DNA of 64,000 bases from NCBI GenBank assembly GCA_017516965.1, contig JAFXAP010000011.1:61219-125218 (forward strand), given 5' to 3'. The notes beneath the pieces are model-generated. The model worked only from the letters and a program-made list of their open reading frames with translations, was not told the DNA's origin and did no database searches. This stretch comes from Clostridia bacterium. GTDB taxonomy: Bacteria; Bacillota; Clostridia; Oscillospirales; Acutalibacteraceae. A program made the position numbers and the translations under genes. Below, piece after piece: positions 1 to 64,000 of this stretch (its first letter is position 1; each line of letters starts with the position of its first letter).

Positions 1-319
1 GAACGATTACGGGCATCGTTTTGAGTCCCAACACTTGACACGCCGCAAATCTGCGGTGACCAGATATCAGTTCAAAGCCGCCGTCTTCAAGCGGTCGTGC
101 AAGGGCGGGGGTTATCGCCCCGACCTTGCGAATGCTCTCAACCATTCGGTCCATTTCTTCGCCCGATTGAATTTTAAAGGGATGATCCTTGAAGGGGTGT
201 AGCTCCTCAAGGGGAATATTGTGTACTCGCTCTAAGCGTGCATCGTCTCTTTCCGCCTGCGTTGAAAAGATTGCATCAATGGGTATGGGCGGCAGAGTAA
301 AATCTGATTTTCTTGCCAT
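1..319 (-). CDS. ParB-like N-terminal (nuclease/CTPase) domain protein. Only the N-terminal 106 aa are present; the C-terminus is off-window. Not in the supplied ORF track.
   Basis: My translation of the reverse strand from the ATG at 319-317 reads MARKSDFTLPPIPIDAIFSTQAERDDARLERVHNIPLEELHPFKDHPFKIQ...FELISGHRRFAACQVLGLKTMPVIV. The HPF..NP-like box and the ISGHRR motif are typical of the ParB/Srx fold. The start abuts the stop of the upstream gene at 320. Confidence 0.7.
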   Translation of the reverse strand, partial: MARKSDFTLPPIPIDAIFSTQAERDDARLERVHNIPLEELHPFKDHPFKIQSGEEMDRMVESIRKVGAITPALARPLEDGGFELISGHRRFAACQVLGLKTMPVIV

Positions 320-535
320 TTATATGACCTCCTTTTTCGCTTTTTTCAGTAATTTAATTAGCTCGTCAATCTCATCTGGATAGAAGGCGATGCCTTTCAA
401 CGGCTTGCCGTTTCTCCAACGCCGCACGTCGATACACGGCTCGTTACTGCTCCATTTGATGATGTTGATTTCCTTTGTGTCGTTGCCGTTTTCTCCTGCA
501 ACTCCGATTTTCTTTATAATTTCGTATTCAAACAT
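320..535 (-). CDS. PC4/YdbC-like ssDNA-binding family protein (71 aa)
   Basis: The pattern FEYEIIKKIGV...KEINIIKWSSNEP.IDVRRW...KGIAF..DEIDELIKLL resembles Lactococcus YdbC (PC4-like fold), recalled from memory. It is tightly packed with the flanking minus-strand genes. Confidence 0.6.
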   Translation of the reverse strand: MFEYEIIKKIGVAGENGNDTKEINIIKWSSNEPCIDVRRWRNGKPLKGIAFYPDEIDELIKLLKKAKKEVI

Positions 536-547
536 TTTTGTTTCCTC

Positions 548-850
548 CTAAAGTTTTTCAATTTGTTTTAAATAGGTTTCACCCTTACTGCTTTGTCCGT
601 AGACAAGCCTGAGCCTTGTGCCGTTGTCCATTTCGTAGAAGCCTAAGTACCTCTGCCACCAGAACACCGGCGTTATGATCTTTCTTCCGTCTACCAACCG
701 AAGAAAAAGGCGAAGCATACCGCCCCTTGCTTCTGCTTTCATTTCGAGCGTTCCGATATATTCACCGGGCTTGTCCATAAAAGCATAATCGTTGGTGACG
801 ATCCCTGCCTCTTGCATTTCTGCTCGGCTGTAGACCTTGCTGTTTGCCAT
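548..850 (-). CDS. Hypothetical protein (100 aa), mobile-element backbone
   Basis: ORF preceded by the SD GGAGTGAG. It runs in the same direction and has similar G+C to the ParB-like and PC4-like genes. I recognise no family. Confidence 0.5.
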   Translation of the reverse strand: MANSKVYSRAEMQEAGIVTNDYAFMDKPGEYIGTLEMKAEARGGMLRLFLRLVDGRKIITPVFWWQRYLGFYEMDNGTRLRLVYGQSSKGETYLKQIEKL

Positions 851-954
851 TTGCTCACTCCTTTCTATAGATTAAAAATTCATTCTTTTTCGGAAAGTAA
901 GTTATATATTTATTTATATATTTAAGACCTCCGACCGTTTTTGGTTTTGACAAC

Positions 955-1445
955 CACCTCCTTTCACTTATTTGGAATTACACCCCTGATTTGCACCCCC
1001 TCACTAATTAGGAATTTTGAGACTGCTTTTGCACACCCAACTCGAAGGAAAATTTTTATCCCTTCACTTATTTGGACAAGGGGTACCGTTTTGGACACCC
1101 ATTTGTCGGGATTTCTGAAAAATATTTTTTTACCCTTCACTTATTTGCAATGGGAAAGGGTGTTTTTTAAGTCTATTTGCAAAATTTCTTTTCACTTGTT
1201 CCCACAGAGCGACCGCAAATTATCGGGTGTTTTGAAAAAATATTTTTGCCCAACCTCAGTTCCTGCTCGGAATCTCACCGTAGCGTTGCCTTGCTCGTAT
1301 CATCGCAAAGTCGTATCAGATCGGCGCTATTCAGTTGTCAAGGTACATTTGAAAGGTTCTTTCACTAATTCGCACTGAGAGAAGCCAATCCACAAGGGTA
1401 CTTCAAAAAGTTCCTTCACTTATTCCCACTGAGCAAGGCAATTTA
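955..1445 (+). repeat. Array of seven direct repeats (iteron-like) in a non-coding region
   Basis: The core TTCACTnnTTnSS occurs at 963-975, 1000-1012 (variant CTCACTAATTAGG), 1063-1075, 1136-1148, 1191-1203, 1371-1383 and 1425-1437. The last three extend to TTCACTnnTTCnCACnGAG. A second repeat, TGAAAAA(A)TATTTTT, occurs near 1116-1130 and 1233-1248. Confidence 0.8.
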
Positions 1446-1602
1446 CTAACCCCCTCTACTTTTAATTGCTGAATTTTTTTGGCGTTTAGACACTTTTCTT
1501 TCAGAAAAAGTATAAAAAAAGACGCCTATCTTTCGTAAGCGTCAGATGATCTATTAAATTTCAAAAAATGATAACACAAATAAATTTTTATTATCATTTT
1601 TA

Positions 1603-1631
1603 TTGACAAAATCCAAGTATCGAGATATAAT
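1603..1631 (+). promoter_or_regulatory. SigA-type promoter for the XRE-RM operon
   Basis: TTGACA (1603-1608), a 17-nt spacer, then TATAAT (1626-1631). Both hexamers are consensus. Confidence 0.75.
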
Positions 1632-1672
1632 AGTTTGTAAGCTAACTAACTTACATATAGGAGGTGATTTAT

Positions 1673-2083
1673 ATGCCTAAAAAAGACAACAATATTGAAT
1701 TTGTTGATTTAGATTCTCTTGAATACGAAGTTTTTGAATTCGGAAAATATTTACGGTCCGTACGACAAGCCAAAGGTATTTCGATCCGTCAGTTAGCTAA
1801 AGATGTTAATAAAACGCCAACGTATTTAAGCGATATTGAAAACGGGCATAACAAACCACCTGAAAAAGAACTGCTTGAAACTATTATTCAAAAGCTTAAT
1901 CTTGATGATTTTCCCAGGGTTAAATCTACACTATTTGATTTGGCTGCCAAGGAAAGAAATGATATACCTGCTGATGTTAAGGACTACATCATGAGTAATC
2001 AAACTTTATTAAGAATAATCCGTACCGCAAAAGATAGACCTAATAGTGAGCAAATATGGTCACAGATTGCGAAAACTATATAA
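1673..2083 (+). CDS. XRE-family helix-turn-helix regulator, controller (C-protein)-like, first gene of the RM operon
   Basis: HTH segment LRSVRQAKGISIRQLAKDVNKTPTYLSDIENG. AGGAGG (1659-1664) lies 8 nt before the ATG at 1673, so I prefer that start over the GTG at 1664 in the ORF track. Confidence 0.8.
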   Translation: MPKKDNNIEFVDLDSLEYEVFEFGKYLRSVRQAKGISIRQLAKDVNKTPTYLSDIENGHNKPPEKELLETIIQKLNLDDFPRVKSTLFDLAAKERNDIPADVKDYIMSNQTLLRIIRTAKDRPNSEQIWSQIAKTI

Positions 2084-2099
2084 TTTGGAGGTAAAAGCA

Positions 2100-4136
2100 A
2101 TGGCTAAAAAGCAAAAGAAACAGGAGGCTCTCTCTGTTAGCCGACTTATTAATGAAGTATTGGTGGCACAATTAAGCATTCCTTTCCGCCAAATTGTAAA
2201 TGATACTACTTTCTCAAAATATACTGGTTCAAAACGTCCGGATATTCTTATTTCTGAATTTGAATACGATGGTACTAACGATGAACAGTACATTAAAAAC
2301 CTTGTGGCATATGCCGAAGCGAAAGACGATTGCAAGGTTGGAGATAAGGATTGGAAAGATGCTTTGAAGCAGGGCAAAATCAAAGCACCTAAACTAGGCT
2401 TGCCTTACTTTATCGTTACAAACTGTAAAACCACATATTTTTATAATGCGAAAACCTTGAAACAGTTAACACTCAACGGTAATCCGATTCGTGAATTTCA
2501 GACCATTGATATTTATAGACTTATCAAGAACAAATTAACTGCAAATCCCGACTTGGATGCAATCAACACCAATGTTGACTCTATCTCTACAATCTCTGAA
2601 GCCATCTTTAACAAGAAGCTTTGGGAATTAGCAGGAGTGTATCGTGGCATAAACTTTAAGGACAATGTACAAAAGATTGACTTTACGGTTGGCTTTGTTG
2701 CCCTTGAATATTTTGAAGAAAAAGAAGAAATAGACGGCAACAAAGATGCATCTAAAGTATATTGGTCTACTTGTGATGATGAGGTTGCCGAAAAAGTAAA
2801 GAATAATTTAAGCGGTTATATTAGCCGCTTGGAAGATGAAACTACTTTCAAAGAATTCAAAAATGTTATGGAAGTAGTTAGAATTGCAATAAGTGGCGAT
2901 GGTAAAAACAAGCCTCTTATTAGTGTTGATGATGTTAAACAAATTTACAGCATAATTGATTCCATGAAACCTTTGCACGGAACTGGATTCGACTTGTTTG
3001 GTGCAGTTTACGAAATGTTTGCGTCGTCTAAAGAGAAAAAAGATTTCGGTGAGTATTTTACACGACGTCATTATACGCATATATTCTCTAAGTTGTTGTT
3101 ACAAGATGAAGATGTTTACAACGAAAAGAAGGAATTTTCAATTATAGATCCCGCTTGTGGTACAGGTGGATTCTTAACCGAGAGCTTTAAAGTCTTATTA
3201 AACAATTATGAAAAAAGCGGCACTTTGACTACTGAAGCAAGAGAGTTCCTTTCTAAAAAGTGTTTTTATGGCGTAGATGTCAGAGATGAAAATATATCAA
3301 GAACTCGTTTGAATATGTTCTTGGTTGGCGACGGGCATACCCATATGTATTCGGACAATTCTTTGAATCCAACAAGACAAAACGGCAAAGCCACGCTTAG
3401 CAAAAAATATCAGTATGTAATAACAAACCCTCCGTATGGTAACGGTACAATCAAAGCAAAAACCAACGCAATTTCCACAAACAGAACGGAGATAGCATTT
3501 ATTTGCAAAGTTATTGACCTGCTTGAAGTTGGCGGTAAAGCTTGTATCATTACCCCAGATGGCGTATTAGAAAACCCATCATACAAGAAACTTCGTCAAG
3601 AAATACTTGAAAAGTGTGAAATATATGCAATAGTTTCTTTGCCGAAATTTGCTTTTGCACCTTACACCAAGGAAAAGACCTATGCTTTATTCATCAAAAA
3701 GCGCAGCGAAAAAGTAACCAAAATACAAGATAAACCTATTTGGATGTATATCATTGACAATGATGGATTGGCCAATTCGGATAAAAGATTCCCAACTAAA
3801 CTACGTAACAACCGCAATGGTTGGATGCACGATGAAATATCCGGTTGGGTCAGTACTGATGGTGTTGAAATGCCTGGTGTTTTAGAAAAAAGGTGGTTAA
3901 CTTTTGATGATAGTACTAACCTTACTATGTGGATTGATGAGAAAGGTATCGCACAAACCGCAAGAAAGGGTGGTAATATCGATATTAATACAATCAAAAA
4001 CGATCATTATAAAACGCTGTTACCAGAGTATTATTTAAGACCATATTCTCCGCATTATATTAGTGAAACTGATTTTGAAGATGAATTAAAACAAATAGAT
4101 AATAGTATAAGGGGGTTGCTTGATGAAATTTCTTGA
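2100..4136 (+). CDS. Fused restriction endonuclease / N6-adenine DNA methyltransferase subunit, BcgI-A-like (type IIB/IIG)
   Basis: Gamma-class MTase motif I DPACGTGGFL precedes motif IV NPPYG. An N-terminal PD-(D/E)xK-like signature is present (RPDILISE...AYAEAKDD). GGAGG precedes the ATG at 2100. No separate HsdR gene is present. Confidence 0.8.
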   Translation: MAKKQKKQEALSVSRLINEVLVAQLSIPFRQIVNDTTFSKYTGSKRPDILISEFEYDGTNDEQYIKNLVAYAEAKDDCKVGDKDWKDALKQGKIKAPKLGLPYFIVTNCKTTYFYNAKTLKQLTLNGNPIREFQTIDIYRLIKNKLTANPDLDAINTNVDSISTISEAIFNKKLWELAGVYRGINFKDNVQKIDFTVGFVALEYFEEKEEIDGNKDASKVYWSTCDDEVAEKVKNNLSGYISRLEDETTFKEFKNVMEVVRIAISGDGKNKPLISVDDVKQIYSIIDSMKPLHGTGFDLFGAVYEMFASSKEKKDFGEYFTRRHYTHIFSKLLLQDEDVYNEKKEFSIIDPACGTGGFLTESFKVLLNNYEKSGTLTTEAREFLSKKCFYGVDVRDENISRTRLNMFLVGDGHTHMYSDNSLNPTRQNGKATLSKKYQYVITNPPYGNGTIKAKTNAISTNRTEIAFICKVIDLLEVGGKACIITPDGVLENPSYKKLRQEILEKCEIYAIVSLPKFAFAPYTKEKTYALFIKKRSEKVTKIQDKPIWMYIIDNDGLANSDKRFPTKLRNNRNGWMHDEISGWVSTDGVEMPGVLEKRWLTFDDSTNLTMWIDEKGIAQTARKGGNIDINTIKNDHYKTLLPEYYLRPYSPHYISETDFEDELKQIDNSIRGLLDEIS

Positions 4137-5238
4137 TGTTTTTAATGAAATTGAAAAAGGCAATTATGCATTAACGGATGAAGCTATTTATGTATCACTA
4201 CAAAATGGCGATGAGTTAATTCCCTTATATGGTGGAAATAAAGAACATAAAACAACAGACCGAAGAATTTCTATTTCCGCAAAAACGAAAAAAGGTGCAA
4301 CTATTAAAATTTTCTCTGGAGAAGGCATAATTATTAGCTTGGATGGCAGTGCTGGAAGTATGACATATAAAAACGGAGAAAAGTTTGCTTTAAATCATCA
4401 CGCAGGATTCATAACTTTACGCAAAGATGCTATTGATAAAGTGAACCTTGAATATTTCTCGTTATTCTTACAAAATTTTTATAGAGAAATGGGGGTAAGT
4501 GACGGCTCAAAAACATTATCATTGGAGCAGATTTATGCAGAGGAGTTTACGCTCCCTGATTATAATGTTCAATGTAATATTTTGAATTCTTTGAAACCCA
4601 TCAAAGATAAACTAGATGCCTTAATAAGGGTGAAGAACCATTGTTATGAGTTGATAAACAAAGAATTGACACCTGAATATAGTCAATATCAAGGAAAGCA
4701 AATCGAAATTTCAAAATGTATCGATTATATGAGCGGTTCTTCAAAATTAACTGAAGAGATGAACTATCAGCGACTAAAAATAGATGGCGATAAGTATTTG
4801 TTACTAACAGGCGCAACAGTCAAAGAAAACACTTATGTTACACTAAACGAAACTGTGAACGTACCCAAATTTGAACAAAGAGATGGATTGTTAGTAACGA
4901 GAAAAGGTAAAGCCGGAAATGTTCGATATTTACCTAAGGGTCATTATACTTTAAATGATGATGCGTATATTTTGTATGAAAGAGATGATTCTGAATATAA
5001 AATAAACTTACAGTGGCTATCAATTCAATATAAGCAAGAATTTCTTTTGCACGCATCAAATTCTGATAACGGAACATGGAACATGACAGGCTTTTTTGAG
5101 TGTACAAAGGTTGATATACCAAGTTTTGATGAACAACTATCTGTAGTAAATAATTACAACGCTTTACTACGTCGTATAAAAACAATTGAAGCTATAGAAA
5201 ATCAATACTATGAGCTCATCGCAAAAGAAATAGCATAA
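4123..5238 (+). CDS. Restriction-modification specificity subunit (HsdS/BcgI-B-like, two target-recognition halves)
   Basis: It overlaps the RM subunit stop by 14 nt and has an AAGGGGG SD. Two divergent halves are each followed by a helical conserved spacer (..LDALIRVKNHCYELINKEL.. and ..LLRRIKTIEAIENQYYELIAKEI), as in HsdS proteins. Confidence 0.75.
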   Translation: MKFLDVFNEIEKGNYALTDEAIYVSLQNGDELIPLYGGNKEHKTTDRRISISAKTKKGATIKIFSGEGIIISLDGSAGSMTYKNGEKFALNHHAGFITLRKDAIDKVNLEYFSLFLQNFYREMGVSDGSKTLSLEQIYAEEFTLPDYNVQCNILNSLKPIKDKLDALIRVKNHCYELINKELTPEYSQYQGKQIEISKCIDYMSGSSKLTEEMNYQRLKIDGDKYLLLTGATVKENTYVTLNETVNVPKFEQRDGLLVTRKGKAGNVRYLPKGHYTLNDDAYILYERDDSEYKINLQWLSIQYKQEFLLHASNSDNGTWNMTGFFECTKVDIPSFDEQLSVVNNYNALLRRIKTIEAIENQYYELIAKEIA

Positions 5239-5243
5239 AAGTG

Positions 5244-5287
5244 AAAAAGTGGGATAGCAACATTGTGTTGCGGCCCACTTTTCTTTT
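5244..5287. terminator. Bidirectional hairpin terminator between the convergent S-subunit and tnpV genes
   Basis: AAGTGGG (5247-5253) pairs with CCCACTT (5274-5280), with an inner GCAAC/GTTGC stem. An A-run lies upstream and a T-run downstream. Confidence 0.6.
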
Positions 5288-5657
5288 ACAAACAAATCTT
5301 TTCAGTATTGACGACTTCCTTTACACACTCACGGATAATATTCATCTTCTGCACCCACTTCATTTGGTCGGGGGCTTTGAGTTGTTCGGTGATGCCCTCT
5401 TTTTCGGCGTATTCTTTTACTAACCGAGAAAAAAGGTTTTGCGCTTGTTCTTCGACGTCTGCAAGGTGGGAATGGAGCTTGCCGGAAGTGAGCAGGTTAT
5501 GATACATAACTTTGCGATGGTGCTTTAGGTAGTGTAAGCGGCGTTGTCCCCATACGCCGATCGGTCGAGTATCATTTTCTTCTACGGTTAGATTCGGCAA
5601 GCGGTAGTCGCCCTGCATTGTGTACGTGCCGCCGTGTTGTTCGAATAATGTTTTCAT
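5286..5657 (-). CDS. tnpV: TnpV-family transposon-encoded protein (123 aa)
   Basis: MKTLFEQHGGTYTMQGDYRLPNLTVEENDTRPIGVWGQRRLHYLKHHRKVMY..LLTSGKLHSHLADVEEQA matches my recollection of Tn4451-type TnpV. AAAGGAGG lies 8 nt before the ATG at 5657, so the upstream extension in the ORF track is unlikely. Confidence 0.75.
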   Translation of the reverse strand: MKTLFEQHGGTYTMQGDYRLPNLTVEENDTRPIGVWGQRRLHYLKHHRKVMYHNLLTSGKLHSHLADVEEQAQNLFSRLVKEYAEKEGITEQLKAPDQMKWVQKMNIIRECVKEVVNTEKICL

Positions 5658-5663
5658 ATAGCA

Positions 5664-5702
5664 AAACCTCCTTTGATGCTTTGATTGTACCAAAGGAGGT
5701 TT
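5664..5702 (-). promoter_or_regulatory. 12-bp perfect hairpin that sequesters the tnpV Shine-Dalgarno sequence
   Basis: AAACCTCCTTTG (5664-5675) pairs with CAAAGGAGGTTT (5691-5702) around a 15-nt loop. In the minus-strand RNA the 3' arm contains the tnpV SD (AAAGGAGG) and is followed by TTTTG. Confidence 0.6.
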
Positions 5703-5786
5703 GTTTTTGCGAATGTGTGATTTTGAAAATTGCAAATGGGTATTAGGGTGTCCCTAACGAGTACTGTTTTGCGACAATCGGAGTAC

Positions 5787-5879
5787 AAACGGTCTGCTCG
5801 CTAAGATGATGCAATCATTGGGCGAGCGAGCGTTTTACGGGAATGTATATATAAACAGTCTGCTCGCTAAGATGATACA
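5787..5879. repeat. Two copies of a roughly 26-nt direct repeat, 66 nt apart
   Basis: AAACRGTCTGCTCGCTAAGATGATRCA occurs with cores at 5792-5813 and 5858-5879. It lies upstream of tnpV and downstream of the neighbouring gene's terminator. Confidence 0.8.
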
Positions 5880-5892
5880 GATATTTTTTTCC

Positions 5893-5942
5893 AAACAAAA
5901 AACAAGCACAGCGGACAGAGTTTTAATTCTATCTGCTATGCT
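5893..5942 (-). terminator. Rho-independent terminator downstream of the 5956-6255 gene
   Basis: A 14-bp imperfect stem (5905-5918 with 5929-5942) is followed on the minus strand by TGTTTTTTGTTTGG. Confidence 0.6.
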
Positions 5943-5955
5943 TTTGTAATTGATT

Positions 5956-6255
5956 TTATTCCTTTAACAAGTCCTCGAACGGTGTTTCGGTTGAAATGAA
6001 AGCATCATAAGCGAAGTTGGCGCCGAGGCGAAAACCCATAATAAAACTGTCAAGATTTGATTCGCCGTTGACAATGCTCCACGCATTTGAGAAGTCCAAA
6101 AACCATTTCTTCGGCTCGTCGGTCAAAGCGTTTGTGAGCAAATCTTCTGTCTTCATCAGCACTTCCATTTGCTTTTGTACCGTCTTATTTTGCTTCGTAC
6201 TGCGTGCCTGCGGATCAATATTTCCGTAATAAAATTCTTCAATAAACCGTGCCAT
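5956..6255 (-). CDS. Small conserved Clostridia mobile-element protein (99 aa). It resembles the family I recall as DUF6809; the family number is unverified.
   Basis: MARFIEEFYYGNIDPQ......GFRLGANFAYDAF matches the recurring ..YYGNI.P.. and GFRLGA pattern of small proteins found in Clostridia ICEs. GAGGAGGTG precedes the ATG at 6255. Confidence 0.5.
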   Translation of the reverse strand: MARFIEEFYYGNIDPQARSTKQNKTVQKQMEVLMKTEDLLTNALTDEPKKWFLDFSNAWSIVNGESNLDSFIMGFRLGANFAYDAFISTETPFEDLLKE

Positions 6256-6351
6256 AGTCAGCACCTCCTCATGCCTAAAGTTTAGCAAAAGGAGAAAGAA
6301 ACTGCGACTCTGCAAATTTAAAAATCGCACATTGGTATAATTTATTGAAAC

Positions 6352-6382
6352 AAAAATAAGCAACTACCGTTAAGATAGTTGC
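6352..6382 (-). terminator. Rho-independent terminator closing the protease cassette
   Basis: GCAACTACC (6360-6368) pairs with GATAGTTGC (6374-6382), including one G-U pair. On the minus strand it is followed by TTATTTTT. It lies 10 nt after the protease stop. Confidence 0.7.
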
Positions 6383-6391
6383 TTATGTGTT

Positions 6392-7303
6392 TTACGGTTG
6401 TATCACAATATACGAACCTTTACCCAAATGATTTTCAATAATTTTTACACAAGGAGCTACATCAAATGTCACTAAAGTTGCATGAAAAACACTCAACACT
6501 TTATCCTGGAGTTCCTGATCGTTTTCGAGAAGAGTAATTTTTAATCCCTTTTCTTGAGCCAACTGATAATTTATAGGACGTCCGTGTGTTTTGTGTTCAT
6601 TAAAATCTCCTAACCAGCCCGCAATAGAAGCCCCTTTCTTGTCATCATCTTTAAACATATAAGTGTCGAGCCATTCCGCAACTTTCGATTTAGAAAGATC
6701 AATTGTTTTCTGACACAAATCCAAGAAGCCATTAGGAATTTCCATAAGTTTGGGGATCCAAACATTTGCGGAATTTTTATCGGCAGCAATTTCTATTTTT
6801 GCTCTTTCAAAATCCGCAAGAATAGAGTGTGCAGGTAAAGTGTGTGCAACTCCGTTTTGTTTTACAAGCGTCATTTGGGGATCGATAGGGCCTATTGCTG
6901 ATTGTTTTCCCATAACAATTTCATCACATGCGCACGCTAACATCGTGGCAGCAGACATTGCACTTTGTGGAATAATAGCTCGAATATATTGATATTTTGC
7001 TCTTAAATATTGAACCAATTGCTCAGTAGCTTCAAGGGAACCGCCAGGGCTGTGAATTATCAAATCAAGTTTATCACCTTTTAATCCATTAAGGCAAGTC
7101 ATGAAACCCTGAATATCATTAGAACCAATACTCAAAAGATTGCCTGGTACGTTTGGATGCCTACAAGGAAAAGATGCAGCATAAACTATTGTATCATTTC
7201 CGGTGTACTCGTTCAAATTAGACAGATACTCTCTTCGAATAATATCTTGTCCTGCATTTTTATATTCTACAATTTTTCCTAATATCTCATTTTTGTTAGC
7301 CAT
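6392..7303 (-). CDS. ClpP-fold serine protease of the S49 / SDH (serine dehydrogenase proteinase-like) family, 303 aa
   Basis: LDLIIHSPGGSLEAT (oxyanion-hole/GG element) and IIPQSAMSAATMLACACDEIVMG (nucleophile Ser context) are typical of SppA/SDH_sah-type Clp-fold peptidases. No signal peptide or TM segment is evident. AAGGTGGA lies upstream of the ATG at 7303. Confidence 0.75.
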   Translation of the reverse strand: MANKNEILGKIVEYKNAGQDIIRREYLSNLNEYTGNDTIVYAASFPCRHPNVPGNLLSIGSNDIQGFMTCLNGLKGDKLDLIIHSPGGSLEATEQLVQYLRAKYQYIRAIIPQSAMSAATMLACACDEIVMGKQSAIGPIDPQMTLVKQNGVAHTLPAHSILADFERAKIEIAADKNSANVWIPKLMEIPNGFLDLCQKTIDLSKSKVAEWLDTYMFKDDDKKGASIAGWLGDFNEHKTHGRPINYQLAQEKGLKITLLENDQELQDKVLSVFHATLVTFDVAPCVKIIENHLGKGSYIVIQP

Positions 7304-7481
7304 TACTTCCACCTTCGCAAATTACAAAACTGTACTGTTCACTAGCAACTTCACAAGACTCTTTGATGCTAAGGATTTGATTAAAAAATTCGTTATCACT
7401 TTCAGCAAACTCTTTAAAAAGCAATTCCTTTTCTTTTTCTAAGGTATTAATAGCATAATCTTTAAACTGTTCTTTAACCAT
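7296..7481 (-). CDS. Small acidic protein (61 aa), translationally coupled to the protease
   Basis: GGAGGA lies 7 nt before the ATG at 7481. Its stop overlaps the protease start by 8 nt (ATGGCTAA). I count 13 D/E against 6 K/R, and the composition looks helical. I recognise no family. Confidence 0.6.
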   Translation of the reverse strand: MVKEQFKDYAINTLEKEKELLFKEFAESDNEFFNQILSIKESCEVASEQYSFVICEGGSNG

Positions 7482-7497
7482 AGGTTAATCCTCCACG

Positions 7498-7578
7498 GTT
7501 TCATATTATGATGAAACAAAACAAGTTGATGAATATATCTATATTCGATATTATAACACATAATTTTAAATAAATAAA
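7498..7578 (-). promoter_or_regulatory. Candidate internal promoter plus operator for the small-ORF/protease pair
   Basis: On the minus strand an extended -10 TGTTATAAT is the complement of 7550-7558, with a weak -35 TTTATT (7573-7578). A perfect inverted repeat GTTTCAT-N6-ATGAAAC (7498-7517) sits between this -10 and the SD. Confidence 0.5.
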
Positions 7579-7586
7579 GTATAAAT

Positions 7587-7790
7587 TTAATCATCCCATT
7601 TTCGTCCCGGTACGGCTTCCATATCGAACATTGCAAGGGCTTGGTTGATTTTATGGAGTGTGATATTGTCTTTGCCTTGTTCAAGGTCACGGAGAGCATG
7701 TAGACCTATTCCGGAGAGCTCTGCGAACCTCTCTTGAGTTAGATGGGCGGCTTTACGCTCCATTTTAATATATTCGGCTATCTTATTCAT
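7587..7790 (-). CDS. XRE-family HTH protein, HipB/y4mF-like (67 aa)
   Basis: MERKAAHLTQERFAELSGIGLHALRDLEQGKDNITLHKINQAL is the short HTH type usually encoded just upstream of HipA-family kinases. No HipA gene follows here. The SD is weak. Overlapping palindromes at 7797-7832 lie immediately upstream. Confidence 0.75.
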   Translation of the reverse strand: MNKIAEYIKMERKAAHLTQERFAELSGIGLHALRDLEQGKDNITLHKINQALAMFDMEAVPGRKWDD

Positions 7791-7935
7791 AAATTCACTA
7801 TACGTAATCGGTATAGTTTTTGAAAACTACACTCAAAGCTATCCCGATTTTGCGGTATTTTTGCACCTCGCTTTCTATATCTGTTTACGGGTGCATTTTA
7901 ACAGAAAAACAGAGCTATAACAAACGTGCGAACAT

Positions 7936-7972
7936 ACAAAAAGCCCACTACCGAATTTCTAGGGTAGTGGGC
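7936..7972 (-). terminator. Rho-independent terminator (downstream of ppdK on the minus strand)
   Basis: A perfect 10-bp stem, GCCCACTACC (7943-7952) with GGTAGTGGGC (7963-7972), is followed on the minus strand by TTTTTG. Confidence 0.75.
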
Positions 7973-8117
7973 TAAATGCTTGATTTTACTAGCTAAATCC
8001 ACACTTCAACGGTTATATCGTCGAAGGAGTGGAGTCGCTGGTTCGGGCGGAATGCTTTGATGAAATCTTCAGCATTTTCCCGATTGAGTTGGAACTGAAA
8101 TGCTCGGATTTTTCCGA

Positions 8118-10748
8118 TTACTTCATTTCCTTTATAGCAGCCTGAGCAGCAGCAAGACGAGCGATCGGCACACGGAATGGTGAGCATGATACATAATCAA
8201 GACCAATCTTGTGGCAGAATTCTACAGATACTGGGTCGCCGCCGTGTTCACCGCATATACCACAGTGCATTGTAGGACGAACCTTTTTACCAAGAGTAAC
8301 AGCCATATCCATAAGTTTGCCAACACCGTTTTGGTCAAGTTTAGCAAATGGATCGTTTTCATAAATCTTGCTATCATAGTAAGCTGTAAGGAACTTACCA
8401 GCGTCATCACGGCTGAAACCGAATGTCATCTGGGTAAGGTCGTTTGTACCGAAGCAGAAGAATTCAGCTTCTTTAGCGATTTCATCAGCTGTAAGGCAAG
8501 CACGTGGAATTTCCATCATAGTACCAACTTCGTACTTGAGGTCTACGCCTGCAGCAGCGATTTCAGCGTCAGCAGTAGCAACAACGATGTCTTTAACAAA
8601 CTTCATTTCCTTAACTTCGCCGGTAAGAGGAATCATAATTTCAGGAACAAGGTTCCAATCAGCGTGAGCCTTTTTAACTTTGATAGCAGCGCGAATTACA
8701 GCCTTAGTCTGCATAGCAGCAATTTCAGGATAGGTAACTGCCAAACGGCAACCACGGTGACCCATCATTGGGTTAAACTCGTGAAGACCTGTAATGATAT
8801 TTTTGATATCAGCAACAGTTTTGCCCTGAGCAGCAGCCAAAGCTTCAATGTCAGCTTCTTCGGTAGGAACAAACTCATGAAGAGGTGGATCAAGGAAACG
8901 AATGGTTACTGGGCAGCCTTCAAGCGCTTCGTAAAGTTTTTCAAAGTCGCCTTGCTGATAGGGGAGAATCTTGTTAAGAGCAGCTTCACGCTCTTCTACA
9001 GTGTCAGCACAAATCATTTCACGGAAAGCAGCAATTCTGTCAGCTTCAAAGAACATATGCTCTGTACGGCAAAGACCGATACCTTCAGCACCCAATTCAC
9101 GAGCTTTTTTAGCGTCTGCAGGTGTGTCAGCATTTGTGCGAACCTTAAGTGTACGGAACTCATCAGCCCAAGCCATAATACGACCAAATTCACCAGCGAT
9201 TTCAGCGTCAACAGTTGGGATGATACCGTCATAAATGTTACCGGTAGAACCATCAATAGAGATAAAGTCACCTTCGTTATAGGTTTTGCCTGCAAGTGTG
9301 AACTTTTTGTTTTCTTCGTCCATAATGATGTCGCCGCAACCAGATACACAGCAAGTACCCATACCACGAGCAACAACGGCAGCGTGAGAAGTCATACCGC
9401 CACGAACTGTAAGAATACCCTGAGAAGCCTTCATACCTGTGATGTCTTCAGGTGAGGTTTCAAGACGAACAAGAATAACCTTTTCGCCACGAGCGTTCCA
9501 AATTTCAGCATCTTCAGCAGTAAACACAACCTTACCGCAAGCAGCACCAGGAGATGCGCCAAGACCCTTGCCTGCAGGTGTAGCAGCCTTAAGAGCTTTT
9601 GTATCAAACTGTGGATGGAGAAGTGTGTCAAGGTTACGAGGATCGATCATAGCAACAGCCTGTTTCTTGTCGATCATGCCTTCATCAACGAGGTCACAAG
9701 CAATCTTAAGAGCAGCTTTAGCTGTACGCTTACCGTTACGTGTCTGAAGCATATAGAGTTTGCCGTCTTCTACGGTGAATTCCATATCCTGCATATCACG
9801 GTAGTGGTCTTCAAGAATTGCACATACCTTGTTAAATTCTTCAAAAGCTTGAGGGAATTTCTCTGCCATTTCAGCAATTGGCATTGGTGTACGAACACCT
9901 GCAACAACGTCTTCACCCTGAGCATTGGTGAGGAACTCACCCATAAGACCAGGTTCACCGGTAGCAGGGTCACGTGTAAATGCAACACCGGTACCACAGT
10001 TGTCACCCATGTTACCAAATGCCATCATCTGCACGTTAACAGCGGTACCCCAAGAATATGGAATATCGTTGTCACGACGGTAAACGTTTGCACGGGGGTT
10101 GTCCCATGAACGGAAAACTGCTTCGATAGCGCCCATAAGCTGTTCTTTAGGATCGGTAGGGAAGTCTTTACCAATCTTTGATTTATATTCAGCTTTAAAC
10201 TGTGTTGCAAGTTCTTTAAGATCGTCAGCGGTAAGCTCAACGTCCAAAGTAACACCTTTTTCTTCCTTCATTTTGTCGATAAGCTCTTCAAAATACTTCT
10301 TACCAACTTCCATAACTACGTCAGAATACATCTGAATGAATCTGCGGTAGCAGTCATAAGCCCAACGAGCATTTCCGCTCTTTGCAGCCATTGTTTCAAC
10401 AACGTCTTCGTTAAGACCAAGGTTAAGAATGGTATCCATCATACCGGGCATAGATGCGCGTGCACCTGAACGAACAGAAACGAGCAATGGATTTTCTTTG
10501 TCGCCAAACTTTTTGCCGGTAACACCTTCCATTTTAACGATATATTCCATAATTTGTGCCTGGATTTCATCGTTAATCTTTCTGCCATCTTCGTAGTACT
10601 GTGTGCAAGCTTCGGTAGAAACTGTGAAACCCTGTGGTACAGGAAGACCAATTTTTGTCATTTCTGCAAGGTTTGCACCCTTACCGCCAAGAAGCTCACG
10701 CATTGATGCGTCGCCTTCGCTAAAAAGGTAAACATACTTGTGACTCAT
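8118..10748 (-). CDS. ppdK: Pyruvate, phosphate dikinase
   Basis: 876 aa. It starts MSHKYVYLF..GGKGANLAEM, carries the phospho-histidine motif GGMTSHAAVVARGMG, and has a PEP-utilising C-terminal TIM domain (GICGEHGGDP). Confidence 0.95.
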   Translation of the reverse strand: MSHKYVYLFSEGDASMRELLGGKGANLAEMTKIGLPVPQGFTVSTEACTQYYEDGRKINDEIQAQIMEYIVKMEGVTGKKFGDKENPLLVSVRSGARASMPGMMDTILNLGLNEDVVETMAAKSGNARWAYDCYRRFIQMYSDVVMEVGKKYFEELIDKMKEEKGVTLDVELTADDLKELATQFKAEYKSKIGKDFPTDPKEQLMGAIEAVFRSWDNPRANVYRRDNDIPYSWGTAVNVQMMAFGNMGDNCGTGVAFTRDPATGEPGLMGEFLTNAQGEDVVAGVRTPMPIAEMAEKFPQAFEEFNKVCAILEDHYRDMQDMEFTVEDGKLYMLQTRNGKRTAKAALKIACDLVDEGMIDKKQAVAMIDPRNLDTLLHPQFDTKALKAATPAGKGLGASPGAACGKVVFTAEDAEIWNARGEKVILVRLETSPEDITGMKASQGILTVRGGMTSHAAVVARGMGTCCVSGCGDIIMDEENKKFTLAGKTYNEGDFISIDGSTGNIYDGIIPTVDAEIAGEFGRIMAWADEFRTLKVRTNADTPADAKKARELGAEGIGLCRTEHMFFEADRIAAFREMICADTVEEREAALNKILPYQQGDFEKLYEALEGCPVTIRFLDPPLHEFVPTEEADIEALAAAQGKTVADIKNIITGLHEFNPMMGHRGCRLAVTYPEIAAMQTKAVIRAAIKVKKAHADWNLVPEIMIPLTGEVKEMKFVKDIVVATADAEIAAAGVDLKYEVGTMMEIPRACLTADEIAKEAEFFCFGTNDLTQMTFGFSRDDAGKFLTAYYDSKIYENDPFAKLDQNGVGKLMDMAVTLGKKVRPTMHCGICGEHGGDPVSVEFCHKIGLDYVSCSPFRVPIARLAAAQAAIKEMK

Positions 10749-10940
10749 TGCGAATCAACCTCCTAATAATTTATGGATTTAAAATCCAATTTTAACTTAA
10801 TTATACCCATTTCTATGGTATCTAATGAATTATACCAAAAAACTTTCAAAAAATAAAGTCTTTTTTTACAAAAAATGTAAATTTAAACACTTTTTTAATA
10901 AAATTTAAATCTTTAGTGTAAAAAATAGCAATTTTGCACT

Positions 10941-10973
10941 AAAAAACACCGTCCATTATTTAAATGAACGGTG
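10941..10973 (-). terminator. Rho-independent terminator after the ECF S-component gene
   Basis: CACCGTCCATT pairs with AATGAACGGTG (one mismatch) and is followed on the minus strand by TTTTTT. Confidence 0.65.
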
Positions 10974-10984
10974 CAAATAATGTA

Positions 10985-11572
10985 TTATTTGTCTTTTACA
11001 AAAGTCATAACCTTTAATATAACAGGTGCTAATATAATATTTATTAACAATTCAAATATAAAATTGCCGCCTGCAAGTCCTAAGAACATATACTGAACAG
11101 CGTTGTTGAAACCATTTGCAAGACCCCATTCGGTTACTGCGCTCATAAAGAAAAGTTTACAACCAATTAGAAATACTCCGGTGTTCACAACCGGGCATAC
11201 AACTGCAGCAGCAATAACTGCCAAATATTTGTTTTTGTTTTCAAATAAATTGTAGATAAGCCCTGCACACAGTCCGCACAAAGTACCTTTAACCAAAACG
11301 GTAGCAATTGTACCCGGTACGTTAATTGAATAAAAAGCAGCCGCATCTCCGCTTACAAGTACCACAACACCAAAGATAAAGCCAAGCCAAGCACCTATTT
11401 TGTAGCCGCACATTGCCGCGCCCAAAACAATTGGTACAAGAACCAGTGATACTGAAAAAGGTCCAAGTTTAATGAAAGAACCCAAAAGTTGTAATATCAC
11501 TACAAGCGCTGTAAGAACAGCGCCAAGAACAAGCTTTTTTGTTGTTTGTTGTCTATTGTTTGTTTTTGTCAT
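10985..11572 (-). CDS. ECF-transporter substrate-binding (S) component, substrate unknown
   Basis: 195 aa with about six TM segments, Gly-rich helices and a short polar N-terminus, which fits S components of energy-coupling-factor transporters. No EcfA or EcfT gene is adjacent. Confidence 0.55.
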   Translation of the reverse strand: MTKTNNRQQTTKKLVLGAVLTALVVILQLLGSFIKLGPFSVSLVLVPIVLGAAMCGYKIGAWLGFIFGVVVLVSGDAAAFYSINVPGTIATVLVKGTLCGLCAGLIYNLFENKNKYLAVIAAAVVCPVVNTGVFLIGCKLFFMSAVTEWGLANGFNNAVQYMFLGLAGGNFIFELLINIILAPVILKVMTFVKDK

Positions 11573-11643
11573 AAAAATTACCTCCGATACTGCCCAGTAT
11601 GGTGCAGTTCATAAAATTTTGACATATTATATTTACTGATAAA

Positions 11644-12729
11644 TCAGTTATGTCTATGAATACGCATAAATTCCATATAATTAATCCATGCGTGACGTGA
11701 TAAAAAGTGTGTAGTAGCTGTCATGCTAAAGCCAACATTGCCCTCAAGTAATTTTTCACCAGGGTTAAGATATTGGTCACACTTCTGCAAACCAACAAGA
11801 CCTAAATTTTCCCAAGCCTCGCTTGCAGCAAGACAGCAAAGCTGTTCACCCTTTTGGTCAGCCCAAAAGTCCAACTCAGCAGCAGTTACGCACACATTGC
11901 GTGGCGCAATACTTGCTACAAGATAATGTTGGTCAAAGTTGGTTCCGTAATTTTGCTTAGCATATTTTAAATAATTTTTACAGAACCAATAGGGGAATAC
12001 TCTTGTAATTCTTTCAACGGTTTCACCACGATATTTTTCTTCAACGGCATAGTTGCCACCGCTATCAGCAAGTCCCGAGTTGCCACGCGAAAGTGTATCA
12101 CCACTGCAACCTGCATTATTAGACAAAGAAAAAGTAAATCTTTCATCTAACATACCTGTAACTAAAGCAGTTTTACCAAGGCGTGATTGACCAACAATAG
12201 CAATATTATTTTCGTCAACGCAATCCAATGTAAGCGCGTAATCAAGCACACGCATATTACCAAAAGCCCAAAGACCAATTTTGCCACAGTCGGTGTCGTC
12301 TTGTCTTCCGTTTGGAAATACAAGCGGAGCAATACCTGTGGTAAAATCACCGTCGTCACTAGTTATATCGGTATAAGTAAATATGATTAGGTTATAACCA
12401 TTTTCAACAATTTCTTCTTCGGGAACAAAATTACCTGGGTATCTGCCAGCAATATGAAGTATTGTTGGGTGCTTTTTACCATCGGTGTGCAAAAATTGGT
12501 TAATAGGGAAAGTGTGAGAACCGTTTTTATTTGTTAAGGTAAAATCAACGGTTGAATAGATAACTTCACCTTTTGCAAGACGACCATCTTTGCGTTTGTA
12601 ATTTGAAATTTCCCATTTAAAATTATTTTGCGGTAAATATCCATATTCTTCGCGCTGCAATATTTCAACCATTTCTTCGCGTGAAAGCAGTGGTGGAAGA
12701 TTACGGTTTAATAATTCTTGTTTTAACAT
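11644..12729 (-). CDS. Alpha/beta-hydrolase, CE15 glucuronoyl-esterase-like (paralog 1 of 3), no signal peptide
   Basis: GQSRLGKTAL (compare the CE15 G-C/H-S-R-x-G nucleophile motif), DERF...SNNAGCSGD..SRG, FDQHYLVASIAPR and C-terminal HFLSRHAW. Confidence 0.6.
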   Translation of the reverse strand: MLKQELLNRNLPPLLSREEMVEILQREEYGYLPQNNFKWEISNYKRKDGRLAKGEVIYSTVDFTLTNKNGSHTFPINQFLHTDGKKHPTILHIAGRYPGNFVPEEEIVENGYNLIIFTYTDITSDDGDFTTGIAPLVFPNGRQDDTDCGKIGLWAFGNMRVLDYALTLDCVDENNIAIVGQSRLGKTALVTGMLDERFTFSLSNNAGCSGDTLSRGNSGLADSGGNYAVEEKYRGETVERITRVFPYWFCKNYLKYAKQNYGTNFDQHYLVASIAPRNVCVTAAELDFWADQKGEQLCCLAASEAWENLGLVGLQKCDQYLNPGEKLLEGNVGFSMTATTHFLSRHAWINYMEFMRIHRHN

Positions 12730-12742
12730 ATTGCTACCTCTT

Positions 12743-13837
12743 TTATTTGTTTAGATGTTTGCGCATAAATTCCATATAATTAATCCATGCGTGACGTGAT
12801 AAGAAATGCATTGTAGGCGCCATAAATAATCCAACGTTACCATCAAGCAATTTTTCGCCACCTGTAAGGTAGTGGTCGCACTCCTGCATACCGTCAAGTC
12901 CCATATTTTCCCAGGCTTTAGCTGCCGCCATACAGCAAAGCTGTTGTGATTTTTGGTCAGCCCAGTAGTCAAGTTCTGCGGCATTTACGCAAATCTTACG
13001 AGGCGCAATACTTGCTAAAACAAAGTGCTGGTCAAAGTTGTCGCCATAGTTTAACTCGCCGTGTTTTTTATAGTTTTCACAAAACCAGCAAGCTGCCCAG
13101 ATTGATGTAAGGTTAGAAATAATTTCGCCTCGAAACTCTTGTTCTACCTTGTAATTACTGTTTTCATCTGGAAGACCTGAACCGCCACGAGCGATTGCAT
13201 CGCCACTGCAACCTGCATTGTTCGACAATACAAATGAAAAACGTTCATCCATCATTCCGGTAAAGAGCGCTGTTTTTCCAAGACGCGAGTGACCAAGAAT
13301 TGCTACGTTTTTGCTGTCGGTATTGGGTAGAGTAAGCACATAATCTAATACACGCATATTTGCAAAAGCCCAAAGACCAATTTTACCGCAATCGGTTTCG
13401 TTTTGTCTGCCATTTGGGAATATAAGTGGCGCAATGCCTGTCGAAAAATCGGGGTCATCACTTGTTATGTCGGTATAACAATAAGTAATAATGTCAAATT
13501 CTTGCTCGGCAAGTTCTTCTATAGGGAAGTATTTATCGGGTACTTGTTTATCAATGTTGATGCAAATAATTACAGGACGCTTTTTATCATCCTGATGCAA
13601 AAGTCGATAAACAGGAAAGGTGTGACTACCGTTTTTGTTGATAAGGGTAAGATCAACACTTGACAAAAAAACATTACCTTTTGAAAAACGGCGCTCAATT
13701 ATTTTTTCATTAGAAACTGACCATTCAAAGTCGTTTTTTGGAAGATAACCATACTCTTCACGCTGCATGATTTCTAACATTTCTTCACGTGAAAGCAGTG
13801 GTGGAAGATTGCGTTCTAATAAGTCTTGGTTTAACAT
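12743..13837 (-). CDS. Alpha/beta-hydrolase, CE15 glucuronoyl-esterase-like (paralog 2 of 3)
   Basis: GHSRLGKTAL, DERFSFVLSNNAGCSGDAIARGG and FDQHFVLASIAPR. It aligns along its whole length with the two neighbours. Confidence 0.6.
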   Translation of the reverse strand: MLNQDLLERNLPPLLSREEMLEIMQREEYGYLPKNDFEWSVSNEKIIERRFSKGNVFLSSVDLTLINKNGSHTFPVYRLLHQDDKKRPVIICINIDKQVPDKYFPIEELAEQEFDIITYCYTDITSDDPDFSTGIAPLIFPNGRQNETDCGKIGLWAFANMRVLDYVLTLPNTDSKNVAILGHSRLGKTALFTGMMDERFSFVLSNNAGCSGDAIARGGSGLPDENSNYKVEQEFRGEIISNLTSIWAACWFCENYKKHGELNYGDNFDQHFVLASIAPRKICVNAAELDYWADQKSQQLCCMAAAKAWENMGLDGMQECDHYLTGGEKLLDGNVGLFMAPTMHFLSRHAWINYMEFMRKHLNK

Positions 13838-13850
13838 ATTGCTTCCTCTT

Positions 13851-14945
13851 TTATTTATTTAGATGTTTACGCATAAATTCCATATAGTTATTCCATGCGT
13901 GACGTGATAAGAAATGCATTGTAGGTGCCATAAAGAAGCCAACGTTGCCGTCAAGTAATCTCTCGCCGCTTGTAAGGTAGTGGTCACATTCCTGTATACC
14001 GTCAAGTCCCATATCTTCCCAAGCCTTAGCCGCTGCCATACAGCAAAGTTGTTCACTTTTTTGATCAGCCCAGTAGTCTAACTCTGCGGCATTTACGCAA
14101 ACATTACGAGGCGCAATACTGCCAAGTAAAAAGTGTTGATCAAAATCAGTGCCATAGCCTTGCTCTGCATAGTTTTTATAGTTAGCACAAAACCAGTATG
14201 GGAATACACGGGTTATTACTTCAATATTTTCGCCGCGGAACTCTTTTTCAATTAAAAAATTTCCTTCATCATCGAATTGAATACCTGTACCGCCACGGGC
14301 AATAGCATCACCTGCGCAACCGGCATTATTTGAGAAAACGTGTGTAAAACGTTCATCTAACATACCTGTAACTAATGCGGTTTTACCAAGGCGTGAATGA
14401 CCAAGTATTGCAATATTTTTATTATCAGTACCGTCCAGTGTAAGCACGTAATCAAGAACACGCATATTAGCAAAAGCCCAAAGACCAATTTTGCCGCAAT
14501 CGGTATCATTTTGTCGGCCGTTAGGAAAAACGAGTGGCGCGATACCTGTTGTAAAATCATCATTATCGCTTGTTATATCGGCATAGCAATATGTAATTAT
14601 ATCAAATTCCTGTTCGGCAAGTTCTTCTATAGGGAAGTATTTATCAGGTACTCGTTTATCAATGTTAATGCAAAGAATAACAGGGTGTTTTTTGCCATCT
14701 TGGTGTAAAATTTTGTGGACAGGGAAGGTATGACTACCGTTTTTGTTGGTTAGGGTAAAATCAACGCTTGAATGAAATACAGTACCTTTTGCAAAACGAC
14801 GTTCAATAATTTTTTCATTAGAAACTGACCATTCAAAATCATTTTTTGGTAAATAACCATAAACCTCACGTTGCATGATTTCAATCATATCTTCACGTGG
14901 TAAAAGTGCGGGGAGATTACGATTTTTAAGTTCTTGTTTTAACAT
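13851..14945 (-). CDS. Alpha/beta-hydrolase, CE15 glucuronoyl-esterase-like (paralog 3 of 3)
   Basis: GHSRLGKTAL, DERFTHVFSNNAGCAGDAIARGG and FDQHFLLGSIAPR. Its C-terminus FMAPTMHFLSRHAWNNYMEFMRKHLNK is nearly identical to that of paralog 2. Confidence 0.6.
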   Translation of the reverse strand: MLKQELKNRNLPALLPREDMIEIMQREVYGYLPKNDFEWSVSNEKIIERRFAKGTVFHSSVDFTLTNKNGSHTFPVHKILHQDGKKHPVILCINIDKRVPDKYFPIEELAEQEFDIITYCYADITSDNDDFTTGIAPLVFPNGRQNDTDCGKIGLWAFANMRVLDYVLTLDGTDNKNIAILGHSRLGKTALVTGMLDERFTHVFSNNAGCAGDAIARGGTGIQFDDEGNFLIEKEFRGENIEVITRVFPYWFCANYKNYAEQGYGTDFDQHFLLGSIAPRNVCVNAAELDYWADQKSEQLCCMAAAKAWEDMGLDGIQECDHYLTSGERLLDGNVGFFMAPTMHFLSRHAWNNYMEFMRKHLNK

Positions 14946-14959
14946 AAAGACACCTCTTG

Positions 14960-15724
14960 TTATCTGTTCTTTTCATATATTTCACGCAAACCGTCAAGAA
15001 GCAGATTTGCGTTGTAGATAATATCATGTTCACAGTGAACAATTATATCTTTGGAAAGTCCACCTGTAGCAACAATTGTTGGTTTTTTACCAAGCTCTTG
15101 AGTAATACGGTTAAGCAAACCGTCAAGCATTGCAGCGGTGCCGTAAATTAGTCCTGATTTCATACAGTCAACGGTATTTGAGCCAATGACCGATTTTGGA
15201 GCGTTAATGTCAATTGAAGGAAGTTGCGCTGTGTTTTCGGTGAGTGCTTTAAGAGTAAGACGCACACCTGCAGAAATTACACCGCCAAGATAAGCGCCAT
15301 TGCCATCAATTACACTGATTGTTGATGCAGTGCCCATATCAATAACAACGCAAGGTAAGGTATATTCACTTATTGCGCCCACGGCACCTGCAACAAGATC
15401 TGCGCCCAGTTGAGCAGGGTTATCGATTTTGATATTAAGACCTGTTTTCACACCGGGACCAAGTTCAAGCGGTACAATATCGCAAAGCAATGACACAGCA
15501 TTACAAACTGCTCCGCCAACAGAAGGCACAACCGATGAGATTATACAATCTTCAATTTTATCAGCCTTAAGGCCGTGAAGTTCTAAAATGTTTTTAATTT
15601 CAACAGCGTATTGATCTGATGTTGTTCCTTGGGCTGTCGCAAGTCTTGCTGTAAAACACAAAATATCATCGTCATATGCGCCAAGGGTGATATTTGTATT
15701 GCCAATATCAATAGTGAGTAGCAT
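14960..15724 (-). CDS. coaX: Type III pantothenate kinase
   Basis: MLLTIDIGNTNITLG.., the ..VIDMGTASTI.. motif and ..ATGGLS.. give the ASKHA fold typical of CoaX. 254 aa. Confidence 0.9.
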   Translation of the reverse strand: MLLTIDIGNTNITLGAYDDDILCFTARLATAQGTTSDQYAVEIKNILELHGLKADKIEDCIISSVVPSVGGAVCNAVSLLCDIVPLELGPGVKTGLNIKIDNPAQLGADLVAGAVGAISEYTLPCVVIDMGTASTISVIDGNGAYLGGVISAGVRLTLKALTENTAQLPSIDINAPKSVIGSNTVDCMKSGLIYGTAAMLDGLLNRITQELGKKPTIVATGGLSKDIIVHCEHDIIYNANLLLDGLREIYEKNR

Positions 15725-15803
15725 AAATCAAATTCTCCTTATTGCTTATTCGCGATTATTATATATTAAATATATCTAAAAATCAACAAAAATACAAAAA
15801 AAG

Positions 15804-15831
15804 TTGACATTTAAAAAATTTATGTTATAAT
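15804..15831 (+). promoter_or_regulatory. SigA-type promoter of the rpsF-ssb-rpsR operon
   Basis: TTGACA (15804-15809), a 16-nt spacer, then the extended -10 TGTTATAAT (15823-15831). Confidence 0.7.
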
Positions 15832-15923
15832 GTTAGTCGCTGATTAAGATTTTTTTGCTTAATTTAGCTCCTTGCCCCGTGCAAAATGCGCGGAGCCATT
15901 AGACCAGAAGGAGGTGCAACGAA

Positions 15924-16205
15924 ATGACCAACAAGTATGAGGTAGCTCTTATTCTTTCAGTGGCAAACGGTGATGAAGCTGTTAACGCTCTTAAAGAAAA
16001 GTTCAATGACCTTATGGCTAAAAACGGTACGGTCGAAAATGTTGACGAATGGGGTAAGCGCAGACTTGCATATCCTATTAACGACGAGACTGAAGGTTAC
16101 TACATCTTCACAACTATGACCAGTGAACCGTCACTCCCTGCAGAGCTTGAGCGTATTGCAGGCATTACCGAAGGCGTTCTTCGCATTATGGTAATAAGAA
16201 AGTAA
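15924..16205 (+). CDS. rpsF: 30S ribosomal protein S6
   Basis: YEVALILS...WGKRRLAYPI. 93 aa, with a GGAGGTG SD. Confidence 0.95.
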   Translation: MTNKYEVALILSVANGDEAVNALKEKFNDLMAKNGTVENVDEWGKRRLAYPINDETEGYYIFTTMTSEPSLPAELERIAGITEGVLRIMVIRK

Positions 16206-16219
16206 TGGAGGAATTTTAA

Positions 16220-16639
16220 ATGTTTAATCTTGTAGTGTTAACAGGCCGTCTCACAGCAGACCCTGAACTTAAAACAACACCAAACGGTATACCCGTTACA
16301 ACGTTTTCCATTGCTGTAAACCGTAACTATCGTGCAGGTGAAGAACAGCAGACTGACTTTATCAACATTGTTGCATGGCGTCAGCGCGCTGAATTTATCA
16401 CCAAGTATTTCAAAAAGGGCAGTATGATTGGTATTGAAGGTTCAATTCAAACCCGTAGATATCAGGACAAAAACGGTAACAACCGTACAGCATTTGAGGT
16501 TGTTGTAAATAACGCACAGTTTGTAGAGTCAAAGCGTGATGGCGCTGCGACTGCAGGTAATGAACCAGCAGCTTTCAGCAACGCTGATGCAAGTGATTTT
16601 GCTGAGATTGGCGGTATGGATGACGATTTGCCCTTCTAA
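16220..16639 (+). CDS. ssb: Single-stranded DNA-binding protein
   Basis: MFNLVVLTGRLTADPELK.. gives the OB fold. It has an acidic C-terminal tail ending DDDLPF. Confidence 0.95.
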   Translation: MFNLVVLTGRLTADPELKTTPNGIPVTTFSIAVNRNYRAGEEQQTDFINIVAWRQRAEFITKYFKKGSMIGIEGSIQTRRYQDKNGNNRTAFEVVVNNAQFVESKRDGAATAGNEPAAFSNADASDFAEIGGMDDDLPF

Positions 16640-16663
16640 AATTTATAAAGGAGGAACTTTTCC

Positions 16664-16903
16664 ATGGAAAAGACAGATAGACCACTTCACAGAAAGCCAC
16701 GCAAAAAGATTTGTCATTTTTGCGCTGACCGTGTAGAAGCTATTGATTATAAGGATGTAGCACGCCTTCGTAAATATGTTTCTGAAAGAGCTAAGATTTT
16801 ACCTCGCAGAACAACAGGCACTTGCGCTAAGCATCAGCGCGAATTGACAACCGCTATTAAGCGCGCTCGTCAGGTTGCTTTACTTCCTTACAGCAACGAC
16901 TAA
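16664..16903 (+). CDS. rpsR: 30S ribosomal protein S18
   Basis: KKICHFC...IDYKD...[35 protein letters not shown]. Confidence 0.95.
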
Positions 16904-16912
16904 TAAGTTAAA

Positions 16913-16943
16913 AAACCGACAAGTTTTGCTTGTCGGTTTTTTT
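16913..16943 (+). terminator. Rho-independent terminator after rpsR
   Basis: CCGACAAG (16915-16922) pairs with CTTGTCGG (16929-16936), followed by TTTTTTT. Confidence 0.85.
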
Positions 16944-16993
16944 GTATAACGAATACTATCAACACTGCTGGTAGTATTCGGTATACAATAATT

Positions 16994-17027
16994 AAAAATT
17001 CCAAGAACATAAAGTTCTTGGAATTTT
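16994..17027. terminator. Bidirectional hairpin terminator downstream of tRNA-Gln
   Basis: CCAAGAAC (17001-17008) pairs with GTTCTTGG (17014-17021). It is flanked by AAAAA and TTTTT. Confidence 0.65.
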
Positions 17028-17102
17028 TGGCTGGGGTGGCAGGATTCGAACCTACGAATGCAGCAGTCAAAGTGCTGTGTCTTACCGCTTGACGACACCC
17101 CA
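17028..17102 (-). tRNA. tRNA-Gln (anticodon UUG), CCA encoded
   Basis: The reverse complement folds as a cloverleaf: acceptor TGGGGTG/CACCCCA, anticodon stem CAGCA/TGCTG with loop CTTTGAC, T-arm GTAGG-TTCGAAT-CCTGC, discriminator G and CCA. Confidence 0.9.
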
Positions 17103-17246
17103 AGATATTAAACTGTAATAATCCTGCCACGTGGCAGGGTACTCTGCGCTGTGATTTTTTTCGAACACTGCGAGTGTTACCGAAAAAAATTCACTGCTCG
17201 AGACTTCATAGATTGTAAAGCCTACGCGGCTTTCCAACTACTTCGA

Positions 17247-17302
17247 CGAACCTACGAATGCAGCAGTCAAAGTGCTGTGTCTTACCGCTTGACGACACCC
17301 CA
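17247..17302 (-). pseudogene. 5' fragment of tRNA-Gln (nt 1-56 of the gene, identical to the intact copy, truncated within the T-loop)
   Basis: Positions 17247-17302 are identical to 17047-17102. Identity stops after GGTTCG, and no T-stem or acceptor 3' strand follows. Confidence 0.8.
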
Positions 17303-17318
17303 ATAGGTGTTATGTTTT

Positions 17319-17356
17319 AAAAAAGCAACCTCGGTAGAAATTTTAATACCGAGGTT
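17319..17356 (-). terminator. Rho-independent terminator downstream of tRNA-His
   Basis: AACCTCGGTA (17327-17336) pairs with TACCGAGGTT (17347-17356). On the minus strand it is followed by GCTTTTTT. Confidence 0.75.
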
Positions 17357-17362
17357 AACTTG

Positions 17363-17440
17363 TGGGGTGGTAGATGGGATTCGAACCCACGGTCTCCAGT
17401 GCCACAAACTGGCGCTTTAACCAACTAAGCTACAACCACC
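17363..17440 (-). tRNA. tRNA-His (anticodon GUG) with encoded G-1 and CCA
   Basis: Reverse complement: G-1 plus acceptor GTGGTTG/CTACCAC (one U-U mismatch), D-stem GCTT/AAGC, anticodon stem CCAGT/ACTGG with loop TTGTGGC, T-arm GTGGG-TTCGAAT-CCCAT, discriminator C. Confidence 0.85.
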
Positions 17441-17452
17441 GTAACGCAGACT

Positions 17453-17480
17453 ATTATATCATAATAATGTAATTTGTCAA
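17453..17480 (-). promoter_or_regulatory. SigA-type promoter for tRNA-His
   Basis: On the minus strand, TTGACA (complement of 17475-17480), a 16-nt spacer, then TATAAT (complement of 17453-17458). It lies about 13 nt upstream of the tRNA 5' end. Confidence 0.7.
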
Positions 17481-17545
17481 GAGATTTTTAACAAAATTAT
17501 TTAAAACCCGCCACTTTTTCAAAGCGACGGGTTTATATGTTTTAA

Positions 17546-18754
17546 TTAACCAATAAATGCGTCGTGAACGGCTTGAACAGCCTTGTCAGAAAGCTCTGTA
17601 TCTATAAGAACAGAAATCTTTGTTTCGCTGGTAGAAATCATATGAATGTTAATATCAGCATCATAAAGAGCCTCAAACATTTTTGACGCAACACCCGGGT
17701 TGCTTTCCATACCGGCGCCTACGATAGAAATTTTTGAAAGACCGTTGTTTACCTTAAGGTCTTGATAAGCAAATACGCCCTTCATTGATTCCATTGCCTT
17801 GATTGCGTCATCCATCTGCTCGTGAGATACGGTAAAGGTGATATCTTTTGTACCGTGACGGCCAACAGACTGCAAAATAATATCAACATTAACCTTGTAC
17901 TGCGCGAGTTTATTAAATAATTTAAATGCAACACCCGGTTGGTCTTTAAGACCTACAACCGAAATGGTGGTAACGCTTGTATCTTTTGCCACACCGCGAA
18001 TTAAAGTTTTTTCCATCTTAACATGCTCCTTTACAATAGTGCCGGGTTTTCTTTCAAGACTTGAAAGCACCTCAAGCTCAACATTATATTTTTTAGCCAT
18101 TTCAACCGAACGATTGTTAAGTACTTGCGCTCCAAGTGTTGCCATCTCGAGCATTTCATCATACTGAACTTCATCCATTTTAACAGCGCCCTTAACTTTG
18201 CGTGGGTCAGCAGTATAAACACCGTCAACGTCGGTATAAATTTGACAACGGTCAGCGCTCATAGCAGCGGCAATCGCAACTGCGCTTGTGTCTGAACCGC
18301 CGCGTCCCAGTGTTGTAAGATCGTCATATTTATTAAGACCTTGAAAACCAGCAACAACAATAATGTTGCCTTTTGAAAGTTCGGTTTTCATACGCTCGGT
18401 ATTAATTTTTTTGATTCTTGCTTTCGTGTGGTGAGAGTCTGTGCTAAATCCAGCCTGCCAACCAAGAAGTGAAATAACCGGACAGCCAAGTTTATCAATT
18501 GCCATAGCGAGAAGCGAAATTGAAATTTGTTCACCGGCTGTCATCAACATATCCATCTCACGTTTAAGTGGGGTAGCCGCATTGATTTCAACTGCTTTTG
18601 CAATTAAATCGTCAGTTGTATCGCCCTGAGCAGAAACAACAACAATAATATCGTTACCTTTTTTATAATCTTCTACAACTATTTCGGCAACGTTAAATAC
18701 GTGTTTGGCATCTTTTACTGAAGAACCGCCAAATTTTTTTACTATAAGTGCCAT
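17546..18754 (-). CDS. lysC: Aspartate kinase
   Basis: MALIVKKFGGSSV.., the amino-acid kinase fold, and two C-terminal ACT domains. 402 aa. Confidence 0.9.
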   Translation of the reverse strand: MALIVKKFGGSSVKDAKHVFNVAEIVVEDYKKGNDIIVVVSAQGDTTDDLIAKAVEINAATPLKREMDMLMTAGEQISISLLAMAIDKLGCPVISLLGWQAGFSTDSHHTKARIKKINTERMKTELSKGNIIVVAGFQGLNKYDDLTTLGRGGSDTSAVAIAAAMSADRCQIYTDVDGVYTADPRKVKGAVKMDEVQYDEMLEMATLGAQVLNNRSVEMAKKYNVELEVLSSLERKPGTIVKEHVKMEKTLIRGVAKDTSVTTISVVGLKDQPGVAFKLFNKLAQYKVNVDIILQSVGRHGTKDITFTVSHEQMDDAIKAMESMKGVFAYQDLKVNNGLSKISIVGAGMESNPGVASKMFEALYDADINIHMISTSETKISVLIDTELSDKAVQAVHDAFIG

Positions 18755-18766
18755 TATAATGACCTC

Positions 18767-19993
18767 CTAAAACAAGGTGTGCATAACCTTTAGTTCATCA
18801 CACTTAATGGAATTTATTTTTTTCATTAATGCGCTTTCATAATCCTGATTTGTTATAAATGCGATCTCTTTTTTGAAATCGTTTTTAATATGCCAGGTAT
18901 TATCGGAAAACGCATCATTAAACTGTTTACATAGCATATCAAAGTCATTTGACTGAATATATACATAAAGACGAACTTTTTCGTCGGGAGTAACAACATA
19001 GTCACTTGAACCATCGGCCCAATCAATATATTTACGTGCATTTAGGTGTTTTGCGCAGTCAATTACATCTGCAACAACCGCACTGGCTGTTGGCATTTTA
19101 CCGGCGCCCTTGCCGTAGAACATGACATCACCAACAGCATCACCTGTGACCATAATTGCATTAAATACACCGTCAACATCAGATAATATATGACTGCGAC
19201 TTACAAGCATTGGTTGCACATTAGCGGTGATATTACCGTTTTCGAGTTTTTTTGCGCTGCCAATAAGTTTAATAGCGCAATCAAAAGAGTCGGCATACTC
19301 AACATCAGTAAGAGTGATATCGGTAATTCCTTTGGTAGATACTTGGTCAGGATAGACATGTTTACCAAAAGCAAGCGCTGCTAAAATACATATCTTGCGG
19401 CAAGCATCATGACCGCCAATATCTGCTGTAGGATCTTTTTCAGCAAAACCCATTTCCTGAGCCAAAGCAAGTGCCGCGTCAAAATCCATATTATCTACTA
19501 TCATTTTATTTAAAATGTAGTTTGTTGTTCCGTTAAGAATTCCCTTAACCTCGGTAATTTCATTGGCGCCAAGACATTGAGCGATTGGTCTTAAAATCGG
19601 AATTCCACCACCAACGCTCGCTTCAAAAAGAAAATTAACATTTTTTTCGTTTGCAATGCTTAGCAATTCTGCGCCTTTTGCCGCAACGAGTTCTTTGTTG
19701 GAAGTTACAACGCTTTTTCCTGAAAGAAGACATCTTTTTACAAAATCATAAGCAGGATTAACTCCGCCCATAACTTCGACAACAATCTTAATGTCATCAT
19801 CCTGAGCTATTACATTAAAATCTTTTATAAATTTATCTGAATATGGAAGATTGTCAAAATCGCGCAAATCGAGAATATATTTAACGCAAATTTCATCTTT
19901 AATTTTTTCATTTATCAAAGCATTGTGCTGCAAAAGAATTTCAGCAACACCAGAGCCTACCACACCATGTCCCATAATAGCGGTATAAATCAT
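18767..19993 (-). CDS. hom: Homoserine dehydrogenase
   Basis: An N-terminal NAD-binding GHGVVGSG motif, the catalytic-domain motif ..GILNGTTNYIL.., and a C-terminal ACT-like region. 408 aa. Confidence 0.9.
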   Translation of the reverse strand: MIYTAIMGHGVVGSGVAEILLQHNALINEKIKDEICVKYILDLRDFDNLPYSDKFIKDFNVIAQDDDIKIVVEVMGGVNPAYDFVKRCLLSGKSVVTSNKELVAAKGAELLSIANEKNVNFLFEASVGGGIPILRPIAQCLGANEITEVKGILNGTTNYILNKMIVDNMDFDAALALAQEMGFAEKDPTADIGGHDACRKICILAALAFGKHVYPDQVSTKGITDITLTDVEYADSFDCAIKLIGSAKKLENGNITANVQPMLVSRSHILSDVDGVFNAIMVTGDAVGDVMFYGKGAGKMPTASAVVADVIDCAKHLNARKYIDWADGSSDYVVTPDEKVRLYVYIQSNDFDMLCKQFNDAFSDNTWHIKNDFKKEIAFITNQDYESALMKKINSIKCDELKVMHTLF

Positions 19994-20043
19994 TTTAAAC
20001 CTCCTAAAAGCTCGATTGTTTGTGTAACAATCGACATTTTGTC

Positions 20044-20072
20044 ATTATACTACACTGCTTTGTAAAAATCAA
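20044..20072 (-). promoter_or_regulatory. SigA-type promoter of the hom-lysC operon
   Basis: On the minus strand, TTGATT (complement of 20067-20072), a 17-nt spacer, then TATAAT (complement of 20044-20049). Confidence 0.6.
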
Positions 20073-20135
20073 TATTTAATTATATTATATAGATGTTTTT
20101 TGGTGATATTAATATTAAAAGGCGGTGATTTAATA

Positions 20136-21200
20136 ATGAATTTGGAAGAAAAGAAAAAATTTATTATAAATTTTATATATTTTTCTTTTTGGACGGCAAT
20201 TATATATTTATTGTTCAGGGTGGCATTATTTTATCTATTGCCTTTTTTAATGGGGCTTGTAATTGCTTGCACAGTACAAAAACCGGGAATATATTTTTCA
20301 AAAAAATTTAAAATTAAACGTGAGTTTTGCGCAGCGTTTTTAGCTGTAGTATGTTTTGTTTTTGTTGTTGGTGTAGTTTCGTTTCTTGCTTGGATAATGT
20401 ACACACAATTTAGTGAACTGCTAAATGATCTTTCGGGGTATAGCAATACTCTTATAGGTTTTTTTGAAAATTTTTATAATATTTTGCGTGATAGTTTAAG
20501 CAAGTTAAGCGAAGGTCTTCGCGGCACCTTGAATGATTTTTCTAAAAATACAATTAATGATATTATTTCAAAAATCAGTATGTTTTTATCGAGTGTTTTA
20601 ACCGGTTTTATTAAAAAAATACCGACGATATTTATAAGTATTGTTGTGACAATTGTTGCAACATGTTATATATCTAAAGATTACAATAAACTTTCGCTTT
20701 TTTTTCGAGGAATTATAAACGAAGAAAACTATAAAAAAACAATTGAATTGAAAAATATCCTAAAAGAGTGTTTTTTAAAATTTATTGTCGGATATTTTTG
20801 GCTGTTTGTTATTACCTTTTTACAACTTACTTTTGGATTTATTATATTAGGTATTAATCATTTTTTTGTTCTGGCTTTTTTGGTAGCTTTTTTAGATATA
20901 TTACCCATAATTGGTACCGGTACAATACTTATTCCTTGGGCGATTATTATGTTTTTTCAAGAAAAGTACACTTTAGGAATAGGTTTGATAATATTGCTCA
21001 TTTCTATTGTACTTGTACGTAATTTTGCTGAACCAAAAATAATTGGAAAGCAAACAGGAATAAATCCTCTATTTACACTAATTTTTGTTTTTGTTGGTTT
21101 GCGGTTTGGCGGTGTTTTTGGGATGCTTATTTTACCAATAACACTCACGGTATTATTTACATTTTACCGACGTCAATATACTGAAAACACCCTTAAATAA
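20136..21200 (+). CDS. AI-2E (PerM) family transporter, YtvI-like sporulation integral membrane protein
   Basis: A polytopic membrane protein with conserved LDILPIIGTG...IPWA and ..IGKQTGINPLFTL.. segments characteristic of the AI-2E/YtvI family. The start is taken at MNLEEKKK. Confidence 0.65.
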   Translation: MNLEEKKKFIINFIYFSFWTAIIYLLFRVALFYLLPFLMGLVIACTVQKPGIYFSKKFKIKREFCAAFLAVVCFVFVVGVVSFLAWIMYTQFSELLNDLSGYSNTLIGFFENFYNILRDSLSKLSEGLRGTLNDFSKNTINDIISKISMFLSSVLTGFIKKIPTIFISIVVTIVATCYISKDYNKLSLFFRGIINEENYKKTIELKNILKECFLKFIVGYFWLFVITFLQLTFGFIILGINHFFVLAFLVAFLDILPIIGTGTILIPWAIIMFFQEKYTLGIGLIILLISIVLVRNFAEPKIIGKQTGINPLFTLIFVFVGLRFGGVFGMLILPITLTVLFTFYRRQYTENTLK

Positions 21201-21272
21201 TAGCACCATAAATTAGCGCTTAGCATACAATGTAATGTAGATTTTTCTATATATTTATTACGGAGTGTTTTT

Positions 21273-21494
21273 ATGCAGCGCCATATTATTTCGGTAAATT
21301 CTATTACCTATGCAATAAAGGGTAGAGACCTGCTGCGAAAACAAGGATTTCGAGCATATATCGAACGTAAAACAAATGCAAATGGTAATGCTGGTTGCGG
21401 TTATGTAATAATTGCAAATGGAAATAAAAATAAAATAATTAATGCATTATTAGAAGCGGGAATAAATATTGTTGATGTTAATACTGTTGTATAG
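21273..21494 (+). CDS. DUF3343-like putative Se/S carrier protein (73 aa)
   Basis: Small protein with ..SITYAIKGRDLLRKQGF...GCGY.. (conserved GCGY cysteine motif). It sits next to a class-V cysteine desulfurase-family gene, which is the usual context. Confidence 0.6.
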   Translation: MQRHIISVNSITYAIKGRDLLRKQGFRAYIERKTNANGNAGCGYVIIANGNKNKIINALLEAGINIVDVNTVV

Positions 21495-21496
21495 GT

Positions 21497-21526
21497 AAAA
21501 AAGGCAGCCCTTTGGGGCTGCTTTTA
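21497..21526 (+). terminator. Rho-independent terminator after the DUF3343-like gene
   Basis: GCAGCCC (21504-21510) pairs with GGGCTGC (21515-21521), followed by TTTT. Confidence 0.65.
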
Positions 21527-21537
21527 TAAAGGAGAGA

Positions 21538-22665
21538 ATGATTTTGATATATTTTGATAATGCGGCAACAAGCGGTAAAAAACCACAGACGGTAATTAAC
21601 TCGGTTAACTATGCGCTTAAGAACTTATCTGCCAATCCGGGTAGAAGCGGACATTTTGCATCACAAATAGCTGCAACAGAAGTATATAAAGTGCGTCAAA
21701 AGGTAAGTGATTTTTTTGGAAGCAACGGAGCGGAGTCGGTAGTTTTTACGTATAACTGTACTATAAGTATCAATATGGTATTAAAGGGGATTTTAAAAAA
21801 TGGTGATCATATTATTATTTCCGATATGGAACACAATGCAGTTACAAGACCGCTTAATAAAATGAAAATTGATTACACAATGGCAAACGTGTCATTAGTT
21901 GATGACAAACAAACGGTTGAAAATTTTAAAAATGCAATAAGACCCAACACAAAAATGGTTTTTTGCACGGCAGCATCGAATGTTTTAGGCAAAATTTTGC
22001 CGCTTGATGAAATAGGAAAATTTTGCAAACAAAAAGGATTATTATTTGGCGTTGATGCCGCGCAGGGTGCCGGTCTAATTCCAATTAATATGAAAAAAAT
22101 GAATATTGATTTTTTATGTATTGCGGCTCATAAAGGGTTGTATTGTCCTATGGGACTTGGCATTTTAATAGCGCGAACTCCTATAAATAATACAATAATT
22201 GAAGGGGGAACGGGGACCAATTCAATTGAGCAAAACCAACCGGATTATTTGCCTGAAAAACTTGAAAGTGGAACTTTGAATTTACCTGCTATTTATTCCC
22301 TTAAAGCAGGTATCAATTTTGTAGAAAATAAAATGAATTGTATTTTAAAACACGAAAACGCTCTTGTTAAACAATTGTATGATTTGTTAAAAAAAGAAAA
22401 TGTAATTTTTTATACAAACCCATATAACTTTGGTTATGTGCCTGTAATATGTTTTAATGTTGATGATTTGCAATCGGAAAAGGTTGCAGAATTTTTAAAC
22501 AAATCGGGTTTTGCGTTACGCGCAGGATTGCATTGCGCACCAACAGCACATAAAAAAATAGGCACATTACAGTATGGAGCGGTCAGATTTTCCCCATCGA
22601 TATTTAATACCGATAAAGAGGTTTATATGTTAGTAAAAGCAATAAAAAAATTAAAAAATTTATAA
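21538..22665 (+). CDS. Class-V aminotransferase-fold cysteine desulfurase-family protein
   Basis: IYFDNAATS at the N-terminus, PLP-lysine context IAAHKGL, and C-terminal LRAGLHCAP (catalytic Cys loop). A TTG at 21544 is an alternative start with better SD spacing. Confidence 0.8.
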   Translation: MILIYFDNAATSGKKPQTVINSVNYALKNLSANPGRSGHFASQIAATEVYKVRQKVSDFFGSNGAESVVFTYNCTISINMVLKGILKNGDHIIISDMEHNAVTRPLNKMKIDYTMANVSLVDDKQTVENFKNAIRPNTKMVFCTAASNVLGKILPLDEIGKFCKQKGLLFGVDAAQGAGLIPINMKKMNIDFLCIAAHKGLYCPMGLGILIARTPINNTIIEGGTGTNSIEQNQPDYLPEKLESGTLNLPAIYSLKAGINFVENKMNCILKHENALVKQLYDLLKKENVIFYTNPYNFGYVPVICFNVDDLQSEKVAEFLNKSGFALRAGLHCAPTAHKKIGTLQYGAVRFSPSIFNTDKEVYMLVKAIKKLKNL

Positions 22666-22741
22666 AATCACTATTGATTGAGCAGAAAATATATGTTAAT
22701 ATATATTTGGAAACATATGTTAAAATAAAGGGACTGATATT

Positions 22742-23659
22742 TTGATAAATATATTTAATGCTTTGTATACGTATTGGAATCAATTTGCCTATACTATTTC
22801 CAATGTTAGAGTTTTTGACATTATTGATATTCTAATAATTGCTTATATAGTCTATAAGGCTATTGAGTTTTTACGCGAAACAAGAGCCGGACAGCTTTTT
22901 AAGGGTATTTTGCTTTTGTTAGTGCTTTATGCTTTTGCGTTGATTTTTGAATTGGCTGTTTTAAGATGGTTATTGTCTGCGGTGTTTGGTTCTGCAATCG
23001 TTGCCGTTGCAATAATTTTTCAGCCTGAACTTCGTCGTTTGCTTGAACGTGTCGGACAAACAAAAATCGGTAATTTGCAATCATTTAACAGCGAAGCTGA
23101 GCTTGTAAATTCTTCGGTTGATATTATTTGCAAAACCGCCGGTCAAATGCAAAAAAGTAAAACAGGTGTTTTGGTAGTTTTTGAGCGCAAAACACAGCTT
23201 GGTGAAATTATAAATACCGGCACAACAATTGACGCCCAGGTTAGTGAATCGCTAATAAGTAACATTTTCTTTCCAAAATCACCGCTTCATGATGGTGCTG
23301 TAGTTGTTCGTAACGGTCGTGTATATGCAGCTGCATGCATTTTGCCTCTTACACAAAGTACTGCGTTTTCTTCACAACTTGGCACACGCCATAGGGCTGC
23401 AATTGGTATGACGGAAAATTCAGACGCTGTTGTTTTGGTTGTTTCTGAAGAAACCGGTATAATTTCGATTGCGCATAATGGTGAAATTTTTAGATATCTT
23501 ACACCTGAAGATGCGGCTGAGATGATAAAGTCAAGATTGATCGATGATAATTCACAGGAAAAAGATTCTCTTATCAAGAAAGTTATCAGCAAATTTTCCG
23601 GTCTGAGAAAAGAAAAAAATGATGTGGTTTTAAAGGAGGAAGAAAATAATGACAATTAA
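22742..23659 (+). CDS. cdaA: Diadenylate cyclase CdaA
   Basis: Three N-terminal TM helices, then a DAC domain with LHDGAVVV...GTRHRAAIGMTE...VVVSEETG. Confidence 0.9.
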   Translation: MINIFNALYTYWNQFAYTISNVRVFDIIDILIIAYIVYKAIEFLRETRAGQLFKGILLLLVLYAFALIFELAVLRWLLSAVFGSAIVAVAIIFQPELRRLLERVGQTKIGNLQSFNSEAELVNSSVDIICKTAGQMQKSKTGVLVVFERKTQLGEIINTGTTIDAQVSESLISNIFFPKSPLHDGAVVVRNGRVYAAACILPLTQSTAFSSQLGTRHRAAIGMTENSDAVVLVVSEETGIISIAHNGEIFRYLTPEDAAEMIKSRLIDDNSQEKDSLIKKVISKFSGLRKEKNDVVLKEEENNDN

Positions 23660-24971
23660 AATTCCTCAAAATTTAAGGCTTGGTAATTTAATTTATAACA
23701 AAAAGTTTACAGTTTTTCTTTCGCTTATCGTTGCTTTTGGATTGTGGCTAGGTATTGCTATGTTTGAAAATCCAATTCGTGAACATGTTTTTACCAATAT
23801 GTCTGCTATAGTAACCATTGATAATACTTTTGCCGATGAAACCGGTGCGCTTGGTATTGTTTCAGATGTTGCATCTAAAAAATTTAATGTTACTGTAAGA
23901 GGTACTAATCGAATTGTTAGTTCTCTTAAGGAATCTGATATTCATTTGTACGCGTCGACAGTTGACGTTGATAAACCGGGAACCTATGAACTTGAAATAA
24001 AATCTAACAATGAAAGCAACAAAACAGGGTATGAAATTGCCTCTATTGAACCAAAAACAATCACAGTTACGTTTGATTATATTGATTCTAAAAAGTTTGA
24101 ATTAGTTCCAAAACTTGTTGGTGTTAGGGCTAGTGATGGACTTGTTGCAGAGACTCCGGTAGTTGCTAATTCAAATAAAAGTAAAATCACTATTCGTGGT
24201 CCTCGTACGGTTATGGAAAAAATCGATTCAGTCGGAACAATTGCTGAGGTAAATCGTACGCTATCAAAATCACAAACCTTTAATTCTGATATAGTTTTGT
24301 ATGATGCAACCGGCGCTCCGCTATATCGTTTTACTTCTGACGGTACCGTGTATGACCCCGGCAACAATGTTGTTACAAACTCGCATTTGACATTATCTTT
24401 TACCAGTGTAAAGGTAACACAACCAATTTCCAGAAAAAAGACTGTTAATTGTAAATTACAGTTTGTTGATTTGCCTGAAGGCCTTTCGGAAAATGATGTT
24501 AGATATACTATAAATCAAAATAGGGTTACAATAATTGGAACACCTGAAATTGTTGATAAATTAGAAGCTGTAACGTTATCACCTATAGATTTTAAAATGA
24601 TTTCTAAAGAAAATAATAAATTTGAGCTTTCGGCTGCATTGCCAGATGGTGTAAAAATTCTTGATAATGTTGAGGTATTTAATGTAGAAATCAACACCAC
24701 CACATATGCAGAAAAAGAAATTGAAATTAGTGATATCAGATGCATTAATCTTGGTGAATCTTTAAAAGCCAGGACCGATAATAACATTCGAGTAAAAGTG
24801 TGTGGTCCTGCAAATATTATTGAAAAACTGAGTGCAAATGATGTTTATATTGTTGTGGATTTAACCGATAAAATTGTCGGAGAGCACACCGTTGTGACTA
24901 CGCTTAAATCTAACGTTTACAACAACATTTGGCAAGTAGGTACAAACATTTTGACCGTAACAATTAATTAA
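23649..24971 (+). CDS. cdaR: CdaA regulatory protein CdaR (YbbR-repeat protein)
   Basis: It overlaps the end of cdaA. It has an N-terminal TM anchor and repeated YbbR-like beta modules. 440 aa. This is the canonical cdaA-cdaR arrangement. Confidence 0.8.
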   Translation: MTIKIPQNLRLGNLIYNKKFTVFLSLIVAFGLWLGIAMFENPIREHVFTNMSAIVTIDNTFADETGALGIVSDVASKKFNVTVRGTNRIVSSLKESDIHLYASTVDVDKPGTYELEIKSNNESNKTGYEIASIEPKTITVTFDYIDSKKFELVPKLVGVRASDGLVAETPVVANSNKSKITIRGPRTVMEKIDSVGTIAEVNRTLSKSQTFNSDIVLYDATGAPLYRFTSDGTVYDPGNNVVTNSHLTLSFTSVKVTQPISRKKTVNCKLQFVDLPEGLSENDVRYTINQNRVTIIGTPEIVDKLEAVTLSPIDFKMISKENNKFELSAALPDGVKILDNVEVFNVEINTTTYAEKEIEISDIRCINLGESLKARTDNNIRVKVCGPANIIEKLSANDVYIVVDLTDKIVGEHTVVTTLKSNVYNNIWQVGTNILTVTIN

Positions 24972-25026
24972 TTAATTATTTATAATTTTTACCAAATACC
25001 GCCTTTATTGCATATTATGTGATGAG

Positions 25027-25386
25027 GTGGTATTTGTGGTTAGAGAAATTTTAGTTGCTATTACTTTGATTTTTGCAGTGTGTGGCATTTGTGAGTTTAT
25101 TTACATAATTAAAATGTTTTTTATATATCCCGGTGTGCGCACGCGAAATTATTCGATTATCGTTTTACAAAAAGATTATTCGATTGAACAGTTAAACTAT
25201 ATTTATCAAAAAATAAAATGGAATGGCGATGAATTTTCGAGCGGTATCGTTGCTTTTACTGATTTACTTGAACAAAATGAGATAGATATATGTAATAAAT
25301 TTATCAGTTGCAACAAAATTTATTTATGTAATTCGAAAGAATTTTTAGATAGTGAGTATGTGAAAGGAAGGTTATTTAATGGATGA
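25027..25386 (+). CDS. Hypothetical membrane-anchored protein (119 aa)
   Basis: ORF with one N-terminal hydrophobic helix (ILVAITLIFAVCGICEFIYII). It overlaps the recD2 start. I recognise no family. Confidence 0.4.
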   Translation: MVFVVREILVAITLIFAVCGICEFIYIIKMFFIYPGVRTRNYSIIVLQKDYSIEQLNYIYQKIKWNGDEFSSGIVAFTDLLEQNEIDICNKFISCNKIYLCNSKEFLDSEYVKGRLFNG

Positions 25387-27598
25387 TATTGAATTAAATG
25401 AAACCAAAGAAATAAGCGGTATTATTGAAAAAATAACCTATACTAATTCACAAAACGGCTATACAGTATGTACAGCAAGAGTGGGAAAAGAGCATATAAC
25501 TGTCGTCGGCACGTTGCCCTTTATTTCTATTGGTGACAATGTGAAATTCAGGGGTAAATTTATTGTTCATGCAACCTACGGCGAACAGTTTTCTGCCGAG
25601 TATTATGAGACGGTTACTCCTAAAACTGTAGCGGCTATTTTACGCTACTTATCTTCCGGTGTTATTAAAGGTGTTGGTCCTGCTACTGCAGAACGGATTG
25701 TTGAAAAATTTGGCGCTGATTCGCTTGAAGTAATACAAAATTCTCCTGAGGATTTATGTATTATAAAAGGTATTTCTTTGGAAAAAGCCCATAATATCTC
25801 TAATGAATACAAAAAACAGTTTGGTATTCGGGATCTTATGCTTATGCTAAGTCCTTATCAGATTTCCATGGAAAAATGTATTTCAATATATCAGTATCTT
25901 GGCATAAAAGCAGTAGAAAAGATACGGCAAAACCCTTATGTATTATGCGGTGATGGAATTGATATACCTTTTGAAAAGGTAGAAACCATTGCGTTTGATT
26001 TTGGAGTATCTTGTGAAAATGAAATGCGTATAGCAGCCGGTGTTGAATATGTACTTAGAAGAAATTTGTTAAATGGACATACCTGTTTACCTCGCAATAA
26101 ACTAGTTGATGTGTCTTCACGTTTGTTAGAAAATGATTTAAATCGCATAGAACAAGTATGCGATAAAATGATTGAAAACTTAATTTTGAGAACAAAAACA
26201 GTCGATGAAAAAGATTTTTTGATGTTGCCGGAATATTATAATGCTGAAGAATATATCGCTATGCGACTTTATGCTGCAAAAAATTATATTAATACATCAA
26301 ATTTTATTGATGAACTTGAAATAGATTTTGTTGAGAACAAACTTGGTATAAAATTTGAAAAATTACAACGCGAGGCAATTTCTAAAGCATTTAATGAGGC
26401 GGTGTTTATTTTAACAGGAGGACCTGGCACGGGAAAGACAACAACGCTTAACGCTATTATTGAACTATTTGAGCAACGAGATGCAAAAATAGTTCTTGCT
26501 GCGCCAACAGGTAGAGCGGCAAAGCGTATGACCGAGCTTACCGGTTTTGAAGCAAAAACCATACATCGTTTGTTGGAGGTTGAATGGACAAGCGATAATA
26601 AGCAGAGTTTTGCTCGAAATGAAAAAAATCCCATAGATTGTGATGCAATTATTATTGATGAGGCATCAATGCTTGATTCGCTTTTGTTTGAAAGCCTTTT
26701 ACATGCAATAAAACTTTCTACTCGTATAATTTTGGTTGGTGATACCGATCAATTGCCCAGTGTTTCAGCGGGAAATGTACTTAACGATATTTTGTCATCA
26801 AATTTATATTCTTCAGTTGCGCTAAAAAAAGTATTTAGACAAGCAAAAACAAGCACAATCGTGACTAATGCGCACGCAATTATTAATGGTGAAGAATCAA
26901 ATTTATCAAACAAATCAGACGACTTTTTTATGATGCATAGGGATTTTGCATCGGATGTTGCAAGCACTGTGCTCGAACTTTGTGATACGCGACTGCCCAA
27001 TGTGTATAACTTAAATCCGCTTACCGACATTCAGGTTCTTTGCCCTTCAAGAAAGGGGCAAACAGGTACGGTAAACCTAAATAATTTGTTGCAATCAACC
27101 CTCAATCCCAGAAACAATAATCAACCACAACTTGCCTATAAAGGTGTATATTACAGAACAGGCGACAAGGTAATGCAGATTAAAAATAACTATGATTTAC
27201 AATGGGAACGGGAAAACGGTGAAATCGGTTATGGCGTATTTAATGGTGACGTTGGTTATATAACCTTAATAGATATTAAGGGCGGAATACTCAAGGTAAA
27301 GTTTGATGATAAAATTGTTACATATTTTGTAGAAAATATTGGAGAACTTGAACTTGCCTATGCCGTTACTGTTCACAAAAGCCAAGGCAGTGAGTTTGAT
27401 TGTGTAATTCTACCTCTTTTTGATATTCCAACGCAATTGCTTTATAGAAACTTGCTTTATACGGCGGTTACAAGGGCAAAAAAACTTTTGATTGTTGTTG
27501 GTAATGAAGGCATATATCAAAAAATGGTGAATAATAATAAAAAGACGTTGAGATATACTCTTTTAAAGGATTTTTTATCAGAAAATGAACAAGTTTAA
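25379..27598 (+). CDS. recD2: RecD2-type SF1B ATP-dependent DNA helicase
   Basis: Walker A GGPGTGKTT, motifs ..IIIDEASMLD.. and ..LVGDTDQLPSV.., and C-terminal ..AYAVTVHKSQGSEF... 739 aa. Confidence 0.85.
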   Translation: MDDIELNETKEISGIIEKITYTNSQNGYTVCTARVGKEHITVVGTLPFISIGDNVKFRGKFIVHATYGEQFSAEYYETVTPKTVAAILRYLSSGVIKGVGPATAERIVEKFGADSLEVIQNSPEDLCIIKGISLEKAHNISNEYKKQFGIRDLMLMLSPYQISMEKCISIYQYLGIKAVEKIRQNPYVLCGDGIDIPFEKVETIAFDFGVSCENEMRIAAGVEYVLRRNLLNGHTCLPRNKLVDVSSRLLENDLNRIEQVCDKMIENLILRTKTVDEKDFLMLPEYYNAEEYIAMRLYAAKNYINTSNFIDELEIDFVENKLGIKFEKLQREAISKAFNEAVFILTGGPGTGKTTTLNAIIELFEQRDAKIVLAAPTGRAAKRMTELTGFEAKTIHRLLEVEWTSDNKQSFARNEKNPIDCDAIIIDEASMLDSLLFESLLHAIKLSTRIILVGDTDQLPSVSAGNVLNDILSSNLYSSVALKKVFRQAKTSTIVTNAHAIINGEESNLSNKSDDFFMMHRDFASDVASTVLELCDTRLPNVYNLNPLTDIQVLCPSRKGQTGTVNLNNLLQSTLNPRNNNQPQLAYKGVYYRTGDKVMQIKNNYDLQWERENGEIGYGVFNGDVGYITLIDIKGGILKVKFDDKIVTYFVENIGELELAYAVTVHKSQGSEFDCVILPLFDIPTQLLYRNLLYTAVTRAKKLLIVVGNEGIYQKMVNNNKKTLRYTLLKDFLSENEQV

Positions 27599-28286
27599 AA
27601 AAATCGTCGATATAATAGTTACTACAATATATCCTAACAAATGTCTTGGCTGTGGAAAAATTCTTGATGATGATAATTACTTGTGTGAAGAATGTAATGC
27701 AAAAATAGAACGAAACGACCTTGAAAAAATATGTCTTAATTGCGGTTTGGAAGAGCACGACTGTGTTTGCAAGTATAATGTCTATAGATTCAATTCTTTA
27801 ATAACAGTTTTTAAAAATCAAGGTGTTGCTCAAAAGATATGCTATAATTATAAATTCAAAAAACGTCAGCATTATGTTCGATTTTTCGCAAAAGAAATTT
27901 GTAATGCAATAGGTAATTGTTATGATAATGTTGAGTTCGATTTTGTTTGTGCAGTTCCTTCTTTTGACCGATTTGGTTTTGACCATAGTGGCTATATTGC
28001 GCGCGCCGTTGCTAAAAAGTTGAATTTACCATTTTATAATAATATGTTACAGTGCGTTAAGAAAACAAAAAAACAGCACAAGTCTAGTTATAAAGAAAGA
28101 CTAAGTAATGTTGACGATAAATATTGCACGACTCAAAGCATATCAACGGTAAACGTGTTGTTGATTGACGATATTAAAACAACCGGCGCTACCTTAGATG
28201 AATGCGCAAAGCAACTTCTTTTTGCAGGCGCCGACAGCGTTTATTGTGTTTCGGTATTAGGCAGTGTAACAAATATTGAAAAATGA
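27585..28286 (+). CDS. comFC: ComF family protein (ComFC-like phosphoribosyltransferase-fold)
   Basis: An N-terminal double zinc ribbon (CLGCG...CEEC, CLNCG...C.C) and a PRTase motif VLLIDDIKTTGATL. Confidence 0.8.
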   Translation: MNKFKKIVDIIVTTIYPNKCLGCGKILDDDNYLCEECNAKIERNDLEKICLNCGLEEHDCVCKYNVYRFNSLITVFKNQGVAQKICYNYKFKKRQHYVRFFAKEICNAIGNCYDNVEFDFVCAVPSFDRFGFDHSGYIARAVAKKLNLPFYNNMLQCVKKTKKQHKSSYKERLSNVDDKYCTTQSISTVNVLLIDDIKTTGATLDECAKQLLFAGADSVYCVSVLGSVTNIEK

Positions 28287-28324
28287 AAGAATATGATGTA
28301 TAATAAATTCTGGCGGTGATTTTA

Positions 28325-29347
28325 ATGGCTATGGAAATAGGTATTGATATAGGTTCTTCAAAAACTGTAATTTTTTCTTCTTCAAAGGTTGTGCTTGAAT
28401 TACCAAGCATTGTTACGGTTGACAGCGACACATATGAACCTTATTATTTTGGTGAAAAGGCGAAGCAAACATTAGGGCGAACCCCAGATTCTTTTGAGTG
28501 TGTTTTTCCAATAAAACATGGCATTATTGCTGAATATGATATTGCTGAAGCAATGCTTAAAGAGTATATGGGTATGGCTTTTGGTAATAAAATTGTACGC
28601 CCTAAAATTATGGCAACATTGCCTGTAGGGCTTACAGAACTTCAGCACCATTCTCTTTCAAATGTAGTAGAGGCCGCAGGCGGTAGAAATATATCTGTAA
28701 TAGAAAGCCCGCTTGCAATTGCATTTGGGTTAGGTCTTGATTTTTCTAAACCTCACGGTTATCTTATCGTCGATATTGGCGCCGGTACTACTGATATTGC
28801 AGTTGTTTCTATGGGTGGTATTGCGGCTTGTGAATCTTTTAAAACGGCTTCTTATGATTTTGATTCGCAAATAATGCGATATATTCGCAAAGAATATAAT
28901 ATTGAAATTGGTAATTTAATGGCTGAATCTATAAAGAAACAAATTGGATCAGTTATTCAGCGTGATGTTGAAATTGCAATGGTGGCAAAGGGACGTAATG
29001 TATTTACCGGTTTGCCCGAAAGTTTTGAAATAACCTCCTCCGAAATTTATGAAGCAATTAAGGAAACCGCAGATGCCATTTGCAATTCTATAAGATTGGT
29101 GCTTTCAAAAACCGATCCTGAACTTGTTGCAGATATAAATAATGATGGTCTTTATCTTGCTGGTGGCGGTTCTTTAATATATGGTATGGATAAATTGATT
29201 TCCGAATATACGGGCACTACTGTTCACACGTTAGAAGATCCAACACACAGTGTTGTTAGGGGCGCGGCTGTGGCGCTACGTCGTCCGGAACTTTTAAAGC
29301 ACGTTAACTATCAACTGCGCTCTATAAGAGAATTAACAATTGAGTAA
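28325..29347 (+). CDS. MreB/Mbl-family actin-like protein
   Basis: IGIDIGSSKT (phosphate 1), VDIGAGTTDIAV (phosphate 2) and LAGGGSLIYG (adenosine motif). No mreCD genes are adjacent. Confidence 0.75.
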   Translation: MAMEIGIDIGSSKTVIFSSSKVVLELPSIVTVDSDTYEPYYFGEKAKQTLGRTPDSFECVFPIKHGIIAEYDIAEAMLKEYMGMAFGNKIVRPKIMATLPVGLTELQHHSLSNVVEAAGGRNISVIESPLAIAFGLGLDFSKPHGYLIVDIGAGTTDIAVVSMGGIAACESFKTASYDFDSQIMRYIRKEYNIEIGNLMAESIKKQIGSVIQRDVEIAMVAKGRNVFTGLPESFEITSSEIYEAIKETADAICNSIRLVLSKTDPELVADINNDGLYLAGGGSLIYGMDKLISEYTGTTVHTLEDPTHSVVRGAAVALRRPELLKHVNYQLRSIRELTIE

Positions 29348-29355
29348 AAAAACAC

Positions 29356-29530
29356 TTGACAAATAAAAATCTTGTGGTATAATTAGCAAGACAATGAAGA
29401 AGAGCATACCTATGTTTCTCACCTTAACGTGTGTTATCGTAAGGTTAATAAGATAAGATTTTTATTTTGTTTTATTAGACGTGGGTATATTATGCTCACG
29501 TCTTTGTTATTATTTTCGGAGGTGCTTTAC
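29356..29530 (+). promoter_or_regulatory. Promoter plus L20-type leader/attenuator of the infC-rpmI-rplT operon
   Basis: TTGACA (29356-29361), a 16-nt spacer, then TGGTATAAT. A leader of about 140 nt ends in the hairpin AGACGTG...CACGTCT followed by TTGTTATTATTTT, just before the infC SD. This is the position of the Firmicutes L20 leader. Confidence 0.55.
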
Positions 29531-29531
29531 A

Positions 29532-30053
29532 ATCGCTATTAAAGAATTTGCCATCAACACAGACATCAAATTCAAAAAGGTTTTAGTTATCGATACGGAC
29601 GGTTCTTCACTTGGAGTTCTTCCTATTGAAAAAGCTCTTGAGGCAGCTTATGCTAAGGAACTTGACCTTGTGTGTATGTCACAAAAAGGTGACACGCCCA
29701 CTTGCAAAATTATGGACTACGGTAAGTTCCATTTTGAGCAAATGAAACGTGAAAAAGAGTCTAGAAAAAATCAAAAGGTAATCGAAATCAAAGAAATTCG
29801 TATTGTCGGTACTGGTATCGATGATCACGACATTGATACGAAATGTAGTCACATTATACGCTTTTTGACAAAAGGTAATAAAGTTAAGATTACAGTTCGT
29901 TTGAGAGGCCGAGAAAATGGTCATCCCGATCAAGCTTTTGATGTGATGAAAAAAATTGCTGAAAGATGCGAACAATATTGCACTATTGAAAAGGACGCTA
30001 AGTTAGAAGGCAGAAATGTGCTTATGTTCTTAGCACCTAAGTCTGGTAAGTAA
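29532..30053 (+). CDS. infC: Translation initiation factor IF-3 (probable non-AUG start)
   Basis: ...[31 protein letters not shown]... and the C-domain [19 protein letters not shown] ends at 29524. The in-frame ATC at 29532 or ATT at 29538 is the likely start, since IF-3 genes classically use AUU-type starts. The ORF-track start at 29481 lies inside the leader terminator. Confidence 0.8.
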
Positions 30054-30073
30054 ATTGCAGGAGGATAAAAATT

Positions 30074-30271
30074 ATGCCAAAGATCAAAACACACAGTGGC
30101 GCTAAAAAGCGCTTTAAGCTCACAAAAAACGGCAAGGTAAAACGCGCTCATGCTTTCAAGTCTCACATTCTTAACAAGAAGACTACAAAGCGTAAGAGAA
30201 ACTTGCGTAAAGTTGTATGCGCTGATGTAACAAATGTTGCAACAGTAAAGAAACTTATTCCTTATAAGTAA
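30074..30271 (+). CDS. rpmI: 50S ribosomal protein L35
   Basis: [24 protein letters not shown]... Confidence 0.95.
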
Positions 30272-30303
30272 TCGTTAAACTTGAAAGTGGAGGTAAACTT
30301 TAA

Positions 30304-30663
30304 ATGGCTCGTATAAAAGGTGCGTTAGCAACACGCAAAAGAAGAAAAAAGGTTCTTAAACTTGCCAAAGGTTATTTTGGCGCAAAATCAAAACTCTTTA
30401 AAACTGCTAAAGAAGCAGTTATGAAATCTGGTAACTACGCTTATATCGGTCGTAGACTTAAAAAGCGTGATTTTCGTCGTCTTTGGATTACCCGTATTTC
30501 TGCTGCAGCTAAGATGAACGGTATGAACTATTCAACATTTATGAACGGTCTTAATAAGGCTGGTGTTCAGATCAACCGTAAGATGCTTGCTGACATAGCA
30601 GTAAACGATGCTGCAGGTTTTGCAAATCTTGTAAAAACTGCTCAAAAAGCATTAGATAAATAA
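30304..30663 (+). CDS. rplT: 50S ribosomal protein L20
   Basis: [26 protein letters not shown]... Confidence 0.95.
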
Positions 30664-30670
30664 TTTTACC

Positions 30671-30711
30671 TCGCCCGAGATACAACTGTTTCTCGGGCGA
30701 ATTTTGCTTTT
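30671..30711 (+). terminator. Rho-independent terminator after rplT
   Basis: TCGCCCGAGA (30671-30680) pairs with TCTCGGGCGA (30691-30700), followed by ATTTTGCTTTT. Confidence 0.8.
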
Positions 30712-30727
30712 ATTTTAGGAGAAAAAT

Positions 30728-31513
30728 ATGCCTGAATTTGTAAAAATAACTTCAAAAGACAATCAGCTTATCAAGTTTGTTAGCCTTTTACAAACGTCCG
30801 CAAAACAAAGAAAACAAAGCGGTTTATTTGTGCTTGAGGGTTTGAGAATTTGTACCGATGCATATGATAACAATATCAAGTTTGATAAACTGATTGTGAC
30901 CGAAACTGCTCTTCAAAAGTATAGCGACAACGTTGATATGTTTTCTGCAATTAGTGACAGTTGCTATGTTTTGAGTGAAAATTTATTTAAAAAAATTAGT
31001 GATACCAATTCTCCACAAGGTATTATTGCTGTTGCAAAAATGCCTCTAAAAACATCTGAAATTTCTAACAGTGGTAGATATATTGCTCTTGAAAATCTTG
31101 CCGATCCGTCAAATCTTGGTGCAATTGCGCGAACTGCCGAAGCTCTTGGAGTAAGTGGAATTATTATGTCTGCCGACAGTTGTGATCCATTTGCGCCAAA
31201 ATCTTTACGTAGTTCTATGGGTACATTGCTCAGACTGCCAATTTTTGTTGTGGATGACATTATGACATGCATCAAAGATAATAACTTGCGTTCTTTTGCC
31301 TGTGTTGTAGATAAGGATGCCCAAAATATTGCTAGTCAAACTTTTTCAGACGGAGATGTTTTGTTAATTGGTAATGAGGCTAACGGTCTATCAGATGACG
31401 TAAAGTCAAATGCTGATTATTTAATTACAATTAAAATGCAAGGCAAAGCCGAATCACTAAATGCGGCGGCAGCTGCTGCAATTGCAATGTGGGAAATGAT
31501 AAAGGAAGTATAG
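30728..31513 (+). CDS. TrmH/SpoU-family RNA 2'-O-methyltransferase
   Basis: SpoU motifs NLGAIARTAEALGV, LLIGNEANGLS and SLNAAAAAAIAMWE. Confidence 0.8.
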   Translation: MPEFVKITSKDNQLIKFVSLLQTSAKQRKQSGLFVLEGLRICTDAYDNNIKFDKLIVTETALQKYSDNVDMFSAISDSCYVLSENLFKKISDTNSPQGIIAVAKMPLKTSEISNSGRYIALENLADPSNLGAIARTAEALGVSGIIMSADSCDPFAPKSLRSSMGTLLRLPIFVVDDIMTCIKDNNLRSFACVVDKDAQNIASQTFSDGDVLLIGNEANGLSDDVKSNADYLITIKMQGKAESLNAAAAAAIAMWEMIKEV

Positions 31514-31514
31514 T

Positions 31515-32666
31515 ATGTTGCTTTCAAAAGAAAATATAACTCTTGTTAACCTAATAACACTGCAACAAGCATTTGGCGCAGGTAGCATTAAGGCTGTAAA
31601 ACTTTTTAATTTTATGCGTGAAAGAAATATACTTGATAATCCTCTTTCTAAAGACACCATTAAAAATCTTTTACAACCTAAAGATGCAGAAAAATTATTG
31701 TCTTTTGATACACAAAAGATTTATAAAATAATCGATGACTGTATAAAAAATGAAATTGCAATTATTACAATATGCGATGCTAATTATCCTGAGAGATTAC
31801 GTAATATTAACGATTGTCCTATTGTATTATATATTAAGGGTGAGTTGTCGGATGTTGATAAATTGCCTTATATTTCAATTGTTGGTCCGCGTAAAATCTC
31901 TGAATACGGTAAAAAGGCTGCTTTTTCACTCGGCAAGCGTTTAGCAAAGTCGGGTATGATTGTTGTTAGCGGCGCTGCTCTCGGGGCTGATACCTATGCT
32001 CATAGCGGTGCATTGGCGGCAAAGGGAAAAACAATTGCTGTTTTGGGTTGTGGTATATGCTACGATTATTTGCCCGAAAATCGTCATTTGAGAGAAACAA
32101 TCAGTAAAAACGGTTGTCTTATCAGTGAATATCCGCCGTATACCGCTGCAACTAAGTATAGTTTTCCTATAAGGAATCGTATAATTTCTGCGCTGTCTTT
32201 AGGTACAGTTGTAATAGAGGCATCCCTAAAGAGTGGCTCACTTATTACAGCGCGTCTTGCGAACGAGCAGGGCAGAGATGTTTTTGTTATACCGGGAAAT
32301 CCTTCTCTCGATAACTACAAAGGTTCTAATGCACTTTTGCGTGATGGCGCTATTCCACTTTTGAATGCAAGTGATATATTTAATCAGTATTTATTAAAAT
32401 TTCCGGAACATATAGACATTGAAAAAGCTTTTTTGGAAGAAAAAGATGAAAGAATAAATGAAAAAATTAAAAAAAATTTAGATATAGGTCTTTCAAAAGA
32501 GGCAAAAATAGTGTATAATAATTTGAATAGTCAAAAATTCACAGTCGATGACTTGTTATCTCTTGATTTAAGTGATGATCAATTACTGTCAGCATTGAGC
32601 GAACTTGAAATTGAGGGTATTATCAAAGCATTGCCCGGCGGAATATATGATTTAACTAATAACTAA
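31515..32666 (+). CDS. dprA: DNA processing protein DprA (Smf)
   Basis: Rossmann-like DprA core ..IVGPRK.S.YG......LA..G..VVSGAALGADT.AH..AL.. and ..VIEA..KSGSLITA. It sits upstream of topA, as in Bacillus. Confidence 0.85.
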   Translation: MLLSKENITLVNLITLQQAFGAGSIKAVKLFNFMRERNILDNPLSKDTIKNLLQPKDAEKLLSFDTQKIYKIIDDCIKNEIAIITICDANYPERLRNINDCPIVLYIKGELSDVDKLPYISIVGPRKISEYGKKAAFSLGKRLAKSGMIVVSGAALGADTYAHSGALAAKGKTIAVLGCGICYDYLPENRHLRETISKNGCLISEYPPYTAATKYSFPIRNRIISALSLGTVVIEASLKSGSLITARLANEQGRDVFVIPGNPSLDNYKGSNALLRDGAIPLLNASDIFNQYLLKFPEHIDIEKAFLEEKDERINEKIKKNLDIGLSKEAKIVYNNLNSQKFTVDDLLSLDLSDDQLLSALSELEIEGIIKALPGGIYDLTNN

Positions 32667-32679
32667 AAGGAGATATCTA

Positions 32680-34773
32680 ATGGCAAAACTTGTTATTGTT
32701 GAGTCACCAAGCAAAATTAAAAGTGTAAAAAAATACCTCGGTAGTGGCTATAATGTTATGGCTTCTGTCGGTCACGTTCGTGATTTGCCTAAATCAAAAC
32801 TTGGTGTTGATATAGAAAATGATTTTAGACCTCAATATATTAATATGCCCGATAAAAAGGATATAATTAAACAACTAAAAGATGCTGCTGCTAACAGTGA
32901 GCAGGTTCTTCTTGCAACCGACCCGGACCGTGAGGGTGAGGCTATTTCTTGGCATTTGGCGCACATATTAGGTCTTGACTTAAATGAGGAAAATCGTATT
33001 TGTTTTAACGAAATAACACAATCGGGTGTTAATGTTGGTATAAACAACCCACATAAAATTAATCTCGATCTTGTTGATGCGCAACAAGCTCGTCGAGTTC
33101 TTGACAGAATTGTTGGCTATAAGTTAAGTCCGTTTTTGTGGCGCAAGGTAAAAAGCGGTTTGTCTGCAGGTAGAGTTCAGACTGCGGTTCTTCGTCTTAT
33201 TGTTGAGCGTGAACGCGAGATTGAGGCATTCCAAAGTGAAGAATATTGGACTGTTGATGCAAAACTCAAAGCAGACAGAAAAAGTTTTGATGCTAAACTT
33301 TTTGGCACTGTTGATGGTAAAAAAATCGACACTATTTGCGATGCCAATACTGCAAACGGTATAGTTTCAGAACTTGAAAATGCTCAATACGTTGTAAGTG
33401 ATATTAAAAAGGGAACACGCAATCGCCAACCTGCTCCTCCATTTATTACTTCAACACTTCAGCAAGAAGCTTCAAGAAAACTTAATTATAATGGTCAACG
33501 TACTATGCGTATTGCACAGCAACTTTATGAAGGTATTGATATTCCGGGGCACGGCGCAACCGGTCTTATTACCTATATGCGTACCGATTCGCTTCGTATT
33601 TCAGAGGAGGCACGTGCCGCCGCAACAAAGTATATTGATCAAAAATACGGTAAAAAATATTTACCGTCAAAACCACGATATTTCAAATCAAAAAGCGGCG
33701 CACAAGATGCGCACGAAGCAATTCGTCCTACAAATATTTTCTTAACTCCTGATGAGGTTAAGGGTGCGGTTACTGTTGAGCAATATAATTTGTATAAGCT
33801 CATTTGGGAACGTTTTATAGCCTCTTTAATGGCGGCATGCGTTCAAAAGACCGTTGCTGTTGATATTTCAGCCGGTAATTATTTGTTTAAGGCAAGTGGC
33901 TATTCGGTTGATTTTAAAGGCTTTACCGAACTTTATGAAGAAGGTAAGGATGAAAAAGATACCGATGGCGCTGAACTGCCTGTAATGAATGTAGGGGATA
34001 TTTTAAAACTTAAATCTCTTACACCAAATCAGCACTTTACTCAGCCACCACCACGCTATACCGAGCCTACTCTTACAAAGACACTCGAAGAAAACGGTAT
34101 TGGCAGACCTTCAACATTTGCATCTATACTTGCAGTAATTTCTGATAGAAATTATGTTGAAAAAGAAAAGAAAACCTTTAAACCTACTCAACTCGGATTT
34201 GCTGTTTGTGATCTTATGAATGAATATTTTTCTCGTATATTCGAAGCAAAATTTACAGCAGGTCTTGAGAAAAAATTAGATAAAATCGGTATTGGTGAAC
34301 TTGATTGGGTTGAAACTATTGCTGATTTTTATGGCGATTTTGATTCCCACTACAAAAAAGCTGAACAAGCTCTTAGCGGTAGGCGTGTAAAAGTACCGGT
34401 TGTTGAAACTGATGTCGTTTGTGAAAAATGCGGCAGAAAAATGGTTGAAAAAAGCGGTAGATTTGGCAAATTCCTTGCGTGCCCCGGATATCCGGAATGT
34501 AAAAATACAAAACCAATGCCGGAAGATGAGGTAAAACAACCTTGCCCTAAATGTGGTTCAAAACTTCTTAAAAAAGTTTCTAAAAAAGGTAAGAAGTTTT
34601 ATGGTTGTTCTAACTATCCAAAATGTGATTTTGCCTCTCCCGGTGTTCCAACCGGTGAAATTTGTTCTGAATGTGGTGGGTATATTATTTCCGGTATTAG
34701 AAATCGCAAGTATTGTATGAATTCTGAATGTCCGACAAGAAAAGCGGTTACAAAGACTAAAAAGGAAAAATAA
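32680..34773 (+). CDS. topA: DNA topoisomerase I
   Basis: TOPRIM LVIVESPSK...ATDPDREGEAISWH, active-site context ITYMRTDS, and C-terminal Cys4 zinc ribbons. Confidence 0.95.
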   Translation: MAKLVIVESPSKIKSVKKYLGSGYNVMASVGHVRDLPKSKLGVDIENDFRPQYINMPDKKDIIKQLKDAAANSEQVLLATDPDREGEAISWHLAHILGLDLNEENRICFNEITQSGVNVGINNPHKINLDLVDAQQARRVLDRIVGYKLSPFLWRKVKSGLSAGRVQTAVLRLIVEREREIEAFQSEEYWTVDAKLKADRKSFDAKLFGTVDGKKIDTICDANTANGIVSELENAQYVVSDIKKGTRNRQPAPPFITSTLQQEASRKLNYNGQRTMRIAQQLYEGIDIPGHGATGLITYMRTDSLRISEEARAAATKYIDQKYGKKYLPSKPRYFKSKSGAQDAHEAIRPTNIFLTPDEVKGAVTVEQYNLYKLIWERFIASLMAACVQKTVAVDISAGNYLFKASGYSVDFKGFTELYEEGKDEKDTDGAELPVMNVGDILKLKSLTPNQHFTQPPPRYTEPTLTKTLEENGIGRPSTFASILAVISDRNYVEKEKKTFKPTQLGFAVCDLMNEYFSRIFEAKFTAGLEKKLDKIGIGELDWVETIADFYGDFDSHYKKAEQALSGRRVKVPVVETDVVCEKCGRKMVEKSGRFGKFLACPGYPECKNTKPMPEDEVKQPCPKCGSKLLKKVSKKGKKFYGCSNYPKCDFASPGVPTGEICSECGGYIISGIRNRKYCMNSECPTRKAVTKTKKEK

Positions 34774-34774
34774 T

Positions 34775-36085
34775 ATGAAAAAAATTACCGTAATTGGTGC
34801 GGGTCTTGCGGGTTGCGAGGCAGCATATGCCGCCGCAAAACGCGGTATTAAGGTTGATTTAATTGAAATGAAGCCTTTAAAAAAGTCTCCCGCGCATAAA
34901 ACCGATAATTTTGCTGAACTTGTGTGTTCTAATTCTCTTAAGGCGTCACGAATCGATTCAGCTGCAGGGCTTTTAAAACAAGAAATGCGAATTTTGGGCT
35001 CACTTTGCCTTGAGGCCGCTGATAATGCGCAGGTTCCTGCCGGTGGCGCATTGGCGGTTGACCGTAATTTATTTTCTGAGTTTATTACTCAAAAAATAAA
35101 AGAAAATCCAAACATTAACGTCATTAATGATATAGTTAATGAATTGCCTGAAAATGAGATTTGTGTTGTTGCAACAGGACCTTTAACTGATGGTGCATTA
35201 GCTGAAGAAATTGAAAATATTACTGGGGAAGGTCATCTCAGTTTTTATGATGCTGCAGCACCCATTGTAACAGCGGAAAGTGTTGATTTTTCATCTGCAT
35301 TTATAGCGTCACGTTATGACCGTGATGAATCGGGTGAAGGTGACTATATAAACTGTCCGATGAATAAAGAGGAATACGAAGCGTTTCACAATGCTTTAAT
35401 AAATGCAGAAGGAGCGCCGCTGCACGAATTTGATAAACAACTTAAGGTTTATGAAGGTTGTATGCCAATTGAGGTTTTAGCCCGTCGTGGAGCCGATTCA
35501 ATAAGATTTGGTCCTTTAAAACCTGTTGGTTTGCGTGACCCTAAGACCGGTCATAGACCTTGGGCGGTTGCGCAACTCAGAAAGGAAAATAGCCAGGGAA
35601 CGCTTTATAATCTCGTCGGTTTTCAAACTAATCTAAAATTTGGCGAACAAAAAAGGTTTTTTTCGATGATACCCGCACTTAAAAATGCCGATTTTATGCG
35701 CTATGGTGTAATGCATCGTAATACATTTATAAATTCGCCTAAAGTGTTAAACCACGACCTTTCATTAAAGCAAAATAAAAATATATTTTTTGCAGGTCAA
35801 CTTTCAGGCGTTGAGGGCTATATGGAATCCGCGGCTTCAGGTATAATAGCTGGAATTAATGCTGTAAATAAATTACTTGATAAAGAAGCAGTTATTTTGC
35901 CAAAATTCACTATGATTGGTGCTTTAATTGATTATATAACCGATGAAACAGTTACAAATTTTCAACCTATGGGCGCAAATTTTGGTGTTTTACCAGCGCT
36001 TGAAACACATATAAGGGACAAGCGTGAGCGATATATGGCTTTAGCAAACAGATCACTTGAATATTTTAAAACTATTGGGGAGTGA
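34775..36085 (+). CDS. trmFO: Methylenetetrahydrofolate--tRNA-(uracil54-C5)-methyltransferase TrmFO
   Basis: VIGAGLAGCEAA FAD motif and ..ELVCSNSLK... 436 aa. It follows topA, as gid/trmFO does in Bacillus. Confidence 0.9.
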   Translation: MKKITVIGAGLAGCEAAYAAAKRGIKVDLIEMKPLKKSPAHKTDNFAELVCSNSLKASRIDSAAGLLKQEMRILGSLCLEAADNAQVPAGGALAVDRNLFSEFITQKIKENPNINVINDIVNELPENEICVVATGPLTDGALAEEIENITGEGHLSFYDAAAPIVTAESVDFSSAFIASRYDRDESGEGDYINCPMNKEEYEAFHNALINAEGAPLHEFDKQLKVYEGCMPIEVLARRGADSIRFGPLKPVGLRDPKTGHRPWAVAQLRKENSQGTLYNLVGFQTNLKFGEQKRFFSMIPALKNADFMRYGVMHRNTFINSPKVLNHDLSLKQNKNIFFAGQLSGVEGYMESAASGIIAGINAVNKLLDKEAVILPKFTMIGALIDYITDETVTNFQPMGANFGVLPALETHIRDKRERYMALANRSLEYFKTIGE

Positions 36086-36090
36086 AAAAT

Positions 36091-37086
36091 ATGAGAATCG
36101 TAGTTGATGCTTTTGGTGGAGATAATGCTCCACTCGAAATTGTTAAGGGTGCATCCTTGGCTTCTATGCAGTTTCAGACTGAAATTACATTAACCGGTAA
36201 AAAGGAAGAAATTGAAAATATTATCAATGAAAACAATCTGAAGTTTTTTGGTGAACTAATGATTGTTGATACCGATGATGTAATTACTATGGAAGATGAT
36301 CCAACAACAATTCTTAAATCACATTCGGGTTCATCTATGGCGCTTGCATTTAAAGAACTGTGTGAAAATCGCGCAGACGCATTTGTTTCGGCAGGTTCTA
36401 CAGGTGCAATAGTTGTTGGCGGTACGCTGATTGTTAAAAGAATAAAGGGGATTAAGCGTCCTGCTCTTGGAGGACTTATTCCGTCTCCTGATGGTCATTA
36501 TATGCTTATGGATATGGGCGCCAATGCAGAATGTCGTCCTGAAATGCTTGCGCAATTTGGTATAATGGCAAGCGTTTATCTCGAAAAGGTCGAGGGAATC
36601 GAAAATCCTAAAATTGGTTTGCTTAATATCGGTGTTGAAGATACCAAGGGTGATGAACTTCGTGTAGAAGCATATAAATTGCTAAAAGAAACGCCGATTA
36701 ATTTTGTTGGTAATGTTGAATCGCGTGAAATGCCAAAAGGCGTTTGTGACGCTGTTATTGCCGATGGTTATACAGGTAATATTGCGCTTAAACTTATCGA
36801 AGGAACTTCAATTACTCTCTTTAAAATGATTAAGGGCGCTCTTTATAAAAATATTTTAAACAAAATTGCCGCTTTAATTTTAAAGAAAGACCTTTATGCG
36901 CTTAAATCTATGATGGACAGTTCAGAGGTTGGTGGCGCACCACTTTTAGGCGTAAGCAAACCTGTTATCAAAGCGCACGGCAGTTCTGATGCTAAGGCTA
37001 TAAAAAATGCTATTCGTCAGGCAATTATTTTTACTGAAAAGAATGTTATTAATACCATTAGCGAAAATTTAGTTAAATCGGAGTAA
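36091..37086 (+). CDS. plsX: Phosphate acyltransferase PlsX
   Basis: MRIVVDAFGGDNAP and ..GAPLLG..KPVIKAHGSS... GGGGAG lies 8 nt before the ATG at 36091. Confidence 0.9.
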   Translation: MRIVVDAFGGDNAPLEIVKGASLASMQFQTEITLTGKKEEIENIINENNLKFFGELMIVDTDDVITMEDDPTTILKSHSGSSMALAFKELCENRADAFVSAGSTGAIVVGGTLIVKRIKGIKRPALGGLIPSPDGHYMLMDMGANAECRPEMLAQFGIMASVYLEKVEGIENPKIGLLNIGVEDTKGDELRVEAYKLLKETPINFVGNVESREMPKGVCDAVIADGYTGNIALKLIEGTSITLFKMIKGALYKNILNKIAALILKKDLYALKSMMDSSEVGGAPLLGVSKPVIKAHGSSDAKAIKNAIRQAIIFTEKNVINTISENLVKSE

Positions 37087-37091
37087 TTTAA

Positions 37092-37775
37092 ATGCAAACG
37101 CTTGAAGCTAGATTAAAATATAAATTTAATAATATTGGGCTTTTAAAAAATGCGCTTGTTCATTCGTCATACGCTAACGAAGTAAGAGGCAATACCCATT
37201 CTAACGAAAGATTAGAATTCTTGGGTGATTCGGTTTTATCAATCATTGTTGCCGATCACATTTATCATAAATTTCCCAATTTACCTGAGGGCGAACTCAC
37301 AAGAATGAGAGCTTCGCTTGTTTGTGAAAAAACGTTATGTGCTTTTTCGCGGGAATTGGGTATTGGCGAATATCTGTCCCTTGGTCGTGGCGAAGACAAA
37401 AACGGCGGTAGGGAACGCGACTCTATACTTGCTGACGCGTTTGAAGCGGTTCTTGCTGCAATATATCTTGATGGTGGTATGACTGCCGCTAAAAATCACA
37501 TTATGAACACTGTTTTGCGTGATTTAGAGCACCATTCTGATGAAGACTCTTTTAAAGATTTTAAGACAACGTTGCAAGAAATTATTCAGCGTAATCCTGA
37601 AGAGAGTGTTTCATATACATTGCTTGATGAAACAGGACCCGACCACGATAAACAGTTTAAAGTTGCAGTAAAACTTAATTCAAATATTATTGGTACAGGT
37701 GTGGGTAAAAGTAAAAAACAAGCCGAACAAATGGCAGCGCATCAGGCACTTAAACTGATGGGTGAAGATGTATGA
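37092..37775 (+). CDS. rnc: Ribonuclease III
   Basis: RNase III signature NERLEFLGDSVL plus a C-terminal dsRBD (..GKSKKQAEQMAA..AL). Confidence 0.95.
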   Translation: MQTLEARLKYKFNNIGLLKNALVHSSYANEVRGNTHSNERLEFLGDSVLSIIVADHIYHKFPNLPEGELTRMRASLVCEKTLCAFSRELGIGEYLSLGRGEDKNGGRERDSILADAFEAVLAAIYLDGGMTAAKNHIMNTVLRDLEHHSDEDSFKDFKTTLQEIIQRNPEESVSYTLLDETGPDHDKQFKVAVKLNSNIIGTGVGKSKKQAEQMAAHQALKLMGEDV

Positions 37776-38764
37776 GTGCAGGTCATTCAAACATTTCAAT
37801 TTTTGTTCCGCATATTGGTTGCCCAAATATGTGCAGTTTCTGCAATCAACGTCATATTACCGGAACACATTCCGCCCCTAAAGCGCAAGATGTTATAAAA
37901 GCTGTAAAAATTGCCACATGTTCGCCTAAATACAATCCAAATACTACCGAGATTGCTTTTTTTGGCGGAAGTTTTACGGCTATAAATCGTACATATATGA
38001 AAACCTTACTTGAAACTGCATATAACTTTGTAAAAAAAGGTACAGTTTCAGGAATAAGAATTTCTACACGTCCTGATGCGATTGACGAAGATATACTAAA
38101 TCTTTTAAAGGATTTTGGAGTTACTTCAATCGAACTTGGTGCACAAAGTCTTAATGATGAAGTTTTACTGCTTAACAATAGAGGGCATAATGCGCAAGAT
38201 GTTGTTGACGCATCAAAACTTATTAAAAAGCACGGTTTTTCTTTAGGACTGCAAATGATGACAGGCTTATATGGTGATTGTGATGAATTTGCTATTTCTA
38301 CAGCGCAAAAAATAATTGATTTGTGTCCTGATACTGTTAGAATTTATCCTACTATTGTGCTAAAAAACACCGATTTGGCGGCACTTTATATAGACAAAAA
38401 ATTTGAGCCACAATCATTGGAAGACGCTGTAGAATTATGTTCTAAACTTTTAATAATGTTTGATGATGCAAACATTAACGTTATTCGATTAGGACTACAT
38501 TCAATCGAGCAAGATAGTTTTATTGCAGGTCCGTGGCATCCTGCTTTTAGCGAACTTTGTTATTCAAAAATATTTTTAAAAAATGCTAAAAATTTGCTTT
38601 TTGAAAAGGGAAGTTATATTCTATATGTTAACCCATCTTCAGTTTCAAAGATGATTGGACAGCACAGGGTTAACATTGATAGTTTGAAAAAACTCGGTTT
38701 TGATTGCATTGTGAAAACTGATAGTTCACTTGATATTAATGATATCAAAGCCGAAAGGAGATAA
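37772..38764 (+). CDS. Radical SAM protein (Elp3-like domain), function unknown
   Basis: CPNMCSFCNQ (CxxxCxxC) near the N-terminus. It has the conserved Clostridia position between rnc and smc. Confidence 0.7.
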   Translation: MSAGHSNISIFVPHIGCPNMCSFCNQRHITGTHSAPKAQDVIKAVKIATCSPKYNPNTTEIAFFGGSFTAINRTYMKTLLETAYNFVKKGTVSGIRISTRPDAIDEDILNLLKDFGVTSIELGAQSLNDEVLLLNNRGHNAQDVVDASKLIKKHGFSLGLQMMTGLYGDCDEFAISTAQKIIDLCPDTVRIYPTIVLKNTDLAALYIDKKFEPQSLEDAVELCSKLLIMFDDANINVIRLGLHSIEQDSFIAGPWHPAFSELCYSKIFLKNAKNLLFEKGSYILYVNPSSVSKMIGQHRVNIDSLKKLGFDCIVKTDSSLDINDIKAERR

Positions 38765-38766
38765 AA

Positions 38767-41700
38767 ATGCTTTTAAGTTCAATACAAATTCAAGGGTTTA
38801 AGTCTTTTGCCGATAAAACGGTGCTTAAATTTGGACGTGGAATTACTGCAGTTGTTGGTCCAAATGGTAGCGGTAAAAGTAATATTTCTGATGCTGTGCG
38901 TTGGGTTTTGGGTGAACAATCTACCAAAAGCTTACGTGGTCAGTCTATGGAAGATGTTATTTTTGGTGGAACAGACACTCGTCGTCCACACGGCTTTTGT
39001 GAAGTAACTCTTAATATTGATAATGCTGATCGCACCCTTAATTTTGATAATGATTTTGTATCTATAACACGTAGATTTTATCGTTCACACGAAAGTGAGT
39101 ATCTTATAAATAATGTTTCTGTTCGTCTTAAAGACGTTCATGAACTTTTTATGGATACAGGTCTTGGTCGAGACGGTTATTCAATGATAGGTCAAGGTAA
39201 AATTGATAACATCATCAGCACAAAATCTGATGAGCGTCGTGACATTTTTGAAGAGGCATCGGGTATATCTAAATATCGTTATCGTAAAACCGAGGCTGAG
39301 CGCAAACTTACCGCTGCCGAGGATAATTTGTTGCGCCTTAAAGATATTTTGGATGAGTTAGAGTCACGAGTTGGACCACTCGAAGAGCAAAGCAAAAAGG
39401 CTGAGAAATTTTTAACCCTTGCCGAAGAAAAAAAGCAACTTGAAATTGGTCTTTGGCTATATACTCTTAATAATTCTAAAGACGCTTTGCGCACACAAGA
39501 AAGTAAAATTGCCGCTGCGCAAATGCAATATAAAGAAATAGAACAAGCTCTTACTGATTTTGATGCAAAATCAGAGGAAAACACCGCAAGGTTTGCTTTT
39601 ATAACTTCTCAGATTGAAAATATTCGTCAAAGAATATCTGCTTCTAATGAAGAAACGGTGAAATTTGAGGGTGAAATTTCGGTTTTAAACAATGATATTT
39701 TGCACAATAATGAGACAATCGAACGTTTGAATGCAGAAAAATCAGCTTTAGAAGAATCGGATATAACCGCCAAGCAGGAAGCATCACTTAAACGCAGTGA
39801 GGCGCAAAAAAAGCAGATAAGTATTGATGAATTAAATAAAAAACTTTCAGAATTTGAAAATAGTCTCAATAATCTTTTAAGCGATAGTGAAAGCATTTCA
39901 AGAAAAATTGAAGACCAAATCAAATCACTAAATTTGTTATCGGTTAAATCATCTGATTTGCGTGTAGAAATGACCACATCAACGGCTTCAATGGATGAAA
40001 TCAATTCACGTAAAGCGGTTATTTTTGAATTAATCGAACAAAATGAAAATGAAAATAGTATTCTTCAAATAGATTTTGATGAAACAAACCAACTTGTAAA
40101 TAAAATTGATGAAGAAATTATTTCTTTGCAAAACTCTATCAAGGGTTATGAGCTTCGCCTTGAAAACCGTGTAGACGAGCAAAAAGATCTTTTAGAAAAA
40201 AGCACCGGATTACACCTTGACATTGAAGAAAAACGCCGTAGAGTACAAATTCTTAAAGAACTTGAGAACAATATGGAAGGTTTTTCTCACGCTGTTAAAA
40301 AGGTTGTTTCTGAATCCGAAAAGGGTATTTTGCGCGGTGTTCACGGTCCTTTATCAAAACTTATTTCGGTTGATAAAAAATATTCAGTTGCTATTGAAAC
40401 GGCTCTTGGCAATGCCGTTCAAAACGTTGTTGTCGAAACAGAAGCCGATGCAAAGCGTGCAATGAATTACCTAAAGACCAACAATGCAGGTCGTGCAACA
40501 TTTATGCCTGTTACTTCTACTACAGCGCGTGAATTTAAAGAAAACGGTTTTGATGATATTTTTGGTTTTATTGGTGTTGCATCCGACCTTGTAAACGTTG
40601 ATGAAAAATATCAAACCATAATTAAGCATTTACTTGCAGGTACTGTTGTAACAGAAGATATTGACAGCGCAACAACACTTGCAAAAAAATATAATTATCG
40701 AGTTAAAGTGGTGTCACTTGACGGACAGGTTATTAATCCGGGCGGTACTTATACAGGTGGTTCACTTGTAAAGCAAGCGGGTATGCTAAGCCGCGCGGCT
40801 GATATTAAACGTATTGAGTCTGAAATCGAAAAACTACAAGATAAAGAAAAAACAACACTCAAACTTCTTGATGAAGCAAATTCTGCCGTAGCTGAAGTTA
40901 ATGCAAACATTGTTGCTATTAGAGCCGACCTTACTAATGCTAACGAAGATAAAATTCGCGCTTTAGCTGAACTAAAACGCATTGACGAGCTTATAAACAA
41001 TGTTAAATCGACCATTGCATCACTTATTGAAGAGCGTGATGGTAGCGATGAAAAAATTAAATTACTTGAGCAAAAATCTAACACAGCAGCAAAAGAAATT
41101 GCTGAAATTGAGTCGCAAAAATCGTTAATTCAAGCTGAAATTGACCAAATGACAGGTGGTAGAGACACTCTTTCACAAAAGCGTGAAGAATTAACAACAA
41201 AAATCACCGATATTAAACTTCAGATAATTGAAAACAAAAAAGATGTTGACTCACTTATTTATTCTGCAAATGATATTGAAAATTCAATTAGCAACAGAGC
41301 CCTTCGCGCTGGTGAGATTGACTCTGAAATTGCTGCAGTAAATTATAAAATTACTCAGCTAAAAACCGATATTTCTTCACACATAGATGAGATTGATAAT
41401 ATCAAGCAAAAAATTGTTGATTACAACAAAGAAATAGAGAATCTTATGAGTGAAAGAAACGAGGTTGAAAAATCAGGAATTGAACTCCGTTCAAGTGAAC
41501 GTGAAAGAACACTTGAACGTGAAAAAATCGGTGGGGAACTTGCGCGTCTTACCGAGCGCAAGGATGTTATGATGAAAGAGTATGACGATGTTATACGTCA
41601 GCTTTATGATGAATATCAACTTACCAAGAGCGAAGCTGAAAATGTTGCAATTGAAATCGAAAAACCGGCAGAAGCCAAAAAGCAACTTGCAGAAACAAAA

Positions 41701-42345
41701 TCAAAGATACGCGCACTTGGTAATGTAAACGTTTCAGCCATCGAAGAATACAAAGAAGTTAAAGAGCGTTATGACTTTATGAACGCTCAGGTTGAAGATG
41801 TTGAAAAGGCGCGTACCGAACTTCGCAAACTTATTAATCAACTCACAGCGCAAATGCAAGAAATGTTTGTTGTAGGTTTTGCAAAAATCAATGAAAACTT
41901 CACCAAAACATTTAAAGAACTTTTTGGCGGCGGTAGTGCAGAACTTAAACTCACCGACCCGGATAACGTTCTTGAAAGTGGTATTGATATCGAGGCTCGT
42001 TTGCCCGGAAAAAATGTACCTAGTCTTAACGGACTTTCCGGTGGTGAAAAGGCGCTTGTTGCCCTTTCTATTTACTTTGCAATTATGAAGGTAAATGCTC
42101 CGCCATTCTGCTTCTTGGACGAGGTTGATACAGCGCTTGACGACATTAACGTTGATCGTTTTGCTGATTATATGAAACGTTCTGATTTTAATACTCAGTT
42201 TATTTGCGTAACACACCGTCGTGGCACTATGGAATCTGCTGATATGCTTTATGGTGTTACAATGCAGGAAAAGGGTGTTACAAAATTACTTGAGCTAAAT
42301 GTTGCAGAACTTGAAAAGAAACTGCTTGAAAATCAAGGCGCATAA
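38767..42345 (+). CDS. smc: Chromosome segregation protein SMC
   Basis: Walker A GPNGSGKSN, long coiled coils, a hinge, signature LSGGEKAL and Walker B FCFLDEVD. 1192 aa. Confidence 0.95.
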   Translation: MLLSSIQIQGFKSFADKTVLKFGRGITAVVGPNGSGKSNISDAVRWVLGEQSTKSLRGQSMEDVIFGGTDTRRPHGFCEVTLNIDNADRTLNFDNDFVSITRRFYRSHESEYLINNVSVRLKDVHELFMDTGLGRDGYSMIGQGKIDNIISTKSDERRDIFEEASGISKYRYRKTEAERKLTAAEDNLLRLKDILDELESRVGPLEEQSKKAEKFLTLAEEKKQLEIGLWLYTLNNSKDALRTQESKIAAAQMQYKEIEQALTDFDAKSEENTARFAFITSQIENIRQRISASNEETVKFEGEISVLNNDILHNNETIERLNAEKSALEESDITAKQEASLKRSEAQKKQISIDELNKKLSEFENSLNNLLSDSESISRKIEDQIKSLNLLSVKSSDLRVEMTTSTASMDEINSRKAVIFELIEQNENENSILQIDFDETNQLVNKIDEEIISLQNSIKGYELRLENRVDEQKDLLEKSTGLHLDIEEKRRRVQILKELENNMEGFSHAVKKVVSESEKGILRGVHGPLSKLISVDKKYSVAIETALGNAVQNVVVETEADAKRAMNYLKTNNAGRATFMPVTSTTAREFKENGFDDIFGFIGVASDLVNVDEKYQTIIKHLLAGTVVTEDIDSATTLAKKYNYRVKVVSLDGQVINPGGTYTGGSLVKQAGMLSRAADIKRIESEIEKLQDKEKTTLKLLDEANSAVAEVNANIVAIRADLTNANEDKIRALAELKRIDELINNVKSTIASLIEERDGSDEKIKLLEQKSNTAAKEIAEIESQKSLIQAEIDQMTGGRDTLSQKREELTTKITDIKLQIIENKKDVDSLIYSANDIENSISNRALRAGEIDSEIAAVNYKITQLKTDISSHIDEIDNIKQKIVDYNKEIENLMSERNEVEKSGIELRSSERERTLEREKIGGELARLTERKDVMMKEYDDVIRQLYDEYQLTKSEAENVAIEIEKPAEAKKQLAETKSKIRALGNVNVSAIEEYKEVKERYDFMNAQVEDVEKARTELRKLINQLTAQMQEMFVVGFAKINENFTKTFKELFGGGSAELKLTDPDNVLESGIDIEARLPGKNVPSLNGLSGGEKALVALSIYFAIMKVNAPPFCFLDEVDTALDDINVDRFADYMKRSDFNTQFICVTHRRGTMESADMLYGVTMQEKGVTKLLELNVAELEKKLLENQGA

Positions 42346-42366
42346 TTTTAAGGAGAAATAATTTTA

Positions 42367-43281
42367 ATGGGATTTTTTAGCAAAATTAAAGCCGGTCTTC
42401 AAAAGACAAAGGCCAGCATTTCCGAAGGAATTACAAGCATTGTAAACAGCTTTACAAAAATTGACGAGGATTTTTTTGAAGAACTTGTAGAAATACTTGT
42501 TATGTCAGATATCGGTGTAGAAACTTCAGTCAAAATTTGTGATGAATTACGTGCGCGTGTAAAGCGTGACGGTATTACAGACCCCAATATGATTAAGGGT
42601 ATTATGCACAACATAATTATCGAAATGCTCGGTAGTGACAGTTCTCTTAACCTTGATACAAAACCATCGGTTATATTGGTTATCGGTGTCAATGGTGTTG
42701 GTAAAACTACCACTATTGGTAAGTTATCGCTAATGTTAAAAAATAGTGGTAAAAAGGTAGTTTTAGGCGCTGCTGACACATTTCGCGCTGCCGCAATTGA
42801 CCAACTCGGCATTTGGGCACAGCGCGCTGATGTTAATATGGTAAAAAGTGTTGAGGGCTCTGACCCTGCGTCTGTTGTATTTGATACGATTGCGTCTGCA
42901 AAATCAAAAGGCGCCGATGTTATAATTTGTGATACTGCGGGTCGACTTCACAATAAAAAAGACCTTATGGACGAACTTGCTAAAATTTATCGAATTATTA
43001 AAAGGGAATTGCCTGATTCTTCTATCGAGACTCTTTTAGTTCTTGATGCGGCTACAGGTCAAAATGCAGTTAATCAGGCGCGCGAGTTTAAAAATGTTGC
43101 TGATATTACAGGAATTGTGCTTACCAAGCTTGACGGAACTGCAAAGGGTGGTATTGTTATTGCAATTCATAATGAACTTGGAATTCCTGTTAAATATGTA
43201 GGTGTCGGCGAGGGAATAGATGATCTACAACCATTCAGCGCTAAAGAATTTACCGATGGAATTTTTGATTTAGGTGAATGA
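42367..43281 (+). CDS. ftsY: Signal recognition particle receptor FtsY
   Basis: NG domain with GVNGVGKTTTIGKL, DTAGR and TKLDGTAKGG. Confidence 0.95.
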   Translation: MGFFSKIKAGLQKTKASISEGITSIVNSFTKIDEDFFEELVEILVMSDIGVETSVKICDELRARVKRDGITDPNMIKGIMHNIIIEMLGSDSSLNLDTKPSVILVIGVNGVGKTTTIGKLSLMLKNSGKKVVLGAADTFRAAAIDQLGIWAQRADVNMVKSVEGSDPASVVFDTIASAKSKGADVIICDTAGRLHNKKDLMDELAKIYRIIKRELPDSSIETLLVLDAATGQNAVNQAREFKNVADITGIVLTKLDGTAKGGIVIAIHNELGIPVKYVGVGEGIDDLQPFSAKEFTDGIFDLGE

Positions 43282-43282
43282 T

Positions 43283-43885
43283 ATGAAGATATTTATTGCA
43301 ACTAAAAATCAAAAAAAACTTACAGAACTCAGTAGAATTTTAGTTCCAATGGGCTTTGAAGTTTTAAGTCAAAAAGATTTTAGCGAAGAGTTTCCCGAAC
43401 CGATTGAGGATGGAACCACATTTGAAGAAAATGCCATCATCAAGGCAAAAGACGGTCTAAAAAACACAGGACTCATATCGGTCGCCGATGATTCGGGTAT
43501 TTGTGTTGATTATCTTGACGGTGCGCCAGGCATCTATTCAGCGCGCTATTCAGGTGAGCATGGCGATGATGAGTCTAATAACCAAAAACTGCTTAGTGAA
43601 CTTGACGGTGTACCACTTGAAAAACGTACTGCAAGATATGTAGCGGCTATTGCGTGTGTTTTTCCTGATGGTAAACAATTTACTGTAAGAGGCGAGTGCG
43701 AGGGCAAAATCGGATTTGAACCAAAAGGTAACAACGGTTTTGGTTATGACCCTTATTTTATAAGTGAACTTGGTGTTATGGCTGAACTTACTGCCGAACA
43801 AAAAGACAGTATAAGTCATCGCGGTAAAGCGCTCGAATTATTTAAAGAAGAACTAAAAAAATATATAAATACAGATGAGGAATAA
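43283..43885 (+). CDS. rdgB: Non-canonical purine NTP pyrophosphatase (RdgB/HAM1 family)
   Basis: IFIATKNQKK..E and ..FGYDPYF...T.AEL....K..ISHRG.A. Confidence 0.9.
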   Translation: MKIFIATKNQKKLTELSRILVPMGFEVLSQKDFSEEFPEPIEDGTTFEENAIIKAKDGLKNTGLISVADDSGICVDYLDGAPGIYSARYSGEHGDDESNNQKLLSELDGVPLEKRTARYVAAIACVFPDGKQFTVRGECEGKIGFEPKGNNGFGYDPYFISELGVMAELTAEQKDSISHRGKALELFKEELKKYINTDEE

Positions 43886-43887
43886 TA

Positions 43888-44181
43888 ATGTTAAATAGCA
43901 GACAAAGAGCTCAGCTTCGCGGTATGGCAAATACCTATGAAGCAATTTTTCAGGTTGGAAAAGGTGGCATAAACGATCAACTTATTATACAGGTTGATGA
44001 AGCCTTAGAAGCACGCGAACTTATTAAAATGCGTGTTCTTGAAACCTGTCCCGAATCTTCAAGAACCGCGGCAGATACTATTGCCGAGCGAGTAGGCGCT
44101 GATGTGGTACAGGTTATCGGTTACAGATTTATTCTTTACCGTGAAAGTAAAAACAACAAAACGATTAAATTGGTGAAATAA
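43888..44181 (+). CDS. yhbY: YhbY-family (CRM domain) ribosome-assembly RNA-binding protein
   Basis: LNSRQRAQLRGMAN....IFQVGKGGI.....QVDEALEARELIK. Confidence 0.85.
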   Translation: MLNSRQRAQLRGMANTYEAIFQVGKGGINDQLIIQVDEALEARELIKMRVLETCPESSRTAADTIAERVGADVVQVIGYRFILYRESKNNKTIKLVK

Positions 44182-44763
44182 ATGTCAAATATTGCGATTT
44201 TTGGCGGAACTTTTAATCCGTTTCATATTGGGCATTACCAAATGTTAAATGCAATTTGTGAGCTTGATTTTATTGATAAGGTTTTTGTGATGCCTGATAA
44301 AATACCACCACACAAGGAATTTGATAATGTGGTTGATGATTTGCATCGTAAAAATATGTGCCAAATTGTTTGTGATGACTTTTCAAAAGCTCAACTTTGT
44401 CTCATAGAGTTTGAACGTGAGGGTAAAAGTTATTCTATTGATACGGTAAAACTACTTAAAGAAAAACATCCTAACGATAAGTTTTACTTTGTAATAGGCG
44501 GAGATATGTTATCAAGTCTTGATAGTTGGTATAACTGGCAAGAACTTATAAAGCTTGTACCATTTATTGCTTTTAAGCGTGAGGGACTGCTGAGTTTTGA
44601 TGAAGATCATAATCGTCTTAGCGCTTATGGCGCTGATATAAAAGTTGTTAATGCCAAAATTGATGATATTTCGTCAACTCAATTGCGACAAAAAATTGAT
44701 AAAAATTTATTACCGGAAAAAGTATATAATTACATTATTCAAAAAGGAATTTATAATGTCTGA
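44182..44763 (+). CDS. nadD: Nicotinate-nucleotide adenylyltransferase
   Basis: IAIFGGTFNPFHIGH and ..ISST.LR.... Confidence 0.9.
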   Translation: MSNIAIFGGTFNPFHIGHYQMLNAICELDFIDKVFVMPDKIPPHKEFDNVVDDLHRKNMCQIVCDDFSKAQLCLIEFEREGKSYSIDTVKLLKEKHPNDKFYFVIGGDMLSSLDSWYNWQELIKLVPFIAFKREGLLSFDEDHNRLSAYGADIKVVNAKIDDISSTQLRQKIDKNLLPEKVYNYIIQKGIYNV

Positions 44764-45331
44764 AAAATATTTGGAATATAAAGAAATTTTACAAAAACGT
44801 TTAACACCTAAACGTTATAACCATTCGCTTTGTGTAGCCGATGAAGCAGTTCGACTAGCTCGAAAATATGGCGGTGATTGTGAAAAGGCTTATCTTGCGG
44901 GTTTGTTGCATGATATAACAAAAAATGCATCACAAGAAGAACACTTGCATATCTTTTCGGAATTTGATATAATGCTAAACGATATCGAAAAATCAGCAGA
45001 AAAATTATGGCATGCTATAAGTGGTGCCGCATATTTAGAACACATTCTTAAGGTTGATGATGAAGAAATTATAACTGCTGTGCGTTATCATACAACAGCA
45101 AGAGAAAATATGACACATCTTGAAAAAATTTTGTATCTTGCTGATTTTACTTCGCGAGACCGTGATTATGACGACGTTGATATAATGCGTCAAAAGGTTG
45201 AAATTTCAATGGAAGCGGCGCTTTGTTATGCTTTGTCATACACAATAAATGATTTAGTGTCGCGCGAAAAGCCACTTCATATTGATACTGTAAAGGCATA
45301 TAACCAGATTGCTTTGGAAGGAGAAAATTAA
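44756..45331 (+). CDS. yqeK: HD-domain bis(5'-nucleosyl)-tetraphosphatase YqeK
   Basis: RYNHSLCVA.....LAGLLHDITK gives the HD motif. The ATG at 44756 overlaps the nadD stop (ATGTCTGA). This fits the nadD-yqeK-rsfS synteny. Confidence 0.85.
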   Translation: MSEKYLEYKEILQKRLTPKRYNHSLCVADEAVRLARKYGGDCEKAYLAGLLHDITKNASQEEHLHIFSEFDIMLNDIEKSAEKLWHAISGAAYLEHILKVDDEEIITAVRYHTTARENMTHLEKILYLADFTSRDRDYDDVDIMRQKVEISMEAALCYALSYTINDLVSREKPLHIDTVKAYNQIALEGEN

Positions 45332-45696
45332 TGGATTCTGAAAACATTTTAAAGGTAGCGGCAAACGCTTTAAATAACAAAAAGGCTAAACAGTTAAAGG
45401 CTTTAAAAATTGACAACCTTACAACACTGGCTGACTATTTTTTAATTGCTACGGCAACATCTTCTACCCACGTTCGTGCGCTTGCTGATGAGGTGGAAGA
45501 TAAGTTAGCAGAAATATCAATTGAACCCCATCATATAGAAGGTAAATCTACAGGATGGATTGTGCTTGATTACACATCGGTTATTGTTCACGTGTTTACA
45601 CCAAATGAACGTGAGTTTTATAATCTTGACAGTATGTGGAGCGACGCAGAAGAAATAAGTTTAGAAACAATTCTTGATGAAGCAGAGGGCGATTAA
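45331..45696 (+). CDS. rsfS: Ribosome silencing factor RsfS
   Basis: ..[22 protein letters not shown]...GW.VLDY..VIVHVF....R.FY.L...W. Confidence 0.9.
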
Positions 45697-45697
45697 G

Positions 45698-48103
45698 ATG
45701 AAATATAATTACACTGAAATTGAAAAGAAATGGCAGCAAATTTGGGATGATAACAAAACTTTTGCTGCAAAAAATGATTACACTTTACCAAAGTTTTACG
45801 GTCTTGTAGAGTTTCCGTATCCTTCGGGTCAAGGTTTGCATGTAGGACATCCACGTTCATACACCGCAATCGATATTGTTGCCCGTAAAAAGCGTTTGCA
45901 GGGCTTTAACGTTCTTTATCCAATGGGTTGGGACGCGTTTGGTCTTCCTACCGAAAACTTTGCAATTAAAAATCATATTCATCCTGCTGAAGTTACAAAA
46001 ATGAATGTTGCTAACTTTAAGCGCCAGTTAAAATCTTTAGGTTTTTCATTTGACTGGGACAGAGAGGTTAATACAACCGACCCCGAATATTACAAATGGA
46101 CTCAGTGGATTTTCTTACAACTTTATAAAAAAGGTCTTGCATATAAAAAACAAATGGCAGTTAACTGGTGTACTTCATGTAAATGTGTTCTTGCTAACGA
46201 AGAGGTGGTTAACGGCGTTTGTGAACGCTGCGGCAGCGAGGTTGTTCAAAAAGAAAAGAGCCAATGGATGCTTAAAATAACCGATTATGCTGAAAAATTG
46301 TTAGACGGACTTGATGATGTTGATTTTATCGAGCGTGTAAAAACTCAGCAACGCAACTGGATTGGCCGTTCTTACGGTACTTTGGTTGATTTTGGCACTA
46401 CCAGCGGTGACAAGTTCCAGGTGTTTACCACACGTGCAGACACACTCTTTGGTGCTACATACACCGTTTTATCACCTGAACATCCTTTGATTGAAAAATG
46501 GGCTGATAAAATCGAAAACTATGATGAAGTATTGGCTTATAAGCAAGAGGCTGCTAAAAAGTCTGACTTTGAGCGTACTGAACTTGCAAAAGATAAAACC
46601 GGTGTTATGCTGAAAGGAATAAAGGCTGTTAACCCAGTAAACAATACAGAAATCCCGATTTTTATTTCTGATTATGTACTTATTTCATATGGTACTGGTG
46701 CAATTATGGCGGTTCCTGCACACGATACACGTGACTGGGATTTTGCTAAAAAGTTTAATTTGCCAATCATTGAGGTTGTTGCAGGCGGCAATGTAGAGCA
46801 AGAGGCATTTACCGATTGCAATACCGGTGTAATGGTCAACTCTGATTTTCTTAACGGACTTTCTGTTGAGGACGCAAAGGTAAAAATTCAAGAGTGGCTT
46901 ACACAAAAAGGTCTTGGAGAACGTAAAACTAACTATAAGTTACGTGACTGGGTATTTTCTCGCCAAAGATATTGGGGCGAACCTATACCAATGGTATATT
47001 GTGAAAAATGCGGTTATGTGCCACTGCCCGAAAGCGAACTTCCACTAACCCTTCCAAACGTTGATTCATACGAGCCAACCGACAACGGTGAATCACCACT
47101 TGCTAAGATTACCGATTGGGTAAATACAACATGTCCGCACTGTGGTGCTCCCGCAAAACGCGAGACCGATACAATGCCACAGTGGGCTGGTTCATCCTGG
47201 TATTTCTTGCGTTACTGTGACCCAAATAACAGCGATGCTTTGGCTTCAAAAGAAGCGCTTGAATATTGGGGACCGGTTGACTGGTATAACGGTGGTATGG
47301 AGCACACGACACTTCACTTGCTTTATAGTCGTTTCTGGCATCTTTTCTTATATGATATTGGTGTTGTACCTAACAAAGAACCATATGCAAAACGTACAAG
47401 CCACGGTATGATTTTGGGTGAGAACGGTGAAAAAATGTCTAAGTCACGCGGTAACGTTGTAAACCCTGATGAAATTATACGTGATTATGGCGCAGATACA
47501 ATGCGTGTTTATGAAATGTTTATTGGTGACTTTGAAAAGGCTGCTCCTTGGAGCCAGTCTTCAATCAAGGGAAGTAAGCGTTTTCTTGATAAAGTGTTCT
47601 CACTTTGTGATATTTTGGTTGACGGTGATCAATACCGCAGTGAAATTGAGTCTGAAATTCACAAGACAATAAAGAAGGTTACAGACGATATTGAAACTCT
47701 TAAAATGAACACAGCAATTGCAGCGCTTATGTCATTGCTTAACACTATCAGTTCTACAGGTAGTATTAACCGCGCCGAGTTTAAAACATTTATTACCTTG
47801 CTTAATCCTTTTGCTCCTCATATGACCGAGGAACTTTGGGAAATAGCAGGTTTTGACGGTATGCTCAATGCAACCGAGTGGCCTAAATATGATGAAGCTA
47901 AGTGTGTTGATGCCGCCGTTGAAATTGCTGTTCAGGTTAACGGCAAAATTAGGGCTAGAATTAATGTTGCAGCTGATATTGATGCTGCAGGCGCAATAGC
48001 ACTTGCAAAGGCTGAAAGTTCTGTATCGGCTGAAATAGAGGGCAAGACAGTTGTTAAAGAACTTTATGTTCCTAAACGTCTTGTAAACATTGTAGTTAAA
48101 TAA
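45698..48103 (+). CDS. leuS: Leucine--tRNA ligase
   Basis: [15 protein letters not shown], a HIGH-type motif ([10 protein letters not shown]) and KMSKS. The ATG at 45698 follows the rsfS stop directly. Confidence 0.95.
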
Positions 48104-48114
48104 TAAATTTAATA

Positions 48115-48155
48115 AGACAGTTCGAAACCATCCTGTCTAAAAACAAAACTATGGG
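48115..48155 (+). promoter_or_regulatory. preQ1-I riboswitch aptamer
   Basis: P1 AGACAG (48115-48120) pairs with CTGTCT (48133-48138). The loop is TTCGAAACCATC and the A-rich tail is AAAAACAAAACTATGGG. Loop CCAT can pair with tail ATGG to form pseudoknot P2. Compare B. subtilis queC AGAGGUUCUAGCUACACCCUCUAUAAAAAACUAAGG. The downstream gene is a YhhQ-type transporter. Confidence 0.7.
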
Positions 48156-48166
48156 CTAAAAATTTA

Positions 48167-48198
48167 AGACGCACCCGTAGTATAGGTGCGTCTTTTTT
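48167..48198 (+). terminator. Rho-independent terminator: leuS terminator and/or preQ1 expression platform
   Basis: AGACGCACC (48167-48175) pairs with GGTGCGTCT (48185-48193), followed by TTTTT. Confidence 0.8.
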
Positions 48199-48221
48199 GC
48201 CCTTTATGAAAGGGAATTTAT

Positions 48222-48926
48222 ATGAGAAATGAATTATTACTTATCGGTTCCGTAATTTTAATTTACGGTGCTGTACTTATAGCATACAAAATTTTTGGTA
48301 AAATTGGTATGTATGTTATGACGGTTATTGCCACAATTCTTGCAAATATTGAAGTTTTAATGTTGGTCGATGGCTTTGGTATGGAACAAACACTTGGTAA
48401 TGTTATGTTTGCTTCAACCTATTTGGTAACCGACATTTTAAGCGAAAACGAGGGTAAAAAATATGCAACAAAAGCTGTTTGGATTGGCGTTTTCACATCG
48501 GTAGTTATGCTGATTTTTACACAATATTGGCTATTTTACAGCCCAAGCGGTAATGACTGGGCGCGTGAACATATTTCAGCAATTTTCAGTACAACACCAC
48601 GATTGCTTGCGGCAAGTTTCTTGGGTTATATTATATCTCAACGGTTTGATGTTTGGCTATATCATAAATGGTGGGACATAACAACAAAAAAAACAGGGGA
48701 TAGCAAGGCTTTTTTATGGCTTAGAAATAACGGTTCAACACTTGTTTCACAAATTGTAAATACAGTTATTTTTAACACAGTAGCTTTTTTTGGAATTTAC
48801 GAATTAAAAACCTTTATTTCAATAATGATTTCAAGTTATGTGATTTATATATTTACGAGTTTATTAGATACTCCTGTAGTATATATTGCAAGATGGATGA
48901 AAAACAAAGGCTATATAAATGAATAA
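48222..48926 (+). CDS. yhhQ: Queuosine-precursor transporter, YhhQ/DUF165 (VUT) family
   Basis: A six-TM protein with ..ANIEV...........G.....ASTYLVTDILSE..GKK.A.. and ..LRNNGSTLVSQ..NT.IF typical of YhhQ. It is preceded by a preQ1 riboswitch. Confidence 0.75.
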   Translation: MRNELLLIGSVILIYGAVLIAYKIFGKIGMYVMTVIATILANIEVLMLVDGFGMEQTLGNVMFASTYLVTDILSENEGKKYATKAVWIGVFTSVVMLIFTQYWLFYSPSGNDWAREHISAIFSTTPRLLAASFLGYIISQRFDVWLYHKWWDITTKKTGDSKAFLWLRNNGSTLVSQIVNTVIFNTVAFFGIYELKTFISIMISSYVIYIFTSLLDTPVVYIARWMKNKGYINE

Positions 48927-49037
48927 AATAAATGCGTAACTGTATTTTATATTACAACAATTTTACGCTTTAAAGTGTTGATTTTTTGTTTTATGTGTGA
49001 TATAATATTGTTTATTAATTTTTGGTAGGTGTATATT

Positions 49038-50618
49038 ATGACAGGTTATGATTGGGTAATACTTTGCACCATTTTTATTTATATGATAATGATGGTTGCT
49101 ATTGGTTTTGCCGTATCGGGTAGAAATAAAACATCCGATGATTTTTATTTAGGCGGAAGGAAATTAGGACCACTTGTTACTGCAATGAGTGCAGAAGCAT
49201 CTGATATGAGTGGTTGGTTACTTATGGGTCTTCCTGCCGTTGCAATGATGGGTGGCTTGGCAGAAGCCAGTTGGACTGCAATTGGATTGGCTATTGGTAC
49301 ATATCTTAATTGGTTGTTTGTTGCAAAACGTTTACGTGTGTATAGTAATCGTATTGGCGCATTTACATTGCCGGATTTCTTCACACAACGTTTTGGCGAT
49401 AAAGCAAAGGTTATGACCACAATAGCTGCTTTATTTATCATTGTTTTCTTTGTTCCATACACAGCGTCAGGTTTCGCTGCTTGTGGCAAATTATTTGGTT
49501 CACTTTTTGGTATGGACTATCATCTTGCTATGATACTTAGCGCAATTGTAATAATTGTATATTGCACACTTGGCGGTTTCTTTGCTGCATCTACTACTGA
49601 CTTTATTCAAAGCATAATAATGACAGTAGCTTTGATTGTGGTTGTTGGTTTTGGTGAGGGTATTGCAGGTGGATTTAGCAATATCTTTAGCAATGTTAAG
49701 GGGCTTGACGGTTATCTTGATCTGTTTAAAGGCTTTAACGTTGCTACCGGCACAACTGGTAGCTATGGTACATTACCTGTAATTTCGACACTCGCATGGG
49801 GTCTTGGTTACTTTGGTATGCCACACATTTTACTTCGATTTATGGCTATTGAAGACGAAAAGAAATTAAAACTTTCTCGTCGTGTTGCATCTATTTGGGT
49901 TGTAATTTCGATGGGTGTTGCAGTGCTTATTGGTGTTGTTGGTTATACACTTATGCAAAAGGGTGTTTTACCGCAATATGCTGATGCATCAGCGGCTGAA
50001 ACAATAATTGTTGATATTTCAAAATTCCTAAGCAAATACGGTTACGTTTCTGCGCTTGGTGCCGGTATAATACTTGCGGGTATTTTAGCTTCTACAATGT
50101 CTACTGCCGATTCACAACTGCTTGCGGCTTCATCAAGCATTTCACAAAATCTTTTGCAGGAAACTTTTGGAATTAAAATGTCTAATAAAGTTTCAATGTG
50201 GGTTGCGAGAATTTCAGTTGTTGCGATTTCAGTAGTTGCTATTTTCTTGGCTTGGAATCCTAACAGTTCGGTATTTAGAATTGTTTCGTTTGCCTGGGCA
50301 GGTTTTGGTGGCGCGTTTGGTCCTGTAATGCTTTGCGCGTTGTTCTGGAAACGCACTACAAAACAGGGAGCAATTGCAGGTATGATTTCAGGTGGCCTTG
50401 TTGTATTTATTTACAAATGGCTCAGAGACGGCTTTACATTTGGTGATAAATTAACGGGTGCATTTATCGATGGAACGATATTTGATATCTACGAATTATT
50501 ACCGGCATTTGTTATTGGTATTGCTGTAATTTTTGTTGTAAGTTTACTTACCAAAAAACCTGAAGATGAAATTACAAATACTTTTGACGAAGTTAAAGCG
50601 CTTTGCAAAACAAAATGA
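49038..50618 (+). CDS. putP: Sodium:solute symporter family protein, PutP-like sodium/proline symporter
   Basis: DFYLGGRKLGPLVTAMSAEASDMSGWLLMGLP closely matches the PutP N-terminal signature. About 13 TM segments. Confidence 0.75.
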   Translation: MTGYDWVILCTIFIYMIMMVAIGFAVSGRNKTSDDFYLGGRKLGPLVTAMSAEASDMSGWLLMGLPAVAMMGGLAEASWTAIGLAIGTYLNWLFVAKRLRVYSNRIGAFTLPDFFTQRFGDKAKVMTTIAALFIIVFFVPYTASGFAACGKLFGSLFGMDYHLAMILSAIVIIVYCTLGGFFAASTTDFIQSIIMTVALIVVVGFGEGIAGGFSNIFSNVKGLDGYLDLFKGFNVATGTTGSYGTLPVISTLAWGLGYFGMPHILLRFMAIEDEKKLKLSRRVASIWVVISMGVAVLIGVVGYTLMQKGVLPQYADASAAETIIVDISKFLSKYGYVSALGAGIILAGILASTMSTADSQLLAASSSISQNLLQETFGIKMSNKVSMWVARISVVAISVVAIFLAWNPNSSVFRIVSFAWAGFGGAFGPVMLCALFWKRTTKQGAIAGMISGGLVVFIYKWLRDGFTFGDKLTGAFIDGTIFDIYELLPAFVIGIAVIFVVSLLTKKPEDEITNTFDEVKALCKTK

Positions 50619-50631
50619 TTTATAAAATTTT

Positions 50632-50670
50632 AAAAAACGGTCTGTTTTATTCAAAACAGACCGTTTTTTT
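50632..50670 (+). terminator. Rho-independent terminator after putP
   Basis: CGGTCTGTTTT (50638-50648) pairs with AAAACAGACCG (50653-50663), followed by TTTTTTT. Confidence 0.85.
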
Positions 50671-50714
50671 GTAACAAATTATTCTTTTTTGATTATTATG
50701 TAATATCAGGGGGA

Positions 50715-50873
50715 ATGAAAATGCGAAGAAGACACAGCAATACAAACAAAGGCTTAATAGGGATTGTTTTTGCTTTAGGATTGCTTATCAGTTGTTTTTG
50801 TCCTCCTAAGTTTTTAATTGGCATACTTGCAATATGGGTAATTATTCTTGGAATATCATGTTGCAAACATTAA
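50715..50873 (+). CDS. Small membrane protein (52 aa), below the ORF-track length cutoff
   Basis: AGGGGGA SD. My translation is MKMRRRHSNTNKGLIGIVFALGLLISCFCPPKFLIGILAIWVIILGISCCKH, with two hydrophobic helices. It is directly followed by spoVM. Confidence 0.45.
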   Translation: MKMRRRHSNTNKGLIGIVFALGLLISCFCPPKFLIGILAIWVIILGISCCKH

Positions 50874-50885
50874 CGGAGGTATTTT

Positions 50886-50969
50886 ATGAAAGTTGTCTTG
50901 ATTAAGAGCCCAAAAATTTTAAGCGGTTTTTTAAGAATGATTTTTGGAATAAAAAAGCAAGGTGTATAA
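50886..50969 (+). CDS. spoVM: Stage V sporulation protein M (27 aa), below the ORF-track length cutoff
   Basis: GGAGGT lies 5 nt before the ATG. My translation is MKVVLIKSPKILSGFLRMIFGIKKQGV; B. subtilis SpoVM is MKFYTIKLPKFLGGIVRAMLGSFRKD. They share the MK..IK.PK.L.G..R...G pattern and length. Confidence 0.7.
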   Translation: MKVVLIKSPKILSGFLRMIFGIKKQGV

Positions 50970-50975
50970 ATACAT

Positions 50976-51005
50976 AAAACCCCGACCGTATTGGTCGGGG
51001 TTTTT
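50976..51005. terminator. Bidirectional terminator between spoVM (+) and guaB (-)
   Basis: CCCCGACC (50980-50987) pairs with GGTCGGGG (50993-51000). It is flanked by AAAA and TTTTT. Confidence 0.85.
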
Positions 51006-51014
51006 AGTTAAATA

Positions 51015-52523
51015 TTATTTAATTGTACCAAGAGATGTTTCTTTTTGAATAACGTCGTGTGCGCCGCCTTCTACAATACTTGTTGCAGATACAAGGGTGA
51101 GTTTAGCTTTATCGCGGAACTCAGGAATTGAAAGCGCGCCACAGTTGCACATTGTTGATTTTACCTTGCTAAGTGATAAAGCGACGTTGTCTTTTAGAGC
51201 GCCTGCGTATGGAACATAAGAGTCAACGCCTTCTTCAAAGGACAACTTCTTGTCGCCACCAAGGTCATAACGCTGCCAGTTACGAGCGCGCGCAGAACCT
51301 TCGCCCCAATATTCTTTATAGTAACTACCGTTAAGACGAACCTTGTTTGAAGGGCTCTCATCAAAACGAGCAAAATAACGACCAAGCATTACAAAGTCAG
51401 CGCCCATTGCAAGTGAAAGTGTGATGTGGTGATCGTGAACAATACCACCATCAGAACAAACGGGAACATAAATACCGGTTTCTTCATAATATTCGTCACG
51501 AGCTTTACAAACCTCAATAAGAGCAGTTGCCTGACCGCGACCAATACCTTTGGTTTCACGAGTAATACAAATTGAACCGCCGCCAATACCAACTTTAATA
51601 AAGTCAGCGCCACAGTCAGCAAGGAAACGGAAGCCTTCAGCATCAACAACGTTACCTGCGCCAACCTTAACACTGTCACCATAGTGTTCGCGAATCCAAG
51701 CAATAGTTAACTTTTGCCATTCGCTAAAACCTTCAGAAGAGTCAATACAAAGAACATCGGCGCCGGCTTCAATAAGAGCAGGAACGCGCTGTGCATAGTC
51801 TCGTGTATTAATACCTGCGCCTACAACATAACGCTTTTTGCTGTCAAGCAATTCGTTTGGATTTTCTTTATGAGCCTCGTAGTCTTTTCTGAATACAAAA
51901 TACATAAGATTACCGTTTGAATCAACAATAGGGAGTGAATTAAGTTTGTTGTCCCAAATGATATCATTTGCTTGCTTAAGTGTTGTGTTTTGATCGCCAA
52001 CAACAAGTTTTTCATATGGTGTCATAAATTCTGCAACAGGTGTTGACTTGTCCATACGGCTTACGCGATAGTCACGACTGGTAACAATACCTAAAAGTTT
52101 GCCGTTTGCACTGCCATCAGAGGTTACTGCAACGGTAGAAAAACCGTTCTCCTCTTTTAGATTTAAAATATCTTGTAATGTGCTGTCAGGTGTTACATTT
52201 GACATACTTACAACAAAACCTGCTTTATATGCTTTTGCGCGAGCAACCATCGCAGCTTCATCTTCAACGGTTTGTGAACCATATATAAATGAAACACCGC
52301 CTTCGCGTGCAAGCGCTACAGCCAATTTTTCACCTGAAACGGATTGCATTATAGCAGATACCATAGGTATATTCATACTGATGCTGGGTTCTTCGCCCTT
52401 TTTGAATTTAACAAGGGGAGTTTTAAGTGATACATTAGCAGGCACACACTCAGCAGAGGAATAACCGGGAACCAAAAGGTACTCATTAAAAGTGTGTGAT
52501 ACTTCGTTGAAAAAATAAGCCAT
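51015..52523 (-). CDS. guaB: IMP dehydrogenase (GuaB family, with CBS pair)
   Basis: [11 protein letters not shown].., a CBS-pair insert, the catalytic loop [13 protein letters not shown] (Cys), and ..GGI....HI..ALA.GAD.VM.G. 502 aa. Confidence 0.8.
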
Positions 52524-52667
52524 TTTTGTACAACACCTTTCTTTAAAATAAACAATATTTTATATTTTTACAATTATATCTTTTTTAAAAGCAAATGTCA
52601 ATGTGTTTTTCTACAAATTATATAAATAAATATGTTAAAAATTTTATAAAAATATGGAAATTGGTTC

Positions 52668-52696
52668 TTGACAAAAGTAGGAGGTATATATATAAT
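52668..52696 (+). promoter_or_regulatory. SigA-type promoter of yceD-rpmF
   Basis: TTGACA (52668-52673), a 17-nt spacer, then TATAAT (52691-52696). Confidence 0.75.
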
Positions 52697-52733
52697 ATAC
52701 TTCGTGACTTAAGGTCATTTTGTGAGGTGCAGT

Positions 52734-53231
52734 ATGATTCTTGATTTAAAACGCATCTTTGCTAACGAGAATTCGTCGTTAGATATTGAACATTCACTTG
52801 ATATGAGTGATGTGGATTTTATGGGTAACTATCCGCTCAAAAAGCCCATTAAAATTTCGGGTTCAGTTTTTAACAGAGCAAGCGTTGTGTCTTTGAACTT
52901 AAATATAGAATATGCCTTTGCGTCTCCGTGTGACCGTTGCGGTGTTGACACCGAACACAACCATACCGTTATTGTTGATAAATTGCTTGCCACTGCTATA
53001 GAGAGACAGGAAAGTGACACAATTATCACCATTCCGGATATGAAATTAGATGTGGACGAGTTTGTGTATTCTGAAGTCATTTTAGATTTGCCGAGCAAAC
53101 ATTTGTGCAAAGATTCCTGTAAAGGTATTTGTTTTAAATGCGGCAAAAACCTAAACGAAGGCGAGTGTAATTGCGAAACCCGTGAGGTTGACCCAAGACT
53201 TGCCAAGCTTATGGAATTACTTGATAATTAA
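52734..53231 (+). CDS. yceD: YceD/DUF177 family protein (large-subunit assembly associated)
   Basis: C-terminal ...C...CKG.C.KCG.NLN.G.C.C......DPRL..L. It lies directly upstream of rpmF, the canonical arrangement. Confidence 0.8.
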   Translation: MILDLKRIFANENSSLDIEHSLDMSDVDFMGNYPLKKPIKISGSVFNRASVVSLNLNIEYAFASPCDRCGVDTEHNHTVIVDKLLATAIERQESDTIITIPDMKLDVDEFVYSEVILDLPSKHLCKDSCKGICFKCGKNLNEGECNCETREVDPRLAKLMELLDN

Positions 53232-53265
53232 ATTATTCAACATTTATGTTAAGGAGGTGCTGAAA

Positions 53266-53448
53266 ATGGCAGTACCGAAGAGAAAAACTTCTAAAGCAAG
53301 AAGAGACAAGAGAAGAAACAACTTATGGAAGCTTACCGCTCCTACATTGGTAAGATGTTCTGATTGTGGTGAGTACAAGCGTCCCCACAGAATTTGCCCT
53401 GCTTGTGGCAAATATAACGGCCGTCAGGTTGTAGAAATCGCAGAATAA
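53266..53448 (+). CDS. rpmF: 50S ribosomal protein L32
   Basis: MAVPKRKTSKARRDKRR plus a CxxC...CxxC zinc ribbon. AAGGAGGTG SD. Confidence 0.95.
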   Translation: MAVPKRKTSKARRDKRRNNLWKLTAPTLVRCSDCGEYKRPHRICPACGKYNGRQVVEIAE

Positions 53449-53458
53449 TTAATTTTAA

Positions 53459-53490
53459 AGAGGAGGAGCAAAATCCTCCTCTTGTTTTTT
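53459..53490 (+). terminator. Rho-independent terminator after rpmF
   Basis: AGAGGAGGA pairs with TCCTCCTCT, followed by TGTTTTTT. Confidence 0.85.
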
Positions 53491-53537
53491 ATTTAAAAAT
53501 ATCGTATAATATTTGATTAGCAAAGGTGGTGTAAGTT

Positions 53538-54839
53538 ATGTCTGTTATAATTAAAGATGTTGAAAAGAAAAGTCCTGCTGCAAAGGCGGGAATTAAAGCG
53601 GGTGACACACTTGTTTCTTTAAACGACAACATAATAATGGACGTGCTTGACTACCGTTTTTATCAAAACAATGAAAAGATTATAGCCGAAATTATAAATT
53701 CAAAAAATAAGATAAAAAAAGTTAAAATAAAAAAAGGTGAGTTTGACGAAATAGGTCTACAGTTTGATACCTATTTAATGGACGAAAAGCGTTCTTGCAA
53801 AAATAAATGTGTTTTTTGCTTTATAGACCAGTTACCCAAAGGACTTCGCGACAGCCTTTATTTTAAAGATGATGACTCACGTCTTTCTTTTTTATTTGGT
53901 AACTATATAACCCTTACCAATATTACCGAGCACGAAATTGAACGTATTATTAATATGCACATAAGCCCAATTAACATTTCGGTTCATACCACAAATCCTG
54001 AACTGCGCGTAAAAATGATGACCAATAAAAACGCGGGTAAGGTTTTAGAAGTTATGCGCCGTTTTAACGATGCCGGTATTAAAATGAACAGTCAATTGGT
54101 ATTGTGTCCGGGGCTCAATGATGGTGACGAGCTTCGTCGCAGTTTAAACGACCTTTTGGAACTCGAAAATATGGAATGTATTGCAGCAGTACCTGTTGGT
54201 CTTACCAAGTATCGTGATGGGCTTTCTAAGCTTGAACCTTTTAATAAAGATACGGCTACGCAAGTGCTTGAGATTATTGATGAGTATGCTTTAAAATCTG
54301 TGCAAAAATATGGCGACAGGCGTATTTATGGCTCTGATGAATTTTATCTCTTGTCGGGCAAAGAAATTCCAGAGGCTGAGTTTTATGGTGATTTTTTACA
54401 GCTTGAAAACGGTGTAGGTCTTTGGTCAATTTTAAAATCAGAGGCTATTGATGCTATTACTGATATTGAACAAAATTTTACCGACCGTCACATATCAATT
54501 GCAACAGGTGTTGCGGCGTACCCGCTGTTAAAAAATATTGCTAATTTATGTGAGCAAAAATGCAGTGGGCTAAAATGCGATGTCTTTGCTATTAAAAATG
54601 ATTTTTTTGGTGAAAAAATAACCGTTGCAGGTCTTGTTACTGCTACTGATATATATAATCAGTTAAAAGATAAAGATTTGGGTGAAGCTTTATTTATACC
54701 GTCAAGTATGCTAAGAGCCGAGGGCGATATGTTTCTTGACAGTATAACGGTTGAAGAACTATCTCAAAAACTTAAAATTAAAATTATTCCAATAGATAAC
54801 GATGGTTATGCGTTGGTAAACGCTATAACAAACGGTTAG
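53538..54839 (+). CDS. PDZ-domain plus radical-SAM-like (DUF512) protein
   Basis: An N-terminal PDZ-like segment (SPAAKAGIKAGDTLVSLND), CKNKCVFCF (CxxxCxxC), and a long C-terminal domain. It has the conserved position upstream of der in Clostridia. Confidence 0.65.
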   Translation: MSVIIKDVEKKSPAAKAGIKAGDTLVSLNDNIIMDVLDYRFYQNNEKIIAEIINSKNKIKKVKIKKGEFDEIGLQFDTYLMDEKRSCKNKCVFCFIDQLPKGLRDSLYFKDDDSRLSFLFGNYITLTNITEHEIERIINMHISPINISVHTTNPELRVKMMTNKNAGKVLEVMRRFNDAGIKMNSQLVLCPGLNDGDELRRSLNDLLELENMECIAAVPVGLTKYRDGLSKLEPFNKDTATQVLEIIDEYALKSVQKYGDRRIYGSDEFYLLSGKEIPEAEFYGDFLQLENGVGLWSILKSEAIDAITDIEQNFTDRHISIATGVAAYPLLKNIANLCEQKCSGLKCDVFAIKNDFFGEKITVAGLVTATDIYNQLKDKDLGEALFIPSSMLRAEGDMFLDSITVEELSQKLKIKIIPIDNDGYALVNAITNG

Positions 54840-54849
54840 GAGGTATAAT

Positions 54850-56178
54850 ATGGCTAAACCGATTATTGCCGTAGTTGGCAGACCAAATGTTGGTAAATCG
54901 ACCTTATTTAATAAGCTTATCGGTAAAAGACTGTCAATTGTTGATGACACTCCGGGTGTTACACGTGACCGTATCTACGGCGATACCGAATGGCGCGGTA
55001 AGAAGGTTATGCTTGTTGATACAGGCGGTATTGAACCCAAGACAAACGATATTATTTTGTCGGGTATGCGCTCACAGGCTCAACTTGCCATTGATACCGC
55101 TAATGTAATAATTATGGTTTGTGATATGCAGACAGGTGTTACTGCAACCGATAGTGAAATCGCTTCTATGCTTTTAAAAAGCGGAAAACACATTGTGCTT
55201 TGTGTAAATAAGTGCGATAAAATCGGCGATGTACCACCCGAATTTTACGAGTTTTATAACCTTGGTCTTGGTGACCCGATACCTGTATCTTCGGTACACG
55301 GTCACGGAACAGGCGATTTGCTTGATGCGGCGTATGATTTCTTGCCGGAAGACGATTTTGAAGAAGAGGAAGATATCATAAACGTTGCGGTTATTGGCAA
55401 ACCAAATGCAGGTAAATCTTCTCTTGTAAATAAAATTACAGGTGAAGAACGTGCTATTGTATCAAATATTGCGGGTACAACACGTGATGCTATCGACTCA
55501 CTGGTTGTTAATAAATTTGGTAAATTTAATTTTATTGATACCGCAGGTCTTCGCCGTAATAGCCGAGTTGAAGATAAAATTGAAAAATACAGCGTTATAC
55601 GCGCAAAAATGGCAATTGAACGCTCTGACGTTTGTGTTATTATGATTGACGGCACCGATGGTTTTACCGAGCAGGACTCTAAGGTAGCAGGTCTTGCGCT
55701 CGAAGAGGGTAAGGCTTGTATTATTGCAGTAAATAAATGGGATATTGTAGAAAAAGACGGTCAGACAATGGACAATTACCGTAAAAAACTTATGGTTGAT
55801 TTTGCATTTATGCCTTATGCGCCTATAATTTTCATTTCAGCAAAAACAGGTCAAAGACTCGATCGACTTTTTGAGCTTATAAATTATGTTCGCACTCAAA
55901 ATACAATGCGAATTTCCACAGGTAAGCTCAATGATATTCTTGCGGATGCTACTGCTCGTGTGCAACCGCCCTCTGATAAAGGTAAGCGTTTAAAGATATA
56001 CTATATGACTCAGGCATCTACCTGTCCGCCTACATTTGTATGTTTTTGTAACAATGCTGAACTTTTTCATTTTTCATATCAGCGTTATCTTGAAAATCAA
56101 ATTCGTTCAACCTTTGGTCTTGAGGGTACTCCTGTGAGATTTGTTATTCGTGAGAGAGGAGATAAAAACGCGAAATGA
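54850..56178 (+). CDS. der: Ribosome-biogenesis GTPase Der (EngA)
   Basis: Two tandem G domains (GRPNVGKST and GKPNAGKSS, DTGG and DTAG, NKCD and NKWD) plus a KH-like C-terminus. Confidence 0.95.
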   Translation: MAKPIIAVVGRPNVGKSTLFNKLIGKRLSIVDDTPGVTRDRIYGDTEWRGKKVMLVDTGGIEPKTNDIILSGMRSQAQLAIDTANVIIMVCDMQTGVTATDSEIASMLLKSGKHIVLCVNKCDKIGDVPPEFYEFYNLGLGDPIPVSSVHGHGTGDLLDAAYDFLPEDDFEEEEDIINVAVIGKPNAGKSSLVNKITGEERAIVSNIAGTTRDAIDSLVVNKFGKFNFIDTAGLRRNSRVEDKIEKYSVIRAKMAIERSDVCVIMIDGTDGFTEQDSKVAGLALEEGKACIIAVNKWDIVEKDGQTMDNYRKKLMVDFAFMPYAPIIFISAKTGQRLDRLFELINYVRTQNTMRISTGKLNDILADATARVQPPSDKGKRLKIYYMTQASTCPPTFVCFCNNAELFHFSYQRYLENQIRSTFGLEGTPVRFVIRERGDKNAK

Positions 56179-56819
56179 TTTATGCTGTTTTATCTGTAAT
56201 TTTGGCCTATTTATTGGGTAGCATCAGTTTTGCGATTATTTTTTCAAAAATATTTATGAAAAAAGACGTTCGCGAGCTTGGAAGTGGCAATGCAGGAACA
56301 ACTAATATAATGCGTACAGGTGGATTTGGACTTGGCGCAATAACCTTTTTAGGTGATGTATTTAAAGGATTTCTCGCATGCTTTATTGGTAAATTGGTAT
56401 TTGCCAATGTTTTTGAAAACGGAGAATGTTGGGCAATTTACGGCGCGTTTATTTGCGGTCTTGCCTGTATGCTCGGCCACGTTTTTCCAATTTTCTTTCA
56501 GTTTAAGGGCGGTAAAGGTATAGCCACAAGTGTTGGTATATTTGCAGTTTGCTGTTGGCCTGCAATACTTATTGGTCTTGCAATTTTTGCTTTGGGTGTT
56601 TTGATAACAAAAATTGTATCGGTAAGCTCTATTGCGGCGGCAGTTACCGTTGTTGTTTGCACGATGATATTTAGTTTTATAAATGCTCCTGCAAACTTTT
56701 GGCCTCAGGCGGTTTTAGCAACTGTTATGGGCGTGTTAGTTATAGTAAAACATAGTGAGAATATTAAACGACTTATCAATGGTACCGAAAAGAAACTCAC
56801 TATCGGAGGTAAAAAGTAA
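56175..56819 (+). CDS. plsY: Glycerol-3-phosphate acyltransferase PlsY
   Basis: ...LGSGNAGTTN..R and ..KGGKG.AT. It overlaps the der stop (ATGA). Confidence 0.9.
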   Translation: MIYAVLSVILAYLLGSISFAIIFSKIFMKKDVRELGSGNAGTTNIMRTGGFGLGAITFLGDVFKGFLACFIGKLVFANVFENGECWAIYGAFICGLACMLGHVFPIFFQFKGGKGIATSVGIFAVCCWPAILIGLAIFALGVLITKIVSVSSIAAAVTVVVCTMIFSFINAPANFWPQAVLATVMGVLVIVKHSENIKRLINGTEKKLTIGGKK

Positions 56820-57802
56820 TGGCAAAGGTTACTGTTTTAGGCTCGGGCGGTTGGGGAACCGCACTTGCCATTTCGGCATTTAACTGTGGGCACGAGGTAG
56901 CGCTTTGGTCTCCGTTTGAGCAGGAAGTAAACGATCTTATTAACAATCGTGAAAATACAAAACTATTACCAGGTATCAACATACCAAAACAAATTTTAAT
57001 CACAACCGATATTAATTGTGCTACTGATTCACTAATTTCAATCATTGCTTGTCCGTCTATTGCGGTACGTTCTGTTGCAAATAGATTAAGCACGGTTCAA
57101 AATCACGGCATTGTCGTTAACGTTGCAAAAGGCTTTGAAAAAGATACTTTAAAAAGACTTTCAGAGGTAATTCGAGAAGAACTGCCTGATGATAAAATTT
57201 GTGTATTATCAGGTCCTTCACACGCTGAAGAGGTGGCACGCGTAATACCAACATCACTTGCCGCTGCTTCAAAAAGTTTTACTGCGGCTTCAATTGTCCA
57301 AGATGTATTGTCAAGTGAATCTTTGAGAATATATACCGCTAACGATTTAGTCGGTGTAGAACTTGGCGGTGCGCTTAAAAATATTATTGCCGTTTGCGCA
57401 GGTATCTCTGATGGATTAGGTCTTGGTGACAACACCAAAGCGGCGCTTATTACTCGAGGACTTAGCGAGATGGCAAACCTTGGTGTATGTATGGGCGCTG
57501 ACGAACGTACCTTTATGGGACTGACAGGTATTGGTGACTTGGTAGTAACCTGTACCTCACAGCACAGCCGTAATAATCGCTTTGGCAACAAGGTTGGTAG
57601 CGGTGTACCTGTAGATAAGGCTTTAGCTGAGGTTGGCACTGTTGAAGGTTATTACGCAACCGTTATGGCATATGAACTCGGTAAAAAATACGGTGTTGAA
57701 CTGCCGATAATTAACTCTTGTTATAAAGTTTTATATGAGGGTTATAGCCCTGACTTAGCCGTAAAAGAACTTATGACCCGTCCAAAAGGAAAAGAAAGGT
57801 AA
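56819..57802 (+). CDS. gpsA: NAD(P)H-dependent glycerol-3-phosphate dehydrogenase
   Basis: VLGSGGWGTALA, ..GPSHAEEV.. and ..ALKN..A...G. It follows the der-plsY-gpsA synteny. Confidence 0.95.
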   Translation: MAKVTVLGSGGWGTALAISAFNCGHEVALWSPFEQEVNDLINNRENTKLLPGINIPKQILITTDINCATDSLISIIACPSIAVRSVANRLSTVQNHGIVVNVAKGFEKDTLKRLSEVIREELPDDKICVLSGPSHAEEVARVIPTSLAAASKSFTAASIVQDVLSSESLRIYTANDLVGVELGGALKNIIAVCAGISDGLGLGDNTKAALITRGLSEMANLGVCMGADERTFMGLTGIGDLVVTCTSQHSRNNRFGNKVGSGVPVDKALAEVGTVEGYYATVMAYELGKKYGVELPIINSCYKVLYEGYSPDLAVKELMTRPKGKER

Positions 57803-57806
57803 AATT

Positions 57807-57838
57807 AAAAGCACTTGGTGTTTGCCAAGTGCTTTTTG
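57807..57838 (+). terminator. Rho-independent terminator after gpsA
   Basis: GCACTTGG (57811-57818) pairs with CCAAGTGC (57825-57832), followed by TTTTT. Confidence 0.85.
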
Positions 57839-57898
57839 CATTAAAAAATTCAAACCGCCCTGAAACAAAGGTGGTCAGTATAGGTTATTATATATAAA

Positions 57899-58195
57899 TT
57901 ATGAATAACTCCATATAATCACAAGAACAATTGCAATAAACAAATGAATAAAAGGTAAAAAACTATAAAATCCGATTTTATTTTTTGTCTTTGTAAAAAC
58001 CAAAGAAACAAAATATGTTATTGTGTATGTGGCTGATAAAAACATTGCAAGAAATGAAATGATAATTTTAGAAGTTGGTTCTGCAGTACCTATGTTAGCT
58101 AATGAAATTATAGAACCAAGTATTGAAATTAAAGAAAATGGGATAGGAACTGCTTGTATAATATATAAAATAGTAACTAAAACTTTATTTTTCAT
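57899..58195 (-). CDS. Hypothetical small membrane protein (98 aa, 3-4 TM)
   Basis: A hydrophobic ORF with SD-like GGCGGTG upstream. I recognise no family. Confidence 0.4.
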   Translation of the reverse strand: MKNKVLVTILYIIQAVPIPFSLISILGSIISLANIGTAEPTSKIIISFLAMFLSATYTITYFVSLVFTKTKNKIGFYSFLPFIHLFIAIVLVIIWSYS

Positions 58196-58325
58196 ATCAT
58201 CACCGCCTTGGGTGTATTATAACATAAAAGCGGTGCAGGAGCAATACTTATTCATTATTCACTATTACTTTCCAAAATCACGTTCTAATATTTTAAGTGA
58301 AAAGTGAAGAGTGAAAATGTAATAA

Positions 58326-58358
58326 GTAAAAATCCCGCCCACTTACGTGAACGGGATT
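58326..58358 (-). terminator. Rho-independent terminator downstream of tRNA-Thr
   Basis: AATCCCG (58331-58337) pairs with CGGGATT (58352-58358). On the minus strand a T-run follows. Confidence 0.6.
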
Positions 58359-58360
58359 TT

Positions 58361-58436
58361 TGGAGCTGCTAACCAGATTCGAACTGGTGACCTCGTCCTT
58401 ACCAAGGACGTGCTCTACCACCTGAGCCATAGCAGC
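58361..58436 (-). tRNA. tRNA-Thr (anticodon GGU), CCA encoded
   Basis: Reverse complement: acceptor GCTGCTA/TAGCAGC, D-stem GCTC/GAGC, anticodon stem CGTCC/GGACG with loop TTGGTAA, T-arm ACCAG-TTCGAAT-CTGGT. Confidence 0.9.
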
Positions 58437-58603
58437 ATTTTTGCGACCACATTATTATATTATAACTATTCGTTAAAGTCAAGTGTTATTTTTGTAATTT
58501 CTTTTTATATTGTTTTATTAAAAAATATATGATATACTTATTATCAAATATAGACTAATCATATATCACACGTTGTCTTATACATAAATAGCGGGGGATT
58601 AAA

Positions 58604-60127
58604 ATGAAAAAAATTATTGTTGCATTTTTAGTAATATCTATATTTTGTCTTAGCGGATGTCATAAGTTTTCTTCTGTTGTTTCGGGCAATTCATCAAATT
58701 TTGAAGATGTTGATGTTAACAGTTCTTATACAAACAATGTTGATATTAATAGCATAATTACAAGTGTTACAAATTCAAACAGCGATGCTTCAAATGGCAC
58801 TGAAAACACCACTAACAATATAAATAACGATAATTTAAATAATTCAAATATAAATAGTGATATCATTGATAATCAAAATAAAGATAATTCTAATTTAAGT
58901 AATAGTAGCAATAAACCATCTACTGAATCTTCTCAAATTAATTCATCCATAGATTACAATGATTCTCAGGTGGAAGAAAATTCATCAATCAACTCCACAA
59001 CATCAAACGATGATAACACTTCCTCAAATACTACAAATAAAGTTGAACGTCCTGAAAAAGTAACAAAGGTTTACAATTTAAATATGAATACCGCCGGTAC
59101 TCAGCATTTAAAAAGGACTTTTTATGATTCACAAAACGGTAACACACTACAGTATTGCTTGTTTTTGCCTGATGATTATTCACTCGAAAAAAAATATCCG
59201 GTTATATTGTTTTTACATGGCGCAGGGGAAATTGGCACCGATAACACAACTCAATTAAACAACATAAAAAATATATTTACAAACAATGCTGATTACGTTG
59301 CGCAGTCTATTTTAATTTGCCCACAAACACCTGAATGGTGGCGTTTAGATCGTGATTACGGCGATAGAAAAGGCACGTTAAGCAGCGCGATGCATTTGTT
59401 AGAAAAAATACAAAATGAGTATTCTTGTGATGAAAATCGAATTTATTTAACCGGTCTTTCTATGGGTGGATATGCCACTTGGGAATTACTGCAAAATTAT
59501 AGTCATGTTTTTGCAGCAGGTGTCCCTGTTTGTGGATTTGGTAATGAAATGAATGCCGCGACGCTTGTAGATATACCAATCAGAATATATCACGGTACTG
59601 CCGACCCTACTGTATCTTTTTCAAACTCACAAAGTATGTATGACGCAATTATCGCTGCCGGTGGTACAAAGGTTGAACTTTTTCCGCTTGAGGGTGTAGG
59701 ACACGATGCGTGGAATACTGCCTATGCCGACAGCACTATGTTTGAATGGATGTTTGCTCAGGACAAATCTAAAGCAACGCCTGCAAAAATTGAGCCGTCA
59801 AGTCCGTTTAAGATAGTAGATGCAAACGGAAATGCAATAATTACCGCCAAAGATGTCACATTTGTTGACTATTTTATTGTTGGAGATACAAAATCAGGTG
59901 TAGATATTAGTCTTACTCTTACAGATAACGGTAGGTCAAAACTTAAAAAGGCTTATAAAAATAGCACTGGTAAGGAATTTACTGTTTATTTTCGTTTGCA
60001 AAAAGTATATTCTTTTACTGCTACAAAGCCGCCAATTGACAATCAATTTTTAATGAGCGGAGTTTTTAAAATTGATAATTATCTTCTTTATTATCATTTG
60101 TTAAAAGATGCTTGTTCAAAAAACTGA
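58604..60127 (+). CDS. Lipoprotein with an N/S-rich linker and an alpha/beta-hydrolase (carboxylesterase/phospholipase-type) domain
   Basis: Signal peptide with lipobox LSGC. A low-complexity Asn/Ser region of about 130 aa. Then LFLHGAGE, nucleophile elbow GLSMGG, HGTADPTV and GVGHDAW (Ser-Asp-His arrangement). Confidence 0.65.
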   Translation: MKKIIVAFLVISIFCLSGCHKFSSVVSGNSSNFEDVDVNSSYTNNVDINSIITSVTNSNSDASNGTENTTNNINNDNLNNSNINSDIIDNQNKDNSNLSNSSNKPSTESSQINSSIDYNDSQVEENSSINSTTSNDDNTSSNTTNKVERPEKVTKVYNLNMNTAGTQHLKRTFYDSQNGNTLQYCLFLPDDYSLEKKYPVILFLHGAGEIGTDNTTQLNNIKNIFTNNADYVAQSILICPQTPEWWRLDRDYGDRKGTLSSAMHLLEKIQNEYSCDENRIYLTGLSMGGYATWELLQNYSHVFAAGVPVCGFGNEMNAATLVDIPIRIYHGTADPTVSFSNSQSMYDAIIAAGGTKVELFPLEGVGHDAWNTAYADSTMFEWMFAQDKSKATPAKIEPSSPFKIVDANGNAIITAKDVTFVDYFIVGDTKSGVDISLTLTDNGRSKLKKAYKNSTGKEFTVYFRLQKVYSFTATKPPIDNQFLMSGVFKIDNYLLYYHLLKDACSKN

Positions 60128-60160
60128 TAATTGTTAATTTTTACCTCGTGAGGGTTTATT

Positions 60161-61441
60161 ATGAATATTTATGTAAAAGAATTATATCCAAAGGTTTTTA
60201 AATCAAACAGTAAGCAAACTTTATATGTTAGTTTTGAACATGATGAGACAATAGATTGTTCTTTGCTTAAAATCAAAATTCAACCAATGGAAAAGTATTC
60301 GGTTTTGCACAGTGAAAAATATCGTATTGACGAAGAGGAAAGGTACAGTTATGTGCGGTTAAAACATATAGAAAGCGATATTTTTGCTGTTGAGTATGAA
60401 TTTTCCGCTGAACAACAATACAGCGTTAAAATTAAATATGACGATAAATTTGTGTGTTGTACGTATATTTATTCACTTAATGATGACCTTGCAAGGTTAA
60501 ATATATTTAAGGGTGATACCCATTTGCACACCTGTCGCTCCGACGGTGAGGGTACGCCATTTGAAGTTGCTTGTAATTATCGTGCGGCGGGATATGATTT
60601 TATTACTATTACCGACCATCACAAATTTGAGCCGTCCTTAGAAGCGCAAGAGCAAATAAAAGAATTAACAAATGATTTCTTTGTTTTTAGCGGTGAGGAA
60701 GTACACAACAAAGATATGGGGTATTTTCATATCATTAATATGGGTGGCGAAAGCAGTGTTAATGATATAATAGAAACCGATGATAATTATGTCGAAACAG
60801 AGATTAAAAAAATACTGTCAACACGTGATTTCACCGGTATTTCCGACCCACGTTGTGTTGCATATCGCATTTTTGTAGCCGAACATATAAAAAAGGGAAA
60901 TGGACTTGCTATTATGGCGCATCCTTTTTGGGAGGCATACGGCGAATATCATATGCAAACCGAAGAGTTTATTTACCATTGGCAAAATGGTGACTTTGAT
61001 GCGCTTGAGGTGCTTGCCGGTTGTGACGGCACAGGAAACGGTAACAATTTGCAAGAAATGTTGCGCTCAGATATGTTATCTCAAGGGTATAAAATTCCAG
61101 TTGTTGGTTCTTCTGATGCGCATACTACCGTTAACAAGCATTCAACCGACCTTTTTAACAAGCAGTTTACACTTGTTTTTGCAAAAGATTTTAATGATAT
61201 AACCAAAGCAATAAAGTGTGAACAAAGCGTTGCTGTTGAACGAACCGATGATAGCAAATATCGTGTGGTCGGTAAATTCCGTTACGCAAAATATGCAAGA
61301 TTTTTAATGCGTGAATATTACTTTTCCTATTCAAATTTGTGTCTTGAACACGCAAACGCTTTAAAAAACAAAAACATCGCGTTAGTTAAAGAAAGTGAAG
61401 ACAAAATTTATAAATTTAAATCAAAATTTTTTAATATTTAA
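60161..61441 (+). CDS. PHP-domain metal-dependent phosphoesterase with an unknown N-terminal domain
   Basis: GDTHLHTCRSDGEGTP and ITITDHH are PHP motifs I-II, with later HP..E and SSDAH motifs. 426 aa. Confidence 0.6.
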   Translation: MNIYVKELYPKVFKSNSKQTLYVSFEHDETIDCSLLKIKIQPMEKYSVLHSEKYRIDEEERYSYVRLKHIESDIFAVEYEFSAEQQYSVKIKYDDKFVCCTYIYSLNDDLARLNIFKGDTHLHTCRSDGEGTPFEVACNYRAAGYDFITITDHHKFEPSLEAQEQIKELTNDFFVFSGEEVHNKDMGYFHIINMGGESSVNDIIETDDNYVETEIKKILSTRDFTGISDPRCVAYRIFVAEHIKKGNGLAIMAHPFWEAYGEYHMQTEEFIYHWQNGDFDALEVLAGCDGTGNGNNLQEMLRSDMLSQGYKIPVVGSSDAHTTVNKHSTDLFNKQFTLVFAKDFNDITKAIKCEQSVAVERTDDSKYRVVGKFRYAKYARFLMREYYFSYSNLCLEHANALKNKNIALVKESEDKIYKFKSKFFNI

Positions 61442-61452
61442 AGGGTGAAAAT

Positions 61453-62100
61453 ATGTCAAAAAGAATATTGTTTTTTGGAGATTCAATTACCGATTGTGGC
61501 AGAAATAGTGACCATTTTTTAAATATTGGTTCAGGTTATGCAAACTATGTAAGCGCAACCTTAGGGGCGCAATACCCAAATCAGTATGAATTTATAAACC
61601 GTGGTATCAGCGGTAACAGGGTTGTTGATTTATATGCAAGAATCAAGTCTGATTTTTTAAATCTAAAGCCCCAAATTGCAAGCATTTTTGTTGGCGTTAA
61701 TGACACCTGGCACGAAATCTCTAAACAAAACGGGGTTGACACCGCAAAATTTGAAAAAATATATGATATGATGATTGAGGAAATTTACGACTCTTGTCCT
61801 GATATAAAACTTATCTTGATAGCGCCTTTTGTGTTAGAGGGTAGTGCTACATGCAATACCGATGAAACACCCAATAGATTAGAGCGTTTTGTAACCGACG
61901 TTGCCGACAAAGCCGATGCTGTAAAACGTCTTGCTAAAAAACATAATTTACCGCTTATTGAATTGCAACCTGTCTTTGATGAGGCTTGCAAAAAGGCTCA
62001 GCCTGATTATTGGACACTTGACGGCGTGCACCCAACCTCATCAGGTCACGAGTTGATTAAAAATTTATGGTTAGAGGAATTTAACAAATTAGCAAAATAA
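61453..62100 (+). CDS. SGNH/GDSL-family hydrolase
   Basis: Block I ILFFGDSITDCG, block II GISGN, block III GVND, block V DGVHPT. Confidence 0.8.
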   Translation: MSKRILFFGDSITDCGRNSDHFLNIGSGYANYVSATLGAQYPNQYEFINRGISGNRVVDLYARIKSDFLNLKPQIASIFVGVNDTWHEISKQNGVDTAKFEKIYDMMIEEIYDSCPDIKLILIAPFVLEGSATCNTDETPNRLERFVTDVADKADAVKRLAKKHNLPLIELQPVFDEACKKAQPDYWTLDGVHPTSSGHELIKNLWLEEFNKLAK

Positions 62101-62113
62101 GAGGGTAAACACT

Positions 62114-62932
62114 ATGTTAATAAGCAGAACATGTTTTGGCGCCGATAAAGAGTATTGCAAGATGTTATTTGACGCCGGTTACACAGCCGTTGATATAAAC
62201 GATACATCACACAAACCTGAAATCTTTTTACAAAGTGAGGACGAGCAGTTTCAATTTGTAAAAAATGCAGTTGACAATATTAAAAATGCAGGTTTGGCTA
62301 TTGGTCAATGTCACGCGCCACACTCAATCTCTTTGTGGTGTAGCACTCCCAAAGAGGTAGAGCAAAGAATTGTGGCTATAGAAAACTGCGTAAAAACGGT
62401 TAGTAAACTAGATATACCGTATACAGTAATTCATCCATTTGTTTTTGCTTTTAACAACGAAGCTGAAAACCCTGAAAAATTATGGCAATTTAATATTGAC
62501 ACAATTCGTCGCATTTGTAAATGCGCTACAAACACCACCATTTGCCTTGAAAATATGCCCGGTACAGCCGGTGTAATTCGCACAGGTGAAGATATGGCGC
62601 GTATGCTTTCAGATGTGGGCGACCCCAATTTAATGGTTTGTCTTGATACGGGGCATCTTGCGTGTCAAAGTAGCACAGCAACCGATTTTTTTGCCGCGGT
62701 AGGTGATCGTGTAAAAACCCTACATATCCACGATTCGATACCCGGTCAGGACCTGCATTTACTGGTTGGCGAAGGTAGATTTGATTGGGAGGATTTTAAA
62801 ACTGTTTTAAAAGAATATAATTATCAGGGTAGTATCAATAGTGAAAGTAACTTTGTTTATAATGTAAAAGGTGAGCTTCGACTCGAAGGTCAGATTTTAG
62901 AAAGAAAAATACTTGAAGGGTTTGTTAAATAA
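62114..62932 (+). CDS. Xylose-isomerase-like TIM-barrel protein (sugar-phosphate isomerase/epimerase family)
   Basis: The pattern ..H.P......, ..LEN.P, ..DTGH.. and ..HIHD.....D-H is typical of the AP-endonuclease-2/sugar isomerase TIM-barrel family. Confidence 0.6.
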   Translation: MLISRTCFGADKEYCKMLFDAGYTAVDINDTSHKPEIFLQSEDEQFQFVKNAVDNIKNAGLAIGQCHAPHSISLWCSTPKEVEQRIVAIENCVKTVSKLDIPYTVIHPFVFAFNNEAENPEKLWQFNIDTIRRICKCATNTTICLENMPGTAGVIRTGEDMARMLSDVGDPNLMVCLDTGHLACQSSTATDFFAAVGDRVKTLHIHDSIPGQDLHLLVGEGRFDWEDFKTVLKEYNYQGSINSESNFVYNVKGELRLEGQILERKILEGFVK

Positions 62933-63844
62933 TTGAAAAATTTTCTTAAAATTATATCTTTAATTTTAACGCTTGTCGTTTTTCTTTCGGGGTGCGGTGT
63001 TTGGTTTACCAACGATGTTGGTGGTCAAAACGCGCTGTTTATCGGCACTACCGATACTAAGGTTGACACGCTTAGCGATGTTCCTGAGTTTAGTGATGAA
63101 CCGTATGTAATAATTAATAACAATATACCCGACTTTAAAGATACAGACTTGGTTACACACGCTTATGAAAATTATGCGCCACTTGACACTCTTGGACGTT
63201 GTGGGATCGCGTTTGTTTGCGTCGGCACCGAACTAATGCCCACGGGTGATCGCGGTGAAATCGGTATGATTAAACCAACAGGTTGGCACACTGTAAAATA
63301 TGACAGTGTTGACGGCAAATATCTTTACAATCGTTGTCATTTGATTGGTTTTCAGCTCACAGGCGAAAATGCCAACCGACAAAACCTGATAACAGGCACG
63401 AGATATTTAAATGTTGAAGGTATGTTGCCGTTTGAAAATTTGATTGCTGAATATGTAAAAGAAACTGAAAACCATGTTCTTTATCGCGTTACCCCAATTT
63501 TTGAGGGCGATAATCTTTTAGCGACAGGCGTTCAAATGGAAGGTTATTCGGTAGAAGATAACGGCAAAGAAATTTGCTTTAATATTTTTGCCTATAACGC
63601 TCAACCCGATATCGAAATTGATTATAAAACAGGGAAGAGCAAACTGAAAAATAGCGCTTCAGTTGATACACAAAGTGAACAAAAAGATATAACATACATT
63701 ATAAATAAAAACAGTAAAAAGTTTCATCTGCCAACCTGTTCTTCTGTAAAAGATATGAAACCGCAAAACAAAAAGGAAAGCAATCAAACTCGTAAAGAAC
63801 TCGAAAAACTTGGTTACTCACCTTGTAAAGCCTGTTTAGAATAA
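62933..63844 (+). CDS. Secreted lipoprotein DNA/RNA non-specific endonuclease with a C-terminal Cys-rich (Ada-like) metal-binding tail
   Basis: TTG start directly after the upstream stop. Lipobox FLSGC. Nuclease core YNRCHLIGFQLTGENANRQNLITGTRYLN. The C-terminus reads KKFHLPTCSSV...GYSPCKAC. Confidence 0.7.
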   Translation: MKNFLKIISLILTLVVFLSGCGVWFTNDVGGQNALFIGTTDTKVDTLSDVPEFSDEPYVIINNNIPDFKDTDLVTHAYENYAPLDTLGRCGIAFVCVGTELMPTGDRGEIGMIKPTGWHTVKYDSVDGKYLYNRCHLIGFQLTGENANRQNLITGTRYLNVEGMLPFENLIAEYVKETENHVLYRVTPIFEGDNLLATGVQMEGYSVEDNGKEICFNIFAYNAQPDIEIDYKTGKSKLKNSASVDTQSEQKDITYIINKNSKKFHLPTCSSVKDMKPQNKKESNQTRKELEKLGYSPCKACLE

Positions 63845-63850
63845 TATTTG

Positions 63851-63879
63851 TTGACAAAATGTAAATTTTATGTTAATAT
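63851..63879 (+). promoter_or_regulatory. SigA-type promoter preceding the lysine riboswitch
   Basis: TTGACA (63851-63856), a 17-nt spacer, then TAATAT preceded by TG (extended -10). Confidence 0.6.
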
Positions 63880-63892
63880 ATTAGACAATTGA

Positions 63893-64000
63893 ATAATCGA
63901 TAGAGGCGCAATTGACATTATTGTGTTGCTTTTTGGTTCGGATAAACCGCAGCACAAGAGGGGATATTGCCGAAATTGTAAACTTATATCCGTAGGTTTA
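63893..64000 (+). promoter_or_regulatory. Lysine riboswitch (L-box), 5' portion; it continues beyond the window
   Basis: GATAGAGGCGC (63899-63909) and ...AGAGGGGATATTGCCGAAAT match the conserved L-box elements of the B. subtilis lysC leader (GATAGAGGTGC ... AAAGGGGAGCGTCGCCGAAG). Confidence 0.6.

Follow-up and report, generated by a model that had tools for sequence, protein, structure and literature searches.

A small acidic protein and a ClpP-fold serine protease encoded as a conserved gene pair: a candidate protease-based toxin-antitoxin or anti-phage module

Introduction

Why should a soluble serine protease of the ClpP fold be encoded directly behind, and overlapping with, a gene for an acidic protein of only 61 amino acids? 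The question is raised by a locus on the minus strand of the 64,000-nucleotide stretch of clostridial DNA analysed here (the window). The first-pass annotation had read it as a three-gene cassette, consisting of an XRE-family regulator, the small protein and the protease, which is carried by a mobile element and lacks a described counterpart. The last of these statements holds: neither the protease nor the small protein matches any family of PADLOC-DB v2.0.0, and no description of such a pair was found in the literature, subscription-only papers aside. Likewise, no description of a biological role or a partner protein was found for the SDH-type protease family as a whole. The analysis below reduces the conserved module to two genes. 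As the pair is recurrent and often located beside defence or mobile-element genes, it is a candidate protease-based toxin-antitoxin or anti-phage module.

Layout and genomic setting of the locus

The locus starts with the gene of a 67-amino-acid XRE-family HTH protein (positions 7790 to 7587, minus strand; HTH_3 match, 5.7e-7). It is followed by a spacer of 105 nt (7482 to 7586), which contains a -10 element, TGTTATAAT (7558 to 7550), a perfect GTTTCAT-N6-ATGAAAC inverted repeat (7498 to 7517) and a GGAGGA SD sequence (7494 to 7489), located 7 nt ahead of the ATG of the small ORF. The small ORF (7481 to 7296, minus strand) encodes an acidic protein with 13 D and E against 6 K and R residues and a pI of 4.3. 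Its stop codon overlaps the start of the protease gene (7303 to 6392, minus strand) by 8 nt, ATGGCTAA, and the SD site of the protease gene, GAAGGTGGA (7304 to 7316), lies within the final codons (E-G-G) of the small ORF. An intrinsic terminator on the same strand, consisting of a 13-bp stem, a 5-nt loop and a T-run (6386 to 6356), ends the unit. Genes, overlap, SD site, palindromes and terminator were all found where the first-pass annotation had put them, and the small ORF and the protease gene form a real, self-contained and translationally coupled unit.

The proposed origin of the cassette did not stand. Sequence identity to related contigs that lack the neighbouring serine-recombinase element ends at position 6348/6347, just past the terminator, and it also ends there in contigs with a different downstream neighbour. 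The serine-recombinase element begins right after the protease terminator, and the cassette is therefore not cargo of this element. In the window, the pair lies outside of the mobile element, and its synteny with ppdK is shared by two lineages of 92% identity. A look-up of identical PPDK proteins yielded no ppdK locus without the cassette, as the contigs returned either carry the cassette or end right after ppdK. Low G+C content, which had been taken as a mark of foreign DNA, does not distinguish the protease gene (0.367) from the whole window (0.370); the values are 0.306 for the small ORF, 0.441 for the XRE gene and 0.447 for ppdK.

The protease

The 303-amino-acid protease contains a domain that scores above the threshold of Pfam family PF01972 (SDH_protease; 65.6 bits, threshold 31.3, E 4.7e-18), the S49-related SDH-type proteinases of MEROPS, with which it shares the ClpP/crotonase-type core and the serine of the AMSAA motif. 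Its score against the NCBIfam equivalog NF047768 (SDH family Clp fold serine proteinase) is 81.1 bits and lies far under the cut-off of 250, so the protease represents a separate subfamily, which differs from the family by a helical C-terminal domain of roughly 140 residues. The protease also matches phrog_11747, a family of unknown function, at 4e-74. Further models score below their cut-offs, namely NfeD1b_N (30.8 bits, cut-off 40), SppA_dom (21.6 bits, cut-off 155) and Clp_rel_HeadMat (39 bits, cut-off 120), and the match to head-maturation protease models is weak and partial, covering residues 67-151. The AF2 model of the protease has a pLDDT of 88 and is matched in Foldseek by SppA, NfeD 1510-N, ClpP and giant-virus SDH proteinases; the best viral fold matches carry the name SDH-type ClpP-like serine proteinases.

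The protease motifs described at first, HSPGGS and SAMSAATMLACACDEIVMG, are present. Across 63 homologs, Ser117 in the AMSAA motif, H84-S-P-G-G, D141-P-Q and H240 are invariant, and the HSPGG segment forms an oxyanion-type loop in the core. Ser117 is the likely nucleophile, and Ser117, Asp141 and His240 are candidates for the catalytic set. The enzyme is predicted to be cytoplasmic and soluble: it has no signal peptide and no transmembrane-like segment (maximum Kyte-Doolittle score over 19 residues, 1.42). Naturally occurring fusions between the small protein and the protease were considered and rejected; the longer homologs carry Pro/Gln-rich C-terminal tails instead.

The small partner protein

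By direct sequence search, the 61-amino-acid protein seems to be an orphan. Only two near-identical clusters were retrieved, and the protein has no match in Pfam, PADLOC, NCBIfam or PHROG. Even a profile built from 40 small partners found only 15 significant matches among 5.8 billion proteins, because the small proteins are short and divergent. Homology search is thus weak for this partner, and positional analysis was needed. A profile that was built without the window ORF scores the 61-amino-acid ORF at 17.1 bits (E 6.8e-5), of which residues 12-52 supply 12-14.5 bits; the next window ORF reaches 2.6 bits, and the 61-amino-acid ORF is the sole match among 334 window ORFs. The apparent orphan is in fact the local form of a widespread upstream partner gene, and the practical lesson is that this partner was revealed only by its position and not by homology search.

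The small proteins fall into two main types, "LE.E..LL...G..DA" and "PGI.DLM.VYG...TT.SS", for which a profile-profile comparison gave only P 0.0016; a common origin of the two is likely. AF2 models the window protein as a confident long helix spanning residues 2-42, behind which the tail is disordered, a predicted arrangement typical of a partner that becomes ordered upon binding. Among the 40 small partners, there is no match to an HTH, RHH or AbrB DNA-binding domain.

A C-terminal motif that appeared to be conserved among the small proteins was considered as evidence for inhibition by docking into the active site and was rejected, as it mostly consists of the SD site and the ATG of the overlapping protease gene read in another frame. 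Family-wide, this SD site lies at -10 to -15, inside a conserved Gly codon of the small proteins. That a seemingly conserved peptide motif proved to be the ribosome-binding site and start codon of the neighbouring gene in a different frame is a second practical lesson of this locus.

Conservation and co-inheritance of the pair

The first-pass annotation had allowed for the possibility that homologous proteases mostly occur on their own and that the small ORF is not conserved. Neither is the case. A same-strand ORF of 45-130 amino acids that ends between -100 and +35 nt from the protease start is present at 71 of 77 species-level loci, compared to 24% in the control; in a tight window of -25 to +35 nt, a partner ORF is found at 60 of the 77 loci (control 11%). 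The overlaps cluster at 8, 11, 14 and 17 nt and measure 8-17 nt in most relatives, and the small ORF is missing at three to four loci. With a dN/dS of 0.14, the small ORF evolves under purifying selection. Pairwise identities of the small proteins correlate with those of the proteases (Spearman 0.47, Mantel p 0.001), and the pair moves between genomes as a unit; the small proteins nevertheless diverge quickly, being 35% identical where the proteases are 70-80% identical.

The XRE gene, which had been counted as the third member of the cassette, does not belong to the conserved unit. At 79 other loci, none of the 113 upstream ORFs matches HTH_3, and the gene is absent from five more closely related lineages. 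It is thus a lineage-specific neighbour outside of the conserved module and a possible local regulator. The XRE gene has a dN/dS of 0.09, and its product scores 58 bits against TIGR03070 (Y4mF/HipB-type), below the cut-off of 71.65, and matches only generic HTH and control-protein models in PADLOC-DB.

Distribution and neighbourhoods

The identity of the protease stays at 45-77% in Clostridia, Bacteroidota, Proteobacteria, Spirochaetes, Verrucomicrobia, Methanomassiliicoccales and Asgard archaea. The distribution is patchy: among 1.84 billion representatives, no more than 583 clusters (at 50% identity) match the protease at E<=1e-30, the matches in GTDB amount to 362 species, and no relative was detected at the DNA level in 5,426 complete E. 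coli genomes. In viruses, the protease is present in 14 of 2.9 million viral contigs and in 7 of 50,697 phage records. Homologous proteases are thus rare in phages, in line with the first-pass annotation, which had argued against a phage head protease.

As had been suspected, relatives of the pair sit in defence-island, toxin-antitoxin and mobile-element settings; this association is descriptive. Immediate neighbours include PIN, HepT, AbiJ and Schlafen proteins, methyltransferases, integrases and transposases, and many others are housekeeping genes. In individual contexts, the pair is adjoined by Fic/VbhA, by MbcA/RES and IS1, by AAA_21, Trypsin_2 and SocA_Panacea, by an integrase and a type II restriction-modification system, or by a serine-recombinase element, and at one locus a DUF1156-DUF499/HEPN_Swt1 system lies 8 nt upstream of it. 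No other neighbour gene is common to more than seven loci. Within prophage accessory regions, the pair is found beside HicAB, in the lambdoid nin region and next to an integrase; further phage positions are after the tail genes and beside lysis genes. In four of the five viral contexts that were read gene by gene, it lies outside of the head module, as expected if it is not a prohead-protease module. The exception is a group of P. gingivalis phages (five near-identical records), in which the pair is located beside HicAB between portal/adaptor and neck genes. Other versions of the pair include one in a Klebsiella lambdoid prophage (WP_008807825.1 and WP_032426283.1), p14-p15 of Shewanella MuM16-1 and the gp31 locus of Gordonia BeeGee.

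Relation to known systems

The nearest solved structures to the window protease are those of SppA and of NfeD (1510-N), the latter of which acts on stomatin. Both are ClpP-fold enzymes that cut an exposed tail and work without an ATPase, and NfeD is, like the window protease, encoded next to its partner, in this case its own substrate. However, SppA and NfeD are membrane-bound and use a Ser-Lys dyad, whereas the window protease and its partner are both soluble, and the partner of NfeD is an SPFH protein of roughly 250 amino acids, whereas that of the window protease is a helical protein of 61 amino acids without a known family. In a profile alignment, Lys138 of 1510-N aligns within a residue or two of His159 (PAH motif) of the window protease.

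The arrangement of the pair resembles type II toxin-antitoxin systems: the first gene is small, encodes an acidic protein and overlaps a larger second gene in the same direction, both are inherited jointly and spread horizontally, and they are sited among toxin-antitoxin and defence genes. Unlike in most type II systems, the upstream protein is without a recognisable DNA-binding domain, being modelled by AF2 as a single long helix, which counts against a toxin-antitoxin reading. We know of no ClpP-fold protease that acts as a toxin. In the Lit/Gol system, the zinc metalloprotease Lit has a phage capsid peptide as its partner. IetAS, which is composed of the subtilisin-like protease IetS and the ATPase IetA, is a protease-based addiction and defence system (PMC13069673). 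Both share with the mechanism proposed for the window pair the concept of a silent protease effector that awaits a trigger and is located on plasmids or prophages; they differ in that their proteases belong to unrelated classes and their partners are an ATPase or a phage capsid peptide.

Possible functions of the pair

Of the possible functions, restraint of the protease by its small partner seems the most likely. Translated just before the soluble protease and coupled to it, the small, acidic and mostly helical protein could bind the enzyme and, like an antitoxin or a bait, keep it inactive or restricted. If the small protein were lost, displaced or no longer made, for instance when a phage infects the cell or the element carrying the pair is lost, the protease would be freed and might cleave host or invader proteins, thereby stopping growth or phage development. 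In the window genome, the unrelated upstream XRE repressor may add local transcriptional control. That the two-gene operon is a protease-effector toxin-antitoxin or abortive-infection-type module in which the small protein restrains the protease is the interpretation we favour, albeit tentatively; binding, inhibition, toxicity and any role in defence would all be required of it. Without an unfoldase, enzymes of the ClpP fold are usually limited to peptides or exposed tails, and it is therefore not obvious that the freed enzyme would be broadly toxic. More speculative is the wider proposal that the pair represents an unrecognised immunity or addiction family of bacteria and archaea, in which a self-compartmentalising ClpP-fold effector is paired with a diversifying lock of about 60 amino acids that might double as an infection sensor.

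Alternatively, the small protein could be a dedicated substrate, a pro-peptide or a specificity or assembly factor of the protease, and the pair would have a non-toxic role, such as the production of a processed small protein or the control of a life-cycle step of the element that carries it, comparable to the cleavage of stomatin by NfeD. This possibility is unlikely but deserves attention, because the closest solved folds belong to enzymes that cut defined tails: SppA, whose own C-termini occupy its active sites, and NfeD 1510-N, which is specific for stomatin. In addition, the tail of the small protein is disordered, and an enzyme and its substrate could equally be coupled tightly in translation. 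However, conflict systems better account for a partner that diverges quickly while the enzyme is highly conserved and for the patchy spread across domains in variable regions, and there is no conserved third gene that could use a processed product. It is rather improbable that the pair serves counter-defence or competition, with the protease destroying a host or rival-element protein and the partner targeting or timing it: the location of the pair at the ends of integrative elements and in accessory regions of prophages and the existence of a PHROG family for the protease would agree with such a tool, but cellular genomes carry the pair far more often than viruses do, and the window pair lies next to ppdK outside of the mobile element.

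A switch of the ImmR/ImmA or CapH/CapP type, in which the protease would cleave the XRE repressor, is suggested by the order of the genes in the window, where the XRE gene precedes the protease gene on the same strand, 105 nt upstream of the small ORF and without an intervening terminator. We consider it very unlikely, since the proteases of these systems are M78/IrrE metalloproteases and not serine enzymes, the palindromes at the XRE promoter and in the leader of the small ORF are unrelated in sequence, and the partners in ImmR/ImmA and CapH/CapP are conserved together, which does not apply to the XRE gene and the protease. There is equally little to be said for a housekeeping peptide-clearing protease of the SppA type with an incidental upstream ORF. 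The ClpP/S49-type fold would be compatible with this role; however, the enzyme lacks a membrane anchor and a signal peptide and occurs patchily in varying neighbourhoods, and the upstream ORF is conserved, under selection and inherited jointly with it. Least probable of all is a remnant phage head-maturation module consisting of a prohead protease and a scaffold-like small protein, to which the partial matches of residues 67-151 and the position of the pair in the P. gingivalis phages might point. The head-maturation score lies far below its cut-off, no portal, capsid or terminase gene is located near the cassette in the window, the family is rare in phages and found there at variable positions outside of the head genes, and the best fold matches are SDH proteins rather than prohead proteases.

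Should the pair indeed be a toxin-antitoxin or abortive-infection system based on a protease, prokaryotic immunity would gain a new effector class, a ClpP fold without an ATPase partner, and the protease would be the first ClpP-fold "toxin". The pair would also provide the first biological role for the SDH-type protease family, whose members range from gut Clostridia to Asgard archaea, with paralogs in giant viruses, and another example of a rapidly diverging small protein, invisible to sequence searches, that is the key partner of a conserved enzyme.

Candidate control sequences

Overlapping inverted repeats at 7797 to 7832 extend across a promoter-like site of the XRE gene and are a candidate auto-operator of the XRE protein; this region is identical in the relative L092. 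In the A+T-rich spacer, 7-nt inverted repeats are common (three in 421 nt), and among them only the repeat at 7498 to 7517 has additional support from comparison: its arms and the TATAAT are kept in the diverged L092 despite different flanks and an adjoining 9-nt deletion. No -35 element was found for the leader promoter of the small ORF. An operator shared by both promoters was considered for the XRE protein and discarded, as the repeats at 7797 to 7832 and 7498 to 7517 have no common sequence. The repeat at 7498 to 7517 is a candidate for either an operator or an mRNA hairpin. Palindromes of unrelated sequence are also present at about -36 to -45 in the leaders of 5 of 13 lineages, a signal too weak to be interpreted.

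Organization of the locus

On the minus strand of the window, a 67-aa XRE-family gene (7790→7587) is followed by an A+T-rich spacer of 105 nt and by two overlapping genes, which encode an acidic protein of 61 aa (7481→7296; D+E 13, K+R 6, pI 4.3) and a protease of 303 aa (7303→6392; motifs HSPGGS and SAMSAATMLACACDEIVMG). The stop codon of the small ORF and the ATG of the protease overlap by 8 nt (ATGGCTAA). The spacer contains the -10 element TGTTATAAT (7558→7550), the perfect repeat GTTTCAT-N6-ATGAAAC (7498-7517) in the leader of the small ORF, and GGAGGA 7 nt ahead of that ORF. Further repeats lie over the XRE promoter (7797-7832), and a 13-bp hairpin terminator with a T-run follows the protease gene (6386→6356, minus strand). 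All sequence features listed in the first-pass annotation are found in the window at the sequence level.

The protease and its family

The protease belongs to the Pfam family SDH_protease (PF01972; 65.6 bits at a threshold of 31.3 bits), has a weaker match of the NfeD type, and is matched over its full length by phrog_11747, a PHROG of unknown function (4e-74). It contains no transmembrane-like segment and has no match in PADLOC-DB v2. Its detectable relatives number 2,520, and the search among 1.84 billion representatives yielded 583 clusters at 50% identity and E ≤ 1e-30. A set of species-level genomes contains 362 copies. The 80 best are 45-77% identical to the window protein; their sources are Clostridia, Bacteroidota, many Proteobacteria, Spirochaetes, Verrucomicrobia and Planctomycetes as well as the archaeal Methanomassiliicoccales, Halobacteriota and one Asgard archaeon.

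The predicted structure is confident (pLDDT 88, pTM 0.87). The closest solved structures are ClpP, the stomatin-specific NfeD 1510-N and B. subtilis SppA, including an entry in which the active sites contain SppA's own C-termini, with TM-scores of only about 0.3-0.6 depending on normalisation and E-values near 1e-3. A profile search of PDB sequences returned 1510-N only (E 0.004); in this alignment, the nucleophile Ser of 1510-N lies opposite Ser117, and its Lys138 is no more than about two residues away from His159 of the PAH motif. H84, G87-G88, S117, D141-P-Q, H240, K287 and E290-N291 are invariant in 63 homologs, and S85 is kept in 62 of the 63. The invariant residues suggest that the protease is an active enzyme, and we infer the assignment of residues to its catalytic set. 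Several paralogous "serine dehydrogenase proteinases" are encoded by giant viruses (Klosneuvirinae, Marseillevirus, Mimivirus-like, Tupanvirus; BFVD matches).

The small partner protein

A sequence search with the small ORF returned 2 clusters, making it a near-orphan, and no match was found in Pfam, NCBIfam, PHROGs or PADLOC. Its claimed authenticity and retention with the protease are borne out by position and by selection. Among the 77 loci with enough upstream DNA, a partner ORF (45-130 aa, same strand, ending -100 to +35 nt of the protease start) lies upstream of the protease at 71, compared with 24% at random positions in those loci; within the tight interval of -25 to +35 nt, the figures are 60 of 77 and 11%. 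Re-reading of apparent exceptions recovered partners at five loci (L020, L031, L049, L053, L067) and found no partner ORF at three (L002, L040, L061). Compared with the diverged relative L092, dN/dS is lowest for the protease (0.04), followed by XRE (0.09) and the small ORF (0.14), with identities of 80% for the small protein and 98% for the protease. Pairwise identities of both proteins correlate across 63 loci (Spearman 0.47, Mantel p 0.001), and the small protein diverges much faster, being 35% identical where the proteases share 70-80% and 16% where they share 50-60%.

The partners have a common plan, consisting of an acidic helix ([DS]-[LY]-E-x-E-[KR]-x-x-L-[LI]), a second helix, a short hydrophobic stretch and a polar tail. 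Using a profile made without the window ORF, the small ORF scored 17.1 bits (E 6.8e-5) among the window's 334 ORFs, the second-best reaching 2.6 bits; residues 12-52 supply 12.4-14.5 of the 17.1 bits. Modelled alone, the small protein forms a helix at residues 2-42 (pLDDT 81-93) and a disordered tail. A second partner type, "PGI.DLM.VYG...TT.SS", accompanies more distant proteases of archaea, Proteobacteria and viruses; its possible relation to the first is weakly supported (hhalign P 0.0016). On a Methylosinus plasmid (L135) and a Leptospira plasmid (L136), the genes of more distant SDH-family proteins (27-30% identical) have a hypothetical gene of 61-76 aa directly downstream, not upstream, which may be a rearranged form of the same pairing; one of these SDH-family genes adjoins a Fic gene.

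The G-x-x-[DNY]-A motif seems conserved in the tails of the small proteins, yet most of it is a by-product of nucleotide constraints. Its Gly codon sits in the SD site of the protease at -10 to -15, where AAGGAG reads as K-G-A and GGAGG as E/G-G in the small-protein frame (AGGTG as E-G-G in the window), and [DNY]-A corresponds to xAT-GCC, which overlaps the protease ATG-CCN (Met-Pro). The motif is therefore no evidence of tail docking in the protease active site, and docking was rejected as an argument for inhibition. Judged from these codons, it is instead evidence for strict translational coupling of both genes, whose stop/start overlaps cluster at 8, 11, 14 and 17 nt. At 7296-7316 of the window, as in about 50 related loci, it is the SD site and start codon of the protease that encode the small protein's conserved C-terminal residues.

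The XRE gene and the leader repeats

A three-gene cassette including XRE had been proposed; the core, however, comprises two genes. The window's XRE protein matches HTH_3 with 5.7e-7, whereas at 79 other loci 113 candidate upstream ORFs gave no match to this model at E ≤ 1e-3. Five closer lineages for which annotation was precomputed (protease 62-84% identical) have no XRE gene upstream. On these comparisons, XRE is not part of the conserved module. The repeats at 7797-7832 and the repeat in the small-ORF leader have no sequence in common. No terminator was found between XRE and the pair, and L092 keeps both arms of the 7498-7517 repeat as well as the -10 element, with substitutions and a 9-nt deletion in the flanking spacer; XRE may act locally on the pair. 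In 5 of 13 lineages (the window, L092, L111, L022 and L039), the small ORF is preceded, at a distance of about 36-45 nt, by an inverted repeat of 7-9 nt. These repeats are unrelated in sequence between lineages and could be a co-evolving operator, an mRNA hairpin or chance in A+T-rich DNA.

Genomic contexts in cells and phages

Besides the pair itself, any one neighbouring gene is common to at most 7 loci. The immediate neighbours at 70 loci include integrases, transposases, Eco57I and N6_N4 methylases, PIN, HepT, UPF0175/DUF3368, AbiJ, Schlafen/AlbA_2, Fic and UvrD, and also many housekeeping genes; the link with defence genes is descriptive. The pair is found with Fic and VbhA, at the end of a serine-recombinase element, between two integrases adjoining an N6_N4 methylase and MvaI/BcnI restriction-modification system, next to AAA_21, Trypsin_2 and SocA_Panacea genes, and on a plasmid with IS1 and an MbcA/RES pair alongside. 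In one Oscillospiraceae lineage (L099-L103, 2440-6936), it starts 8 nt downstream of a DUF1156-DUF499/HEPN_Swt1 gene set and, because of this spacing, is probably co-transcribed with this putative defence system.

The family is rare in viruses (7 of 50,697 phage records; 14 of 2.9 million IMG/VR contigs), and a small upstream ORF precedes every viral copy. Accessory positions account for four of five distinct phage or prophage contexts: the pair is located after the tail genes in Gordonia phage BeeGee, between late regulator and lysis genes in a Shewanella Mu-like phage, in the lambdoid nin region in Klebsiella, and next to an integrase in a Pseudomonas prophage. In BeeGee, a 58-aa ORF without annotation (L089 3753-3929; MW601219.1 26498-26674) stops precisely where gp31, the protease homolog, begins; it is probably a partner gene that had been overlooked. 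In the P. gingivalis phages, HicAB adjoins the pair, yet the pair lies between portal/adaptor and neck genes, so that a head-module position is conceivable and the case is less clear. The 25 PHROG families listed as most frequent among 89 neighbouring proteins include no major capsid, scaffold or head-maturation protease family. Of the predicted viral structures, those most similar to the protease are giant-virus paralogs named "serine dehydrogenase proteinase" (TM 0.5-0.65), and phage prohead proteases score below them. The earlier judgement that a prohead role is unlikely agrees with the rarity in phages and the four accessory contexts and is less secure for the P. gingivalis phages. The proteases retain the small ORF and, these phages apart, lie outside head-morphogenesis and housekeeping operons, which answers the main condition that had been set for refuting the idea.

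Possible function of the pair

The pair is a mobile, cross-domain, two-gene unit, in which a very conserved soluble ClpP-fold protease is combined with a fast-diverging, co-inherited and translationally coupled small helical partner, and it sits in variable regions with many genes of restriction-modification, toxin-antitoxin and defence systems and of integrative elements. Our tentative preference is a toxin-antitoxin or abortive-infection logic, in which the partner would bind the protease and hold it back, and the freed protease would harm the cell or an invader. Against the toxin-antitoxin reading, however, the partner has no DNA-binding fold, and the protease lacks an unfoldase that could supply it with folded substrates. 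A dedicated substrate, adaptor or processing pair is rather unlikely, and a role in counter-defence or element competition is improbable. Only small probabilities are given to a housekeeping peptidase, to a remnant of a head-maturation module and to a switch in which the protease cleaves XRE.

The protease domain family is already catalogued, with no assigned biological role found, and the partner family is in no searchable library. As had been stated for the architecture, the pair is described neither in PADLOC-DB v2 nor in the searchable literature. The partner-restrained protease is a candidate member of the two-gene conflict or addiction modules and a good candidate for experiments, not an established system.

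The adjoining recombinase element

In contigs with an identical protease, the gene order is ppdK, XRE, small ORF, protease, DUF6809, TnpV, a restriction-modification unit (S-subunit gene, fused N6-methylase/Eco57I-type gene, controller-like XRE), a ParB-like gene and a large serine recombinase of 600 aa at the element end. The related contigs L087 (91.6% identical over 3.45 kb) and L088 (98.5% over 1.5 kb) keep ppdK, XRE, small ORF and protease; their similarity ends at window 6348/6347, just past the terminator, and glycerate kinase is next. The cassette, which the first-pass annotation had placed in mobile-element cargo, therefore borders the recombinase element and does not belong to its cargo. 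The argument from low G+C also fails: the protease gene (0.367) resembles the whole window (0.370), and ppdK (0.447) is the outlier.

The element of about 9 kb directly follows the protease terminator (window 1-6347, running past the window start; L081 10957-19925). It carries genes for DUF6809, TnpV, a ParB_N protein, a PC4-like DNA-binding protein, the controller-like XRE (1664-2083), the fused N6-methylase/Eco57I-type protein (2046-4136; 696 aa, HSDR_N-like at its N-terminus) and the S subunit (4120-5238). In its methylase and S-subunit genes, the element is similar to restriction-modification units of type IIB/IIG. Divergence between the window and L092 is mosaic: the two sequences agree fully over the terminator stem and the final ~370 nt of the protease gene (~6392-6760), and most differences lie in the protease 5' part, the small ORF and the middle of XRE (dS 0.27-0.68), which suggests recombination inside the cassette. 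At 11644-14945 on the minus strand, the window also carries three tandem GCE_fung-like paralogs of the glucuronoyl esterase type (361-364 aa), flanked by an ECF-transporter S component and pantothenate kinase.
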